Origin: Escherichia phage HK446
Sequence record: NC_019714.1
Direction: 5' to 3' (one strand)
Length of the DNA stretch: 39,026 bases
Shown: piece by piece, positions 1-39,026 of the stretch
How positions within the stretch are numbered: the first letter of the stretch is position 1
How the letters are laid out: the number at the start of each line of letters is the position of its first letter
Notes under the pieces: generated by a model
Told to the model about the DNA's origin: nothing
The model's input: only the letters and a program-made list of their open reading frames with translations
Databases searched by the model: none
Position numbers and translations under genes: made by a program

Positions 1-486
1 ATGGCAGATAAACGAATCCGTTCCGACAGTTCGGCGGCAGCGGTTCAGGCCATGAAAAATGCAGCTGTGGACACCATCGATCCGCCGTCCCATGCAGGTT
101 TGGAGAAAAAAGCCGAACCATTCTGGCATGACAATATCAGATCGAAAGCTCTGGACAGCTGGACGCCTGCCGACCTTCTAGCCGCCGTAGAACTTGCTAA
201 TAATCAGCTCTATATCACCGTTTTACGCAAGGATTTACGCAAAGAAGAGCGCATACGCGGGGAGGAGCGAGACGAAGGCCTTATAAAAGACCTCCGCAAG
301 CAAATTGTTGAGCTACAACGAACTATCCTGGCTCAGCGCCGCGACCTCCAGATCCACTCCCACGCAACCAACGGCGAAAGTCGCGACCAGAAGAAACGTA
401 ATCAGAACGATCGTGATGCACGGAATACCAAAAACGAGCATCAGGACCAGGACGATAACCTGATCGCCTTTCCCAAGCACGGATAA
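1..486 (+). CDS. Terminase small subunit (putative)
   Basis: 161-aa ORF directly upstream of the large terminase gene; charged, helix-rich C-terminus; begins at window nt 1 so the true 5' end could lie outside. Confidence 0.55.
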   Translation: MADKRIRSDSSAAAVQAMKNAAVDTIDPPSHAGLEKKAEPFWHDNIRSKALDSWTPADLLAAVELANNQLYITVLRKDLRKEERIRGEERDEGLIKDLRKQIVELQRTILAQRRDLQIHSHATNGESRDQKKRNQNDRDARNTKNEHQDQDDNLIAFPKHG

Positions 487-492
487 AAGACT

Positions 493-2007
493 ATGACGCG
501 AGGTGAGCGTGTAATAGCGTTCATTGAGCGCTTTTGCATCGTGCCAGAAGGCAAGCTTATCGGCCAACCTATGCGGTTGGACCCCTTTCAGAAAGATTTC
601 ATCCTGGCGGTTTACGACAATCCAGCCGGAACGGATATGGCGATCCTCTCCATCGCCCGAAAAAATGGTAAGACTGGCCTGATTGCCGGAATTCTGCTGG
701 CTCACCTGGTGGGGCCTGAAGCGGTGCAGAACACGCAGATTGTCAGCGGTGCACTCAGCCGGGAACAGGCGGCCATCGTTTTTAACCTCGCGGTGAAGAT
801 GGTTAACCTGAACCCCAAGCTGCAGGAGATTGTGCACATTACGCCCAGCGGCAAAAAGCTGATCGGCCTGCCGTGTAACGTCGAATACAAGGCTTTATCC
901 GCAGAAGGTAAGACGACGCACGGCCTTTCCCCCATTCTGGCCATTCTCGATGAAACAGGGCAGGTTAGGGGCCCGCAGGATGATTTTATCGATGCAATAA
1001 CTACGGCGCAGGGGGCTCATGAAAACCCGCTGCTAATCGTTATCAGTACGCAGGCAGCAAACGATGCTGACCTGCTTAGCATCTGGATTGATGATGCGGT
1101 CAAATCGAAAGATCCGCACATCGTGTGCCACGTTTATGAAGCGCCAAAAGACGCTGATATCAGTAAACGCGAGTCCTGGCTGGCTGCGAACCCGGCACTG
1201 GGAACATTCAGGTCAGAAAAAGACATGGCGCGCCAGGCTGAGAAAGCTGGCCGAATGCCAAGCTTCGAAAACACCTTCCGAAACCTCAACCTCAATCAGC
1301 GCGTGTCTACCGTATCGCCGTTTATCTCCCGCAGCGTGTGGGAGCTTTGCGGAGAGATGCCGATTAACACCCCGAGGAAGTGGTACGCGGGGCTGGATCT
1401 GTCAGCCAGGAACGACTTAACGGCGCTGGTTATCGCTGGTGAAGCAGATGATGGTGTCTGGGATGTTTTCCCCTTCTTCTGGACACCGCAAAAGACTCTT
1501 GAAGAGCGAACCAAAACGGACCGAGCACCCTATGACGTTTGGGTGAGGGAGGGGCTGCTGCGCACCACGCCAGGAGCTTCGGTGGATTACTCATTCGTCG
1601 TTGCGGATATCGCTGAAATTATCGGTGATTTCGACCTTACCTCGATGGCTTTTGACCGCTGGCGCATTGACCAGTTCAGGAAGGATGCCGATGCCATTGG
1701 GCTGAGCCTCCCGCTGGTCGAGTTCGGCCAGGGCTTTAAGGATATGGGGCCAGCTGTAGACACGCTGGAGTCTCTGATGCTTAACGGGCGCGTGAGGCAT
1801 GGCATGCACCCCGTATTAACGATGTGTGCTGTGAATGCGGTGGTGGTGAAAGATGCTGCTGGCAACCGCAAGCTCGATAAATCCAAAGCAACGGGCCGTA
1901 TTGATGGCATGGTCGCAATGACAATGTCCGTTGGTGCTGCTAATGGGGAAGTTACCGAACAGGGTGGTGACTTCGACGACTTCATTTTCCGACCGCTGAG
2001 CATGTGA
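493..2007 (+). CDS. Terminase large subunit
   Basis: 504-aa ORF in the expected position, with ATPase-like N-terminus and nuclease-like C-terminus; 4-nt overlap with the portal gene. Confidence 0.85.
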   Translation: MTRGERVIAFIERFCIVPEGKLIGQPMRLDPFQKDFILAVYDNPAGTDMAILSIARKNGKTGLIAGILLAHLVGPEAVQNTQIVSGALSREQAAIVFNLAVKMVNLNPKLQEIVHITPSGKKLIGLPCNVEYKALSAEGKTTHGLSPILAILDETGQVRGPQDDFIDAITTAQGAHENPLLIVISTQAANDADLLSIWIDDAVKSKDPHIVCHVYEAPKDADISKRESWLAANPALGTFRSEKDMARQAEKAGRMPSFENTFRNLNLNQRVSTVSPFISRSVWELCGEMPINTPRKWYAGLDLSARNDLTALVIAGEADDGVWDVFPFFWTPQKTLEERTKTDRAPYDVWVREGLLRTTPGASVDYSFVVADIAEIIGDFDLTSMAFDRWRIDQFRKDADAIGLSLPLVEFGQGFKDMGPAVDTLESLMLNGRVRHGMHPVLTMCAVNAVVVKDAAGNRKLDKSKATGRIDGMVAMTMSVGAANGEVTEQGGDFDDFIFRPLSM

Positions 2008-3281
2008 TGGAAGAACCTAAATACACGATTGACCTGCGAACCAATAACGGCTGGTGGGCAAGGCTGCAGTCCTGGTTTGTCGGCGGGCGTTTAGTCACCC
2101 CAAATCAGGGCTCACAGACGGGGCCTGTTTCGGCCCACGGACACCTGGGCGATTCATCCATTAACGATGAACGGATACTGCAAATTTCGACTGTGTGGCG
2201 CTGCGTGAGCCTGATTTCAACGCTCACGGCATGCTTACCGCTTGATGTCTTCGAAACAGACCAGAATGACAACCGTAAAAAAGTGGATTTGAGCAATCCA
2301 CTGGCGCGACTGCTGCGCTACTCACCGAATCAGTACATGACCGCCCAAGAATTCAGGGAGGCCATGACGATGCAGCTCTGTTTCTACGGTAACGCATATG
2401 CACTTGTGGACCGCAACAGCGCAGGTGACGTGATCAGCCTTCTCCCGCTTCAGTCTGCCAATATGGATGTGAAACTCGTCGGAAAAAAAGTGGTTTATCG
2501 CTATCAACGCAACAGCGAATACGCCGACTTTTCGCAGAAAGAGATTTTTCACCTTAAAGGCTTCGGATTCACCGGGCTTGTAGGCCTGTCACCCATTGCT
2601 TTTGCCTGTAAATCGGCAGGTGTGGCAGTTGCTATGGAGGACCAGCAGCGAGATTTCTTTGCCAACGGCGCCAAGTCTCCGCAAATCCTCTCAACTGGCG
2701 AAAAAGTGCTAACTGAACAGCAGCGCTCCCAGGTCGAAGAGAACTTCAAAGAGATCGCCGGCGGCCCGGTAAAAAAACGCCTCTGGATTCTGGAAGCTGG
2801 TTTTTCTACATCGGCAATTGGCGTAACTCCGCAGGATGCCGAAATGATGGCGTCCCGAAAATTTCAGGTAAGTGAACTGGCGCGATTCTTTGGCGTACCG
2901 CCTCACCTTGTCGGCGACGTCGAGAAATCAACGAGCTGGGGATCGGGCATCGAGCAGCAGAATCTCGGCTTCCTGCAGTACACCCTGCAGCCCTATATCT
3001 CCAGGTGGGAAAACAGCATTCAGCGGTGGCTTATTCCTGCTAAGGATGTTGGCCGCATTCATGCTGAGCACAACCTCGACGGCCTGCTGAGGGGCGATTC
3101 GGCATCCCGCGCTGCCTTTATGAAGGCAATGGGAGAGGCAGGGCTACGCACCATCAACGAGATGCGACGAACGGACAACCTCCCGCCATTGCCGGGTGGC
3201 GATGTGGCAATGCGCCAGTCGCAATACGTGCCGATCACCGATTTAGGAACCAACAAAGAGCCCCGTAATAACGGGGCTTAA
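2004..3281 (+). CDS. Portal protein (HK97-family-like)
   Basis: 425-aa ORF between terminase and prohead protease; synteny and size. Confidence 0.8.
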   Translation: MMEEPKYTIDLRTNNGWWARLQSWFVGGRLVTPNQGSQTGPVSAHGHLGDSSINDERILQISTVWRCVSLISTLTACLPLDVFETDQNDNRKKVDLSNPLARLLRYSPNQYMTAQEFREAMTMQLCFYGNAYALVDRNSAGDVISLLPLQSANMDVKLVGKKVVYRYQRNSEYADFSQKEIFHLKGFGFTGLVGLSPIAFACKSAGVAVAMEDQQRDFFANGAKSPQILSTGEKVLTEQQRSQVEENFKEIAGGPVKKRLWILEAGFSTSAIGVTPQDAEMMASRKFQVSELARFFGVPPHLVGDVEKSTSWGSGIEQQNLGFLQYTLQPYISRWENSIQRWLIPAKDVGRIHAEHNLDGLLRGDSASRAAFMKAMGEAGLRTINEMRRTDNLPPLPGGDVAMRQSQYVPITDLGTNKEPRNNGA

Positions 3282-3298
3282 TTTTTATGGGGGCCGTA

Positions 3299-3976
3299 AT
3301 GCCTGAAATCGTAAAAACGCTGTCCTTCGACGAGACAGAAATCAAATTCACCGGTGACGGTAAACAGGGGATTTTTGAAGGCTACGCCTCTGTTTTTAAT
3401 AACACCGATTCCGATGGCGACATCATTCTGCCCGGGGCGTTTAAAAACGCGCTGGCGAACCAGACCCGAAAAGTGGCGATGTTTTTTAACCACAGGACGT
3501 GGGAACTGCCGGTTGGCAAATGGGACAGCCTGGCTGAAGACGAAAAAGGCCTGTATGTGCGCGGTCAACTTACCCCAGGACACAGCGGCGCCGCTGACCT
3601 GAAAGCGGCAATGCAGCACGGTACGGTTGAAGGTATGTCGGTTGGCTTTTCCGTTTCGAAAGACGATTACACCATCATTCCAACAGGCCGCATTTTTAAG
3701 AATATCCAGGCTCTGCGCGAAATCAGCGTCTGCACTTTCCCCGCCAACGAACAGGCTGGCATCGCAGCCATGAAAAGTGTCGATGGCATTGAAACGATTC
3801 GTGATGTGGAGAACTGGCTGAGGGATTCAGTCGGCCTCACCAAATCACAGGCAGTTGGGCTAATTGCCCGGTTTAAGTCAGCGATTCGGAGCGAGTCCGA
3901 GGGCGACGGAAACGAAGCACAAATAAACGCTCTGCTTCAGAGCATCAAATCTTTCCCTTCTAACTTAGGTAAATAA
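3299..3976 (+). CDS. Prohead maturation protease (HK97 family)
   Basis: EGYASVFN...DGDIILPGAF motif typical of HK97-family prohead proteases; start chosen at second ATG (3299), which has a G-rich SD; the track ORF opens at 3287. Confidence 0.8.
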   Translation: MPEIVKTLSFDETEIKFTGDGKQGIFEGYASVFNNTDSDGDIILPGAFKNALANQTRKVAMFFNHRTWELPVGKWDSLAEDEKGLYVRGQLTPGHSGAADLKAAMQHGTVEGMSVGFSVSKDDYTIIPTGRIFKNIQALREISVCTFPANEQAGIAAMKSVDGIETIRDVENWLRDSVGLTKSQAVGLIARFKSAIRSESEGDGNEAQINALLQSIKSFPSNLGK

Positions 3977-3978
3977 TT

Positions 3979-5133
3979 ATGTCTGAACTCGCTCTCATTC
4001 AAAAAGCTATCGAAGAATCCCAGCAGAAAATGACCCAGCTTTTCGATGCGCAGAAAGCAGAAATCGAAAGCACAGGCCAGGTTTCCAAACAGTTGCAGTC
4101 CGACCTGATGAAAGTACAGGAAGAGCTGACCAAATCCGGCACTCGCCTCTTCGATCTGGAACAGAAACTGGCATCCGGCGCTGAGAATCCTGGTGAGAAG
4201 AAATCCTTCTCTGAACGGGCTGCTGAAGAGCTTATTAAGTCATGGGACGGTAAACAGGGCACCTTTGGCGCTAAAACGTTTAACAAGTCACTAGGCAGTG
4301 ACGCTGGTTCGGCTGGCTCACTGATCCAGCCTATGCAGATCCCAGGCATCATCATGCCAGGCCTGCGCCGTCTTACCATTCGTGATCTGCTGTCTCAGGG
4401 CCGCACTTCCAGTAACGCTCTGGAATATGTGCGTGAAGAGGTGTTTACCAATAACGCCGACGTGGTGGCAGAGAAAGCACTGAAGCCAGAATCGGATATC
4501 ACCTTCAGCAAACAAACCGCGAACGTGAAGACCATCGCGCACTGGGTGCAGGCATCACGTCAGGTGATGGATGATGCGCCAATGCTTCAGTCCTACATTA
4601 ACAACCGCCTCATGTACGGCCTGGCACTGAAGGAAGAGGGCCAGCTGCTGAACGGCGACGGTACCGGGGATAACCTGGAAGGGCTGAACAAAGTGGCAAC
4701 CGCCTATGACACCTCGCTGAATGCCACCGGCGACACCCGCGCTGACATTATCGCTCACGCTATTTATCAGGTGACCGAGTCTGAGTTCAGCGCTTCCGGT
4801 ATCGTCCTGAACCCGCGCGACTGGCACAACATCGCGTTGCTGAAAGACAATGAAGGCCGCTATATCTTCGGTGGTCCTCAGGCATTCACCAGTAACATCA
4901 TGTGGGGCTTGCCAGTGGTTCCGACTAAGGCGCAGGCCGTCGGCACCTTTACCGTAGGCGGTTTCGATATGGCCTCACAGGTCTGGGATCGCATGGATGC
5001 CACCGTGGAAGTTAGCCGTGAAGACCGCGATAACTTCGTGAAAAACATGCTGACCATCCTGTGCGAAGAGCGTCTGGCGCTGGCGCATTATCGCCCGACA
5101 GCAATCATCAAGGGCACCTTCTCTGCTGACTAA
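3979..5133 (+). CDS. Major capsid protein, HK97 gp5-like
   Basis: 384-aa protein matching my recollection of HK97 gp5 (MSELALIQKAIEESQQ...), with coiled-coil delta domain; K169, N356 and E363 at the expected positions. Confidence 0.92.
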   Translation: MSELALIQKAIEESQQKMTQLFDAQKAEIESTGQVSKQLQSDLMKVQEELTKSGTRLFDLEQKLASGAENPGEKKSFSERAAEELIKSWDGKQGTFGAKTFNKSLGSDAGSAGSLIQPMQIPGIIMPGLRRLTIRDLLSQGRTSSNALEYVREEVFTNNADVVAEKALKPESDITFSKQTANVKTIAHWVQASRQVMDDAPMLQSYINNRLMYGLALKEEGQLLNGDGTGDNLEGLNKVATAYDTSLNATGDTRADIIAHAIYQVTESEFSASGIVLNPRDWHNIALLKDNEGRYIFGGPQAFTSNIMWGLPVVPTKAQAVGTFTVGGFDMASQVWDRMDATVEVSREDRDNFVKNMLTILCEERLALAHYRPTAIIKGTFSAD

Positions 5134-5140
5134 TGATGGA

Positions 5141-5165
5141 GGGGGCGGGGAAACCCGCCCTTTTA
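5141..5165 (+). terminator. Intrinsic terminator-like hairpin after capsid gene
   Basis: GGGCGGG-gaaa-CCCGCCC stem-loop followed by TTTT. Confidence 0.6.
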
Positions 5166-5169
5166 ACGT

Positions 5170-5496
5170 ATGGCGATAGATGTTCTGGATGTAATTCCCC
5201 TCAGTCTGTTTAAGCAGCAGATTGAGTTTGAGGAAGACGACAGGGACGAGCTGATCACGCTGTACGCCCAGGCCGCTTTTGACTACTGCATGCGCTGGTG
5301 CGATGAACCAGCATGGAAGGTTGCGGCTGATATTCCTGCCGCCGTTAAGGGCGCCGTTCTGCTTGTCTTTGCTGACATGTTTGAACACCGGACGGCACAA
5401 AGCGAAGTGCAGCTTTATGAGAATGCAGCCGCCGAACGCATGATGTTCATTCATCGCAACTGGCGCGGTAAATCTGAACCTGAGGAGGGCTCCTGA
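5170..5496 (+). CDS. Head-tail connector / DNA packaging protein (gp6-like)
   Basis: 108-aa ORF immediately after capsid gene; synteny of HK97-type head-completion genes. Confidence 0.55.
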   Translation: MAIDVLDVIPLSLFKQQIEFEEDDRDELITLYAQAAFDYCMRWCDEPAWKVAADIPAAVKGAVLLVFADMFEHRTAQSEVQLYENAAAERMMFIHRNWRGKSEPEEGS

Positions 5497-5834
5497 TGGA
5501 ACCTGGACGATTCAGGCACAGGGTAAAAATTCTCACCTTCACGACTTCGCGCGATCCATCTGGTCAGCCGGTTGAATCGTGGACTGGTGGCAACCCGGTC
5601 CCGGCTGAGGTAAAGGGGATCAGCGGCAGAGAGCAGCTTTCAGGCGGCGCGGAAACGGCGCAGGCAACCATTCGCGTCTGGATGCGCTTCAGGTCAGAGC
5701 TGAATGCCTCTTCTCGTCTGGAAGTGCTCAGCGGCCCGTATAAAGGTCAGGTGCTAAATATCATCGGTCCTCCTGTAGCAAATGCGACCGGCACTCGCCT
5801 GGAAATTCTTTGCAAAACGGGAGCTGAAAAATGA
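5496..5834 (+). CDS. Head closure / head-tail adaptor protein
   Basis: 112-aa ORF sharing its start with the upstream stop; synteny. Confidence 0.5.
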   Translation: MEPGRFRHRVKILTFTTSRDPSGQPVESWTGGNPVPAEVKGISGREQLSGGAETAQATIRVWMRFRSELNASSRLEVLSGPYKGQVLNIIGPPVANATGTRLEILCKTGAEK

Positions 5835-6280
5835 TTGAGACGAGCCTCGATTTTTCCGGGTTAAATGACATCGCAAAGGATCTGGAGGCGCTTAGCCGCG
5901 CTGAAAATAACAAGGTTCTGCGTGATGCCACGCGCGCCGGTGCCGAAGTGCTTAAGGAAGAGGTGATCGCCCGCGCTCCGGTGCGTACCGGGAAACTGAA
6001 AAAAAACGTGGTGGTGGTGACCCAAAAAAGCCGTCGCCGCGGGGAAATTTCTTCCGGCGTCCATATTCGTGGCGTTAACCCGCGCACCGGCAACAGCGAT
6101 AACACGATGAAGGCGAAGAACCCGAGAAACGCCTTTTACTGGCGATTCGTTGAAATGGGAACCGCGAACATGCCTGCACATCCGTTTGTGCGACCCGCTT
6201 ACGATACTCGCGAGGAAGAGGCCGCCAGCGTCGCCATTGCCAGGATGAATCAGGCTATTGATGAGGTATTGAGCAAGTGA
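5831..6280 (+). CDS. Head-tail joining protein (HK97 gp10-family-like)
   Basis: 149-aa ORF with 4-nt overlap; synteny. Confidence 0.5.
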   Translation: MIETSLDFSGLNDIAKDLEALSRAENNKVLRDATRAGAEVLKEEVIARAPVRTGKLKKNVVVVTQKSRRRGEISSGVHIRGVNPRTGNSDNTMKAKNPRNAFYWRFVEMGTANMPAHPFVRPAYDTREEEAASVAIARMNQAIDEVLSK

Positions 6281-6624
6281 ATGAAGATAATATCTACGCC
6301 TTGCTTTCTCCCCTGGCAGAAGGACGGGTATATCCCTATGTTGCGCCATTAGGTAGTGACGGTAAACCGTCTGTCTCTCCACCCTGGATTATCTTTTCCA
6401 TCGTCGATGATGTTTCCGCTGACGTGCTGTGTGGTCAGGCAGAGAGCAGGGTTTCCGTTCAGGTCGATGTGTATTCCACTTCGATCGCTGAATCACGATC
6501 CCTGAGAGATTTGGTGCTCGCTTCGCTTGAGCCGTTAACCCCTACAGAGGTGGTAAAAATCCCCGGGTACGAGCCAGATTATCGGCTCTACCGTGCCACC
6601 CTGGATTTTAAAGTTACCCCCTGA
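6277..6624 (+). CDS. Tail completion / tail terminator-like protein
   Basis: 115-aa ORF immediately upstream of the major tail protein gene; 4-nt overlap. Confidence 0.45.
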   Translation: MNEDNIYALLSPLAEGRVYPYVAPLGSDGKPSVSPPWIIFSIVDDVSADVLCGQAESRVSVQVDVYSTSIAESRSLRDLVLASLEPLTPTEVVKIPGYEPDYRLYRATLDFKVTP

Positions 6625-6644
6625 CAATTAATTCACCCAACGAA

Positions 6645-6670
6645 CCCGCCAGATGGCGGGTTTTCTTTTT
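6645..6670 (+). terminator. Intrinsic terminator-like hairpin upstream of major tail gene
   Basis: CCCGCC-agat-GGCGGG stem-loop followed by TTTTCTTTTT; AGGAGA SD and ATG follow. Confidence 0.6.
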
Positions 6671-6683
6671 CCAGGAGACAGCT

Positions 6684-7388
6684 ATGTCTGCACTTTATGA
6701 AAAATCGCAGCTGACGAAGATCCTTATTTCCTCCCTGCCGTCCACCAAAGAAACGATGGATTCCGCCACCTTTCTCGATCTGAGTTGCACCATCAAAGAA
6801 ATTCAGTTCACTGGTGGCCAGAAGCAGGATATCGACGTAACAACACTTTGCTCTACCGAGCAGGAGAACATCAACGGCCTGCCTTCTCCGTCAGAAATCT
6901 CTCTGTCCGGCAACTTCTACAATAATCCAGCGCAGGACGCCTTGCGTGATGCGTATGACAACGACACCACTTACTGCTTCCAGATCATCTTCCCGTCAGG
7001 TAATGGTTTTAAGTTCCTGGCCGAAGTTCGCCAGCATACCTGGTCATCTGGTACCAATGGTGTTGTGGCAGCTACATTCTCACTGCGCCTTAAAGGCAAG
7101 CCTGTCCAGATTGACTCTGTACTTAAACTGACCACTGATCTTCCTTCCTCACTGTCTGTAGCGGTGGGGGCTGCGATCAGCATGGCTGTAGTAGCTGCCG
7201 GTGGTAAGCCTCCGTATGCCTACACCTGGAAGAAGGCAGGTAGCACCGTCAGCGGGCAGACATCCGATACCTTTAATAAAGCCACCGCAGTTTCAGGTGA
7301 TGCAGGTGATTACACCTGTGTGGTTACGGATTCTTCTTCTCCGGTCAAAACGGTTACCTCAGCTGCCTGCACCCTTACTATCAGTTAA
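6684..7388 (+). CDS. Major tail protein with C-terminal Ig-like domain
   Basis: 234-aa ORF with strong SD; C-terminal ~70 aa has an Ig-like signature (YTWKK...GDAGDYTCVV...TLTIS), as in lambda gpV. Confidence 0.75.
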   Translation: MSALYEKSQLTKILISSLPSTKETMDSATFLDLSCTIKEIQFTGGQKQDIDVTTLCSTEQENINGLPSPSEISLSGNFYNNPAQDALRDAYDNDTTYCFQIIFPSGNGFKFLAEVRQHTWSSGTNGVVAATFSLRLKGKPVQIDSVLKLTTDLPSSLSVAVGAAISMAVVAAGGKPPYAYTWKKAGSTVSGQTSDTFNKATAVSGDAGDYTCVVTDSSSPVKTVTSAACTLTIS

Positions 7389-7422
7389 TGGAGATGCCGG
7401 GTTGTCCCGGCATGGATAAGCG

Positions 7423-7809
7423 ATGTCGCAAACTTTAAAACAATTAGCCATGGCGAAAATGGCTGGCTTTCGCCATAAGACGGTCGTTGTCCCTGAGTGG
7501 GAAGGTGTCAAAGTGGTTCTCCGTGAGCCGTCAGGTGAAGCCTGGCTGCGCTGGCAGGAGGTGGTGAAAGGGGGGGGCGACGATGAAAATGTGTCGGTAT
7601 CGGAAAAGGCGCACCGTAATCTTTGCGCTGACGTGGTGCTCTTCATTGACGTTCTGTGTGACACCGATAAGCAACCGGTATTCAGCGTAGACGAAGAAGA
7701 GCAGGTGCGTGAAATTTACGGGCCCGTGCACTCACGTCTGCTCAAACAGGCGCTTGACCTGATCAACAATGCGGACGAAGCGCGGGAAAAGTCTCAACCC
7801 CCGGCGTAA
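7423..7809 (+). CDS. Tail assembly chaperone (gpG-like)
   Basis: 128-aa ORF between major tail and tape measure genes; followed by an overlapping -1 frame ORF. Confidence 0.7.
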   Translation: MSQTLKQLAMAKMAGFRHKTVVVPEWEGVKVVLREPSGEAWLRWQEVVKGGGDDENVSVSEKAHRNLCADVVLFIDVLCDTDKQPVFSVDEEEQVREIYGPVHSRLLKQALDLINNADEAREKSQPPA

Positions 7810-8096
7810 AGTTTCTGATGTCGCTTGCGCTCCGGATGGGGCGCACGCTCTCAGAGCTTCGGCAGAATATGACGGCAAGCGAGCTTCTGATGTGGATTGA
7901 GTACGACAGGCAAAGCCCGGTTGGCGATATTCGCGGTGATATCCATGCAGCGCAGATTGTCTCTGCCATCTACGGCTCGCAGGGGGCAAAAGTACCGCTG
8001 GACGATGCGATCCTGCGCTGGGGTGGTGATGAGCAATCAGAACCGAAGGACCCGTTTGCAGGGCTTGAGGCGGCACTTACAGCTGCGACACAATAA
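7423..8096 (+). CDS. Tail assembly chaperone G-T fusion via putative -1 programmed frameshift
   Basis: The -1 frame is open from about 7758 to 8096, overlapping the G 3' end; candidate slip site GGAAAAG at about 7785-7791. Confidence 0.5.
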
Positions 8097-8153
8097 TTGC
8101 TTCACATGCCTTCAATGTAGCGATACGCTCTTTCCTTAAGTAAAGGAGGCGTT

Positions 8154-8342
8154 ATGGAACCACTGGTAGTAGTGTTTGGAATATTCGGCTGGCTGATAAA
8201 TCTAATTGTGATTTTTTATTTATTACGGTTTAGCACAAGGGCAAATGAACAAGTTGAAGCCCTTAAAGAGATAAATAAAAAGCAAGATGCGCAAATAGAT
8301 TTATTAATACAAGTCGCTCACCAAAGAAAAGACAGTTTATAA
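8154..8342 (+). CDS. Small single-pass membrane protein, YebO-like (HK97 gp15-like superinfection exclusion moron)
   Basis: 62-aa ORF with AAGGAGG SD, N-terminal hydrophobic helix then RFSTRANEQVE motif; sits between chaperone and tape measure genes and is followed by its own terminator. Confidence 0.7.
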   Translation: MEPLVVVFGIFGWLINLIVIFYLLRFSTRANEQVEALKEINKKQDAQIDLLIQVAHQRKDSL

Positions 8343-8349
8343 CTCACGA

Positions 8350-8372
8350 CCCGCTATCAAGCGGGTTTTTTT
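8350..8372 (+). terminator. Intrinsic terminator after YebO-like moron
   Basis: CCCGCT-atca-AGCGGG stem followed by T7. Confidence 0.7.
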
Positions 8373-8384
8373 ATGGGTGAAAAT

Positions 8385-11300
8385 ATGGCTACGTTGCGCG
8401 AACTGATCATCAAAATATCTGCAAACTCTCAGTCATTCCAGTCTGAAATTTCTCGTGCTTCAAGAATGGGGAATGACTATTACCGGGTAATGCAGACTGG
8501 AGGACGCCAATCGGCCGCAGCTTCGCGTGAAACTCAGCGTGCCTTGGCTGAGGTAACTAGTCAAATAAACACCGCGAAGGCCTCAGCACTGGGAATGGCT
8601 GGTGCATTTGCTGGAGCATTTGCGACTGGTCATCTTATATCGCTGGCCGATGAATGGAGCTCTGTTAATGCCAGGCTAAAGCAGGCTTCCCAGTCGTCAG
8701 ATGATTTCACGGAGTCCCAGCGGGCGCTGATGGATATTAGCCAGCGAACCGGAACCGCCTTCTCTGATAATGCGAGTCTTTTTGCGCGTTCAGCCGCTTC
8801 TATGCGTGAATATGGCTACAGTTCAGAAGAGGTTCTGAAGGTAACCGAGGCTATATCAACAGGGCTTAAGCTGTCAGGCGCAAGCGCGTCTGAAGCGAGT
8901 TCGGTAATCACGCAGTTCAGCCAGGCTCTGGCGCAGGGTGTTCTTCGAGGCGAGGAATTTAACTCCGTCAACGAAAACGGTGATCGAGTTATCCGTGCTC
9001 TTGCCGCAGGGATGGGTGTAGCTCGTAAAGATCTGAAGGCAATGGCCGATCAGGGGATGCTAACCGCAGATAAAGTTGTCCCGGCCCTGATAAGTCAACT
9101 TGGCACTATGCGTGGTGAATTTGAGGCAATGCCGCAGACCGTTTCTGCTGCCACGACGAAAGTCGAAAATGCTTTCATGGCATGGGTAGGTGGCGCTAAT
9201 GAAGCCACTGGTGCGACAAGTACTCTTGTTGCCGTATTGAATACGGTTTCTGACAATATAGACACTGTGGCTACGGCTGCCGGAGCTTTGGCTGCGATAG
9301 GTGGAGCTCGCTATCTTGGAGGGATGTTTGGCGATCTTGGGAACCAGACGGCGCAATTAATAGATGCCAGAAAGAACGAAATTGCGCTCGCAGCTGCAAG
9401 GGCTGAATCTGCTACCCAATCACAACGCAAGGCCGCCGCCGATGCTATTGCTGCTGAGCGAGCTTACCAGCTTGCTCAGTCAGAACTTGTGCTGGCAAAG
9501 AATACTAATGCTGAGGCTACTGCCACTCAAAATGCCATATCCAAGCGCCGGGCAATGATTACAGCAAATGCGGCACTGGTACAGTCAAACAGAGCCGTTG
9601 CAGCCTCTCAGCAGGCACTTAACTCTGCAACATCAGTGCTGGGGCTTGTAAAAACTGGCGCTACAGGCCTGCTGGGTCTTGTCGGCGGGTTGCCTGGGCT
9701 GTTGATGCTGGGGGCCGGTGCCTGGTACACGATGTATCAAAACCAGGAGCAGGCACGTCGCTCTGCCCAGGAATACGCCAGTCAAATCGACGAAATACGA
9801 GAAAAAACTTCCCGCATGTCTTTGTCTGAAACAGACGACAATAGGGGGAGAACTGTTGGTGCTCTGGTAGAGCAAAATCGTTTGGTTGATGAGCAAGCCA
9901 AAAAGGTTGGTGAGCTGAAGAACCAGATCGACGATTTGAATGCATCGCGTGGAAAACCGGGCATTACCAGCGAGAACGATGCAAATATACTGAGAGCGAT
10001 AGCTATCGTTACGGATCAACTTGCTGTTGAAGAGGGAAAATTAAATGACATGCGAGATAAATCTCGCGGCATACAGCAGGCTCTCGAAGAAATTGAGCGA
10101 CGTCGCAATGATTTAATACGCGAACAAGCCTGGCGACAGAATGCGGTATATCAGTCGATGATCATGATGAATGGTCAGCATACTGAATTTAACCGTCTGC
10201 TGGGGCTGGGAAATCAGCTATTAATGGCTCGGCAAGGGCTGGCTAACGTCCCGCTCAGACTTCCGCAGGCCGATCTCGACAAAAAGCAAACCGATGCCCT
10301 CGAAAAGAGCCGCCGGGATCTGGAGTTGTCACGCCTGAAGGGTGAAGCAAAAGAGCGCCTGCGTCTGAGTTATGCAGCCGATGACCTGGGGTTAACCAGT
10401 GATCCGCAATTCCAGACAGGCCGTCAGGAGTTGATTAATAACGGCCTTGCTGAATGGCGGAATAATGAGGCCAACAAACCTAAGGCGAAGGGCGGTAAAA
10501 CCGAAGGCGAGAAAACCGAGGATGTGTATAAGCGCCTTATCAAGCAGCAAAAAGAGCAGATTGCCCTGCAAGGCCAGAATACTGAACTGGCGAAGGTTAA
10601 ATACCAGGTCAGCCAGGGCGAACTTGCTTCTCTGACAGAAGCCCAGAAAAAGACGGTATTGCAGAATGCTGCGCTGATTGACCAGGTTAAATTACGTGAG
10701 CAACTGCGAAATTACGAAGCCAACCTTGCCGACAGTAACGCCAGCGCCCGCGCAGCCAATGAAGCTCAACTGCTGGGCTACGGGCAGGGAACCAGGTTTC
10801 GTGAAAGACTTCAGGAGCAGTTCAATCTGCGTAAGGATTTTGAGCAGAAGAATACCGATCTTCTCCGCCAGCGTCAGGCTGGTGAAATCGACGAGACGTT
10901 CTATCAGCAGGGGCTGGCACTTAATAAGCGCTACCTCGAAGAGCGCCTGCGCGACCAGGATGGATATTACGCAGCTTCTGATGCGCAGCGTGACGACTGG
11001 ATGACGGGACTGTCTGAGGGTTATGCGAACTGGGTGGACGAAGCTACTGATTATTCTTCCATGGCCGCTGACGGCATGAAGCAGGCCATGGGTGGCGCGG
11101 TCACCACGATCACCGACATGCTCAATGGCAACGTTGACAGCTGGAAGGACTGGGGCGTGAGCGTACTGAAGATCATCCAGAACGTTCTGGTGAACATGGC
11201 TGTTGCTAACGGCGTCAGTTCAATTGGTTCTCTCTTCAGCTTTGGCGCATCTTCCGCCGCTGCCGCCAGTAGCGGTACTGCAATTCAGAACGCTGGCGCG

Positions 11301-11699
11301 AACTTCACCTTTAACGCGAAGGGTAATGTTTACGACTCTCCGTCCCTGAGCGCATACAGCAATGGCGTGTTTCAGACCCCTCAGCTTTTTGCTTTTGCCA
11401 AAGGAGCGGGTGTGTTTGCAGAGGCTGGACCTGAAGCCATTATGCCGCTTACCCGTGCTGCTGATGGTTCGCTTGGCGTTCGGGCTGTTGGCACTGGTGG
11501 TGGTCAGGCTGTATCTTCGGCTCCACAGGTTTACATCACCATCGATGGCAACGGAAATACTTCCACGCAGACTTCACCCGGCCTTGAGCAATTTGGTGCT
11601 GATGTCGGTAAATATATTGATCAGCGATATAAGCAGAACATCATGCGAGATATTCGCCCTGGCGGTGACATCTGGAACGCAATGAAAGGAACCCGATAA
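8385..11699 (+). CDS. Tail tape measure protein
   Basis: About 1100-aa Ala/Gln-rich coiled-coil protein in the gpH position; start placed at second ATG (MATLREL) because the first ATG (8373) lies inside the terminator T-tract. Confidence 0.85.
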   Translation: MATLRELIIKISANSQSFQSEISRASRMGNDYYRVMQTGGRQSAAASRETQRALAEVTSQINTAKASALGMAGAFAGAFATGHLISLADEWSSVNARLKQASQSSDDFTESQRALMDISQRTGTAFSDNASLFARSAASMREYGYSSEEVLKVTEAISTGLKLSGASASEASSVITQFSQALAQGVLRGEEFNSVNENGDRVIRALAAGMGVARKDLKAMADQGMLTADKVVPALISQLGTMRGEFEAMPQTVSAATTKVENAFMAWVGGANEATGATSTLVAVLNTVSDNIDTVATAAGALAAIGGARYLGGMFGDLGNQTAQLIDARKNEIALAAARAESATQSQRKAAADAIAAERAYQLAQSELVLAKNTNAEATATQNAISKRRAMITANAALVQSNRAVAASQQALNSATSVLGLVKTGATGLLGLVGGLPGLLMLGAGAWYTMYQNQEQARRSAQEYASQIDEIREKTSRMSLSETDDNRGRTVGALVEQNRLVDEQAKKVGELKNQIDDLNASRGKPGITSENDANILRAIAIVTDQLAVEEGKLNDMRDKSRGIQQALEEIERRRNDLIREQAWRQNAVYQSMIMMNGQHTEFNRLLGLGNQLLMARQGLANVPLRLPQADLDKKQTDALEKSRRDLELSRLKGEAKERLRLSYAADDLGLTSDPQFQTGRQELINNGLAEWRNNEANKPKAKGGKTEGEKTEDVYKRLIKQQKEQIALQGQNTELAKVKYQVSQGELASLTEAQKKTVLQNAALIDQVKLREQLRNYEANLADSNASARAANEAQLLGYGQGTRFRERLQEQFNLRKDFEQKNTDLLRQRQAGEIDETFYQQGLALNKRYLEERLRDQDGYYAASDAQRDDWMTGLSEGYANWVDEATDYSSMAADGMKQAMGGAVTTITDMLNGNVDSWKDWGVSVLKIIQNVLVNMAVANGVSSIGSLFSFGASSAAAASSGTAIQNAGANFTFNAKGNVYDSPSLSAYSNGVFQTPQLFAFAKGAGVFAEAGPEAIMPLTRAADGSLGVRAVGTGGGQAVSSAPQVYITIDGNGNTSTQTSPGLEQFGADVGKYIDQRYKQNIMRDIRPGGDIWNAMKGTR

Positions 11700-11701
11700 A
11701 A

Positions 11702-12040
11702 ATGGCTATCGAAACTTTCACCTGGTGCCCACGACTTAACGCTGAGGCAGATATAAATTTCCGCGTCAGGAAAGCACAGTTTGGCGATGGATATGAGCAG
11801 GTTTCAGGGGATGGATTGAACACCAGAACCCAGCAATGGACGCTCAACTTCACTGGCAACGAAACCTACATTTCTGCCATTAAATCTTTTCTCGACAGGC
11901 ATGAAGGAACGAAAGCCTTTCAATGGAAGCCACCGCTCGAACCTTTGGGTTTGTATCGTTGCGAAACTTATAAACCCACCGGGCTTGGCGCGGGGAAATT
12001 CAACCTTGAAGCAACATTCATCCAGGCATTTAAACCATGA
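11702..12040 (+). CDS. Minor tail protein M
   Basis: 112-aa ORF directly after tape measure; lambda M-like size and position. Confidence 0.75.
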   Translation: MAIETFTWCPRLNAEADINFRVRKAQFGDGYEQVSGDGLNTRTQQWTLNFTGNETYISAIKSFLDRHEGTKAFQWKPPLEPLGLYRCETYKPTGLGAGKFNLEATFIQAFKP

Positions 12041-12795
12041 GCTTAAACGCAGATTATCAGAAGCTGGAATCCGGAAACGATGTTCGTCTGATTGAGGTGG
12101 ACGGTTCTTCCTTTGGGCTAACGGAAGTTCTCCGCTTTCACAATTACAGCATTCCCCACACAGAAGCGGAAATCATCGCCGCTGGTGGGGATGAGTCCAA
12201 GCTTCCGGCGAAACCAATCTGGTGGCAGGGAAATGAATACGCCGCCTGGCCGTATCAGCTGGAAGGCCTGGAAAAATCAACCAGTGGGAGCAATGCAACG
12301 CCATCACTGACGGTTGCGAACATCGAAAGCTCTATTTCTGCCATGTGTCTTGCGTATGACGATCTGCTGCAGGCGAAAGTCACTATTCACGACACAAAAG
12401 AGAAATATCTCGATGCCAGGAATTTCGCAGACGGCAACCCCACAGCAGACCCGACTCAGGAAAAGCTGCAGGTCTGGTATATCGACGGGAAAACTGGCGA
12501 GCTTGCCGGTGAAACCGTTGAATTTGTTCTGTCCAGCCCGATGGACCTGCATGGGCAAATGATCCCGACGCGACAGCTTCATTCCCTGTGTACCTGGTGC
12601 ATCCGGAATAAATATCGTACCGGCGACGGCTGTGACTATGCCGGCACCCGCTATTTCGACAAAAACAACAACCCGGTAAGCGATCCGTCGCTGGATGAAT
12701 GCAACGGCACGCTGACGGCCTGCAAACTCCGATTCGGCGAAAATAACGAACTCTCGTTTGGTGGCTTCCCGGGCACGTCTTTGATCAGGAGTTGA
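12037..12795 (+). CDS. Minor tail protein L
   Basis: 252-aa ORF with C-terminal Cys cluster (CTWC...C...C) as in lambda gpL. Confidence 0.8.
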   Translation: MSLNADYQKLESGNDVRLIEVDGSSFGLTEVLRFHNYSIPHTEAEIIAAGGDESKLPAKPIWWQGNEYAAWPYQLEGLEKSTSGSNATPSLTVANIESSISAMCLAYDDLLQAKVTIHDTKEKYLDARNFADGNPTADPTQEKLQVWYIDGKTGELAGETVEFVLSSPMDLHGQMIPTRQLHSLCTWCIRNKYRTGDGCDYAGTRYFDKNNNPVSDPSLDECNGTLTACKLRFGENNELSFGGFPGTSLIRS

Positions 12796-12796
12796 T

Positions 12797-13507
12797 ATGC
12801 GTCAGAAAACCATCGATGCGATTATGGCGCATGCCGCCGCTGAATATCCTCGTGAGTGCTGCGGTGTGGTGGCGCAAAAAAGCCGTGTTGAACGTTATTT
12901 TCCTTGCCGGAATCTTGCCGCTGCGCCGAAGGAAAATTTTGTCCTCTGCCCGGAAGATTACGCAGCTGCTGAGGACTGGGGTACGGTGATCGCCATCGTT
13001 CACAGTCACCCTGACGCCACTACGCAGCCGAGCGAACTGGATAAAGCGCAATGCGACGCAACGCTTTTACCCTGGCATATTGTGAGCTGGCCGGAGGGGG
13101 ATTTACGCACCATCCAGCCGCGCGGAGAACTGCCACTGCTGGAGCGTCCGTTTGTGCTTGGACACTTCGACTGCTGGGGGCTGGTAATGAGCTATTTCCG
13201 GCAAACGCATGGTATCGAGCTCCACGATTACCGGGTGGATTATCCCTGGTGGGAAAACGCCTATCCGGACAATTTTTATCAGGATTGCTGGTATGAATGC
13301 GGATTCCGTGAATTCGACGGACCACCGAAACCCGGTGATATGGTGATCATGCAGGTCCAGGCCGATAAGTGGAATCACGCGGGAATTCTGCTGGAGGGAA
13401 ATATGCTGCTGCACCACCTGTACGGACATCTGAGCCAGCGCGTGCCGTATGGTGGCTACTGGCAGGAAAGGACGATGAAGATTCTTAGACATCAGAATTT
13501 TATTTAA
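12797..13507 (+). CDS. Tail assembly protein K (JAB/MPN plus NlpC/P60 domains)
   Basis: HSHP JAMM-like motif (AIVHSHPDATT) and a Cys...His pair (FDCWGLV ... NHAGILL) characteristic of gpK. Confidence 0.8.
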   Translation: MRQKTIDAIMAHAAAEYPRECCGVVAQKSRVERYFPCRNLAAAPKENFVLCPEDYAAAEDWGTVIAIVHSHPDATTQPSELDKAQCDATLLPWHIVSWPEGDLRTIQPRGELPLLERPFVLGHFDCWGLVMSYFRQTHGIELHDYRVDYPWWENAYPDNFYQDCWYECGFREFDGPPKPGDMVIMQVQADKWNHAGILLEGNMLLHHLYGHLSQRVPYGGYWQERTMKILRHQNFI

Positions 13508-13554
13508 CAAACTGTCACTGATACTATCGTGTAGTACACGGCAAGGAGAACGAT

Positions 13555-13779
13555 ATGTATACAGTTGGGTTTGGTTGGATCTTCGTCGGTATTTTTATTG
13601 GGTTAATTCTCTGGTTTTTCATCAACCGCGCCAGCGTCAGAGCGAACAGGCAGGTTGAATTACTTGAGTCTATCGACCAGAAATTATCAAAAATAGTAGA
13701 TCCAAACTTCGAGGCAAATAACAAAGACCAGTCGAAAGAAAACTACCTTGAAGAAGCAAGGAAAAAAGCTGGGCTTTGA
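13555..13779 (+). CDS. Small single-pass membrane protein, YebO-like (second paralog)
   Basis: 74-aa ORF with AAGGAGA SD; hydrophobic N-terminus then INRASVRANRQVELLESI, clearly paralogous to the 8154-8342 product. Confidence 0.65.
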   Translation: MYTVGFGWIFVGIFIGLILWFFINRASVRANRQVELLESIDQKLSKIVDPNFEANNKDQSKENYLEEARKKAGL

Positions 13780-13794
13780 GAGCGTAAATTAATA

Positions 13795-13817
13795 AACCAC
13801 CTACGGGTGGTTTTTTT
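13795..13817 (+). terminator. Intrinsic terminator after second YebO-like gene
   Basis: AACCACC-tacg-GGTGGTT stem followed by T7. Confidence 0.7.
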
Positions 13818-13828
13818 ATGGGGGCAGC

Positions 13829-14437
13829 ATGCAAGAGGTAATGACAAGAATTGAGCTAAGTGGCGTGCTAGCTAAGACATATGGAAGGGTTCATCACCGT
13901 CTGGTTCGCACTACTGCTGAAGCCATTAATGCACTCGCGAAAACCATCAATGGATTCGAGAAATTCTTAAACACAAGCAAAGCCCGAGGGCTGACGTATG
14001 CCGTTTATAGAGATAAAAAGAATATTGGCGTTGATGATCTCGGCTTTCCCGTCACCGGCGAAGTGATCCGGATTGTCCCTGTAGTAATAGGGAGTAAAAA
14101 GGCTGGTCTTTTGCAGACGATCTTGGGGGCCGTGCTTATTACTGCTGCTGTGTTGACTGGCCCCGGCGGTATTGGCGCTGCTTTCGCTGCTGGTGGATTG
14201 ACGGGGTTTGCTGCTGCCACTGGTGCCTCGTTGGTCCTCGGTGGGGTTATTCAGCTGCTTTCACCGCAGCCATCAGGCATAGCCAGTAAACAAAGCGCAG
14301 ATAACCGTGCATCGTATGCGTTTGGCGGGGTAACCAACACTGCAGCGCAAGGCTACCCGGTGCCTCTGCTTTATGGTAAGCGTCGAATCGGCGGAGCGAT
14401 TATTTCTGCCGGAATTTATGTCGAAGATCAGCAGTAG
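13829..14437 (+). CDS. Tail assembly protein I
   Basis: 202-aa ORF between K and J with Gly/Ala-rich hydrophobic C-terminal half, as in lambda gpI. Confidence 0.75.
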   Translation: MQEVMTRIELSGVLAKTYGRVHHRLVRTTAEAINALAKTINGFEKFLNTSKARGLTYAVYRDKKNIGVDDLGFPVTGEVIRIVPVVIGSKKAGLLQTILGAVLITAAVLTGPGGIGAAFAAGGLTGFAAATGASLVLGGVIQLLSPQPSGIASKQSADNRASYAFGGVTNTAAQGYPVPLLYGKRRIGGAIISAGIYVEDQQ

Positions 14438-14455
14438 ATAACTAACCTTTTTTCT

Positions 14456-14478
14456 GGCCACCTTCGGGTGGCTTTTTT
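14456..14478 (+). terminator. Terminator-like hairpin between I and J
   Basis: GCCACC-ttcg-GGTGGC stem followed by T6. Confidence 0.5.
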
Positions 14479-14489
14479 ATGGGCGCAAT

Positions 14490-17400
14490 ATGGCTACAGA
14501 TAAAGTGTTAAAAGGCCGCAAGGGCGGCAGCTCAAGTTCCCGAACCCCTACCGAACAGCCTGATGATCTGCAATCTGTAGCGAAGGCAAAGATCCTCGTT
14601 GCGCTTGGGGAAGGGGAGTTTGCTGGACAGCTCACCGGGAAGGATATCTACCTGGACGGAACAGCGCTGGAGAATGCTGACGGCTCCCAAAACTTCAGCG
14701 GGGTAACGTGGGAGTTTCGCGCGGGAACGCAGGCGCAAAAATATATTCAGGGTATTCCCGGTACCGAAAACGAGATCAGCGTAGGAACTGAGGTATCAAG
14801 TGCCACAGCCTGGACGCGCACGTTTACCAATACGCAGCTTTCAGCAGTTCGCCTGCGTCTTAAATGGCCCTCGCTTTTCAAACAGGAAGACGACGGCGAT
14901 CTGGTGGGTTACTCGGTCAATTATGCGATTGACCTGCAGACGGACGGCGGCACATGGCAGACGGTACTCAATACCAGCGTGACCGGCAAAACGACGTCTG
15001 GTTATGAGCGCAGCCACCGTATCGATTTACCGCAGGCTGGCAGCACATGGACAATACGTCTGCGTAAGATTACCTCTGACGCCAACAGCGCGAAGATCGG
15101 CGACACGATGATGCTGCAGAGCTTCACCGAGGTGATTGATGCCAAACTGCGCTACCCGAACACCGCGCTGCTCTACGTCGAATTCGACTCAAGCCAGTTC
15201 AACGGCTCTATTCCTCAAATTTCATGCGAACCGCGCGGCCGCGTTATCCGCGTTCCAGATACCTACGACCCTGAAACCCGCACTTATAGCGGTACATGGA
15301 CCGGTGCGTTTAAGTGGGCATGGACGGATAACCCTGCGTGGATTTTTTACGACCTGGTTGTTTCTGACCGGTTTGGCCTCGGGCACCGTTTGACCGCTGC
15401 GAATATTGATAAATGGACTCTTTATCAGGTTGCTCAGTATTGTGATCAGATGGTACCAGACGGCAAAGGGGGCAACGGTACAGAACCACGCTATACCTGC
15501 AACGTGTACATTCAGGACCGGAACGACGCCTACACAGTCCTGCGTGATTTTGCCGCTATCTTCCGTGGCATGACCTACTGGGGCGGGGATCAGATTGTGG
15601 CCCTGGCTGACATGCCGCGCGATGTTGATTACAGCTATACGCGCGCTAACGTTGTTGGCGGTCGCTTCACCTATTCGAGCAGCACCACGAAAAGCCGCTA
15701 CACCACAGCGCTGGTTTCATGGTCAGATCCGGGTAACGCTTATGCCGACGCAATGGAGCCGGTATTTGAGCAGGCGCTGGTGGCGCGATACGGCTTCAAT
15801 CAGCTGGAAATGACAGCCATCGGCTGCACCAGGCAGTCAGAGGCGAACCGAAAGGGGCGCTGGGGTATTCTCACCAACAACAAGGATCGCGTTGTTTCGT
15901 TTGATGTCGGGCTGGACGGAAACATTCCGCAGCCGGGCTACATCATCGCCGTGGCAGACGAGCTGCTTTCCGGAAAGGTTATGGGCGGCCGCATCAGCGC
16001 CGTTAACGGTCGCGTTATCAAACTTGACCGCGTAGCTGATGCAGCACCAGGTGATCGCCTTATTCTCAACCTGCCTTCCGGAGCGTCGCAGAGCAGGACC
16101 ATTCAGGCCGTGAACGGGGAATCAGTCACAGTCACCACGGCATACAGTGAGACGCCACAGGCCGAAGCTGTTTGGGTTGTTGAATCTGACGAGCTTTACG
16201 CGCAGCAGTATCGTGTTGTCAGCGTCTCCGACAACGGTGATGGCACTTTCTCAATCACCGGCGCATGGCACGACCCGGATAAATATGCCCGCATCGATAC
16301 CGGAGCCATCATTGACCAGCGGCCGGTGAGCGTGATCCCGCCTGGTAACCAGTCGCCGCCTGCGAACATCGTGATCAGCTCGTTTTCCGTGGTGCAGCAA
16401 AATATCAGCGTCGAAACGATGCGCGTGAGCTGGGACCAGGCGCAGAACGCTATCGCCTATGAAGCGCAATGGCGCCGCAACGACGGGAACTGGGTTAACG
16501 TGCCGCGCACCTCCACCACGTCATTCGACGTCCCGGGGATTTATGCCGGGCGCTACCTGGTGCGGGTGCGCGCAATCAATGCCGCAGAAATTTCATCCGG
16601 ATGGGGCTATTCAGAAGAGAAAACGCTGACGGGTAAAGTGGGCAATCCACCGAAGCCGGTTGGCTTCATCGCTTCTGAAAATGTGGTTTTCGGCATCGAG
16701 CTGAACTGGGGATTCCCGGCGAATACCGACGACACGCTGAAGACGGAAATTCAGTACAGCCTGACCGGAACCGAGGACGATGCGATGCTGCTGGCCGATG
16801 TGCCTTATCCGCAGCGCAAATATCAGCAGATGGGCCTCAAGGCTGGGCAGATTTTCTGGTACCGCGCTCAGCTGGTGGACCGCAGCGGCAACGAATCAGG
16901 GTACACAGAATGGGTGCGAGGACAGGCCAGCATCGATGTTTCCGACATCACAGATGTGATCCTGGAGGACATGAAAGGCTCCGATACGTTCAAAGACCTG
17001 ATCGAGAACGCTGTGGACAGCAATGAAAAAATTGCTGGCATGGCTGACGAAATCAAAAACCATGCCGACGAACTCGAGCAGCAGGCGAAAGACATCCAGG
17101 AAAACGCTGACGGGCTGGCCCAGGCCGAAGTGAAGATCGACGAGATTTCTGTGTCGATGGATGGCATGACGGGAGGCGTGAAGAACTCGGCAATCGCGAT
17201 TATCCAGAATGGGCTGGCGCAGGTTGTCAGTCGTCGTTCCCAGACCGCGACAAACGCAGGGAACAGCGCCAGCATTGACCGTATCGACACGACCATAGCC
17301 GACACCAGCTCGGCGGTTGCTCGCGCGCTGGTGACGCTGGATGCTTCAGCTGGTGGGAATATCTCCAACTCTACCGATCTCACTGAAACTCTGGCCGATT

Positions 17401-17945
17401 TCACGCAGGCATCGGCGACAAAAATTAACACCCTGACTGTTAAATCTGGCGAAAACAGTGCCGCGATAAATGTCAACGCACAGGCTATCGCAGATGTAAA
17501 CGGTAACCTAAGTGCGATGTACAACATCAAGGTTGGTGTCTCCAGCAATGGACAGTATTACGCCGCGGGGATGGGTATCGGCGTGGAGAATACGCCATCC
17601 GGCATGCAGTCGCAGGTTATCTTCCTGGCTGATCGCTTCGCCGTCACCACGGCGGCCGGAAATAGCGTGGCTTTGCCGTTCGTGATCCAGAACGGGCAGA
17701 CATTCATCCGGGCCAGTTTCATCCAGGACGGCACTATCAGCAACGCAAAGATTGGTAATTTTATCCAGTCGAACAATTATGTTGCTGGTTCTGCTGGCTG
17801 GAAGCTTGATAAAGGGGGGACGTTTGAGAACTACGGTTCGACTGCTGGTGAGGGAGCCATGAAACTGACAAATCAGACGATCAGCGTCAAAGATGGCAGT
17901 AATGTTCTTAGGGTGCAGGTTGGCCGATTAACGGGAGTATTCTGA
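14490..17945 (+). CDS. Host specificity protein J (central tail fiber)
   Basis: 1151-aa ORF with segments recognisably similar to lambda J (e.g. TCNVYIQDRNDAYTVLRDF vs lambda ITCNAYLTTQRKAWDVLSDF). Confidence 0.9.
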   Translation: MATDKVLKGRKGGSSSSRTPTEQPDDLQSVAKAKILVALGEGEFAGQLTGKDIYLDGTALENADGSQNFSGVTWEFRAGTQAQKYIQGIPGTENEISVGTEVSSATAWTRTFTNTQLSAVRLRLKWPSLFKQEDDGDLVGYSVNYAIDLQTDGGTWQTVLNTSVTGKTTSGYERSHRIDLPQAGSTWTIRLRKITSDANSAKIGDTMMLQSFTEVIDAKLRYPNTALLYVEFDSSQFNGSIPQISCEPRGRVIRVPDTYDPETRTYSGTWTGAFKWAWTDNPAWIFYDLVVSDRFGLGHRLTAANIDKWTLYQVAQYCDQMVPDGKGGNGTEPRYTCNVYIQDRNDAYTVLRDFAAIFRGMTYWGGDQIVALADMPRDVDYSYTRANVVGGRFTYSSSTTKSRYTTALVSWSDPGNAYADAMEPVFEQALVARYGFNQLEMTAIGCTRQSEANRKGRWGILTNNKDRVVSFDVGLDGNIPQPGYIIAVADELLSGKVMGGRISAVNGRVIKLDRVADAAPGDRLILNLPSGASQSRTIQAVNGESVTVTTAYSETPQAEAVWVVESDELYAQQYRVVSVSDNGDGTFSITGAWHDPDKYARIDTGAIIDQRPVSVIPPGNQSPPANIVISSFSVVQQNISVETMRVSWDQAQNAIAYEAQWRRNDGNWVNVPRTSTTSFDVPGIYAGRYLVRVRAINAAEISSGWGYSEEKTLTGKVGNPPKPVGFIASENVVFGIELNWGFPANTDDTLKTEIQYSLTGTEDDAMLLADVPYPQRKYQQMGLKAGQIFWYRAQLVDRSGNESGYTEWVRGQASIDVSDITDVILEDMKGSDTFKDLIENAVDSNEKIAGMADEIKNHADELEQQAKDIQENADGLAQAEVKIDEISVSMDGMTGGVKNSAIAIIQNGLAQVVSRRSQTATNAGNSASIDRIDTTIADTSSAVARALVTLDASAGGNISNSTDLTETLADFTQASATKINTLTVKSGENSAAINVNAQAIADVNGNLSAMYNIKVGVSSNGQYYAAGMGIGVENTPSGMQSQVIFLADRFAVTTAAGNSVALPFVIQNGQTFIRASFIQDGTISNAKIGNFIQSNNYVAGSAGWKLDKGGTFENYGSTAGEGAMKLTNQTISVKDGSNVLRVQVGRLTGVF

Positions 17946-17946
17946 A

Positions 17947-18249
17947 ATGGCTTATGGAATACAGACCTGGGATGCTTCAGGAAAACCCAACAACTATGGC
18001 ATCAAACCCGTTTCCGTCGTTGGGCGAATACAGCTGGCTGCCGGGCAAACCTCCGGCAGCTGGTCTTTTACGGTGCCCTCAGGAATGAAAGTTGGTTTTG
18101 TTCTTTCACTTGATGAAGGAGGTAACAGCGTAGGGCGGCGCATTGTCGCGTCAGGGAGCACAATAACCGTAAGCGCTGCATCTTCTGTAGGTCTGGGTAA
18201 TTATCCGGCCTCAAAGTGTGAAGTGGTCGTTTTCATGGAGAAAGCATAA
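17947..18249 (+). CDS. Hypothetical protein downstream of J
   Basis: 100-aa ORF; motif YGIQTWDASGK recurs in the next ORF. Confidence 0.45.
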   Translation: MAYGIQTWDASGKPNNYGIKPVSVVGRIQLAAGQTSGSWSFTVPSGMKVGFVLSLDEGGNSVGRRIVASGSTITVSAASSVGLGNYPASKCEVVVFMEKA

Positions 18250-18887
18250 TGGCCGAATTTGGCGCGATGATATTAATGGACAACGGGAACCCATTTGTAA
18301 CGCCCCAGTCAACGCCTTTTTGTCTTTACGGCAAGTACACTTTCAACTCCTCTGCTAATGGCAGTTCGCAGCAGGTTGCTCAGAATATTGCATTAAATGC
18401 TGACTACCCTGTGATGGTATTTATCAGGACCACAAATACCGCCCAGCCCACGCCAGTAATATCTTACCGGAACGGCGGAAATATATATGTCGCGGGGGTT
18501 AATCCCTATAACCAGAGCTTCACGTTAACCGCATATATTTTTGCCATATTTCCCCAGACGTTACCGAAATGGGGGATGGCCATCTGGGATTCGAGCGGGA
18601 AGCTGGTACTCACTAATGAGTCCCGCGTGCTGTCAGACTTGCAGACAATCGGAACGCCTGGAGCAAACGGCGGGATTAACATTGACCAGACGCTTGATGG
18701 TTCATGGGCAGTGGCTCCATCAAGGCTGGGGCAAGTGAACAGAAACGACGCTTACTCATCTTGTAGGTATTCAGGCACAAGTACAAGAATAAACGCCGGT
18801 ACAGCCGCAAATACACCTGGCGGTGCTGGAGGGGTGATAAATAATGGAATTATCCTGACAGCAATTAAAACAGACGCCTATGATTGA
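18249..18887 (+). CDS. Hypothetical tail-associated protein
   Basis: 212-aa ORF with ATGA-type overlap to the upstream gene; internal WGMAIWDSSGK segment paralogous to the upstream ORF. Confidence 0.45.
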   Translation: MAEFGAMILMDNGNPFVTPQSTPFCLYGKYTFNSSANGSSQQVAQNIALNADYPVMVFIRTTNTAQPTPVISYRNGGNIYVAGVNPYNQSFTLTAYIFAIFPQTLPKWGMAIWDSSGKLVLTNESRVLSDLQTIGTPGANGGINIDQTLDGSWAVAPSRLGQVNRNDAYSSCRYSGTSTRINAGTAANTPGGAGGVINNGIILTAIKTDAYD

Positions 18888-18994
18888 TTGTTTTGAGCGA
18901 TCAATAACAAATAATTTATCTATCTAATCAATTATATCCATCGATTATGTATTGGTATCTTCGAAGCTACTGAATACCTCTGGATACTATCAAA

Positions 18995-19228
18995 ATGAAA
19001 AGGCTAATTATCTGCATAGCGGGCGCTTTAATGCTGTCTGGTTGCGCTGGTGTACTTGAGAAACAGAAACCGATTTGCAGCGGCACGGCATATATGGGTG
19101 GCCATGAGAATACCGTTATGATTTACGCCGTTCGAAAGCAAAACAACCAGACGCAATACCGGGCCGGATATCCCTTTAACTGGCGCTGGGTAAGTGCGAA
19201 CACATTCACAAGCACGACATGTAAATAA
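18995..19228 (+). CDS. Small lipoprotein (possibly Cor-like exclusion lipoprotein)
   Basis: 77-aa ORF with signal peptide and lipobox (LMLSGC); in the position where lambdoid phages often carry cor or lom-type morons. Confidence 0.5.
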   Translation: MKRLIICIAGALMLSGCAGVLEKQKPICSGTAYMGGHENTVMIYAVRKQNNQTQYRAGYPFNWRWVSANTFTSTTCK

Positions 19229-19248
19229 CTCATGATTTTCAATGCAAA

Positions 19249-19270
19249 CCTCGCCTCGGCGGGGTTTTTT
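19249..19270 (+). terminator. Intrinsic terminator after lipoprotein gene
   Basis: CCTCGC-ctcg-GCGGGG stem followed by T6. Confidence 0.6.
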
Positions 19271-19286
19271 ATTGCCTGGAGAAAAT

Positions 19287-20555
19287 ATGCTTTATAACAC
19301 TGGAACCATCGCCATTAACGGAAACAGCGCCACCGGCACGGGCACGAACTGGACGGCAACCGCCAGCCAGGTTCGCGCTGGCCAGACGATTATCGTGATG
19401 TCTAACCCGGTGCAGCTGTTCCAGGTTTCATCCGTGAACAGCGCCACGTCAATGACGGTTACGCCAGCTGCATCACCGGCGCTGAGCGGCCAGAAGTACG
19501 GCATTCTGGTATCAGACAATATCTCGGTTGATGGGCTGGCGCTGGCCATGTCGCAGCTTATCAAGGAGTATGACGAGAATATTGGTGCGTGGGAGACGTT
19601 CGCCACAACCTCAGCCAACCAGAACATTACCGTTACGATCAATGGCACCAGTTTATCAATCCCGGCTCTTGGGAAATTACTGCAGAAGGGGAGCAACGGA
19701 GCTTTGCCGGTTAATCAAGGTGGTACCGGCGCAACGAATGCCGCAGACGCTCGCACAAACCTTGGTCTGGGAAGTGCGGCGACAAAAAACACAGGAGCGT
19801 CCTTCGGCGATGTAATGACAGTGGGGGCTTTTGGGCTGGGAAGCGTTGCGGACGGGTACTACTACGGTGCGCCAACGGGGTTTTACGGCAGCCCTCCGGA
19901 TAACCCAAGCAGTGGCATTGGGGTAGCAACAATAAAGAGCGTTGTGGGTGGATATTCAACAGATTTATCCATGACCCTTGCATCCACAGCCCGCCTTTTT
20001 CTGAGAAATATCGGACCTGGTGGCGGCGGTCTATGGGCAGAATTTTACAGCAACAGAAATACTACAACAGCTGCAGACGGAACCCTGAAAGTGGCATCCC
20101 CCATTGTTAAAATACTTCACGATGGTCGGCATGAAAACAATGATGAATCTTATGGCTGCACAGTTACCAGGCTCGGGGTTGGTGAATATCTCATTGAAGG
20201 ATGTACGGGGCTCAATTCTGATGCAGCCTGGGGTGGTATCGATGGCGGCTTTGACATCCCCAAAGATCGAAACAGGCAACCACTGATATGGCTGGACTAT
20301 GAGATCAACGCTGACGGTTCGGTGCTGGTAAAAACCTATCATCGTACCCATCCTGACGCTCCAGTTTTTGCACGTAACGAGCGGGACGGATACGCCAGTG
20401 GTGACCCGATTGATATTCCTGCCGACCAGTTCGTGTCAGTACGTGTAGAGATGCCACGCGACAGTATCTGGCACCAGAAACAGAAGGAGATGCGGGAAGT
20501 GATGGAGGACGCTGAGCGTGGGCGCCAGCAAAATCAGCAGAATACCCAGTCGTAA
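19287..20555 (+). CDS. Tail fiber protein (putative)
   Basis: Large ORF after J with GGAGA SD at the internal ATG (MLYNTGTIAING...); Gly/Thr-rich repeats typical of fibers; the track ORF opens at 19242. Confidence 0.5.
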   Translation: MLYNTGTIAINGNSATGTGTNWTATASQVRAGQTIIVMSNPVQLFQVSSVNSATSMTVTPAASPALSGQKYGILVSDNISVDGLALAMSQLIKEYDENIGAWETFATTSANQNITVTINGTSLSIPALGKLLQKGSNGALPVNQGGTGATNAADARTNLGLGSAATKNTGASFGDVMTVGAFGLGSVADGYYYGAPTGFYGSPPDNPSSGIGVATIKSVVGGYSTDLSMTLASTARLFLRNIGPGGGGLWAEFYSNRNTTTAADGTLKVASPIVKILHDGRHENNDESYGCTVTRLGVGEYLIEGCTGLNSDAAWGGIDGGFDIPKDRNRQPLIWLDYEINADGSVLVKTYHRTHPDAPVFARNERDGYASGDPIDIPADQFVSVRVEMPRDSIWHQKQKEMREVMEDAERGRQQNQQNTQS

Positions 20556-20771
20556 AAATTATAACTGCCGCAACCATGCCGTATGCAAGAGCATGATTGC
20601 GGCCGACTAGCGAACGTTCGATAGTGCGAGTATTGAATGATTTCCAGCCGTTACCGATTTTACTATGTTTTCAGTAGAACGCTTAGACAAAACTGAGGCG
20701 CACAAAGCTTTGCACTGGATTGCAAGACTTTGTGCTCTTCTGTGGATGTGTGTCTACATGTTTGAAGATTG

Positions 20772-20787
20772 TTGTGCCGTATTTGTG
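20772..20787. repeat. Integrase arm-type site candidate (TTGTGCCGTATTTGTG), copy 1
   Basis: 16-bp direct repeat found on both sides of the att core. Confidence 0.45.
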
Positions 20788-20895
20788 ACATACACATGGC
20801 AACATCATGCATCAACTTTCTGTTTGTGCCATCAACTATAGATTAGTGAATGCGGTTAATGCTTGCTAAACAGATAGTTATGATTGGTGCTACAG

Positions 20896-20941
20896 ATTCG
20901 TAATGCGAAGGTCGTAGGTTCGACTCCTATTATCGGCACCA
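20896..20941 (+). other. attP core: about 46 bp matching the 3' end of tRNA-Thr (thrW), anticodon loop through CCA
   Basis: ATTCGTAATGCGAAGGTCGTAGGTTCGACTCCTATTATCGGCACCA matches my recollection of the thrW 3' half; upstream sequence does not complete a tRNA; lies next to the int 3' end. Confidence 0.65.
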
Positions 20942-20955
20942 TTTAAATCAATAAG

Positions 20956-22116
20956 TTACCTAGCATTTAAGTAAACTACGTTCTCCTCTTGTGCCGTATT
21001 TGTGCCATTGCGACTTATAATCGCATCGATTTTGCTCGCGTGCTCGGTGAGATGCCCGGCTGAAAGGTGGGCGTATCTTTGAACCATTTCGAGAGTTTCC
21101 CATCCTCCCATCTCTTTAAGTGCAAGAAGAGAGACTCCAGACTGAACCAGCCAGCTTGCCCAGGTATGCCTCAAGTCATGGAATCGGAAGTTGCTAATGC
21201 CTGCCCGCTTTAACGCTCCCTTCCATGCCTTGTTGCTGTCGGTTCTCATCTTCCTTACCGCTGCTGTTTTTGTTCCGTCGCTTCGGTAGGCAGGTTTGGT
21301 GTGGACAAATACCCATCTCTTATGGAGCCCCTGCTGTTTTCTTAATATCTGGCATGCGGTTTCGTTAAGAGGAACTCCGATCGCATTGCCAGCTTTTGTT
21401 TCATCAGGGTGCATCCATGCCATTTTCTTATCCAGATCGACCTGTGACCACTCAAGGTCTGTAACGTTGGAACGGCGAAGGCCTGTCGTGATTGCAAACA
21501 TGACCACAGGGAAGAAATGAGGAGCAATTTCTGCAAACAGGCGCTTCGATTCCTCCTCTGTAAGCCATCTGATTCGTCCATTCTTAACGCGTGGTGTTGA
21601 TATTTTTGGCGCCCTGTCAAGCCATCCCCATTCAACAGCCATATTGAGAATAGCGCGAAGTATTGCCAGATGCCGCGTCTTCGTTCCTTTGCTTGCCAGC
21701 TTTGGTTTATACTCCGGCACTGGCTTGCCAAGCCGCAAACACCTGTCCCGGCTCATTTCCCAGTTCAGGCGATGGCGGCGGTTTTCCATCCCGTCTACCG
21801 CCTCCATTATTTTTTCTGTTGTTATGTCAGAGAGAATGGTTTCTCTGAAGTGCAACATCCAGAACGATATAATGCTCTTGTCATCATCAATGGACTTCTT
21901 ATCCGATTTCTCACGCAGCCACCGTATGCAGGCTTCCTTGAATAGCTTTTTCGGTGATTCCCCGAGATTTTTTACTCTCCACGCTTCTGCTTTCAGACGA
22001 TCGTGAAGTTCTTGCGCTTGCCTTTTGTCCGATGTTTCAAGAGAGCGTCTAACTCTTGATCCATCTGGCGCGACGAAATCGCAGTGCCACGTGCCACCGC
22101 GTAGTTTGATTGACAT
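20956..22116 (-). CDS. int: Tyrosine integrase (P22-like, thrW-targeting)
   Basis: 386-aa ORF with C-terminal catalytic region (HDLRHTWASW ... RYAHL); adjacent to tRNA-Thr-derived core. Confidence 0.92.
   Translation of the reverse strand: MSIKLRGGTWHCDFVAPDGSRVRRSLETSDKRQAQELHDRLKAEAWRVKNLGESPKKLFKEACIRWLREKSDKKSIDDDKSIISFWMLHFRETILSDITTEKIMEAVDGMENRRHRLNWEMSRDRCLRLGKPVPEYKPKLASKGTKTRHLAILRAILNMAVEWGWLDRAPKISTPRVKNGRIRWLTEEESKRLFAEIAPHFFPVVMFAITTGLRRSNVTDLEWSQVDLDKKMAWMHPDETKAGNAIGVPLNETACQILRKQQGLHKRWVFVHTKPAYRSDGTKTAAVRKMRTDSNKAWKGALKRAGISNFRFHDLRHTWASWLVQSGVSLLALKEMGGWETLEMVQRYAHLSAGHLTEHASKIDAIISRNGTNTAQEENVVYLNAR
20989..21004. repeat. Integrase arm-type site candidate (TTGTGCCGTATTTGTG), copy 2
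   Basis: Second copy of the 16-bp repeat, inside the 3' end of int coding sequence. Confidence 0.45.
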
Positions 22117-22340
22117 GCTTTAACCTCCTGCACATCAACCGCATTCACCGCGCTATTGTGTCTCACAGACTTAAGCGCCGCAATGCAGTCTGACTTGCAA
22201 ATGCGATATGGACTTTTAGGTTTATCTGGATTTATCTTTGCGGCCTGAAGTCGTCCACTTCGTATCCACTGTGTGATAGTGCCTTTGTCTACCTTCAGAT
22301 ACGATGCTGCCTCTTCACGAGTGAAGATTTCTTCTTCCAC
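21993..22340 (-). CDS. xis: Excisionase (putative)
   Basis: 115-aa ORF upstream of and overlapping int; HTH segment (TREEAASYLKVDKGTITQWIRSGRL); GTG start with GGAG SD. Confidence 0.6.
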   Translation of the reverse strand: MEEEIFTREEAASYLKVDKGTITQWIRSGRLQAAKINPDKPKSPYRICKSDCIAALKSVRHNSAVNAVDVQEVKACQSNYAVARGTAISSRQMDQELDALLKHRTKGKRKNFTIV

Positions 22341-22507
22341 CTGGAATCTCCATTTGTTGGATTGACATTATTGCGGTAGGTCTGGATATCTTGAGAAATG
22401 AACAGGCCTCATCGAGTGTGAGGCGTTAGTCATTGCGTAGCTCGCTGATTATTCTGTAAGTCTCTGGTGCTTTGCTATCTCACGCAGTGCCTGATAGTCA
22501 ATCTTGC

Positions 22508-23035
22508 TCACTGGTTGCCTCCTTTGCGAAGCTGGTCGGAGAACGATTGCAACTCATTGAGAATTGTTTCTGTCTTATCTGGGTTGCATTCGTTACGGAT
22601 AATCCACTCTATGCGACCGATGAAGTCAGTACGCTCCTGCGCCCGTACTTCAGCCAGGAAAGCATCGGTGGCTGGGGTTTCGACATCAAGCACAAACTGA
22701 AACTCATGCAGCGTTTGCCCGTCGATGAAGTCACCGGAATCAGAGCTGATAGTGGCGTTGAATTTCTCGTATACCTTGCACGCTTCACTCAGCAATTCTC
22801 GACCATTAGACTTCATCCCCGCATTCTCCGCAGCCAGCGACGTGCACTTGGCTTCAAGGTTATCAATCGTGATTCCAGCAGAGCGACACTCCCGCAACGC
22901 CGTTTCCAGTTTTGATTCAAGTTCACCGAACTTACGGGCAAGATATTCAGCGTTTGTTTCGTTAACCTTTAAATCTCGTGGGATGCATTTACCTTTCAGA
23001 AAACCATCCATCTCAATTAGTGTCATTTGTTTCAT
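22508..23035 (-). CDS. Hypothetical early protein
   Basis: ORF in leftward early operon; start set at ATG (MKQMTL) that overlaps the stop of the upstream small ORF. Confidence 0.45.
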
Positions 23036-23196
23036 TTCTTCCCACTCCGCCACATCGCATTCAGATATTTGTTGTCATTAACAGAACCGAAACTATTTCT
23101 TTTAAGCAATTCCTCTCTCGATGGCATTGGCTTTACGCGTTGGCGAATAATCATTTCTGCCGGAAGAATGCCGGGATTGTATGCAAGTCCTCTCAT
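23032..23196 (-). CDS. Hypothetical small protein (54 aa)
   Basis: Not in track (<60 aa); GGAGAG SD; ATGA overlaps with both neighbours. Confidence 0.35.
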
Positions 23197-23501
23197 GATT
23201 TACTCTCCACGAACTGGTCAATAGCCATGCTAAGTGACACACCTAAAGTCTCGATATGCTGCTGAATATCCTGTAGCGTCTGCGCCTGAGATAACAGGAT
23301 TTCACGGTTGCATAACTCTTTAACCAGATGCTCAAACTTGCTGTAATAACCGATACGGCTTAGTGTTTCTTTCCCTGCATTCTCGCCTTCTTTGATAATT
23401 CCTCTTTCACTAAGAATCAGGTCGTGTTTGGTTCCGGTAATAACGTATTTGCCGAGGTCGATGTTTAGCTTCATTGTTTTCATTGTAAATTCCTCAGTCA
23501 T
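23193..23501 (-). CDS. Hypothetical early protein
   Basis: Start set at ATG (MTEEF) overlapping upstream stop; track ORF extends further 5'. Confidence 0.45.
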
Positions 23502-23787
23502 TACTGATAGCGCCATAGCGTGAGCGGTAATTACGCAGGCGCGGGTCAATTTCAGGGAAGTGGGTATATGTGGCTTTGCGGAATGGTCGGATTGATGTCT
23601 GGTAAATTCGCTCGCGTTCTTCTTTCTCTGCAAGCCATATACAATGGCGAAATTCCTTTTCCTCTTTCGTTTCCTGCGGTAGCGACATTATCAGGTCGTA
23701 GTTTTTTCTGAATTTATCCAGCACCTCCGATACGGAATTGCCGGAACAGCGGCGCGCGTCATCCGCACCATACAGAGGCGCTGGCAT
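23494..23787 (-). CDS. Hypothetical early protein
   Basis: 97-aa ORF in the coupled leftward gene chain. Confidence 0.45.
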   Translation of the reverse strand: MPAPLYGADDARRCSGNSVSEVLDKFRKNYDLIMSLPQETKEEKEFRHCIWLAEKEERERIYQTSIRPFRKATYTHFPEIDPRLRNYRSRYGAISND

Positions 23788-23810
23788 AATGGAATCCTTA
23801 TTTTTCTAAA

Positions 23811-24194
23811 TCAGAATGGGATGGAATCGTCGTATACAGGATGATTTTGATGATTGCTACTTTGTTGCTGTTGGCTGTTTCCTGAAGTTGCAAATCCAAT
23901 CTTTGCATTCAGTAATTCAAGAGTGATTGATTGACCATTTTGCCCCTGATAAACATCAACCCTGATGTTTTCTCCGGTAATTTCCACAATGCCACCTTCA
24001 ACAAGAACACTACGGTAGTAATCCGCTTGCGCTCCCGGCTTGGCAAATACAACGGCGCTGTAATTTGTCCATTCTTTCTTTTTTGTCTGGCGATCGTAAT
24101 ACTGAACGCCAGCACGGATGTTGAATCCGATATTTTCCCCGGCCTGAAACTCTCTTGCGGGCTTGTTTAGTCTTACAGTAATCGAATGTGCCAT
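23811..24194 (-). CDS. ssb: Single-stranded DNA-binding protein
   Basis: Start overlaps erf stop (TAATG); OB-fold-like N-terminus; acidic C-terminal tail ...YDDSIPF, the hallmark SSB tip; track ORF opens upstream at a non-coupled start. Confidence 0.7.
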   Translation of the reverse strand: MAHSITVRLNKPAREFQAGENIGFNIRAGVQYYDRQTKKKEWTNYSAVVFAKPGAQADYYRSVLVEGGIVEITGENIRVDVYQGQNGQSITLELLNAKIGFATSGNSQQQQSSNHQNHPVYDDSIPF

Positions 24195-24799
24195 TAAGCA
24201 GCCGCTCCTTCTAATTCGTCTCGTCTGATGTTGTAAACGTCCTGCGCTTTGTGCTGCTCCGGTGTTCCTTCGAGCATCTTCCACGCTTTGGCGAACGCCT
24301 GTTTAAGCTCTTCCACGGTGTTTTTCTGCATTGCTGCGTCAGTGAATGCTTTTAGAACCTGTTCAGGTGTAGGTGATGGTTTTGATTGCTTTGCTGCTGC
24401 GTTCTGCTGATGTTTATGCTCGTCTGTATCTGCATCTTTCGCATCATCTATGCCGAACAAACCATTGAGGCAATACTTGCGTGCATAAGAGCTTGTAGCT
24501 CCCGTAACTTGTGCAGAATCCATTCCTTTCTTGCTTTCTTCCTCTCGTGCAAGAGCGGTTGCCGTATGACTGTTTTCGCCATCGGTAATAGTTGCCGTGG
24601 CTTTCACGTAATACCGATCACCAATCAACACAACTTCATCGCTGATTGATAAAAACAGGCCATTCAGCAGCGGCTTAACACCCTCAAGAATGTCTTCGCA
24701 GCTTCTGTATTTATATTTGCCGAATGAGTTGTATTGATTCTTTGGCGCGTTCAGATTCTCCTGAATAGCTGCCAGTCTTGCGTAAAATTCTTTGCTCAT
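24194..24799 (-). CDS. erf: Erf-family single-strand annealing recombinase
   Basis: MSKEFYARLAAIQENLNAPKNQYNSFGKYKYRSCEDILEGVKPLL... matches my recollection of P22 Erf N-terminal domain; start set at internal ATG. Confidence 0.8.
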   Translation of the reverse strand: MSKEFYARLAAIQENLNAPKNQYNSFGKYKYRSCEDILEGVKPLLNGLFLSISDEVVLIGDRYYVKATATITDGENSHTATALAREEESKKGMDSAQVTGATSSYARKYCLNGLFGIDDAKDADTDEHKHQQNAAAKQSKPSPTPEQVLKAFTDAAMQKNTVEELKQAFAKAWKMLEGTPEQHKAQDVYNIRRDELEGAAA

Positions 24800-24888
24800 A
24801 TGTTTGTTCTCAGAATGGACATGGCCCAAGGAAATAACGCTGATTTAATACTTCAGTCTTTGCCGCATTTAAAAATACGCGAACACCT

Positions 24889-25059
24889 TCACGATCTCCC
24901 TTCTGGCGATACATTAACGCCTGCTGCGTGTACATGCGTCTCTGTAACTTGCTCTCCTTCACTGTGGTTGCAAGTGACATACATATCTCCTTCGTTACCG
25001 ATTAATTCTTTCATCTGACGAATGAATTCTTCGTCTGACCAGTTATCTGTAAAACTCAT
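24889..25059 (-). CDS. Hypothetical small protein (56 aa) coupled to kil-like gene
   Basis: ATG overlaps the stop of the upstream kil-like ORF (ATGA); the track ORF opens at a GTG further upstream. Confidence 0.4.
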   Translation of the reverse strand: MSFTDNWSDEEFIRQMKELIGNEGDMYVTCNHSEGEQVTETHVHAAGVNVSPEGRS

Positions 25060-25208
25060 TTCCTGCGATACCACGGAAGGTTGATAGCTGATTTCATCGC
25101 TTTATTTGCTTCAAGCCACATTTTTGAATCACCAATAAATCTGGCTATTACTGCTTTGTTCTGTGCAGCACGAAGCATCTGGTGATTGATGGCTATTTCA
25201 TTGCGCAT
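25056..25208 (-). CDS. kil: Kil-like small protein (50 aa)
   Basis: Not in track; GGAGG SD; segment RFIGDSKMWLEA resembles lambda Kil (FIGDEKMFREA); sits between cIII-like gene and recombination genes. Confidence 0.45.
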   Translation of the reverse strand: MRNEIAINHQMLRAAQNKAVIARFIGDSKMWLEANKAMKSAINLPWYRRK

Positions 25209-25327
25209 AACGCCTCCAGTTGTTTCTTTGCTGCTCTGATTAATTGTTTAACTCGGCGTGATAATTCAGATTCGTGCGGGTAGAAAGCGGACATGACGCC
25301 GCTACCCGCGAGCTGAAAGTGCATCAT
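25193..25327 (-). CDS. cIII: CIII-like FtsH inhibitor
   Basis: 44-aa ORF with TAAGGAG SD; central PHESELSRRVKQLIRAAKKQLEAL resembles lambda CIII amphipathic core (PSESLLERITRKLRDGWKRLIDIL). Confidence 0.6.
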   Translation of the reverse strand: MMHFQLAGSGVMSAFYPHESELSRRVKQLIRAAKKQLEALCAMK

Positions 25328-25410
25328 GGGTAACTCCTTATATTTGATTGCATAACGAAAATGCCTCTGGTGAAGCATTATTGGTATGCGGTAAAGCCGC
25401 GCTCAGGCGG

Positions 25411-25659
25411 CTACTCTATTTCTTCTTCGAATGATTTTATTAGTCGGTCAATAACATCATCCGTTTCAATATCATTTCCGTCTGATTGCTTTAATACATC
25501 TATTGATTCTGCAGCGGTAAACTCCATCGCTGTGAGAAACTCGACAATTGCACACTCAACGACATATCGTTCTTCATCTGTACGACATGAGATAAAAGAG
25601 CATTTAATTGCTGTTATTACTTTTTGTTTAAGCTCTGCAGGGTAATCAGTTTTTATCAT
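25411..25659 (-). CDS. Hypothetical acidic protein (82 aa) in the ral position
   Basis: GGAG SD; strongly acidic C-terminus (DGNDIETDDVIDRLIKSFEEEIE); first gene downstream of tL1-like terminator. Confidence 0.5.
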   Translation of the reverse strand: MIKTDYPAELKQKVITAIKCSFISCRTDEERYVVECAIVEFLTAMEFTAAESIDVLKQSDGNDIETDDVIDRLIKSFEEEIE

Positions 25660-25671
25660 CGTTTACTCCGT

Positions 25672-25700
25672 CAAAAAAAACTGCCCTCACATTGGAGGGC
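25672..25700 (-). terminator. tL1-like intrinsic terminator on leftward transcript
   Basis: GCCCTC-6 nt-GAGGGC hairpin followed on the minus strand by a T8 run. Confidence 0.65.
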
Positions 25701-25762
25701 AAAGAAGATTTCCAATAATCAGAACAAGTCGGCTCCTGTTTAGTTACGAGCGACATTGCTCC

Positions 25763-25790
25763 GTGTATTCACTCGTTGGAATGAATACAC
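25763..25790. repeat. Perfect 9-bp inverted repeat (GTGTATTCA-N10-TGAATACAC)
   Basis: Palindromic site between tL1 and the plus-strand ORF; candidate regulator binding site or RNA stem. Confidence 0.5.
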
Positions 25791-25823
25791 AGTGCAGTGT
25801 TTATTAGTATGCCTGTCTTTTAA

Positions 25824-26721
<898 letters not shown>

Positions 26722-26989
26722 CTGGATTCTCCTGTCAGTTAGCTTTGGTGGTGTGGTGGCTGGTAGTCTAGCTCCAGCTTGTTGAGTCTCATTCGGAGGG
26801 GTATAACCGGCACCCCAGCGATTTTTCCATGCGACAACGTGCGCGTTATGGCGGCCTTATCGCCCGCGGCTCCCCATCTCGTCCACGCTATTGCTAGCGT
26901 TGGGAGCGCTTCACCGCTCAACAGTAGGTAAGCACTTGCCAGTGACTAGCTGGCTTCACCACACCCCAAAGCCTTCTGCTTTGAATGCT

Positions 26990-27020
26990 GCCCTTCTTCA
27001 GGGCTTAATTTTTAAGAGCC
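26990..27020 (-). promoter_or_regulatory. nutL (boxB hairpin GCCCTGAAGAAGGGC and boxA-like GGCTCTTA)
   Basis: Reverse complement carries the lambda boxB sequence and a boxA-like octamer within the PL leader. Confidence 0.8.
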
Positions 27021-27052
27021 TCACCTTCATGGTGGTCAGTGCGTCCTGCTGA

Positions 27053-27132
27053 TGGCTTAAAATTACAAGAAAGATTGTATGTTGTAAACAAGAAATATTG
27101 CAAAAAGGGGCGTGAAAAACAAACTCCATTGT
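27053..27132 (-). promoter_or_regulatory. PL promoter with 434-type OL operators
   Basis: Three 14-bp ACAA-N6-TTGT-type sites (about 27065-27078, 27088-27101, 27119-27132); leftward transcript inferred to start near 27053 (ATCAGCAGG...). Confidence 0.7.
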
Positions 27133-27181
27133 TTTTAAATGAAAAATAGTTTGTTTTTGGTTATCGAGATTGAGGTGGGGA

Positions 27182-28227
<1,046 letters not shown>

Positions 28228-28246
28228 TTATTTACCTCCAATCTTC

Positions 28247-28534
<288 letters not shown>

Positions 28535-28653
28535 GACATTCCCGCTCTTACACATCCCAGCCCTGAAAAAGGGCATCAAATTAAACCACACCTATGGTGT
28601 ATGCATTTATTTGCATACATTCAATCAATTGTTATCTAAGGAAATACTTACAT

Positions 28654-28932
28654 ATGCAACTTACAAGTACTCGCAAGAAAGCGAATGCAATTACAAGCAA
28701 CATCCTGAATCGAATTGCTGTACGTGGCCAGCGAAAGGTTGCCGACGCGTTAGGGATTAATGAATCGCAAATTTCGCGATGGAAAGACAGCTTCATCCCA
28801 AAAATGGGAATGCTTCTGGCTGTTCTTGAATGGGGTGTTGAAGACGAGGAGTTGGCGGAACTGGCTAAGAAAGTAGCCAGAATGCTGACAAAAGAAAAAG
28901 CCCCGAAGAACGGCGAATTCTTCGAGGCCTGA
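28654..28932 (+). CDS. cII: CII transcriptional activator
   Basis: Segment ...GINESQISRWKDSFIPKMGMLLAVLEWGVEDEEL... closely resembles lambda CII (DKSQISRWKRDWIPKFSMLLAVLEWGV); start set at internal ATG. Confidence 0.85.
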   Translation: MQLTSTRKKANAITSNILNRIAVRGQRKVADALGINESQISRWKDSFIPKMGMLLAVLEWGVEDEELAELAKKVARMLTKEKAPKNGEFFEA

Positions 28933-28966
28933 TGTAGAAAGACTGGATCAATCCACAGGAGTAATT

Positions 28967-29128
28967 ATGACAAAACGTCGTAAGAAATACCAGGAAAAAG
29001 AAGAGATTCGACACCCTGATTCACCTGAGGGATTAGTGGTAGCCGCAGCAAATAACAGGGCGTTCGCAGAGCGCCTTGTTGGTGTTTACAGACTAGCCAA
29101 AGCAGGAGTGAAGCATGGGCGTCGTTAA
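28967..29128 (+). CDS. Hypothetical small basic protein (53 aa)
   Basis: Not in track; AGGAG SD; overlaps start of the O-like gene. Confidence 0.3.
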   Translation: MTKRRKKYQEKEEIRHPDSPEGLVVAAANNRAFAERLVGVYRLAKAGVKHGRR

Positions 29129-29936
29129 GTTAGCTGATTACAGGCCTCAACTGGAGGTCGTGGAGCATCGCGTGGCAGATACCGAAGATGGTTTCATGCG
29201 CGTTGCTAACGAGATTACCGACAGTCTGCTGATGGCTGATTTAACCGTCCGGCAGTTGAAGGTGATGCTCGCTATCATGCGCAAGACATACGGATTCAAT
29301 AAGCCGATGGATCGACTCACAAACACGCAGATAGCAGCCATGACAGGTATTCATCACACTCATGTTTGCGCTGCCAAGCGCCAGCTTATTGAGCGTAAAT
29401 TCCTCATTGCTGATGGCGTGAAAATCGGAGTGAACAAGGTGGTTTCTCAGTGGATTAGCCAGGACAGCTTAACATTAGCTAAAACAGCTAATAAAACATT
29501 AGCCAAGTCGGCTAATGGGTATAAGCCAAGTCAGCTAAACACAAAAGACAATATACAAAAGACAATAAATACAAATACCCCCTTACCCCCTAACGGGGGA
29601 GGCGATGGGCAGGTTAAACCTGAACGTCGCAAGGCAGAACGAATCGACTACGAATCCTTCCTGAAGGCCTACAACACCGAAGTCGGTGACAGACTGCCAC
29701 ACGCTGTTGCGGTCAACGAGAAACGCAAACGCCGCCTGAAGAAAATCATCCCGCAACTGAAAACGCCAAACGTGGACGGTTTCAGAGCGTATGTCAGGGC
29801 GTTTGTGCATCAGGCCAAGCCGTTTTACTTCGGAGACAACGACACGGGCTGGACGGCAGATTTTGATTACCTGCTGAGGGAAGATTCGTTAACGGGAGTA
29901 CGGGAAGGGAAGTTTGCAGACAGGGGGATTGCATGA
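29115..29936 (+). CDS. Replication initiation protein (lambda O-like N-terminal domain)
   Basis: N-terminal region ([15 protein letters not shown]...[32 protein letters not shown]) resembles lambda O (DLTKRQFKVLLAILRKTYGWNKPMDRITDSQLS); iterons lie inside the gene. Confidence 0.8.
29472..29580. repeat. Putative origin: iteron-like repeats plus AT-rich tract inside O-like gene
   Basis: Tandem AGCTAA / AGCCAA / GGCTAA units followed by ACAAAAGACAATATACAAAAGACAATAAATACAAATA. Confidence 0.55.
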
Positions 29937-31309
29937 GACAGGATATCGAAGCGAGCGTTATCGGCGGTCTGCTGATTGGTGGATTAACTCCAACCGCCAG
30001 CGACGTTCTGGCAACACTGGAGCCGGAAGCGTTTTCAATTCCGCTCTACCGGAAAGCCTTCGAGGTTATCCGCAAGCAGGCGAGAAACAGAAACCTAATC
30101 GACGCGCTGATGGTTGCCGAGGCGTGCGGAGAGGAGCATTTCACGTCAATCCTGATGACCAGCAAAAACTGCCCGAGCGCCGCAAACCTGAAGGGATATG
30201 CCGGAATGGTCGCGGATAACTATCACCGCCGTCTGGTTCTGGAAATCATGGATGAAATGCGTGAACCAATTCAGAGCGGAACCATCGACGCATCGAGTCA
30301 GGCGATGGATGAACTTGTAAAGCGTCTTTCAGCCATCAGAAAGCCCCGTGACGAGGTTAAACCTGTACGGTTAGGGGAAATCATAACTGACTACACTGAC
30401 ACGCTTGACAGGCGTCTGAGGAACGGAGAAGAGTCAGATACCCTGAAGACCGGAATCGAAGAACTTGACGCTATCACCGGAGGGATGAACGCGGAAGACC
30501 TTGTGATAATCGCCGCTCGTCCTGGTATGGGGAAAACCGAACTGGCGCTGAAGATTGCCGAAGGCGTTGCAAGCCGCGTTATTCCTGGTTCTGACGTCCG
30601 GCGCGGAGTGTTGATTTTCTCGATGGAAATGAGCGCATTGCAGATTGCAGAGCGAAGCATTGCCAACGCCGGGAGGATGTCGGTTAGCGTGCTGCGAAAT
30701 CCAGCATCGATGGATGATGAAGGCTGGGCGCGTGTTGCTAACGGCATGAGTCAGCTTGCAGATTTGGATGTATGGGTAGTCGATGCCTCGCGTTTATCGG
30801 TCGAAGAAATTCGCTCAATCGCAGAGCGGCACAAACAGGAAAATCCAAACCTGTCACTCATCATGGCGGATTATCTTGGCCTGATTGAGAAGCCGAAAGC
30901 AGACCGCAACGACCTCGCAATTGCTCACATCTCCGGAAGCCTGAAGGCGATGGCGAAAGACCTGAAAACGCCAGTTATCTCCCTAAGTCAGCTTTCGCGC
31001 GATGTTGAGAAGCGACCAAACAAACGCCCGACAAACGCAGATTTGCGTGATTCAGGAAGCATTGAACAGGACGCAGACTCAATCATCATGCTCTATCGGG
31101 AAGCAGTATATGACGAGAACAGTAGCGCCGCGCCATTTGCTGAAATCATTGTGACAAAAAACCGTTTTGGCTCACTTGGTACGGTTTACCAGCGGTTCTG
31201 CAACGGACACTTTGTTGCATGTGACCAGGATGAAGCCAGACAGATTTGCACAGCATCAAATTCACCTGCTGCACGTGGCAGACGATATGCACAAGGGGCT
31301 GACGTATGA
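29933..31309 (+). CDS. DnaB-like replicative helicase
   Basis: 458-aa ORF with Walker A (ARPGMGKTE) and DnaB C-terminal domain features; 4-nt overlap with O-like gene. Confidence 0.85.
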
Positions 31310-31335
31310 CCATCTACATCACTGAGATAATAACA

Positions 31336-31364
31336 GGGGCTATTTACACAGTAGCCCTTTTTTA
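31336..31364 (+). terminator. Intrinsic terminator after helicase gene
   Basis: GGGCTA-9 nt-TAGCCC stem followed by T6. Confidence 0.55.
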
Positions 31365-31390
31365 TTGGATTAAGAACGAGGGGGATTCTG

Positions 31391-31603
31391 ATGGACACCG
31401 TTAACGGAATGTGTTCAGACGCACCGCGTGCCAAAAAATGTAAATGCGGAAAATCACCGACAATATTCGACATGGAGAACGGGTGCCAAATCTACTGCGC
31501 TAACCACGCTGCTGTGGCGGCCGCGAATTATCGCAGTGCGGTAACGGAGTGGAATAACCTGAAATCTGTTAGAGAGGGAAGTCATGAAAAAACTAACCTT
31601 TGA
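31391..31603 (+). CDS. Hypothetical Cys-rich small protein
   Basis: 70-aa ORF with GAGGGGG SD; CKCGK...C...C cluster. Confidence 0.45.
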   Translation: MDTVNGMCSDAPRAKKCKCGKSPTIFDMENGCQIYCANHAAVAAANYRSAVTEWNNLKSVREGSHEKTNL

Positions 31604-32024
31604 AATTCGATCTCCAGCACATCAGCAAAACGCTATTCACGCGGTACAGCAAATCCTTCCAGACCCAACCAAACCAATCGTAGTAACCATTCAGGAACGC
31701 AACCGCAGCTTAGACCAGAATCGAAAGCTTTGGGCTTGCCTTGGTGACGTCTCTCGTCAGGTTGAATGGCATGGTCGCTGGCTGGATGCAGAAAGCTGGA
31801 AGTGTGTGTTTACCGCAGCATTAAAGCAGCAGGATGTTGTTCCTAACCTTGCCGGGAATGGCTTTGTGGTAATAGGCCAGTCAACCAGCAGGATGCGTGT
31901 AAGCGAATTTGCGGAGCTATTAGAGCTTATACAGGCATTCGGTACAGAGCGTGGCGTTAAGTGGTCAGACGAAGCGCGACTGGCTCTGGAGTGGAAAGCA
32001 AGATGGGGAGACAGGGCGGCATGA
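31584..32024 (+). CDS. ninB: Recombination protein NinB
   Basis: 146-aa protein matching lambda NinB as I recall it (MKKLTFEIRSPAHQQNAIHAV...). Confidence 0.9.
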   Translation: MKKLTFEIRSPAHQQNAIHAVQQILPDPTKPIVVTIQERNRSLDQNRKLWACLGDVSRQVEWHGRWLDAESWKCVFTAALKQQDVVPNLAGNGFVVIGQSTSRMRVSEFAELLELIQAFGTERGVKWSDEARLALEWKARWGDRAA

Positions 32025-32199
32025 GACGACAGTGACGAAGTATCACCGACATCATCTGCGAAAACTGCAAATACCTTCCAACGAAACTCTCCAGAAATAA
32101 ACCCAAGCCAATCCCAAAAGAATCTGACGTAAAAACCTTCAACTACACGGCTCACCTGTTGGATATCCGGTGGCTAAGAAATCGTGCGAGGAAATGACA

Positions 32200-32583
32200 A
32201 TGGATTATTCACAGTTAAGTGATTTTGAAATTAACGTGGCGGTATTCGAAGCCATTCATAACGGATCACCGGATTACAAAGAAGGTGAGAATGGCGCGAT
32301 GGTGTTTGTCTCATTTGAGGGAGACATTGTAAACGGAGACGCAGTTGAAGTAGAAGTTGAGCGCGGTTCCTTTAACCCATGCGCAAACCCAGCAGACGCA
32401 TGGCCGATTATCACTGAAAACAACATCAGCATAATTTTAGACAATCCCTCAATGCCGTGCGCTACAGACAACGCAAGGGACTTGTTTGATGATGCCGGAC
32501 CGAATGTTGGTGTCGCATATGACAATCCACTCCGCGCTGCCATGATTGTCTTTCTCATGATGCAGGTCGCTAATAATGCTTAG
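32200..32583 (+). CDS. Hypothetical nin-region protein
   Basis: ORF with GAGGAA SD before ATG (MDYSQLSDFE...); track ORF opens upstream at 32170. Confidence 0.45.
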   Translation: MDYSQLSDFEINVAVFEAIHNGSPDYKEGENGAMVFVSFEGDIVNGDAVEVEVERGSFNPCANPADAWPIITENNISIILDNPSMPCATDNARDLFDDAGPNVGVAYDNPLRAAMIVFLMMQVANNA

Positions 32584-32752
32584 CCAATCCCAATCCCTTC
32601 AATACCAGAAAGAAAGCGTCGAGCGAGCTTTAACGTGCGCTAACTGCGGTCAGAAGCTGCATGTGCTGGAAGTTCACGTGTGTGAGCACTGCTGTGCAGA
32701 ACTGATGAGCGATCCGAATAGCTCAATGTACGAGGAAGAAGATGATGGCTAA
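32576..32752 (+). CDS. Small zinc-ribbon protein (NinD/NinE-like position)
   Basis: 58-aa ORF not in track; CANC...CEHCC motif; overlaps both neighbours. Confidence 0.4.
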
Positions 32753-33356
32753 ACCAGCGCGAAGACGATGTAAAAACGAAGAATGTCGGGAATGGTTTCA
32801 CCCTGCATTCGCTAATCAGTGGTGGTGCTCTCCAGAGTGTGGAACAAAGATAGCACTCGAACGACGAAGCAAAGAACGCGAAAAAGCGGAAAAAGCAGCA
32901 GAGAAGAAACGACGACGAGAGGAGCAGAAACAGAAAGATAAACTTAAGATTCGAAAACTCGCCTTAAAGCCCCGCAGTTACTGGATTAAACAAGCCCAAC
33001 AAGCCGTAAACGCCTTCATCAGAGAAAGAGACCGCGACTTACCATGTATCTCATGCGGAACGATCACGTCTGCTCAGTGGGATGCCGGACATTACCGGAC
33101 AACTGCTGCGGCACCTCAACTCCGATTTGATGAACGCAATATTCACAAGCAATGCGTGGTGTGCAACCAGCACAAAAGCGGAAATCTCGTTCCGTATCGC
33201 GTCGAACTGATTAGCCGTATCGGGCAGGAAGCAGTAGACGAAATCGAATCAAACCATAACCGCCATCGCTGGACTGTCGAAGAGTGCAAGGCGATCAAGG
33301 CAGAGTACCAACAGAAACTCAAAGACCTGCGAAATAGCAGAAGTGAGGCCGCATGA
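32742..33356 (+). CDS. ninG: NinG (Rap) recombination protein
   Basis: 204-aa protein matching lambda NinG ([23 protein letters not shown]...). Confidence 0.9.
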
Positions 33357-33559
33357 CGTTCTCAGTAAAAACCATTCCAGACATGCTCGCTGAAGCATAC
33401 GGAAACCAGACAGAAGTAGCACGCAGACTGAAATGTAGTCGCGGTACGGTCAGAAAATACGTTGATGATAAAGACGGGAAAATGCACGCCATCGTCAACG
33501 ACGTTCTTATGGTTCATCGCGGATGGAGTGAAAGAGATGCGCTATTACGAAAGAATTGA
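33353..33559 (+). CDS. ninH: NinH
   Basis: 68-aa HTH protein matching lambda NinH size and position. Confidence 0.8.
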
Positions 33560-34202
33560 TGGCAGCAAATACCGAAATATTTGGGTAGTTGGCGATCTGC
33601 ACGGATGCTACACGAACCTGATGAAAAAACTGGAGACGATAGGATTCGACACCAAAAAAGACCTGCTTATCTCGGTTGGCGATTTGGTCGATCGCGGTAC
33701 AGAGAACGTCGAATGCCTGGAATTAATCACATTCCCCTGGTTCAGAGCTGTACGTGGAAACCATGAGCAAATGATGATTGATGGCTTATCAGAGCGAGGA
33801 AACGTCAATCACTGGATGCTTAATGGCGGTGGCTGGTTCTTTAATCTCGATTACGACAAAGAAATTCTGGCTAAAGCTCTTGCCCATAAAGCAGATGAAC
33901 TTCCGTTAATCATCGAACTGGTGAGCAAAGATAAAAAATATGTCATCTGCCACGCCGATTATCCTTGTGACGAATACGAGTTTGGAAAGCCAGTTGATCA
34001 TCAGCAGGTAATCTGGAACCGCGAACGAATCAGCAACTCACAAGACGGGATCGTGAAAGAAATCAAAGGCGCGGACACGTTCATCTTTGGTCATACGCCA
34101 GCAGTGAAACCACTCAAATTTGCCAACCAGATGTATATCGATACTGGGGCAGTGTTCTGCGGAAATCTCACATTGATTCAGGTACAGGGAGAAGGCGCAT
34201 GA
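33537..34202 (+). CDS. ninI: Ser/Thr protein phosphatase (lambda PPase, NinI)
   Basis: Metallophosphatase motifs GDLHG, GDLVDRG, GNHE; start at MRYYERIDG with GGAG SD gives 221 aa. Confidence 0.9.
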
Positions 34203-34822
34203 GACTCGAAAGCGTGGCTAAATTTCATTCGCCAAAAAGCCCGATGATGAGTGACTCACCACGGGCCACGGCTTCTGACTCTCTTTCCGGTACTGATGTG
34301 ATGGCTGCTATGGGGATGGCGCAATCACAAGCCGGATTCGGAATGGCTGCATTCTGTGGTAAGCACGAACTCAGCCAGAACGACAAACAAAAGGCTATCA
34401 ACTATCTGATGCAATTTGCACACAAGGTATCGGGGAAATACCGTGGTGTGGCAAAGCTCGAAGGAAATACTAAGGCAAAGGTACTGCAAGTGCTCGCAAC
34501 ATTCGCTTATGCGGATTATTGCCGTAGTGCCGCGACGCCTGGCGCAAGATGCAGAGATTGTCACGGTACAGGCCGTGCGGTTGATATAGCAAAAACAGAG
34601 CAGTGGGGGAGAGTTGTTGAGAAAGAATGCGGAAGATGCAAAGGTGTCGGCTATTCAAGGATGCCAGCAAGCGCCGCATATCGCGCTGTGACGATGCTAA
34701 TCCCAAATCTTACCCAACCCACCTGGTCACGCACTGTTAAGCCGCTGTATGACGCTCTGGTGGTGCAATGCCACAAAGAAGAGTCAATCGCAGACAACAT
34801 TTTGAATGCGGTCACACGTTAG
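34199..34822 (+). CDS. Q: Late antiterminator Q (lambda-type)
   Basis: 207-aa protein matching lambda Q ([27 protein letters not shown]...), zinc-binding CRDCHGTG...CGRCKG. Confidence 0.95.
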
Positions 34823-34864
34823 CAGCATGATTGCCACGGATGGCAACATATTAACGGCATGATA

Positions 34865-34893
34865 TTGACTTTTTGAATAAAGTTGGGTAAATT
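34865..34893 (+). promoter_or_regulatory. Late promoter PR' (TTGACT ... TAAATT) with qut region
   Basis: Sequence downstream of Q matches lambda PR' as I recall it. Confidence 0.75.
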
Positions 34894-34899
34894 TGACCC

Positions 34900-35092
34900 A
34901 ACGATGGGTTAATTCGCTCGTTGTGGTAGTGAGATAAAAAGAGGCGGCGCTTACTACCGATTCCGCCTAGTTGGTCACTTCGACGTATCGTCTGGAACTC
35001 CAACCATCGCAGGCTGAGAGGTCTGTAAAATGCAATCCCGAAACAGTTCGCAGGTAATAGTTAGAGCCTGCATAACGGTTTCGGGATTTTTT
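34900..35092 (+). ncRNA. 6S-like late leader RNA ending at tR'
   Basis: Lambda-like leader sequence ending in the TCCCGAAAC...GGTTTCGGGA hairpin plus T-run; coordinates approximate. Confidence 0.5.
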
Positions 35093-35095
35093 ATT

Positions 35096-35170
35096 TGGGT
35101 CAGTCGTATAAAGGTCATTACGGAAGGCTGTTAACCTTCTTATCGTGGTTCGAGTCCACGCTGTCCCGCC
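35096..35170 (+). tRNA. tRNA-like gene, anticodon GTT (Asn) if folded canonically
   Basis: Hand-folded cloverleaf: T-arm CGTGG-TTCGAGT-CCACG, anticodon arm GAAGG-CTGTTAA-CCTTC, 3' CCA; one mismatch each in acceptor and D stems by my reading. Confidence 0.45.
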
Positions 35171-35175
35171 AAATA

Positions 35176-35251
35176 TGCTGGTTTAGCTCCAATGGTAGAG
35201 CAGTCGCCTTGTAAGCGAATGGGTAGCGGTTCAAGTCCGTTAACCAGCACC
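35176..35251 (+). tRNA. tRNA gene, anticodon TGT (Thr)
   Basis: Hand-folded cloverleaf: acceptor GCTGGTT/AACCAGC perfect, D-arm GCTC-CAATGGTA-GAGC, anticodon loop CTTGTAA, T-loop TTCAAGT, 3' ACCA. Confidence 0.65.
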
Positions 35252-35494
35252 ATAACTGAGCCGTAGCCACTGGCTATCCTGAACTCATCAGTGATAGTTA
35301 CGCTGCGGCCTTCTACACATGATCTTCGTGAAAGCGGGTGGCAGGAGGCTGCGCTAACAACCTCCTGCCGTTTTGCCCGTGCATATCGGTCACGAACAAA
35401 TCTGATTACTAAACACAGTAGCCTGGATTTGTTCTATCAGTAATCGACCTTATTCCTAATTAAATAGAGCAAATCCCCTTATTGGGGGTAAGAC

Positions 35495-35818
35495 ATGAAG
35501 ATGCCAGAAAAACATGACCTGTTAGCCGCCATTCTCGCGGCAAAGGAACAAGGCATCGGGGCAATCCTTGCGTTTGCAATGGCGTACCTTCGCGGCAGAT
35601 ATAATGGCGGTGCGTTTACAAAAACAGTAATCGACGCAACGATGTGCGCCATTATCGCCTGGTTCATTCGTGACCTTCTCGGCTTCGCCGGACTAAGTAG
35701 CAATCTCGCTTATATAACGAGCGTGTTCATCGGCTACATCGGTACTGACTCGATTGGTTCGCTTATCAAACGCTTCGCTGCTAAAAAAGCCGGAGTAGAA
35801 GATGGTGGAAATCAATAA
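35495..35818 (+). CDS. S: Holin S (lambda-type, dual start)
   Basis: 107-aa protein [43 protein letters not shown]... matches lambda S. Confidence 0.95.
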
Positions 35819-36278
35819 TCAACGTAAGGCGTTCCTCGATATGCTGGCATGGTCAGAGGGAACTGATAACGGACGTCAGAAAACCAGAAATCATGGTTAT
35901 GACGTCATTGTTGGCGGAGAGTTATTCACTGATTACTCCGATCACCCTCGCAAACTTGTCACGCTAAACCCAAAACTCAAATCAACAGCAGCCGGACGTT
36001 ACCAGCTTCTTTCCCGTTGGTGGGATGCCTATCGTAAGCAGCTTGGCCTGAAAGACTTCTCTCCGAAAAGCCAGGACGCTGTGGCATTGCAGCAGATTAA
36101 AGAGCGTGGCGCTTTGCCGATGATTGATCGCGGTGATATCCGTCAGGCAATCGACCGTTGCAGCAATATCTGGGCTTCACTGCCTGGCGCTGGTTATGGT
36201 CAGTTCGAGCATAAGGCTGACAGCCTGATTGCAAAATTCAAAGAGGCTGGCGGAACGGTCAGAGAGATTGAGGTATGA
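35802..36278 (+). CDS. R: Endolysin R (lytic transglycosylase)
   Basis: 158-aa protein matching lambda R ([28 protein letters not shown]...). Confidence 0.95.
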
Positions 36279-36712
36279 GCAGAGTCACCGCGATTATCTC
36301 CGCTCTGGTTATCTGCATCATCGTCTGCCTGTCATGGGCTGTTAATCATTACCGTGATAACGCCATGACCTACAAAACCCAGCGCGATAAAGCCACGTAC
36401 ATCATCGCTGACATGCAGAAGCGTCAACGTGATGTAGCAGAACTCGACGCCAGATACACAAAGGAGCTTGCTGATGCTAACGCGACTATCGAAAGTCTCC
36501 GTGCTGATGTTTCTGCTGGTCGTAAGCGCCTGCAAGTCGCCGCCACCTGTGCAAAGTCAACGACCGGAGCCAGCAGCATGGGCGATGGAGAAAGCCCAGG
36601 ACTTACAGCAGATGCTGAACTCAATTATTACCGTCTCCGAAGTGGAATCGACAGGATAACCGCGCAGGTTAACTACCTGCAGGAATACATCAGGACGCAA
36701 TGCCTGAAATAA
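36275..36712 (+). CDS. Rz: Spanin, inner membrane subunit Rz
   Basis: N-terminal TM segment, coiled coil; position after R. Confidence 0.85.
36474..36659 (+). CDS. Rz1: Spanin, outer membrane lipoprotein Rz1 (embedded in Rz, +1 frame)
   Basis: Embedded ORF with lipobox (LLVVSAC) and Pro-rich mature part. Confidence 0.7.
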
Positions 36713-36744
36713 TTTTTTTTGCAAATCACAAAGTCAATTTAATG

Positions 36745-36768
36745 AGCCTCGCGATGCGGGGCTTTTTT
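36745..36768 (+). terminator. Intrinsic terminator after lysis cassette
   Basis: AGCCTCGC-gat-GCGGGGCT stem followed by T6. Confidence 0.6.
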
Positions 36769-36918
36769 ATGTCCGCAGTAAACGCGCATTCTCGTGCGCA
36801 TATCAACCAAGAGCTTTTCGGGATATGAGACAGAGACAGGACGGTGGCTTACATCGTGCCGCTCTTGGGCTGTCCATGTCTGCGAGAACTGGCTCATATC
36901 ACCAAAAAGGTAAATACG

Positions 36919-37647
36919 ATGTCCAATATCATCCCGATTGATTTCGAAGGCCATCCCATGCGTTTTTCTGACGATGGCTGGTTTGACGCGACTGCGGCAG
37001 CTGACAAGTTCAACAAGGAGCCGGCTCAGTGGCTTAGGCTTCCTGAGACTGTCCGTTACATCGAGGCGTTAAAGAGTAGATATGGGAATATCACATATGT
37101 AAAAACCAGCCGCGCTCGCAAAGACCGTGGCGGCGGAACATGGCTTCACCCAAAACTGGCGGTCAGATTTGCTCGATGGCTTTCTGTAGATTTTGAGATC
37201 TGGTGTGATGAGCAAATTGACGCAATCATTCAGGGTTCCGTTCATCATATCGACGATGAAAGAATAAAGGCTATTTTCCTTCTGGATAAATCTCAGCCAT
37301 GGGAAAAGAGGTTTAGCGATCCGTTTTATTCTGCGATGTTCAAAATGTCAGGGCTGCCCCGCCATCGACCAGGTCGTCGCCCAGCACTATTTGGGATGAT
37401 CAGTGCCAAGTGGGTATATGGCCCGGTATTACCACCAGAAGTATATGCAGAGGTTAAAAGACGGCTGGCTGCGGGAGACAAAATCCATCAGCACCTTAAA
37501 CCTGACGCGCTGACATTGGTTGAGCGACAGATCATTGCCGTTACCAGCATTGCCAATGGGTGCTCTGATTATCGTGATTTCGAAGCGCGTTGCATGTCGG
37601 CATTCCCGGTGAAAGGGCAGATGAAATTGCTCTATGCGGCGGCCTGA
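36919..37647 (+). CDS. KilA-N domain protein
   Basis: N-terminal MSNIIPIDFEGHPMRFSDDGWFDATAAADKF...WLHPKLAVRFARWLSVDFEIW resembles KilA-N/APSES-type DNA-binding domain; track ORF opens upstream. Confidence 0.55.
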   Translation: MSNIIPIDFEGHPMRFSDDGWFDATAAADKFNKEPAQWLRLPETVRYIEALKSRYGNITYVKTSRARKDRGGGTWLHPKLAVRFARWLSVDFEIWCDEQIDAIIQGSVHHIDDERIKAIFLLDKSQPWEKRFSDPFYSAMFKMSGLPRHRPGRRPALFGMISAKWVYGPVLPPEVYAEVKRRLAAGDKIHQHLKPDALTLVERQIIAVTSIANGCSDYRDFEARCMSAFPVKGQMKLLYAAA

Positions 37648-37649
37648 TC

Positions 37650-37907
37650 ATGAGCACCCGAATAATAGAATGCGCCTCCAGAGCGGGGCGCGACTTCTCA
37701 GAGTTCATGAAAGGCGAGAAGGGCATGATGGAAGCATTGGCCTCGGTGGATGAGTTTGGCGAGCAACTCCGTATTAACGGTTGCGTCAACCATCACTTTG
37801 TCAGCTACATGATGCGGAACTCGATCATGCAGGCATTCATGGACATGGCAAAAGCCGAGAGGAAAGAAGAGCGCCGGCGTAAGCGAGCGGAAGCAAAAGC
37901 GAAGTAA
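37650..37907 (+). CDS. Hypothetical protein with basic C-terminus
   Basis: Start ATG just downstream of upstream stop; C-terminal KEERRRKRAEAKAK. Confidence 0.4.
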   Translation: MSTRIIECASRAGRDFSEFMKGEKGMMEALASVDEFGEQLRINGCVNHHFVSYMMRNSIMQAFMDMAKAERKEERRRKRAEAKAK

Positions 37908-38299
37908 CCATTACAAAGCTCATCTGCGGGTGGGCTTGATAATGAAACCGGAGTTAATTTCTGGTCACTAATTAACGGCAGCACCGCGAAACAACCCAAG
38001 CCAGTAAGTGGGGAAATAACACTGGCAGCCACTGAAAGATGAACCTCCAGCCTTATGGCAAAAAAGATTCTTTGTGGTGGCGGGCTGATGGAAAGACATC
38101 GGTTATTGCAGAGGCCATTCAATGAGTGGTCTCGACAATGGCTTATACCCTGCACGGGATAACTTAACTGATATCCCTTTTAACGGATAAACGGAGCCAA
38201 CAATGGCAGAGATTATTCTCATGACTGAAGAACAGAAATTCCAGTTAGAGATTTACAAACTGGTCATGAACCAGAACGCCGCCGTGCATGGAGACTGGC

Positions 38300-38641
38300 A
38301 TGAACAAAGAGCCCCGCGTATATGGCAGCCGATGGGATAAGGCCCGTCTGCGTTTTCTCCAGCAGCACCCACTGTGTGTGATGTGCGAGCAGCAGGGGCG
38401 CATAACACCAGCAACGGTGGTCGACCATATCGTGCCCCACAAACTGAAAGATGCGCTTAAGTCAGGTAACCCTCTGGCCATATCGAAAGCACAGCTCCTG
38501 TTCTGGAGTAAAGAGAACTGGCAGCCACTGTGCAAAGCGCATCATGACTCAACGAAACAGAGAATGGAGAAGAGCGGCGTGGTAATAGGCTGTGATGCAA
38601 ACGGCTACCCGCTCGATCCTGCGTCTCACTGGAGGACATAA
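38300..38641 (+). CDS. HNH endonuclease (terminase-associated, HK97 gp74-like)
   Basis: HNH motifs CVMCEQQGR...VDHIVPH...N...PLCKAHH; located near cos upstream of terminase genes in circular order. Confidence 0.8.
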   Translation: MNKEPRVYGSRWDKARLRFLQQHPLCVMCEQQGRITPATVVDHIVPHKLKDALKSGNPLAISKAQLLFWSKENWQPLCKAHHDSTKQRMEKSGVVIGCDANGYPLDPASHWRT

Positions 38642-38844
38642 TGAAAGACCTCATCATTGAATACCGAGACGGTAAGTTTGTTCAGCTGGCGATTGATGGC
38701 GTGGAGATGAAGCGCGTAACGTCTATCCAGTTCTCCCACACCTTAGGCGAGGACGTACCGACATTGACCGTGTCAGGACATGTGTGGTCCGAGTATGGGA
38801 AAGGCGATCACAAACTCGAACAGGTAGACAAACATTCGGCATAG
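38641..38844 (+). CDS. Hypothetical small protein
   Basis: 67-aa ORF overlapping HNH stop (ATGA). Confidence 0.4.
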   Translation: MKDLIIEYRDGKFVQLAIDGVEMKRVTSIQFSHTLGEDVPTLTVSGHVWSEYGKGDHKLEQVDKHSA

Positions 38845-39026
38845 CGCGGCGGCGGCAAGTCGATTATCTATCATGTGAAATCATTTCAAATGCAACGATA
38901 TCAAATGAGAATGAATCGCATTCAGGGCAGGGGGGGTCAAATCTTCAAAACCTTTGCCCTAAATGACCGCCGCCAAAGTTTGAATTTAACGCTAACCCGA
39001 TTTTTTTAGTTTTAAGGTGTTGACAT

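What the first reader, a model, noticed from the sequence alone, without database searches (positions are those of the whole stretch)
8154..8372. YebO-like membrane-protein moron between tail chaperone and tape measure genes
A self-contained unit (AAGGAGG SD, 62-aa single-pass membrane protein, strong terminator) is inserted between the G-T chaperone and tape measure genes. From memory, this matches the location and nature of HK97 gp15, described as a superinfection exclusion protein resembling YebO-family proteins; I cannot verify the similarity here.
Basis: partly seen in the sequence, partly recalled or inferred. Interest (0 to 1): 0.45.

Follow-up and report, generated by a model that had tools for sequence, protein, structure and literature searches.

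The report
HK97 gp15 superinfection-exclusion moron
This small gene is the well-known gp15 "moron" of HK97-type coliphages, a prophage-expressed inner-membrane protein reported to stop related phages from injecting their DNA, so the finding is correct but ordinary.

Summary
Window 8154..8342 (+) encodes a 62-aa protein preceded by AAGGAGG (8143-8149) and followed by an intrinsic terminator (stem 8348-8367, T-run to 8372). It lies between the G/GT tail chaperone genes (7423..8096) and the tape measure gene (8385..11699). The protein matches HK97 Gp15 ("moron product") at 61 of 62 residues. It is 100% identical to the copies in HK75, mEp234, HK544, HK106, HK633 and mEpX1. It passes Pfam's YebO threshold (38.7 bits against 27) and aligns with E. 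coli K-12 YebO at 38% identity over 48 residues. Moron anatomy is confirmed: 33% GC against 52-55% in the flanks, and only a 19-bp gap at the same junction in HK022. Published work on HK97 gp15 reports expression from the prophage and an immunity-independent block of HK97/HK75 DNA entry that depends on the tail tube or tape measure region. Added here: predicted N-out/C-in topology as one long helix. YebO-like morons sit before HK97-type tape measure genes in Citrobacter and Klebsiella too. This junction carries other cargo in relatives. This phage's tape measure has a divergent central segment, so self-exclusion is untested. Verdict: already known, low interest.

The parts
7423..8096 (+). Upstream neighbours: tail assembly chaperone G (7423..7809) and its frameshift extension T (7818..8096). 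The moron begins immediately after the TAA at 8094-8096.
   Evidence: PF06222 E 1.2e-60 and PF06223 E 1.5e-20. HK97 annotation: genes 13 and 14, '-1 frameshift'.
8097..8153 (+). 5' part of the moron. It holds a candidate sigma-70 promoter, TTCACA (8101-8106), 17 nt, TACGCT (8124-8129), and the Shine-Dalgarno AAGGAGG (8143-8149).
   Evidence: Sequence; lenient hexamer scan. CTTCACA and ATACG are invariant in the 85%-identical Citrobacter copies while the spacer between them varies. The strict consensus scan found no promoter, so the promoter is a candidate only.
8154..8342 (+). gp15 gene: 62-aa YebO-family single-pass inner-membrane protein, reported as a superinfection exclusion protein.
   Evidence: Predicted as one helix over residues 2-61, pLDDT 85. 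TM segment at residues 4-24.
8348..8372 (+). Intrinsic terminator of the moron: stem-loop 8348-8367 and T-run 8366-8372.
   Evidence: Annotated 'terminator, putative' at the same place in HK97 and HK75. The Citrobacter and Klebsiella versions of the moron keep a hairpin plus U-run with different stem sequences.
8385..11699 (+). Downstream neighbour and likely target class: HK97-type tail length tape measure protein. The HK97-annotated start is the ATG at 8385; an in-frame ATG at 8373 lies in the terminator tail. The only strongly hydrophobic segment is at aa ~418-447.
   Evidence: PF06120/PF20155/PF09718. 82% identical to HK97 gpH, with a divergent centre.

Best explanation
This is the gp15 moron of HK97-type lambdoid phages. 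It is a roughly 276-bp horizontally acquired cassette (8097-8372) with its own ribosome-binding site, terminator and probably its own promoter, set into the late tail operon between the GT chaperone and the tape measure gene.

In a lysogen, where the structural genes are silent, the cassette is transcribed on its own and yields a 62-aa protein. That protein inserts into the inner membrane through its N-terminal helix (residues 4-24). I infer an N-out/C-in orientation, which leaves about 3 residues in the periplasm and a roughly 38-residue helical tail in the cytoplasm.

The protein lets incoming HK97-type phages adsorb but blocks passage of their DNA across the inner membrane, independently of repressor immunity. 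Since almost none of it faces the periplasm, the most likely mechanism is action within the bilayer. The membrane helix, together with the conserved juxtamembrane motif R25-x-S27-x-R29-x-N31-x-Q33, would interfere with insertion or channel formation by the incoming tape measure protein, or with that protein's use of the inner-membrane protein PtsG.

During lytic growth, antiterminated late transcription must read through the moron terminator to reach the tape measure gene.

Shown by others for the protein that matches at 61 of 62 residues: prophage expression, exclusion of HK97 and HK75, a block at DNA entry, and dependence on the tail tube or tape measure region.

Shown here: identity, family membership, position and cassette anatomy.

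Inferred: the topology, the in-membrane mode of action and the direct partner.
For: Identity: 61/62 to HK97 Gp15 and 62/62 to the HK75, mEp234, HK544, HK106, HK633 and mEpX1 copies. DNA over 7400-8800 is 99.8-99.9% identical to these phages, 97.1% for HK544. phrog_5031 E 4e-29.

Position: same junction as HK97 gene 15. HK022 has only 19 bp between gp14 and the tape measure gene.

Cassette features: GC 33% against 52-55% in the flanks. Terminator, kept with different stem sequences in diverged copies. Conserved -35/-10-like footprint.

Membrane protein: hydropathy 2.53; negative N flank (M-E-P) and R25/R29 after the helix. AlphaFold2 gives a single helix over residues 2-61, pLDDT 85.

[quoted passage not shown] It also states that this is independent of immunity and relieved by swapping tail regions with HK022, and that YebO over-expression or deletion has no effect. 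[quoted passage not shown] Two secondary sources, citing Cumby 2015, state that HK97 injection needs PtsG and FkpA and that the tape measure protein interacts with PtsG.

Linkage: 85%-identical copies in Citrobacter prophages and 47%-identical copies in Klebsiella phages all sit directly upstream of HK97-type tape measure genes.
Against: No phenotype was or could be tested here. The two primary papers (J Bacteriol 2012; Mol Microbiol 2015) are not in the held library, so the functional claims rest on the authors' addendum and on secondary citations. The authors state that the precise mechanism is unknown.

No consensus sigma-70 promoter was found by the strict scan.

This allele has Leu rather than Met at residue 14. 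That is conservative and is the commoner allele, but I know of no direct test of it.

This phage's tape measure protein is only 24-40% identical to that of HK97/HK75 over aa ~450-700. Its sensitivity to its own gp15 cannot be assumed.

The N-out/C-in topology is a positive-inside-rule inference from very short flanks.
Confidence: 0.85

Rival explanations
1. It is gp15, but in this particular phage it excludes only heterologous HK97/HK75-type phages and not the phage that carries it. The tape measure protein has acquired a different central segment, so the gene would serve inter-phage competition rather than self-exclusion.
For: The window's tape measure protein is identical to HK97/HK75 over aa 1-430 and nearly so from about 760 to 1104. 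It is 24-40% identical over aa ~450-700. That segment is 97-98% identical at DNA level to LAU1 and SaltyDalty, phages without gp15. HK97 and HK75, the two reported sensitive phages, share a 99.5% identical tape measure protein. Escape from gp15 maps to the tail tube/tape measure region.
Against: The determinant within the tail tube/tape measure region is unmapped. The tail tube protein here is 232/234 identical to HK97's. The tape measure hydrophobic segment (aa ~418-447), the most obvious membrane-active part, differs from HK97's at only two positions. Other gp15-bearing E. coli prophages also vary in the central segment, so the variation may be neutral mosaicism.
Confidence: 0.15
2. It is a YebO-like small membrane protein that changes host physiology (lysogenic conversion of an envelope or stress trait, as the chromosomal yebO next to mgrB might do). 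Under this reading, phage exclusion is not its main role.
For: Pfam YebO above threshold. The conserved core R-x-S-x-R-x-N-x-Q...L...Q..Q..LL is shared with E. coli YebO. YebO function is unknown.
Against: The literature reports a clear exclusion phenotype for the 61/62-identical protein and no effect of YebO over-expression or deletion on HK97. The gp15 subfamily lacks the 30-aa acidic C-terminal extension of YebO. In every context examined it lies next to an HK97-type tape measure gene.
Confidence: 0.05
3. It is a tail-morphogenesis accessory protein, as its position inside the tail operon might suggest.
For: It lies between the tail chaperone and tape measure genes on the same strand.
Against: It is absent from HK022 (19-bp gap). 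It is also absent from SaltyDalty, LAU1 and AsXd-1, whose G/GT genes are 93-95% identical. In SaltyDalty and LAU1 it is replaced by unrelated cargo, as it is in Salmonella phage SW-37. It has foreign base composition and its own terminator. Only 6 of 5426 complete E. coli genomes carry it.
Confidence: 0.02

Closest known systems
HK97 Gp15 (gene 15, 'moron product'; AAF31105.1; PHROG 5031)
   Same: 61 of 62 residues are identical. It has the same length, the same junction between GT and the tape measure gene, the same SD and terminator, and 99.9% DNA identity over 1.4 kb.
   Different: There is one conservative substitution (L14 for M14) in the membrane helix. The carrier phage is a different mosaic: its tape measure gene has another central segment, and it also carries a Cor-like gene.
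Chromosomal YebO of Enterobacteriaceae (E. coli K-12 b1825, Pfam PF13974)
   Same: Both have an N-terminal single membrane helix followed by the conserved R-x-S-x-R-x-N-x-Q...L...Q..Q..LL core. Identity is 38% over 48 aa, and the Pfam score is above the gathering threshold.
   Different: YebO is 95 aa, with a 9-residue longer N-terminus and about 30 extra acidic C-terminal residues. It is chromosomal, next to mgrB. It is reported to have no effect on HK97 when over-expressed or deleted. gp15 is therefore a family member by sequence, not a functional equivalent.
Other injection-blocking superinfection exclusion membrane proteins: P22 SieA, TP-J34 Ltp, Tuc2009 Sie2009
   Same: All are prophage-expressed and membrane-associated. 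They block DNA entry after adsorption. Escape maps to ejection or tape measure proteins.
   Different: No sequence relationship was detected: the Pfam, PHROG and PADLOC scans gave only YebO/phrog_5031. Ltp is a lipoprotein acting outside the membrane. gp15 is predicted to expose almost nothing outside.
Cor (HK022, N15, phi80)
   Same: It is a small prophage-encoded exclusion protein carried as a moron in the tail region. A Cor homologue is also present in this window at 18995..19228.
   Different: Cor is reported to act at the outer-membrane receptor FhuA and so blocks adsorption and entry through FhuA. gp15 leaves receptors functional.

Membership tests
HK97 gp15 orthologue group (PHROG 5031) | Full-length sequence similarity to HK97 Gp15 | tested here: met
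   98.4% identity over 100% of 62 aa. phrog_5031 E 4.2e-29, covering residues 1-61.
HK97 gp15 orthologue group (PHROG 5031) | Location between the GT tail chaperone gene and an HK97-type tape measure gene | tested here: met
   The same context is seen in Citrobacter and E. coli prophages.
HK97 gp15 orthologue group (PHROG 5031) | N-terminal single membrane-spanning helix | tested here: met
   Prediction only. Hydropathy peaks at 2.53 over residues 4-24. The AF2 model is a continuous helix over residues 2-61.
HK97 gp15 orthologue group (PHROG 5031) | Immunity-independent exclusion of HK97/HK75 at the DNA-entry step | not testable with these tools
   Known only from the literature on HK97 gp15 (PMC3594210).
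YebO family (Pfam PF13974) | Score above Pfam's gathering threshold | tested here: met
   38.7 bits against 27, E 1.2e-9, residues 14-59.
YebO family (Pfam PF13974) | Conserved core after the membrane helix, shared with E. coli YebO | tested here: met
   I15, R25, S27, R29, N31, Q33, L37, Q44, Q47, L50 and L51 are invariant across gp15, the Citrobacter, Klebsiella and Raoultella copies, and K-12 YebO. BLASTP gives 38% over 48 aa.
YebO family (Pfam PF13974) | Orthology to chromosomal yebO: locus next to mgrB and the long acidic C-terminus | tested here: not met
   The gene is phage-borne, 62 aa against 95 aa, and has no C-terminal extension. It is a family member, not a yebO orthologue.
Moron (as defined in PMC3594210, citing Juhala et al. 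2000) | Extra DNA between two genes that are adjacent in related phages | tested here: met
   HK022 has a 19-bp gap between gp14 and the tape measure gene, against 276-288 bp here.
Moron (as defined in PMC3594210, citing Juhala et al. 2000) | Base composition different from the surrounding genes | tested here: met
   33.3% GC (ORF) against 55.5% (G/GT) and 52.2% (tape measure gene). The ORF is in the lowest 0.08% of windows.
Moron (as defined in PMC3594210, citing Juhala et al. 2000) | Own terminator | tested here: met
   The structure is conserved in diverged copies.
Moron (as defined in PMC3594210, citing Juhala et al. 2000) | Own promoter, with expression from the repressed prophage | tested here: inconclusive
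   The strict scan found none. The candidate is TTCACA-N17-TACGCT, with a conserved footprint. Expression from the prophage is reported for HK97 only.

The most novel reading that the evidence does not exclude
YebO-derived exclusion genes and HK97-type tape measure genes may form a co-inherited attack/defence pair across Escherichia, Citrobacter and Klebsiella. The exclusion protein, almost wholly buried in the membrane and cytoplasm, would recognise the membrane-inserting part of the tape measure protein or its PtsG-dependent channel. Under this reading, exchange of the tape measure's central segment, as seen in this window, is a route of escape from exclusion. The window would then be a natural carrier that excludes HK97/HK75-type rivals while itself being insensitive.
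Probability: 0.15. Interest if true: 0.4.

Novelty: already known. Interest (0 to 1): 0.1.

Why it matters
It does not change what is known. It correctly labels a gene that most database records of the identical sequence still call 'hypothetical protein' or 'YebO family protein'. The mechanism of gp15 remains unsolved, which gives three side observations some modest value. First, the predicted topology leaves almost nothing in the periplasm. Second, the gene is strictly linked to HK97-type tape measure genes in three genera. Third, this phage is a natural carrier whose tape measure has a swapped central segment. Together these offer a simple way to map which part of the tape measure protein gp15 recognises.

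Tried and rejected
1. The strict sigma-70 consensus scan of 7300-8700 found no promoter. A lenient scan gave only 8/12 matches. The promoter is therefore reported as a candidate, supported only by a conservation footprint.
2. NCBIfam gave only a sub-threshold hit (TIGR04561, 15.6 bits against 30). PADLOC gave nothing. Neither library gave a usable hit for gp15.
3. The Rfam scan of 7800-8700 on both strands gave only chance-level hits (Trp_leader 21 bits against 41, centred on the terminator). There is no RNA gene.
4. The primary papers (10.1128/JB.00843-12 / PMC3430355, and 10.1111/mmi.12918) are not held. Functional statements rest on the authors' addendum PMC3594210 and on secondary citations.
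5. No fold search was run on the AF2 model, because a single long helix gives uninformative matches.
6. I considered that the window might be one of the sequenced gp15 phages. None covers more than 86% of the first 25 kb or 69% of the rest, so it is a distinct mosaic.
7. A tail-assembly role was considered and rejected (see rivals).
8. I looked at the G/GT slippery site but did not resolve it. It is outside the finding.

Full report
**Observation.** Window 8154..8342 on the + strand is an ATG-initiated ORF of 62 codons. AAGGAGG lies at 8143-8149, four bases before the ATG. Downstream, a stem of 8 pairs (5 G-C) at 8348-8367 runs into seven T's at 8366-8372. As RNA it folds at -14.9 kcal/mol, z = -3.6 against dinucleotide shuffles. 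The protein has one strongly hydrophobic stretch, residues 4-24, with a Kyte-Doolittle mean up to 2.53. The upstream genes are a Phage_TAC_1 chaperone (7423..7809) and Phage_tail_T (7818..8096). The downstream gene is an HK97-type tape measure protein carrying PF06120, PF20155 and PF09718. No minus-strand ORF of 30 aa or more overlaps the gene, and no Rfam family matches it.

**Identity.** tblastn against 50,697 phage records finds the protein in 36 records.
- It is 100% identical in HK75, mEp234, HK544, HK106, HK633 and mEpX1.
- It is 98.4% identical in HK97, where the gene is annotated '15, Gp15, moron product' and sits between gene 14 (the -1 frameshift product) and tape measure gene H.
- The single difference from HK97 is L14 for M14.
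- DNA over 7400-8800 is 99.8-99.9% identical to these phages, 97.1% for HK544.

The window as a whole is an HK97-like genome, running from what by position is the terminase small subunit gene at base 1 to an HNH gene near the right end. It is not identical to any record. The best coverage is HK75 at 86% and mEp234 at 84% of the first 25 kb, and HK544 at 69% of the remainder.

**Family.** Pfam YebO (PF13974) scores 38.7 bits against a gathering threshold of 27, and PHROG 5031 gives E 4e-29. I took E. coli K-12 yebO (b1825, next to mgrB) from the MG1655 record. BLASTP gives 38% identity over 48 residues, pairwise E 1e-6. In an alignment of gp15, the Citrobacter, Klebsiella and Raoultella copies and K-12 YebO, these residues are invariant: I15, R25, S27, R29, N31, Q33, L37, Q44, Q47, L50 and L51. 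YebO has a longer N-terminus and about 30 additional acidic C-terminal residues that gp15 lacks. gp15 is therefore a YebO-family member by sequence but not an orthologue of the chromosomal gene.

**Moron anatomy.**
- Composition: the ORF is 33.3% GC and the inserted segment 8097-8372 is 37.3%. The G/GT genes are 55.5%, the tape measure gene 52.2% and the whole window 50.1%. The ORF falls in the lowest 0.08% of 189-bp windows.
- Insertion: in HK022 the homologous genes are 19 bp apart.
- Alternative cargo: phages SaltyDalty, LAU1 and AsXd-1 share 93-95% identical G/GT genes up to the stop codon and then diverge. At the same junction, SaltyDalty has a 97-aa protein whose N-terminus looks like a signal peptide (read by eye from the translation; no predictor was run). 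LAU1 has a 55-aa ORF, and Salmonella phage SW-37 has a 137-aa lipoprotein, phrog_890. The junction is therefore a hot spot for alternative cargo.
- Promoter: a strict sigma-70 scan finds none. A lenient scan gives TTCACA (8101-8106), 17 nt, TACGCT (8124-8129). In the 85%-identical Citrobacter copies, CTTCACA and ATACG are invariant while much of the spacer differs. I treat this as a candidate only.
- Terminator: it is retained as a hairpin plus U-run, with different stem sequences, in the Citrobacter and Klebsiella versions. That argues it is functional.

**Function.** The held literature is the authors' own addendum, Cumby, Davidson and Maxwell 2012 (PMC3594210). It makes the following statements.
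- gp15 was the first element called a moron.
- It prevents superinfection by HK97 and HK75 without blocking surface receptors and independently of immunity.
- Swapping tail regions with HK022 relieves the inhibition.
- E. coli YebO over-expression or deletion has no effect.
- The precise mechanism is unknown.

[quoted passage not shown] Two secondary sources, citing Cumby et al. 2015, state that HK97 injection needs the inner-membrane protein PtsG and the periplasmic chaperone FkpA, and that the tape measure protein interacts with PtsG. One recent review words the mechanism as an interaction with a 'TMP-PtsG complex'. I could not verify that against the primary papers, which are not held.

**What I add to the mechanism (inference).**
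- The residues before the membrane helix are M-E-P, with no positive charge, and R25 and R29 follow it. By the positive-inside rule the protein is N-out/C-in, so about three residues face the periplasm.
- AlphaFold2 on a 19-sequence alignment gives one continuous helix over residues 2-61, mean pLDDT 85.
- In the tail, the residue spacing V34, L37, N41, Q44, I48, L51, A55 follows a 3-4 pattern compatible with a coiled coil (read from the sequence).
- If this topology is right, gp15 cannot capture the incoming tail in the periplasm. It must act in the bilayer or from the cytoplasmic face.
- The most likely mode is disturbance of membrane insertion or channel formation by the tape measure protein, whose only strongly hydrophobic segment is aa ~418-447, or of its use of PtsG.

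**Distribution.**
- Word-indexed search of 5.8 billion proteins returns only 32 clusters, 31 of them with a precomputed Pfam YebO hit, from Citrobacter, Klebsiella, Raoultella and unnamed metagenome contigs.
- The commonest cluster (P0005, 59 aa, 85% identical) lies in five different contigs between Phage_tail_T and an HK97-type tape measure gene of HK97-like prophages.
- The 47%-identical Klebsiella phage version (77 aa) also lies directly upstream of a tape measure gene that begins MATLRELI, as HK97's does. In phage ST147-VIM1phi7.2 an IS21 element is inserted just upstream of it.
- Only 6 of 5426 complete E. coli genomes carry the moron, annotated 'YebO family protein'.
- In strain PEC389 the 288-bp moron is 100% identical to the window although the surrounding 1.9 kb is 91% identical.

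**Target in this phage.** The tail tube protein is 232/234 identical to HK97 gp12. The tape measure protein is identical to HK97 and HK75 over aa 1-430 and nearly so from about 760 onward. It is only 24-40% identical over aa ~450-700, while HK97 and HK75 are 99.5% identical to each other. That central segment is 97-98% identical at DNA level to LAU1 and SaltyDalty, which lack gp15. Other gp15-bearing E. coli prophages have yet other segments. Whether this phage is excluded by its own gp15 is therefore open. I keep this as a rival nuance at 0.15.

**Verdict.** This is a known gene with a known role in a new mosaic background. Novelty is 'already known' and interest is low. The exclusion phenotype remains the one defining feature that could not be tested here.

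Noticed in passing
window 9740-10536 (tape measure gene 8385..11699, aa ~450-700): The tape measure protein has a mosaic centre. It is identical to HK97/HK75 at both ends but 24-40% identical in the middle, and 15 aa longer overall. The central segment is 97-98% identical at DNA level to Enterobacter phage LAU1 and E. coli phage SaltyDalty, and 92% to Aeromonas phage AsXd-1. None of these carries gp15. No gp15-carrying phage in the collection has this segment.
   Followed up: partly
window 18995..19228 (+), with 17947..18249 and 18249..18887 upstream: A second exclusion-type moron is present. The 77-aa ORF matches PHROG 1119, 'Cor superinfection exclusion protein' (E 2e-37). It follows ORFs matching 'outer membrane protein' (phrog_557) and 'membrane associated protein' (phrog_425). 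The GC minimum of the whole window (0.317) lies at about 18761-18891. The phage thus appears to carry both gp15 and Cor.
   Followed up: partly
GT|tape-measure junction in relatives: L002:2204-2497, L003:349-762, L004:2395-2562, L005:1098-3716: The same junction holds unrelated cargo in related phages. SaltyDalty has a 97-aa protein with a signal-peptide-like N-terminus and no PHROG hit. Salmonella phage SW-37 has a 137-aa lipoprotein (phrog_890). LAU1 has a 55-aa ORF. Klebsiella phage ST147-VIM1phi7.2 has a YebO-like 77-aa gene with an IS21 element (transposase plus AAA ATPase) inserted just upstream.
   Followed up: partly
L015 (E. coli PEC389 prophage) against window 7400-9319: The 288-bp moron is 100% identical although the flanking 1.9 kb is only 91% identical. 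The cassette is more conserved than its surroundings, which suggests recent exchange by recombination or strong constraint.
   Followed up: no
window 8373 against 8385: There are two in-frame ATGs for the tape measure gene. The first lies inside the T-tail of the moron terminator and is used in the HK75 annotation (MGENMATL...). The second is the HK97-annotated start (MATLRELI...), which is also the start in the Klebsiella and Citrobacter homologues.
   Followed up: partly
window 7783-7791: The G to GT -1 frameshift region reads cgg gaa aag in the G frame, containing GGGAAAAG. I could not place a canonical X XXY YYZ heptamer in frame by eye and did not resolve the slip site.
   Followed up: no
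window 26401..26721 (-), 36844..37647 (+), 38288..38641 (+): The early region is lambda-like rather than HK022-like. It has an N protein with the N36 peptide (PF11438, E 1.5e-26). There is also a KilA-N/P63C protein, and an HNH endonuclease gene next to the right end, as in HK97.
   Followed up: no

What the first reader, a model, noticed from the sequence alone, without database searches (positions are those of the whole stretch)
13555..13817. Second YebO-like paralog at the K/I junction: a duplicated moron cassette
The 74-aa product shares the TM-helix-plus-R-x-S-x-RAN-x-QVE-x-L architecture with the 8154 product (RFSTRANEQVEALKEI versus RASVRANRQVELLESI). It also carries its own SD and a near-identical terminator type. 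Two divergent copies of one small membrane-protein family inside a single tail operon is unusual and may mean two exclusion specificities or a heteromeric pair.
Basis: seen in the sequence. Interest (0 to 1): 0.55.

Follow-up and report, generated by a model that had tools for sequence, protein, structure and literature searches.

The report
Known YebO-like tail-operon moron (HK022 gp20)
The small gene between tail genes K and I is real and related to the small gene upstream of the tape-measure gene, but it is the already catalogued "gp20" add-on gene of HK97/HK022-type coliphages, a relative of the known injection-blocking protein gp15 whose own function has never been tested.

Summary
Window 13555-13779 (+) encodes a 74-aa single-pass membrane protein with its own Shine-Dalgarno (SD) site and intrinsic terminator. 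It is homologous to the 62-aa product of 8154-8342: 43% identity over 44 aa (E 5e-9), both above the Pfam YebO cut-off, same PHROG.

Neither gene is new. The window is an HK97-like lambdoid phage. The 8154 gene is HK97 gp15, a published superinfection-exclusion protein. The 13555 gene is 100% identical to HK022 gp20, annotated "moron gene product". At least five other sequenced phages and a few E. coli prophages carry both.

"Duplicated cassette" is not supported. The coding DNA does not align, and each protein is closer to relatives elsewhere than to the other. A Klebsiella phage protein combines the features that gp15 and gp20 each keep only in part.

New comparative points:
- Phage YebO-like genes always sit in lambda-like tail operons, at the T/H, H/M or K/I junction.
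- Most carry a conserved extended -10-like motif 25-33 nt before the ATG.
- They are under strong purifying selection.

The most likely role of gp20 is a prophage-expressed blocker of DNA injection with a specificity different from gp15. This is inferred, not shown. An obligate gp15/gp20 pair is unlikely, because each occurs alone.

The parts
13519..13527 (+). Extended -10-like promoter element TGATACTAT, 27 nt upstream of the gp20 start codon (putative moron promoter).
   Evidence: Read from the sequence. TGnTAnnnT lies 24-34 nt upstream of the ATG in 12 of 17 diverged YebO-like cassettes, against a mean of 0.43 and a maximum of 5 in 5000 shuffles. Function was not tested. The simple -35/-10 consensus scan found nothing here.
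13543..13548 (+). Shine-Dalgarno sequence AAGGAG, 6 nt before the ATG.
   Evidence: Sequence. Conserved in related cassettes.
13555..13779 (+). CDS of 74 aa: YebO-family single-pass membrane protein, identical to HK022 gp20 (moron product).
   Evidence: ORF. Pfam YebO 47.7 bits against a cut-off of 27. PHROG 5031. 100% identical over residues 1-74 to the IMG/VR copy of the 40751-bp HK022 genome. HK022 annotation 'gp20, moron gene product'. dN/dS 0.06. The AF2 model has helix 2-48, a break at DPNF, and helix 53-71, with pLDDT 72.
13794..13819 (+). Intrinsic terminator (8-bp stem, 4-nt loop, T7) that runs into TTTTTTATGGG just before the gene I start (13829).
   Evidence: (-12.1 kcal/mol, z -2.75). 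Annotated as a putative terminator in the HK97 record.
8143..8149 (+). Shine-Dalgarno sequence AAGGAGG of the gp15 gene.
   Evidence: Sequence.
8154..8342 (+). CDS of 62 aa: HK97 gp15 orthologue (1 aa different), the paralogue at the T/H junction and a published superinfection-exclusion protein.
   Evidence: ORF. DNA is 99.8% identical to HK97. HK97 annotation 'Gp15, moron product'. Translation of the HK97 copy. Pfam YebO 38.7 bits. Function from PMC3594210.
8348..8377 (+). Intrinsic terminator of the gp15 moron plus the TTTTTTATGGG tail, just before the tape-measure gene H (HK97-equivalent start 8386).
   Evidence: (-14.9 kcal/mol, z -3.3).
14456..14483 (+). Third terminator of the same type at the I/J junction, with no ORF attached. 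It is 86% identical over 35 nt to the K/I terminator module.
   Evidence: family D3.

Best explanation
Window 13555-13779 is the intact orthologue of HK022 gp20. It is a self-contained moron inserted between tail genes K and I of an HK97-like lambdoid phage.

It encodes a 74-aa YebO-family protein with four parts:
- an uncharged N-terminal transmembrane helix;
- a strongly conserved, positively charged juxtamembrane helix (NRASVRANRQVELLESI), inferred to be cytoplasmic from the positive-inside rule;
- a variable linker;
- a conserved C-terminal helix (YLEEARKKAGL).

The cassette carries a probable extended -10 promoter, its own SD site and an intrinsic terminator. It could therefore be transcribed from the repressed prophage. 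Q-antiterminated late transcription would read through it (inference from lambda biology).

By homology with its paralogue gp15, it most likely sits in the inner membrane of the lysogen. gp15 blocks DNA injection by HK97 and HK75 in a way that depends on the incoming tape-measure protein and on PtsG. gp20 probably blocks genome injection by incoming siphophages by acting on a host inner-membrane partner.

Its specificity is expected to differ from gp15, because it lacks gp15's middle helix and has a C-terminal motif that gp15 lacks.

What is shown: gene reality, family membership, moron anatomy, distribution and selection. What is inferred: prophage expression, topology, exclusion function and target.
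For: Homology and family:
- gp20 is homologous to gp15 and belongs to the YebO family.
- It is identical to HK022 gp20, annotated 'moron gene product'.

Moron anatomy:
- K/I, T/H and H/M overlap or abut in lambda.
- The cassette shows a G+C dip, a terminator and an SD site.
- A conserved TGnTAnnnT lies 25-33 nt upstream in 12 of 17 lineages, against 0.43 expected.

Selection:
- dN/dS is 0.06.
- The core and C-terminal motifs are invariant across Escherichia, Enterobacter, Serratia and Pantoea relatives, while synonymous sites are saturated.

Genomic context:
- In about 45 loci, every phage-type YebO gene lies in a lambda/HK97-like tail operon, next to the tape-measure or tip genes at T/H, H/M or K/I.
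- This ties the family to tail and injection biology.

Published gp15 function:
- gp15 is expressed from the prophage, is an inner-membrane protein, and blocks HK97/HK75 DNA entry. Sensitivity is set by the tail tube/tape-measure region (PMC3594210; PMC10883804).
- It acts via the TMP-PtsG complex (review PMC12939059).

Independence of gp20 from gp15:
- gp20 occurs alone in many phages.
Against: - No experiment on gp20 was found in the searchable literature.
- HK97 tolerates an amber codon in gene 20, so the gene is dispensable for phage growth, and its loss has no noted phenotype.
- The core of gp20 is closer to chromosomal YebO than to gp15. YebO over-expression or deletion had no effect on HK97 (PMC3594210).
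- gp20 lacks the KQDAQIDLLIQVAH helix of gp15.
- In E. coli phages the identical gp20 sits beside very different tape-measure proteins, so no cis-linked target is evident.
- There is no match in PADLOC.
- The promoter is only a conserved motif.
Confidence: 0.5

Rival explanations
1. gp20 is a lysogenic-conversion factor that mimics or competes with the host protein YebO. It would act on the same conserved host partner to alter envelope or transport physiology, with no role in phage exclusion.
For: - The juxtamembrane core is 73% identical to E. coli YebO.
- That core is nearly invariant across genera, as expected for binding a conserved host protein rather than a fast-evolving phage protein.
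- Most of the protein is predicted to be cytoplasmic, away from an incoming tail (inference from charge distribution).
- There is no PADLOC hit.
Against: - The gene sits exclusively inside tail operons next to tape-measure or tip genes, at three different junctions. A general physiology gene would not be expected to show this.
- The only characterised phage member, gp15, is an exclusion protein that itself works through a host membrane protein, so a conserved host partner is also compatible with exclusion.
- The function of YebO is unknown, so the proposed mimicry has no defined phenotype.
Confidence: 0.22
2. gp20 acts mainly during lytic growth as part of the late tail transcript. It might prevent progeny or secondary phages from injecting into already infected or lysing cells, or modulate the membrane step used by the phage's own tape-measure protein.
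For: - The gene lies inside the late tail operon on the same strand.
- It is followed by a terminator-plus-restart module that keeps downstream tail genes translated.
- It is always adjacent to tail genes.
Against: - The cassette has its own conserved promoter-like element and terminator, the hallmark of prophage-expressed morons.
- HK97 grows normally with an amber codon in gene 20.
- Lambda and many relatives lack any gene at these junctions.
Confidence: 0.12
3. gp15 and gp20 form an obligate heteromeric pair. They would be sub-functionalised halves of a three-module ancestor and would work only together.
For: - A Klebsiella phage T/H-junction protein (77 aa) and longer relatives contain the core, the gp15-type middle helix and the gp20-type C-terminal motif.
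- gp15 keeps only the core plus the middle helix.
- gp20 keeps only the core plus the C-terminal motif.
- Both genes are intact in the window.
Against: - gp20 occurs without gp15 in HK022, mEp235, HK542, mEp506, ECP1 and in all Serratia, Pantoea and metagenomic loci.
- gp15-type genes occur alone in Klebsiella and Buttiauxella prophages.
- gp15 excludes phages in HK97, where gene 20 is an amber pseudogene.
Confidence: 0.05
4. The ORF is a decaying or non-functional remnant, or a chance ORF.
For: - HK97 carries a premature amber codon in it.
- The cassette is rare, found in 7 of 5426 complete E. coli genomes.
Against: - dN/dS is 0.06.
- The reading frame is intact and the motifs are invariant across four or more genera.
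- The Pfam match is above the cut-off.
- The SD site and promoter-like motif are conserved.
Confidence: 0.02

Closest known systems
HK022 gp20 (NP_037680, 'moron gene product'; Juhala et al. 2000 genome annotation)
   Same: The protein sequence is identical over residues 1-74. The position between K and I is the same, and so are the SD site and terminator.
   Different: Nothing of substance differs; this is the same gene in another mosaic HK97-like genome. In HK97 itself the gene carries CAG->TAG at codon 33 and is not annotated.
HK97 gp15 superinfection-exclusion protein (Cumby et al. 2012, 2015)
   Same: - Same Pfam and PHROG family.
- An N-terminal TM helix followed by the R-x-S-x-RAN-x-Q-V-E-x-L motif.
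- A moron in the same tail operon with the same terminator type.
- It is present in this window at 8154-8342.
   Different: - Only 43% identity over 44 aa.
- gp15 has the KQDAQIDLLIQVAH helix and lacks the YLEEARKKAGL tail; gp20 is the reverse.
- gp15-type genes were found only at the T/H junction, whereas gp20-type genes occur at T/H, H/M or K/I.
- The gp15 cassette lacks the exact TGnTAnnnT motif.
- Exclusion is shown for gp15 and untested for gp20.
Chromosomal YebO of E. coli and other Enterobacterales (b1825, 95 aa, function unknown)
   Same: A TM helix plus the core IGLILWFFINRAS.R.N.Q.ELLE, 73% identical over 30 aa. Same Pfam family.
   Different: - YebO is longer, with a QQKRQNALLRRL helix, an acidic linker and a C-terminal ..IRLVAER/IPER tail in place of YLEEARKKAGL.
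- It is encoded next to mgrB rather than in a prophage.
- It is reported to have no effect on HK97 (PMC3594210).
Klebsiella phage T/H-junction YebO-like protein (e.g. phage P7641 XMN67898; ST147-VIM1phi7.2 QBP28426)
   Same: It is 47% identical to gp20 over the full length, including DYLEEARKKAGL, and 51% identical to gp15 including the middle helix. It is a moron with a TGnTAnnnT motif and a terminator.
   Different: It contains all three modules in one 77-aa protein and sits at the T/H junction.
Other injection-blocking membrane Sie proteins (P22 SieA, TP-J34 Ltp, Tuc2009 Sie2009)
   Same: They are prophage-expressed membrane proteins that block DNA entry after adsorption, with escape often mapping to the tape-measure or ejection proteins (PMC10883804).
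   Different: There is no sequence relationship. The resemblance is in proposed mechanism only.

Membership tests
YebO family (Pfam PF13974) | Match to the family HMM above the curated gathering score | tested here: met
   47.7 bits for gp20 and 38.7 bits for gp15, against a cut-off of 27. RefSeq calls both genes 'YebO family protein' in E. coli prophages.
YebO family (Pfam PF13974) | Single N-terminal hydrophobic helix followed by the basic juxtamembrane motif NRAS.R.N.Q.ELL | tested here: met
   Alignments A2, A4 and A5. The AF2 model gives a continuous helix over residues 2-48. The core is 73% identical to K-12 YebO.
YebO family (chromosomal YebO orthologue group) | C-terminal ..(I/F)(I/K)R(L/M)(V/I)(A/P)ER tail and a chromosomal locus beside mgrB | tested here: not met
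   gp20 ends in YLEEARKKAGL. It lies in a phage tail operon, whereas K-12 yebO lies between yobF and mgrB. It is therefore a family member but not a YebO orthologue.
Moron (Juhala/Hendrix definition) | Extra DNA between two genes that are adjacent in related phages | tested here: met
   Lambda K and I overlap, as do T/H and H/M. The window has a 321-bp insert between K and I.
Moron (Juhala/Hendrix definition) | Base composition different from the flanking genes | tested here: met
   G+C is 0.40 at 13500-13800, against 0.52-0.58 in the flanks. There is a matching dip to 0.36 at 8200-8400.
Moron (Juhala/Hendrix definition) | Own factor-independent terminator | tested here: met
   Hairpin 13794-13813 plus T7, -12.1 kcal/mol. 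Annotated as a putative terminator in HK97. This is sequence-level evidence only.
Moron (Juhala/Hendrix definition) | Own promoter that allows expression from the repressed prophage | tested here: inconclusive
   There is no -35/-10 consensus hit. However, the extended -10-like TGATACTAT (13519-13527) is conserved in position in 12 of 17 lineages, against 0.43 expected. Transcription was not measured.
gp15-type superinfection-exclusion proteins | Sequence homology to HK97 gp15 | tested here: met
   43% identity over 44 aa, E 5e-9. Same PHROG 5031.
gp15-type superinfection-exclusion proteins | gp15 architecture: core plus the KQ.AQIDLLI..AH helix, encoded at the T/H junction | tested here: not met
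   gp20 lacks the middle helix and has a different C-terminus. It lies at K/I. gp15-type genes lie at T/H in all loci examined.
gp15-type superinfection-exclusion proteins | Blocks DNA injection of specific phages in a manner dependent on the tape-measure protein and PtsG | not testable with these tools
   This needs plating and injection assays. It is reported only for gp15.

The most novel reading that the evidence does not exclude
gp20-type YebO morons may be a second, widely conserved class of injection-blocking proteins. They would act through a conserved host inner-membrane partner, with a specificity distinct from gp15. HK97-type phages that carry both genes would then protect their lysogens against two sets of siphophages.

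The whole family may also be a plug-in cassette, made of an extended -10 promoter, an SD site, the ORF, a terminator and a restart site. Such a cassette could hop between the T/H, H/M and K/I junctions of lambda-like tail operons. gp15 and gp20 would be complementary reductions of a three-module ancestor that still exists in Klebsiella phages.
Probability: 0.35. Interest if true: 0.5.

Novelty: already known. Interest (0 to 1): 0.25.

Why it matters
gp15 is one of the few characterised proteins that block siphophage DNA injection at the inner membrane, and its mechanism is still unclear. gp20 is a natural, diverged paralogue in the same operon. It is more widespread than gp15 and strongly conserved across genera.

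If gp20 is also an exclusion factor, comparing the two would help in two ways. Their shared TM-plus-juxtamembrane core and their differing distal helices could show which part sets specificity. It could also identify which host membrane protein is targeted.

As it stands, the finding re-identifies a gene catalogued in 2000 and named by automatic annotation. Its value lies in a testable hypothesis and some comparative detail, not in a discovery.

Tried and rejected
- The simple sigma-70 scan found no promoter upstream of either cassette. The promoter case therefore rests on a conserved extended -10-like motif found by comparing lineages.
- PADLOC gave no hit.
- NCBIfam gave only sub-threshold noise.
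- A PDB sequence search with a family profile found nothing meaningful.
- Rfam gave nothing at either cassette.
- No fold search was run. The AF2 model is just two helices with pTM 0.34, so matches would be meaningless.
- The primary papers were not held: Cumby et al. 2012 by PMC id and Cumby et al. 2015 by DOI. Juhala et al. 2000, a subscription-journal paper, was not looked up. Whether they comment on gp15/gp20 similarity could not be checked. gp15 facts are taken from the authors' open commentary and later papers.
- Literature searches for a gp20 function returned nothing relevant. 'YebO' full-text searches are swamped by author names.
- Recent tandem or segmental duplication was considered and rejected, because the coding DNA is not alignable.
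- The antisense ORFs 13524-13724 and 13670-13834 were considered and rejected. All homology and selection signal is on the + strand.
- tblastn with gp20 masks the TM segment, so it did not join the gp15 hits. Copy number was instead determined with an HMM on six-frame ORFs.

Full report
**What is there.** The window is an HK97-like lambdoid phage of the Hendrixvirinae.
- Its tail region reads G/T (7423-8096), a 62-aa ORF (8154-8342), tape-measure gene H (to 11699), M, L (12037-12795), K (12797-13507), a 74-aa ORF (13555-13779), I (13829-14437) and J (14490-17945).
- Megablast gives 96-98% identity of the K-to-I stretch to mEpX1, HK106, mEp234, HK544, HK97 and HK022.
- The G-to-H stretch is 99.8% identical to HK97, mEpX1, HK75 and others.
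- The rest of the genome is a new mosaic of the same group.

**Check of the observation.**
- The 74-aa ORF has AAGGAG 6 nt before its ATG. It is followed by an 8-bp/4-nt-loop hairpin and a T7 run ending at 13817.
- Its product aligns with the 8154 product at 43% identity over 44 residues, E 5e-9. The alignment covers the end of the hydrophobic helix and the R-x-S-x-RAN-x-QVE-x-L motif.
- Both proteins pass the Pfam YebO gathering score, at 47.7 and 38.7 bits against 27. Both fall in PHROG 5031.
- G+C falls to 0.36-0.40 at both cassettes.

**It is a known gene.**
- The 8154 gene is HK97 gene 15, with one residue different. It is annotated 'moron product'.
- The 13555 gene is identical in protein sequence to HK022 gp20, annotated 'moron gene product'.
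- In HK97 itself the same DNA carries CAG->TAG at codon 33, and the CDS is not annotated.
- In lambda, T/H, H/M and K/I overlap, so both inserts meet the definition of a moron.
- RefSeq annotates both genes as 'YebO family protein' in the few E. coli prophages that carry them: 7 and 6 of 5426 complete genomes.
- Three strains appear in both lists. In PEC389 the two hits lie about 5.4 kb apart on the same strand.

**Not a local duplication.**
- The coding DNA of the two cassettes does not align. Only the terminator module does.
- gp20 shares 73% identity over its 30-aa core with chromosomal E. coli YebO. gp15 shares only 38% with YebO.
- A 77-aa protein at the T/H junction of Klebsiella phages is 51% identical to gp15, including the KQ.AQIDLLI..AH helix. 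It is 47% identical to gp20 over the full length, including the C-terminal DYLEEARKKAGL.
- Longer relatives show the same three modules.
- gp15 thus keeps the core plus the middle helix. gp20 keeps the core, a linker and the C-terminal motif.
- The family is small: 72 clusters at 50% identity with E <= 1e-3 among 1.84 billion representative proteins.

**Distribution.**
- I used an HMM on six-frame ORFs, and tblastn with the window's tail proteins, on about 45 loci from IMG/VR, GenBank phages, genomes and metagenomes.
- Every phage-type YebO gene lies in a lambda/HK97-like tail operon, at the T/H, H/M or K/I junction.
- gp15-type genes were always at T/H.
- Two copies in one operon occur only in the E. 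coli group with the HK97-type G/T/H module.
  - By HMM these are the window, HK75, HK633, mEpX1, HK544 and one IMG/VR contig, plus HK97 with the amber codon.
  - HK106 and mEp234 also match both cassettes at the DNA level.
- gp20 occurs alone in HK022, mEp235, HK542, mEp506, ECP1 and in all Serratia, Pantoea and metagenomic loci.
- This argues against an obligate gp15/gp20 pair. So does the published exclusion activity of gp15 in HK97, where gene 20 is an amber pseudogene.

**Gene reality and expression signals.**
- dN/dS against a relative with dS 0.74 is 0.06. In more distant relatives synonymous sites are saturated, while NRASVRANRQ(V/I)ELLESI and YLEEARKKAGL stay nearly invariant.
- The consensus -35/-10 scan finds no promoter.
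- Comparison of diverged cassettes reveals TGnTAnnnT, an extended -10-like element, 24-34 nt upstream of the start codon in 12 of 17 lineages.
- It appears at all three junction types, against 0.43 expected and a maximum of 5 in 5000 shuffles.
- In the window it is TGATACTAT at 13519-13527.
- The HK97-type gp15 cassette lacks an exact match.
- This is good comparative evidence that the cassette travels with its own promoter, but transcription was not measured.

**Structure and topology.**
- AlphaFold2 with 20 homologues gives a helix at 2-48, a break at DPNF and a second helix at 53-71. Mean pLDDT is 72.
- The N-terminal eight residues are uncharged. Three arginines follow the hydrophobic segment, so an N-out/C-in orientation with a cytoplasmic C-terminal part is inferred from the positive-inside rule.
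- Very little of the protein would then face the periplasm. This favours action through a host membrane protein rather than direct capture of an incoming tail.
- That fits the reported dependence of gp15 on PtsG (review PMC12939059; HK97 needs LamB, FkpA and PtsG).

**Mechanism proposed.**
- gp20 is most likely a prophage-expressed inner-membrane protein that interferes with genome injection by incoming siphophages.
- Its specificity probably differs from gp15, because the distal modules differ.
- The arguments are homology, moron anatomy, strict tail-operon context and strong selection.
- The counter-arguments are:
  - there is no experiment on gp20;
  - it is dispensable in HK97;
  - its core resembles YebO, which has no effect on HK97;
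  - the identical gp20 sits beside very different tape-measure proteins.
- The rivals are a YebO-mimicking conversion factor, a lytic-cycle role, an obligate heteromer and a dead gene. They are ranked in the rival list.

**Verdict.**
- The feature is an already catalogued gene, and the pair is a recurrent property of this phage group rather than an oddity.
- The 'duplication' reading is not supported.
- The modest new content is the three-module relationship, the three alternative insertion junctions, the conserved extended -10-like element and the shared terminator-restart module.

Noticed in passing
window 8367-8377, 13812-13822, 14473-14483: The 11-mer TTTTTTATGGG occurs exactly three times in the 39-kb window, against 0.03 expected. 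Each copy is the T-tract of an intrinsic terminator placed 6-8 nt (measured from the end of the 11-mer) before the start codon of the next tail gene (H, I, J). The K/I and I/J versions are 86% identical over 35 nt. Pantoea and metagenomic cassettes end in the same way (TTTTTTTATGGG or TATAGG, a few nt, then ATG). This looks like a shared 3' 'terminator plus restart' boundary of tail-operon morons, possibly a recombination microhomology.
   Followed up: partly
window 14438-14489 (I/J junction): A terminator of the moron type is present with no ORF attached. HK97 and HK022 carry other morons (gp22, and gp23 on the reverse strand) at this junction. It may be an emptied or not-yet-filled moron site.
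   Followed up: partly
L001 1359-1457 (HK97 record AF069529, about 13560-13658): HK97 gene 20 carries a CAG->TAG change at codon 33, and the CDS is absent from the GenBank annotation. The reference HK97 is therefore a natural gp20 null that still has gp15.
   Followed up: yes
L009 6278-6610 (Serratia fonticola prophage); L044 just after 8204: In Serratia and Pantoea prophages the K/I YebO-like gene is followed by a small lipoprotein gene with the signal MRNLLLAFAATTLLSGC. It hits PHROG 914 and gives only a weak N-terminal hit to Cor exclusion proteins. The K/I junction may collect several envelope or exclusion genes.
   Followed up: partly
L016 2165-2602 (- strand), IMG/VR contig with an HK97-like tail operon: At the T/H junction, where gp15 sits in the window, this relative carries an unrelated reverse-strand 145-aa ORF with a C-terminal hydrophobic helix. 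It has no family match. The T/H junction is a moron hot spot with varied cargo.
   Followed up: partly
L048-L050 about 7950-8426; proteins P0063 and P0098: These YebO-like proteins of about 154 aa carry an extra C-terminal domain of about 90 aa. They occur in more distant siphophage tail regions.
   Followed up: no
window 35097-35168 and 35177-35249 (+): Two adjacent tRNA genes are detected by Rfam near the right end of the window.
   Followed up: no

Follow-up and report, generated by a model that had tools for sequence, protein, structure and literature searches.

The cor gene of Escherichia phage HK446: an exclusion lipoprotein gene of the HK022/phi80 type, its probable action on FhuA and a possible control element upstream

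The open reading frame at positions 18995-19228 of Escherichia phage HK446 (NC_019714.1; the window, i.e., the whole stretch of DNA that was analysed, comprises 39,026 nucleotides) is cor, the lysogenic-conversion and superinfection-exclusion lipoprotein gene of HK022/phi80-type phages, and as such an already known gene; indeed, cor has stood as a textbook example of lysogenic conversion since the 1990s. The reading favoured here, to which a probability of roughly 0.8 is assigned, is that HK446 cor is an exclusion gene of the HK022/phi80 type whose product jams FhuA from the periplasm in an Llp-like manner, and that it is expressed from the prophage by way of its own promoter and terminator. 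The presence of cor indicates the use of FhuA by HK446, and lysogens of this phage should resist T1, T5, phi80 and related phages. As far as the gene itself is concerned, the finding adds nothing new, and its value is that of a correct annotation.

The protein matches the NCBIfam equivalog NF047972 ("phage exclusion lipoprotein Cor") with 138.8 bits against a cutoff of 31 (E 4e-41), residues 1-76 falling on positions 1-76 of the 78 of the profile, and PHROG 1119 ("Cor superinfection exclusion protein") with an E value of 2.4e-37; Pfam holds no family for it and returned sub-threshold noise only. These profile comparisons, together with the 100% identity to HK022 Cor, uphold the Cor-class, receptor-blocking character that an earlier sequence-only reading of this DNA had suggested. 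The comparison with Lom made in the same reading has to be given up, since Lom represents an unrelated outer-membrane beta-barrel family, there is no Pfam match, and a protein of 77 aa is far too small; members of the Lom/Ail family are roughly 170-200 aa long. Membership of the Lom/Ail beta-barrel family was rejected on these grounds, as was a kinship with Lom and Bor, on size and on the absence of any match.

Searches with tblastn found Cor proteins 100% identical to that of HK446 in HK022, HK75, HK106, HK542, HK544, HK633, mEp234, mEp235, mEp506 and mEpX1; identity is 79% with phi80, 64.5% with N15 and 60% with gp32 of ES18, and 30-46% with the Cor proteins of T1-like and Dhillonvirus phages. 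Homologues are present in 235 phage records, virulent phages included, and 114 were recovered out of 5.8 billion proteins searched, those named by their source being Cor. At the nucleotide level, HK446 and mEp234 are 100% identical over 701 bp around cor, a stretch whose annotation in mEp234 reads "Cor protein" and "terminator". At the sensitivity of megablast, the cor cassette (18888-19286) occurs in only 12 of 5,426 complete E. coli genomes; one of the 12 is XL10-Gold, whose cassette is about 80% identical to that of HK446, a value similar to the identity between the phi80 and HK446 proteins. The HK446 allele of cor is common among isolated HK and mEp phages, unlike the situation in complete E. 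coli genomes.

The coding sequence runs from an ATG to a TAA stop codon and specifies a precursor of 77 aa, beginning MKRLIICIAGALMLSGC / MKRLIICIAGALMLSGCAGV. Its signal peptide, MKRLIICIAGALM-LSGC, is composed of a basic n-region (MKR), a hydrophobic core (Kyte-Doolittle 19-residue maximum 2.09) and the lipobox L14-S15-G16-C17; the corresponding region of Cor is annotated in the phi80 record as a signal peptidase II signal peptide. The 77-aa lipoprotein with an LSGC lipobox that had been placed at 18995 before any database search is therefore found as described. Judging from the signal peptide, the protein would be lipidated and, given an Ala at position +2 of the mature form, sorted to the outer membrane. 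In an alignment of 25 Cor homologues, Cys17, Cys76, Y55, G58, P60, F61, W63 and W65 are invariant, and Cys28 is kept in at least 90% of the sequences. The GC content of cor is 47.4%, compared with 50.1% for the genome and 48.5-55.4% for the neighbouring genes; this value is not distinctive, and a foreign origin argued from base composition was dropped.

Table 1. Features of the cor region of HK446 (positions within the window)
Feature	Position	Strand	Basis and remarks
Tail-tip host-specificity gene J with two coupled small genes	14490..18887	+	ORFs; PHROG 557, PHROG 425; phi80 similarity
J	14490-17945	+	ORF
100-aa gene	17947-18249	+	PHROG 557 "outer membrane protein"
212-aa gene	18249-18887	+	PHROG 425 "membrane associated protein"
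Conserved upstream element with two OxyR-like half sites	18887..18932		Phylogenetic footprint, 33 distinct cor upstream sequences
OxyR-like half site 1, ATTGTTTTGAGCGAT	18887-18901		8/10 OxyR consensus positions
OxyR-like half site 2, ATCTATCTAATCAAT	18918-18932		7/10 OxyR consensus positions
Putative extended -10 element, TGGTATCTT	18953..18961	+	Maps onto phi80-annotated -10 and start site
cor CDS, 77-aa prolipoprotein	18995..19228 (stop included)	+	ORF; NF047972, PHROG 1119; 100% aa identity to HK022, mEp234, HK75
Lipoprotein signal peptide, residues 1-16	18995..19042	+	Sequence and hydrophobicity; lipobox LSGC is residues 14-17
Mature Cor, 61 aa (predicted)	19043..19225	+	Starts at the Cys predicted to be lipidated; carries the Cys28/Cys76 pair and the YRAGYPFNWRW motif
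Intrinsic terminator of cor	19246..19273	+	Hairpin stem 19246-19267, then a T tract up to 19273; kept in six further cor loci
Side tail fibre gene (stf)	19287..20555	+	Pfam Phage_tail_C_2 E 1.9e-58; PHROG 1591 E 1.4e-179

As had been noted from the sequence, cor stands between tail genes: J and two small genes precede it and stf follows. The start of stf was set at the ATG behind GGAGA, and a program-made start of this reading frame at 19242, which runs through the cor terminator, was rejected. Over its last 136 aa, J has 99% identity with phi80 J, and the identity between the 212-aa protein and phi80 gp23 is 80%; the order J, 100-aa gene, gene of about 212 aa, cor (and stf) is shared by phi80, HK022, N15, mEp390, Fostie, LAU1 and the Erwinia phage Eho49. 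In HK97, a user of another receptor than FhuA, J leads directly to stf without these genes, and homology with HK446 resumes at about 19286. On this recurring gene order and the FhuA-type end of J, cor is best read as the terminal gene of a conserved receptor-specificity block that travels with FhuA specificity, rather than as a lone insertion. Both phi80 and HK022 use FhuA (PMC10373560, PMC6814406), and PMC6814406 describes fhuA as the HK022 receptor gene; the three-gene cassette and its link to the use of FhuA have been described before, according to the account in PMC13164509, citing Wietzorrek et al. 2006.

The term "moron", by which the gene had been introduced in the sequence-only reading, holds in part. 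Measured against the concept of Juhala et al. 2000 (outlined in PMC3594210), cor has a terminator of its own and lies in DNA absent from the otherwise collinear HK97; it is not free-standing, because the whole block of J end, 100-aa gene, 212-aa gene and cor differs between the two phages. The 100-aa and 212-aa genes are translationally coupled to J, and their products carry neither a signal peptide nor a hydrophobic segment (Kyte-Doolittle maxima 1.27 and 0.82), so that the membrane-related names of PHROG 557 and PHROG 425 look unsupported. Both genes always accompany cor and FhuA-type J proteins.

The genome as a whole is a mosaic of the HK97/HK022-like lambdoid type, the left arm being 98.9% identical to mEp234 and the right arm closest to HK544 and HK97; mosaic genomes are usual for lambdoid phages. 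The integrase gene (20956-22116) is on the minus strand in HK446 and on the plus strand in mEp234, to which the left arm is most closely related; this difference marks a junction of the mosaic immediately after the tail fibre gene.

The terminator hairpin begins 18 nt after the stop codon of cor and consists of a 9-pair stem (5 G-C) closed by the loop CUCG; the hairpin segment folds at -14.0 kcal/mol, and its 61-nt context has a z of -2.5 relative to shuffled sequences. A simple terminator consensus scan of the region returned 3 candidates against 3.0 expected, which is not above chance, so that the evidence for the terminator lies in its position and its conservation. Behind cor, this hairpin recurs in HK022, phi80, mEp390, Fostie, LAU1 and N15, with differing loops and, in N15, with one compensatory change of a C-G to a U-A pair; it is annotated as a terminator in the records of mEp234, phi80, mEp390 and N15. 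The strong terminator that had been proposed to follow the lipoprotein gene is in this way confirmed as a conserved hairpin with a T tract. A search of Rfam with positions 18700-19400 gave sub-threshold matches only, driven by this hairpin.

Two further observations concern the DNA around the terminator. In N15 (1738-1928 of its locus) and in the Erwinia phage Eho49, about 150-190 nt of extra sequence, missing from HK446, HK022 and phi80, separate the cor stop codon from the conserved terminator. On the minus strand, the 5' end of the tail fibre gene contains an antisense reading frame (19295-19549) that has 93% identity to "gene 25" of phi80. In the phi80 record, gene 25 is described as a reverse moron that has a promoter of its own and ends at the cor terminator, which would thus act in both directions; the conservation of the HK446 frame may simply reflect that of stf on the other strand.

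Upstream, cor is preceded by a spacer of 107 nt whose GC content of 29% stands out from cor and its neighbours. The phi80 record (FN582354) annotates a -35 element, an extended -10 element and a transcription start for cor, all of which align onto the HK446 spacer, and it is by homology to this annotation that a cor promoter is inferred in HK446. Transcription would start near 18969, leaving a leader of 26 nt; the -35 element (TATATC, 18933-18938) is poor. An element of the form TGnTAnnnT ends 29-33 nt upstream of the cor ATG in most of the lambdoid-type cor loci surveyed, which comprised phage loci and 31 prophage loci of Enterobacter, Citrobacter, Rahnella, Kluyvera and others. A generic sigma-70 consensus scan missed the extended -10 element and proposed instead a site inside the upstream gene (18855-18884), which was not adopted because the conserved extended -10 matches the phi80 annotation. 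A Fur box in the spacer was likewise dropped, the best match to GATAATGATAATCATTATC reaching about 9/19 in a check by eye.

The orientation of cor is not the same in all phages. In ES18 (1201-1443 of its locus) and in three virulent siphophages, from Tunavirus, Dhillonvirus and Braunvirinae (loci L166, L167 and L168), the gene runs against the tail genes on either side of it; in these phages cor cannot, therefore, belong to the tail-gene operon. The inverted loci of ES18 and of the Tunavirus, Dhillonvirus and Braunvirinae phages have neither the lambdoid-type extended -10 element nor the GATC/OxyR-like element that is described below.

As to the function of the protein, Cor of HK022, N15 and phi80 protects lysogens from FhuA-dependent phages by inactivation of the receptor, with a lowered uptake of ferrichrome, as summarised in PMC3594210 (citing Uc-Mass 2004) and in PMC11436027; the molecular mechanism, according to a 2026 preprint (bioRxiv 10.64898/2026.03.26.714494), is still to be settled experimentally. 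In the complex of Llp with FhuA, a non-native conformation of the plug is bound, and the phage-binding site is covered by the surface loops EL7 and EL8, which fold inward; in that work it is proposed that Cor acts as Llp does (PMC9586334), and an AF3 docking has been published for a T1-like Cor (PMC13164509). T5 Llp (PDB 8a60 chain B, 7qjf) and Cor share a fold, with an identity of 11% in the structural alignment, and Cys28 and Cys76 of Cor (mature residues 12 and 60) parallel the disulfide Cys11-Cys58 of Llp.

From this fold match and from the published work, the 61-aa Cor domain is pictured as a small beta-barrel with a probable Cys28-Cys76 disulfide as its clamp, and this domain would bind the periplasmic face and the plug of FhuA. 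Receptor molecules bound in this way would be locked, their surface loops refusing the receptor-binding proteins of phages, and the lysogen would then resist T1, T5, phi80, HK022 and similar phages, as well as colicin M or albomycin, at a cost in ferrichrome uptake. With a putative promoter and a terminator of its own, cor could be expressed from the repressed prophage; in the lytic cycle, late transcription would be antiterminated and pass through the gene.

Several other explanations of the gene were weighed. That it is a chance small reading frame, or a lipoprotein of some other function such as a virulence factor of the Lom/Bor type, has a negligible probability: the lack of a Pfam family and the readiness with which small lipoprotein signal peptides match many families weakly would leave room for such a view, but Cor-specific profiles are matched over the full length (E 4e-41 and 2e-37), homologues occur in 235 phage records, no Lom or Bor similarity was detected, and the profile matches refute it. 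It is also very improbable that cor is not expressed from the prophage and is a mere late gene, read with the tail operon, whose product stops the adsorption of progeny to the debris of lysed cells. The gene shares its strand with the late operon, the generic scan does not contain the proposed promoter, a GC content near the genome mean does not mark an insert, and virulent phages carry cor as well, protection of the progeny being a role that has been proposed (PMC13164509); these points are opposed by the AT-rich spacer with its conserved extended -10 element ahead of cor and the terminator directly after it, by the promoter and start site annotated in phi80, by the inversion of cor relative to the tail genes in ES18, and by the documented lysogenic conversion by Cor of HK022, phi80 and N15 (PMC3594210, PMC11436027). 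The progeny-protecting late role and expression from the prophage are, in any case, not mutually exclusive.

An alternative that concerns the mode of action rather than the expression is that Cor excludes indirectly, via other outer-membrane proteins (OmpA, OmpC, OmpF and others) or via a general change of the outer membrane, and not by an Llp-like binding to the plug. [quoted passage not shown] 2018, as cited in PMC9311878), and with several outer-membrane partners the action of Cor may not be that of a one-to-one complex with FhuA. Moreover, the link between Cor and Llp is invisible at the sequence level (searches of PDB sequences with the single Cor protein and with a 25-sequence profile had no Llp among the matches at E <= 10, and nothing else relevant) and weak in Foldseek, which on the PDB was not discriminating, Llp standing at rank 48 with an E value of 0.69. 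The common fold, the matching cysteine pair and the receptor inactivation reported for the identical HK022 Cor and its relatives are the evidence on the other side, and the indirect mode is considered unlikely; a direct, Llp-like action on FhuA is retained.

Whether the prophage expresses cor constitutively is a separate matter, on which the spacer upstream of the gene offers a tentative proposal. In 33 distinct cor upstream sequences (including those of the relatives L002, L006, L007, L009 and L011-L039), the 15-mer ATCGnTnnnAnCGAT lies 104-108 nt before the ATG, and a second 15-mer, ATCT(A/G)TnnnAnC(A/T)AT, follows exactly 31 nt downstream of the first. The columns specified in the OxyR consensus ATAGnTnnnAnCTAT average 1.77 bits, compared with 0.89 for its "n" columns and 0.55 for the next 20 nt. 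In HK446 the two OxyR-like half sites, 31 nt apart from start to start, a distance that would suit an OxyR tetramer, abut the poor -35 element and span about -82 to -37 by the proposed start site; the first scores as high as the agn43 site and as OxyR(A) and OxyR(C) of P22 gtr, which have been validated by experiment (PMC2909390). A single match of 8/10 is common by chance (17% of shuffled spacers), and the argument for an OxyR/Dam-type element thus rests on the fixed position and spacing, the column-wise conservation and the GATC pattern.

Three GATC sites accompany the half sites; among the 33 distinct sequences, 30 have kept the first, 32 the second and 30 the third. HK446 and HK022 keep both half sites, with the first GATC changed to GATT and the third to TATC, so that only the GATC at 18899-18902 is left; HK446 thus has a single GATC where several would be looked for inside an OxyR-like site. 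N15 is also without two of the three. Two palindromes in the spacer were considered as RNA hairpins and this reading was set aside: their arms are invariant, not covarying, and outer arm positions lose complementarity in Rahnella and Citrobacter, for which reasons a DNA-binding site fits better.

These data suggest, as a possibility held with clear reserve, that in lambdoid-type prophages cor is under an unreported switch of the epigenetic OxyR/Dam type known from gtr, agn43 and opvAB, instead of being constitutive, that the same cassette drives other cargo genes, and that the HK446 allele would be a locked variant. A paper linking cor to OxyR or Dam was not found in the full-text literature that is searchable without subscription. 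If the proposal is true, FhuA-based exclusion, and with it the price paid in iron uptake, would be subject to phase variation or respond to the redox state, and prophage exclusion by receptor blocking would be bistable, as is O-antigen modification by gtr; alleles such as that of HK446 would show how a switch of this kind gets locked.

The exact three-GATC pattern is present in at least 120 IMG/VR contigs (loci L046-L165), mostly ahead of lipoproteins of the Cor family. In some contigs it stands ahead of other small genes at the same distance, e.g., in L100 (2641-2988, plus strand), L121 (5334-5564, minus strand) and L054 (6880-7182, plus strand); the cargo includes a TonB C-terminal domain that stands alone behind a signal peptide (Pfam TonB_C, 56.7 bits), a 76-aa lipoprotein different from Cor, and further small reading frames, one for a membrane protein and others for cytoplasmic products. 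A secreted domain of the TonB type could in its own right disturb receptors that depend on TonB. On the evidence of these contig sequences, the three-GATC cassette looks like a portable moron promoter.

Among known systems, the closest parallel to the upstream element is found in P22 gtr and E. coli agn43, which share with the upstream regions of cor in phi80 and in most prophages the arrangement GATCG-N7-CGATC, in which one OxyR half site holds two Dam sites at a distance of 13 nt (PMC2909390); the half sites are spaced by 31 nt in cor and by 32 nt in gtr, and they number two in cor as against three in gtr, with three GATCs as against four. Llp, to which Cor is compared in fold and probable action, differs in its setting, as it belongs to the virulent phage T5, where its gene lies beside that of pb5, the receptor-binding protein, and is expressed not from a prophage but early in infection. 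Lambda Lom and Bor resemble Cor in being expressed from the prophage, encoded among or near late genes and located in the envelope; they are unrelated to it in sequence and size, without a profile match, and neither is known to block a phage receptor. With the Cor proteins of HK022, phi80, N15 and mEp167, on the contrary, that of HK446 shares length, lipobox, Cys pair and motif, and with the cor genes of HK022, phi80 and N15 it shares the place after J and two small genes and before stf, the terminator and the FhuA-type tail tip. In comparison with these known Cor systems nothing of substance is different in HK446, and only the genome mosaic in which the gene is embedded is new.

Follow-up and report, generated by a model that had tools for sequence, protein, structure and literature searches.

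Stx phages of the 933W type carry tRNA genes downstream of Q and PR', at the head of the lambdoid late operon, and these genes specify Ile and Arg tRNAs that read rare codons. The paper describing phage SfI cites an ileX gene close to the stx2 operon and also places one or both members of an Asn–Thr tRNA gene pair at the same position in Sf6, ST64T, PS3, and phage 21 (PMC3636060), and this late-operon site is likewise treated in the phage L paper (PMC8022706). The phage 21 Thr tRNA (tRNA-Thr21) has been studied in connection with the OLD nuclease of P2 prophages, which kills lambda-infected cells by severing the anticodon arm from host tRNA-Thr(UGU), the sole decoder of ACA codons in E. coli (PMC12445682, Govande et al. 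2025). In that study, P2-OLD cut paired CNG motifs (positions 28–30 and 40–42) on the 3' side of their C, whereas tRNA-Thr21 resisted cleavage, because its anticodon stem is shorter and the pairs by the cut sites are altered, and protected cells from P2-OLD. The rescue was partial, in an assay that used a plasmid-expressed tRNA and relied on Gam to trigger the nuclease. In the same study, the tRNAs whose cleavage kinetics were set against those of tRNA-ThrU, the fastest to be cut, included tRNA-Asn(GUU) (PMC12445682).

A second nuclease, AriB of the PARIS system, targets tRNA-Lys and tRNA-Thr(UGU), as well as tRNA-Asn(GUU), and cuts between positions 40 and 41 within the sequence U36-A-A-U-C-N41 (PMC12409363, Belukhina et al.). 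Among tRNA-Lys mutants, U39A abolishes cleavage by AriB, while A41C and U16C reduce it (PMC12409363). Lambda is also restricted by PARIS (PMC9122126), and the tRNA-Lys, tRNA-Thr, and tRNA-Asn of phage T5 neutralize this system (PMC11464382, PMC12409363).

Here, we analyzed a 39,026-bp stretch of DNA from Escherichia phage HK446 (NC_019714.1), hereafter the window, which contains an Asn–Thr tRNA gene pair at the lambdoid late-operon position (Table 1). ARAGORN predicted exactly two tRNA genes across the entire window, tRNA-Asn (GTT) and tRNA-Thr (TGT), both on the + strand, and the corresponding pair of RF00005 matches were the only RNA hits at gathering level in an Rfam scan of the window. Both genes displayed a 7-nt anticodon loop, U33, a purine at position 37, G18G19, a UUCRA T-loop, and an encoded CCA end; these are genuine tRNA genes, and a chance origin is excluded. 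The initial annotation had described two tandem, CCA-ended tRNA-like sequences between tR' and the holin gene, to be checked with a tRNA finder. It was right about the genes and their location, although the coordinates it gave (35096–35251) were off by one base, the genes spanning 35097–35252. In a comparison of 10 cassette copies, 7 of the 151 tRNA positions were variable, compared with 12 of 62 in the non-coding DNA just downstream, and an E. coli plasmid-prophage (NZ_CP141750) carried a compensatory change from G5-C68 to U5-A68 in tRNA-Thr. Although the sample is small at 10 copies, the low variation and the compensatory change point to structural constraint.

Table 1 Features of the Asn–Thr tRNA locus in the window
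Feature	Coordinates	Strand	Basis
Lambda-type Q antiterminator, 207 aa	34199–34822	+	ORF list; lambda Q same length
PR' late promoter, TTGACT / 17-nt spacer / TAAATT	34865–34893	+	Promoter scan; lambda identity
tR' terminator of 6S leader, long hairpin followed by U-run	35034–35094	+	Fold
Asn–Thr cassette as a unit, 159 bp	35095–35253	+	Lambda alignment; BLAST borders
tRNA-Asn(GUU), 75 nt, CCA encoded	35097–35171	+	ARAGORN; Rfam RF00005
Intergenic spacer AATAT between Asn and Thr, 5 nt	35172–35176	+	Sequence
tRNA-Thr(UGU), 76 nt, CCA encoded	35177–35252	+	ARAGORN; Rfam RF00005; phage 21 identity
GC-rich hairpin followed by UUUU, terminator-like, outside the cassette	35334–35380	+	Fold; common to lambda
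Holin S, lambda-type, 107 aa	35495–35818	+	ORF list; mEp506 and lambda annotation

The second gene, for which a UGU anticodon had already been proposed, was recovered as tRNA-Thr with an RF00005 score of 61.5 bits (35177–35249, E-value 4.2e-11; gathering score 29). It folds into a clean cloverleaf, with G1-C72, C2-G71, and discriminator A73, a U28-A42 pair in the anticodon stem, and a D-loop reading C14 A15 A16 U17; its oddities are C14 in place of the usual A14 and a G27xA43 mismatch atop the anticodon stem. Threonyl-tRNA synthetase recognizes G35 U36 together with G1-C72 and C2-G71, and all of these identity elements are present in the window sequence. The gene is identical to that of phage 21 over all 76 nt.

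In three of the compared lambdoid phages, this second tRNA position is occupied by altered genes. JLK-2012 (988–1141 of the compared region) has a chimeric second tRNA, identical to the phage Thr gene for the first 26 nt and similar to host thrU thereafter, except that two pairs of the anticodon stem are broken, and ARAGORN makes no call. A tRNA-Gly(UCC) gene followed by tciA and tciB lies 3' of this chimera, as in P1. In phage L (488–559) and ST160 (about 487–558), the second tRNA is a diverged Thr homologue whose anticodon arm lacks 4 nt; it is annotated as tRNA-Leu(UAA) in phage L, carries no annotation in ST160, is called by ARAGORN in neither, and may be a decayed Thr copy.

The first gene was scored at 55.3 bits against RF00005 (35097–35168, E-value 2.1e-9; gathering score 29), with discriminator G73, a 4-nt variable loop, and a GAAGG/CCUUC anticodon stem. 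The stem mismatches seen in the initial annotation are real (U4xU69 and U13xU22) and had led to the suggestion that this gene may be a degenerate copy. Under such a scenario, the first gene would be a decaying pseudo-tRNA, leaving tRNA-Thr alone functional, which would be compatible with the two non-Watson–Crick pairs, the short variable loop, and a thermodynamic fold that is not distinguished from shuffled sequences (z −1.7), although the same holds for the canonical tRNA-Thr. We nevertheless consider this scenario very improbable. The gene scores far above the gathering threshold and retains all of the conserved positions U8, A14, G18G19, the UUCGA T-loop, U33, A37, G73, and the CCA end. Asparaginyl-tRNA synthetase recognizes the GUU anticodon (G34 U35 U36) and G73, and these too are present in the window gene. 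All nine lambdoid copies tabulated (the window and eight other phages) share one anticodon-arm sequence for this gene, and the aligned tRNA-Asn sequences of the window, phage 21, JLK-2012, L, and ST160 are identical, i.e., the gene is unchanged in JLK-2012, L, and ST160 although the adjoining Thr gene has been recombined or has lost 4 nt. Copies vary little overall, and one change seen in phage Oslo, U69 to G, converts the U4xU69 mismatch into a U4-G69 pair. Since the Asn and Thr genes share only generic tRNA positions, the first gene, the more stable of the pair, is on its sequence, score, and conservation a distinct asparagine tRNA and not a copy of the Thr gene.

The two genes form a cassette that stands in place of an unrelated 163-bp segment of lambda (44782–44944), in which an Rfam E-value scan for a tRNA relic found nothing tRNA-like. 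Lambda-like sequence had been noted on both sides of the pair, and this was borne out by alignment: the window is 97.8% identical to lambda over 34823–35094 (lambda 44510–44781), a stretch containing PR', the 6S leader, and tR', and the similarity resumes at 35254, with 96.4% identity to the region upstream of S over 35254–35500. Phages with a Q21-type late region (21 and SfI) match from 35087 to 35314, while Sf6, BTP1, and Oslo match from about 35084–35087 through the start of the holin gene. Because the lambda match ends at 35094 and the Q21-type match begins at 35084–35087, the left joint lies in the T-run that the lambda and phage 21 terminators share.

A 171-nt cassette query was matched at 97.7–100% identity in about 40 phage records, including phage 21, Sf6, SfI, BTP1, SPN9CC, and mEp506, usually annotated as tRNA-Asn/tRNA-Thr. 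Among 5,426 complete E. coli genomes, 369 also contain the cassette, with tRNA-Asn/tRNA-Thr likewise annotated by PGAP. It is thus already known from publications and from annotations in hundreds of E. coli genomes and dozens of phage records, which the initial annotation did not point out; the statement there that lambdoid phages carry tRNA genes at this late-region site agrees with the SfI (PMC3636060) and phage L (PMC8022706) papers. Annotation is uneven in places: in AJ237660, an older partial record of phage 21, both tRNA genes (4695–4865) are unannotated and only a short 'aRNA' leader (4652–4701) is marked, and tRNA annotations are also absent from HF4s, phiv205-1, phi458, and Salmonella prophage-derived entries. 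Phage 21, Sf6, SfI, and BTP1 are 99.4% identical to the window over the 171 nt, and for phage 21 the sole difference is in the spacer at 35174 (T in the window, C in phage 21). Together with mEp506, these phages share with the window the Asn–Thr order, the 5-nt spacer, and the position between a late leader terminator and the holin gene. Most cassette carriers, however, have a Q21-type antiterminator, promoter, and terminator, whereas the window has lambda-type Q, PR', 6S, and tR'. Only 3 of the 196 phage records matching a 651-bp query covered it in full and share this arrangement, namely mEp506 (100% identical), phiv205-1, and Kapi1. A lambda-type Q/tR' joined to this cassette is therefore an uncommon combination.

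The layout of the locus bears on when the tRNAs are made. The Q protein, which read-through of tR' into the tRNAs and lysis genes requires, is encoded in a region that is identical in mEp506 and annotated there as antitermination protein, and PR' was the sole sigma-70-like promoter found upstream of the tRNAs in a scan of 34700–35600, i.e., no independent tRNA promoter was detected in this interval. tR' folds strongly (ΔG −26.9 kcal/mol, z −6.0), and tRNA-Asn begins 3 nt past its U-run. Since the tRNAs have no promoter of their own and are placed after tR', they would be made only by read-through of tR' under the control of Q: transcription from PR' by a Q-modified polymerase passing tR' would include the tRNAs in the late transcript, from which host tRNA-processing enzymes would then excise both, as the layout suggests. 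Between the tRNAs and S, a further hairpin (ΔG −28.1 kcal/mol, z −3.25) may be one of lambda's tandem late terminators. Holin S is the first protein gene 3' of the cassette, and lambda-type R and Rz also lie downstream. The position of the pair is similar to that of the 933W-type tRNA genes, although the latter differ in the tRNA species encoded and are unrelated in sequence.

We next considered what the pair may be for. Its two tRNAs keep the anticodons and anticodon loops of their host counterparts (UGU as in thrU, GUU as in asnT), but their anticodon stems differ at the positions read by the nucleases described above. In host thrU, positions 28–30/40–42 form the paired CNG motif CUG/CAG, positions 36–41 read UAAUCA, and the arm includes A27-U43 and C28-G42, with U16 in the D-loop; the corresponding elements of the window tRNA-Thr are UCG/CGA, UAAGCG, G27xA43, U28-A42, and A16. 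Similarly, the paired CNG motif CGG/CCG and the UAAUCC sequence of host asnT are replaced in the window tRNA-Asn by AAG/CUU and UAACCU. Both window tRNAs are hence altered at positions 39 and 41, tRNA-Thr also having A16 for U16, and both lack the paired CNG determinants of P2-OLD as well as the AriB determinants (U39 and N41, and U16 in tRNA-Thr). The anticodon arm of the window tRNA-Thr, including G27xA43 and U28-A42, fits the published description of tRNA-Thr21 and its shortened anticodon stem (PMC12445682); the published assay differs from the native setting in that it was plasmid-borne with Gam, whereas the window copy resides in a late operon of a phage encoding Abc2.

Based on these features, we favor, with moderate confidence, a reading in which the cassette is expressed late to provide replacement tRNAs that resist nucleases, and additional decoding of ACA comes as an overlapping benefit. 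Toprim tRNA nucleases of resident P2-like prophages or P4-like satellites, such as P2-OLD and PARIS AriB, would destroy host tRNA-Thr(UGU), and host tRNA-Asn(GUU) would be destroyed too; the phage tRNAs, with the same anticodons but other anticodon stems, would be spared and stand in for the lost host tRNAs, and late translation would thereby be kept going. Every late gene counted contains at least one ACA codon, and without thrU all of these genes would thus stall. For tRNA-Thr and P2-OLD, this role has been shown experimentally through the identical sequence (PMC12445682), while for tRNA-Asn, and against PARIS, it is suggested by sequence comparison. The proposal that tRNA-Asn may be a second nuclease-resistant variant is the only part of this reading absent from the literature searched.

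Several observations sit less easily with a replacement role. The window tRNAs are only about 58–66% identical to their host counterparts and the divergence is global, so the loss of the motifs is not specific evidence of selection, and it could be a by-product of foreign origin. The cassette has no tRNA-Lys(UUU), the prime PARIS target, and alone could therefore not defeat a B185-type PARIS. Timing is a further concern, since the tRNAs are late whereas the known trigger of P2-OLD, RecBCD inhibition, is early; Q and N contain 4 and 3 ACA codons, respectively. Finally, the window phage encodes Abc2 and not Gam, the published OLD trigger.

The same two tRNAs could instead serve purely to supplement decoding of codons favored by the phage (ACA, AAC, and AAU), with no link to nucleases. 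ACA is indeed more frequent in the window ORFs (13.5 per 1000) than in a 50-kb MG1655 sample processed with the same ORF caller (5.5 per 1000), as are Asn codons (48 versus 37 per 1000). The same ACA bias was reported for SfI, at 17.3 versus 7.1 (PMC3636060), and AAC accounts for 24 of the 25 Asn codons in the phage L capsid gene (PMC8022706). However, the bias is not where a late supply would be of most use: ACA is rich in early genes that are translated before the tRNAs are made (33, 28, and 19 per 1000 in the O-like gene, N, and Q), and poor in two genes assigned by size and position only, at 5.2 per 1000 (2 codons) in the putative major capsid gene and 4.7 per 1000 in the putative portal gene. 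The idea that abundant late proteins need ACA was rejected on these same two genes. For Asn, the AAC share is not raised (57% versus 64% in the host), and the SfI authors found no bias accounting for the Asn tRNA (PMC3636060). Moreover, lambda copes with the same late region and zero tRNAs, and codon supply gives no reason for anticodon-stem differences that fall exactly on the nuclease determinants. As the whole explanation, codon supplementation thus appears unlikely, although still worth serious weight; the two ideas are not mutually exclusive, and we regard codon supply not as the main reason but as a benefit that overlaps with it, the phage using ACA about twice as often as the host.

Alternatively, the cloverleaves might have a role other than decoding, mainly as signals for RNA processing or stability (entry sites for RNase E or RNase P) or as targets for integration. 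The location just past tR' and before the lysis genes lends this some appeal, since excision of the tRNAs must cut the late transcript, and entry sites here would separate the 6S leader from the lysis mRNA. Yet such signals would need no conserved anticodons, identity elements, or CCA ends. In addition, cells with the identical Thr sequence were protected from P2-OLD in the published experiment (PMC12445682), and protection by the tRNA of a sister phage (Thr6) required the UGU anticodon. Taken together, this makes a role without decoding highly unlikely. An attachment-site function was considered for tRNA-Asn and rejected, as its 3' end does not match that of the host asn tRNA.

Asn–Thr pairs with the anticodons of the window are also found in phages unrelated to the lambdoids. 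In P1, trnA(Asn)-trnT(Thr) (2425–2578 of the compared region) has the same order with a 2-nt spacer but is located in the ban operon region, unlike the late-operon cassette of the window, and in the T5-like phage Cyrano (1473–1720 of the compared region) the two genes form an Asn-Thr-Ser tandem with 2-nt spacing. The Thr genes of P1 and Cyrano are about 77–80% identical to that of the window over the aligned stretch, and the Asn genes are clearly diverged. Both Thr genes keep the CUG/CAG motif but have G39, while P1 tRNA-Asn keeps U39. T5 itself encodes tRNA-Thr and tRNA-Asn with the same anticodons as the window, and in both phages there are substitutions at or around the AriB cleavage site, position 39 being no longer U. 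T5 differs in being virulent, in also encoding tRNA-Lys(UUU), and in having its genes scattered in a large tRNA region, where Thr and Asn are non-adjacent and not close relatives of the window genes in sequence. Overall, the anticodon arms of P1, Cyrano, and T5 vary in which nuclease determinants are lost. That the same pair recurs in unrelated phages hints at a shared pressure but is no proof of one. A broader view would be that the Asn–Thr tandem is a portable counter-defense module against Toprim tRNA nucleases, including a tRNA-Asn selected for resistance to cleavage, and that its pairing in lambdoid, P1, and T5-like phages reflects this pressure and not codon usage. We advance this only tentatively, as something a little short of an even chance.

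Through the identical tRNA-Thr, the cassette is now tied to the classic interference between P2 and lambda, the latter having unrelated DNA at this position. If tRNA-Asn is resistant as well, the pair would represent a compact and transferable counter-measure of temperate phages to tRNA-cleaving defenses, and would be of use in marking such conflicts in genomes rich in prophages. The value of the locus as a discovery is small, and it is of interest mainly as context.

Other parts of the window were inspected alongside. The early-left operon encodes Abc2, a P22-type anti-RecBCD protein (23494–23787, − strand), as well as Erf, SSB, and an anti-restriction protein (24194–24829, 23811–24284, and 25411–25659, all − strand), the last being an 82-aa product corresponding to phrog_14587; together, these occupy the place of lambda Gam and Red. 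Abc2 and the other early-left proteins are candidate triggers for systems that guard RecBCD or sense anti-restriction, such as P2-OLD and PARIS. The structural half (window 1–25000) is nearest to the HK97-like siphoviruses HK75, mEp234, HK106, and HK633, with 97.5–98.9% identity over 83–86% of the query. The genome is thus a mosaic of an HK97-type virion, lambda-type Q, S, and R, and a tRNA cassette of the 21/Sf6 type. Past the lysis genes, near the right end, are an ORF of the KilA-N/P63C type (36919–37647, + strand) and one encoding an HNH endonuclease (38288–38641, + strand), as in the annotation of mEp506 and as is usual for HK97-like phages.
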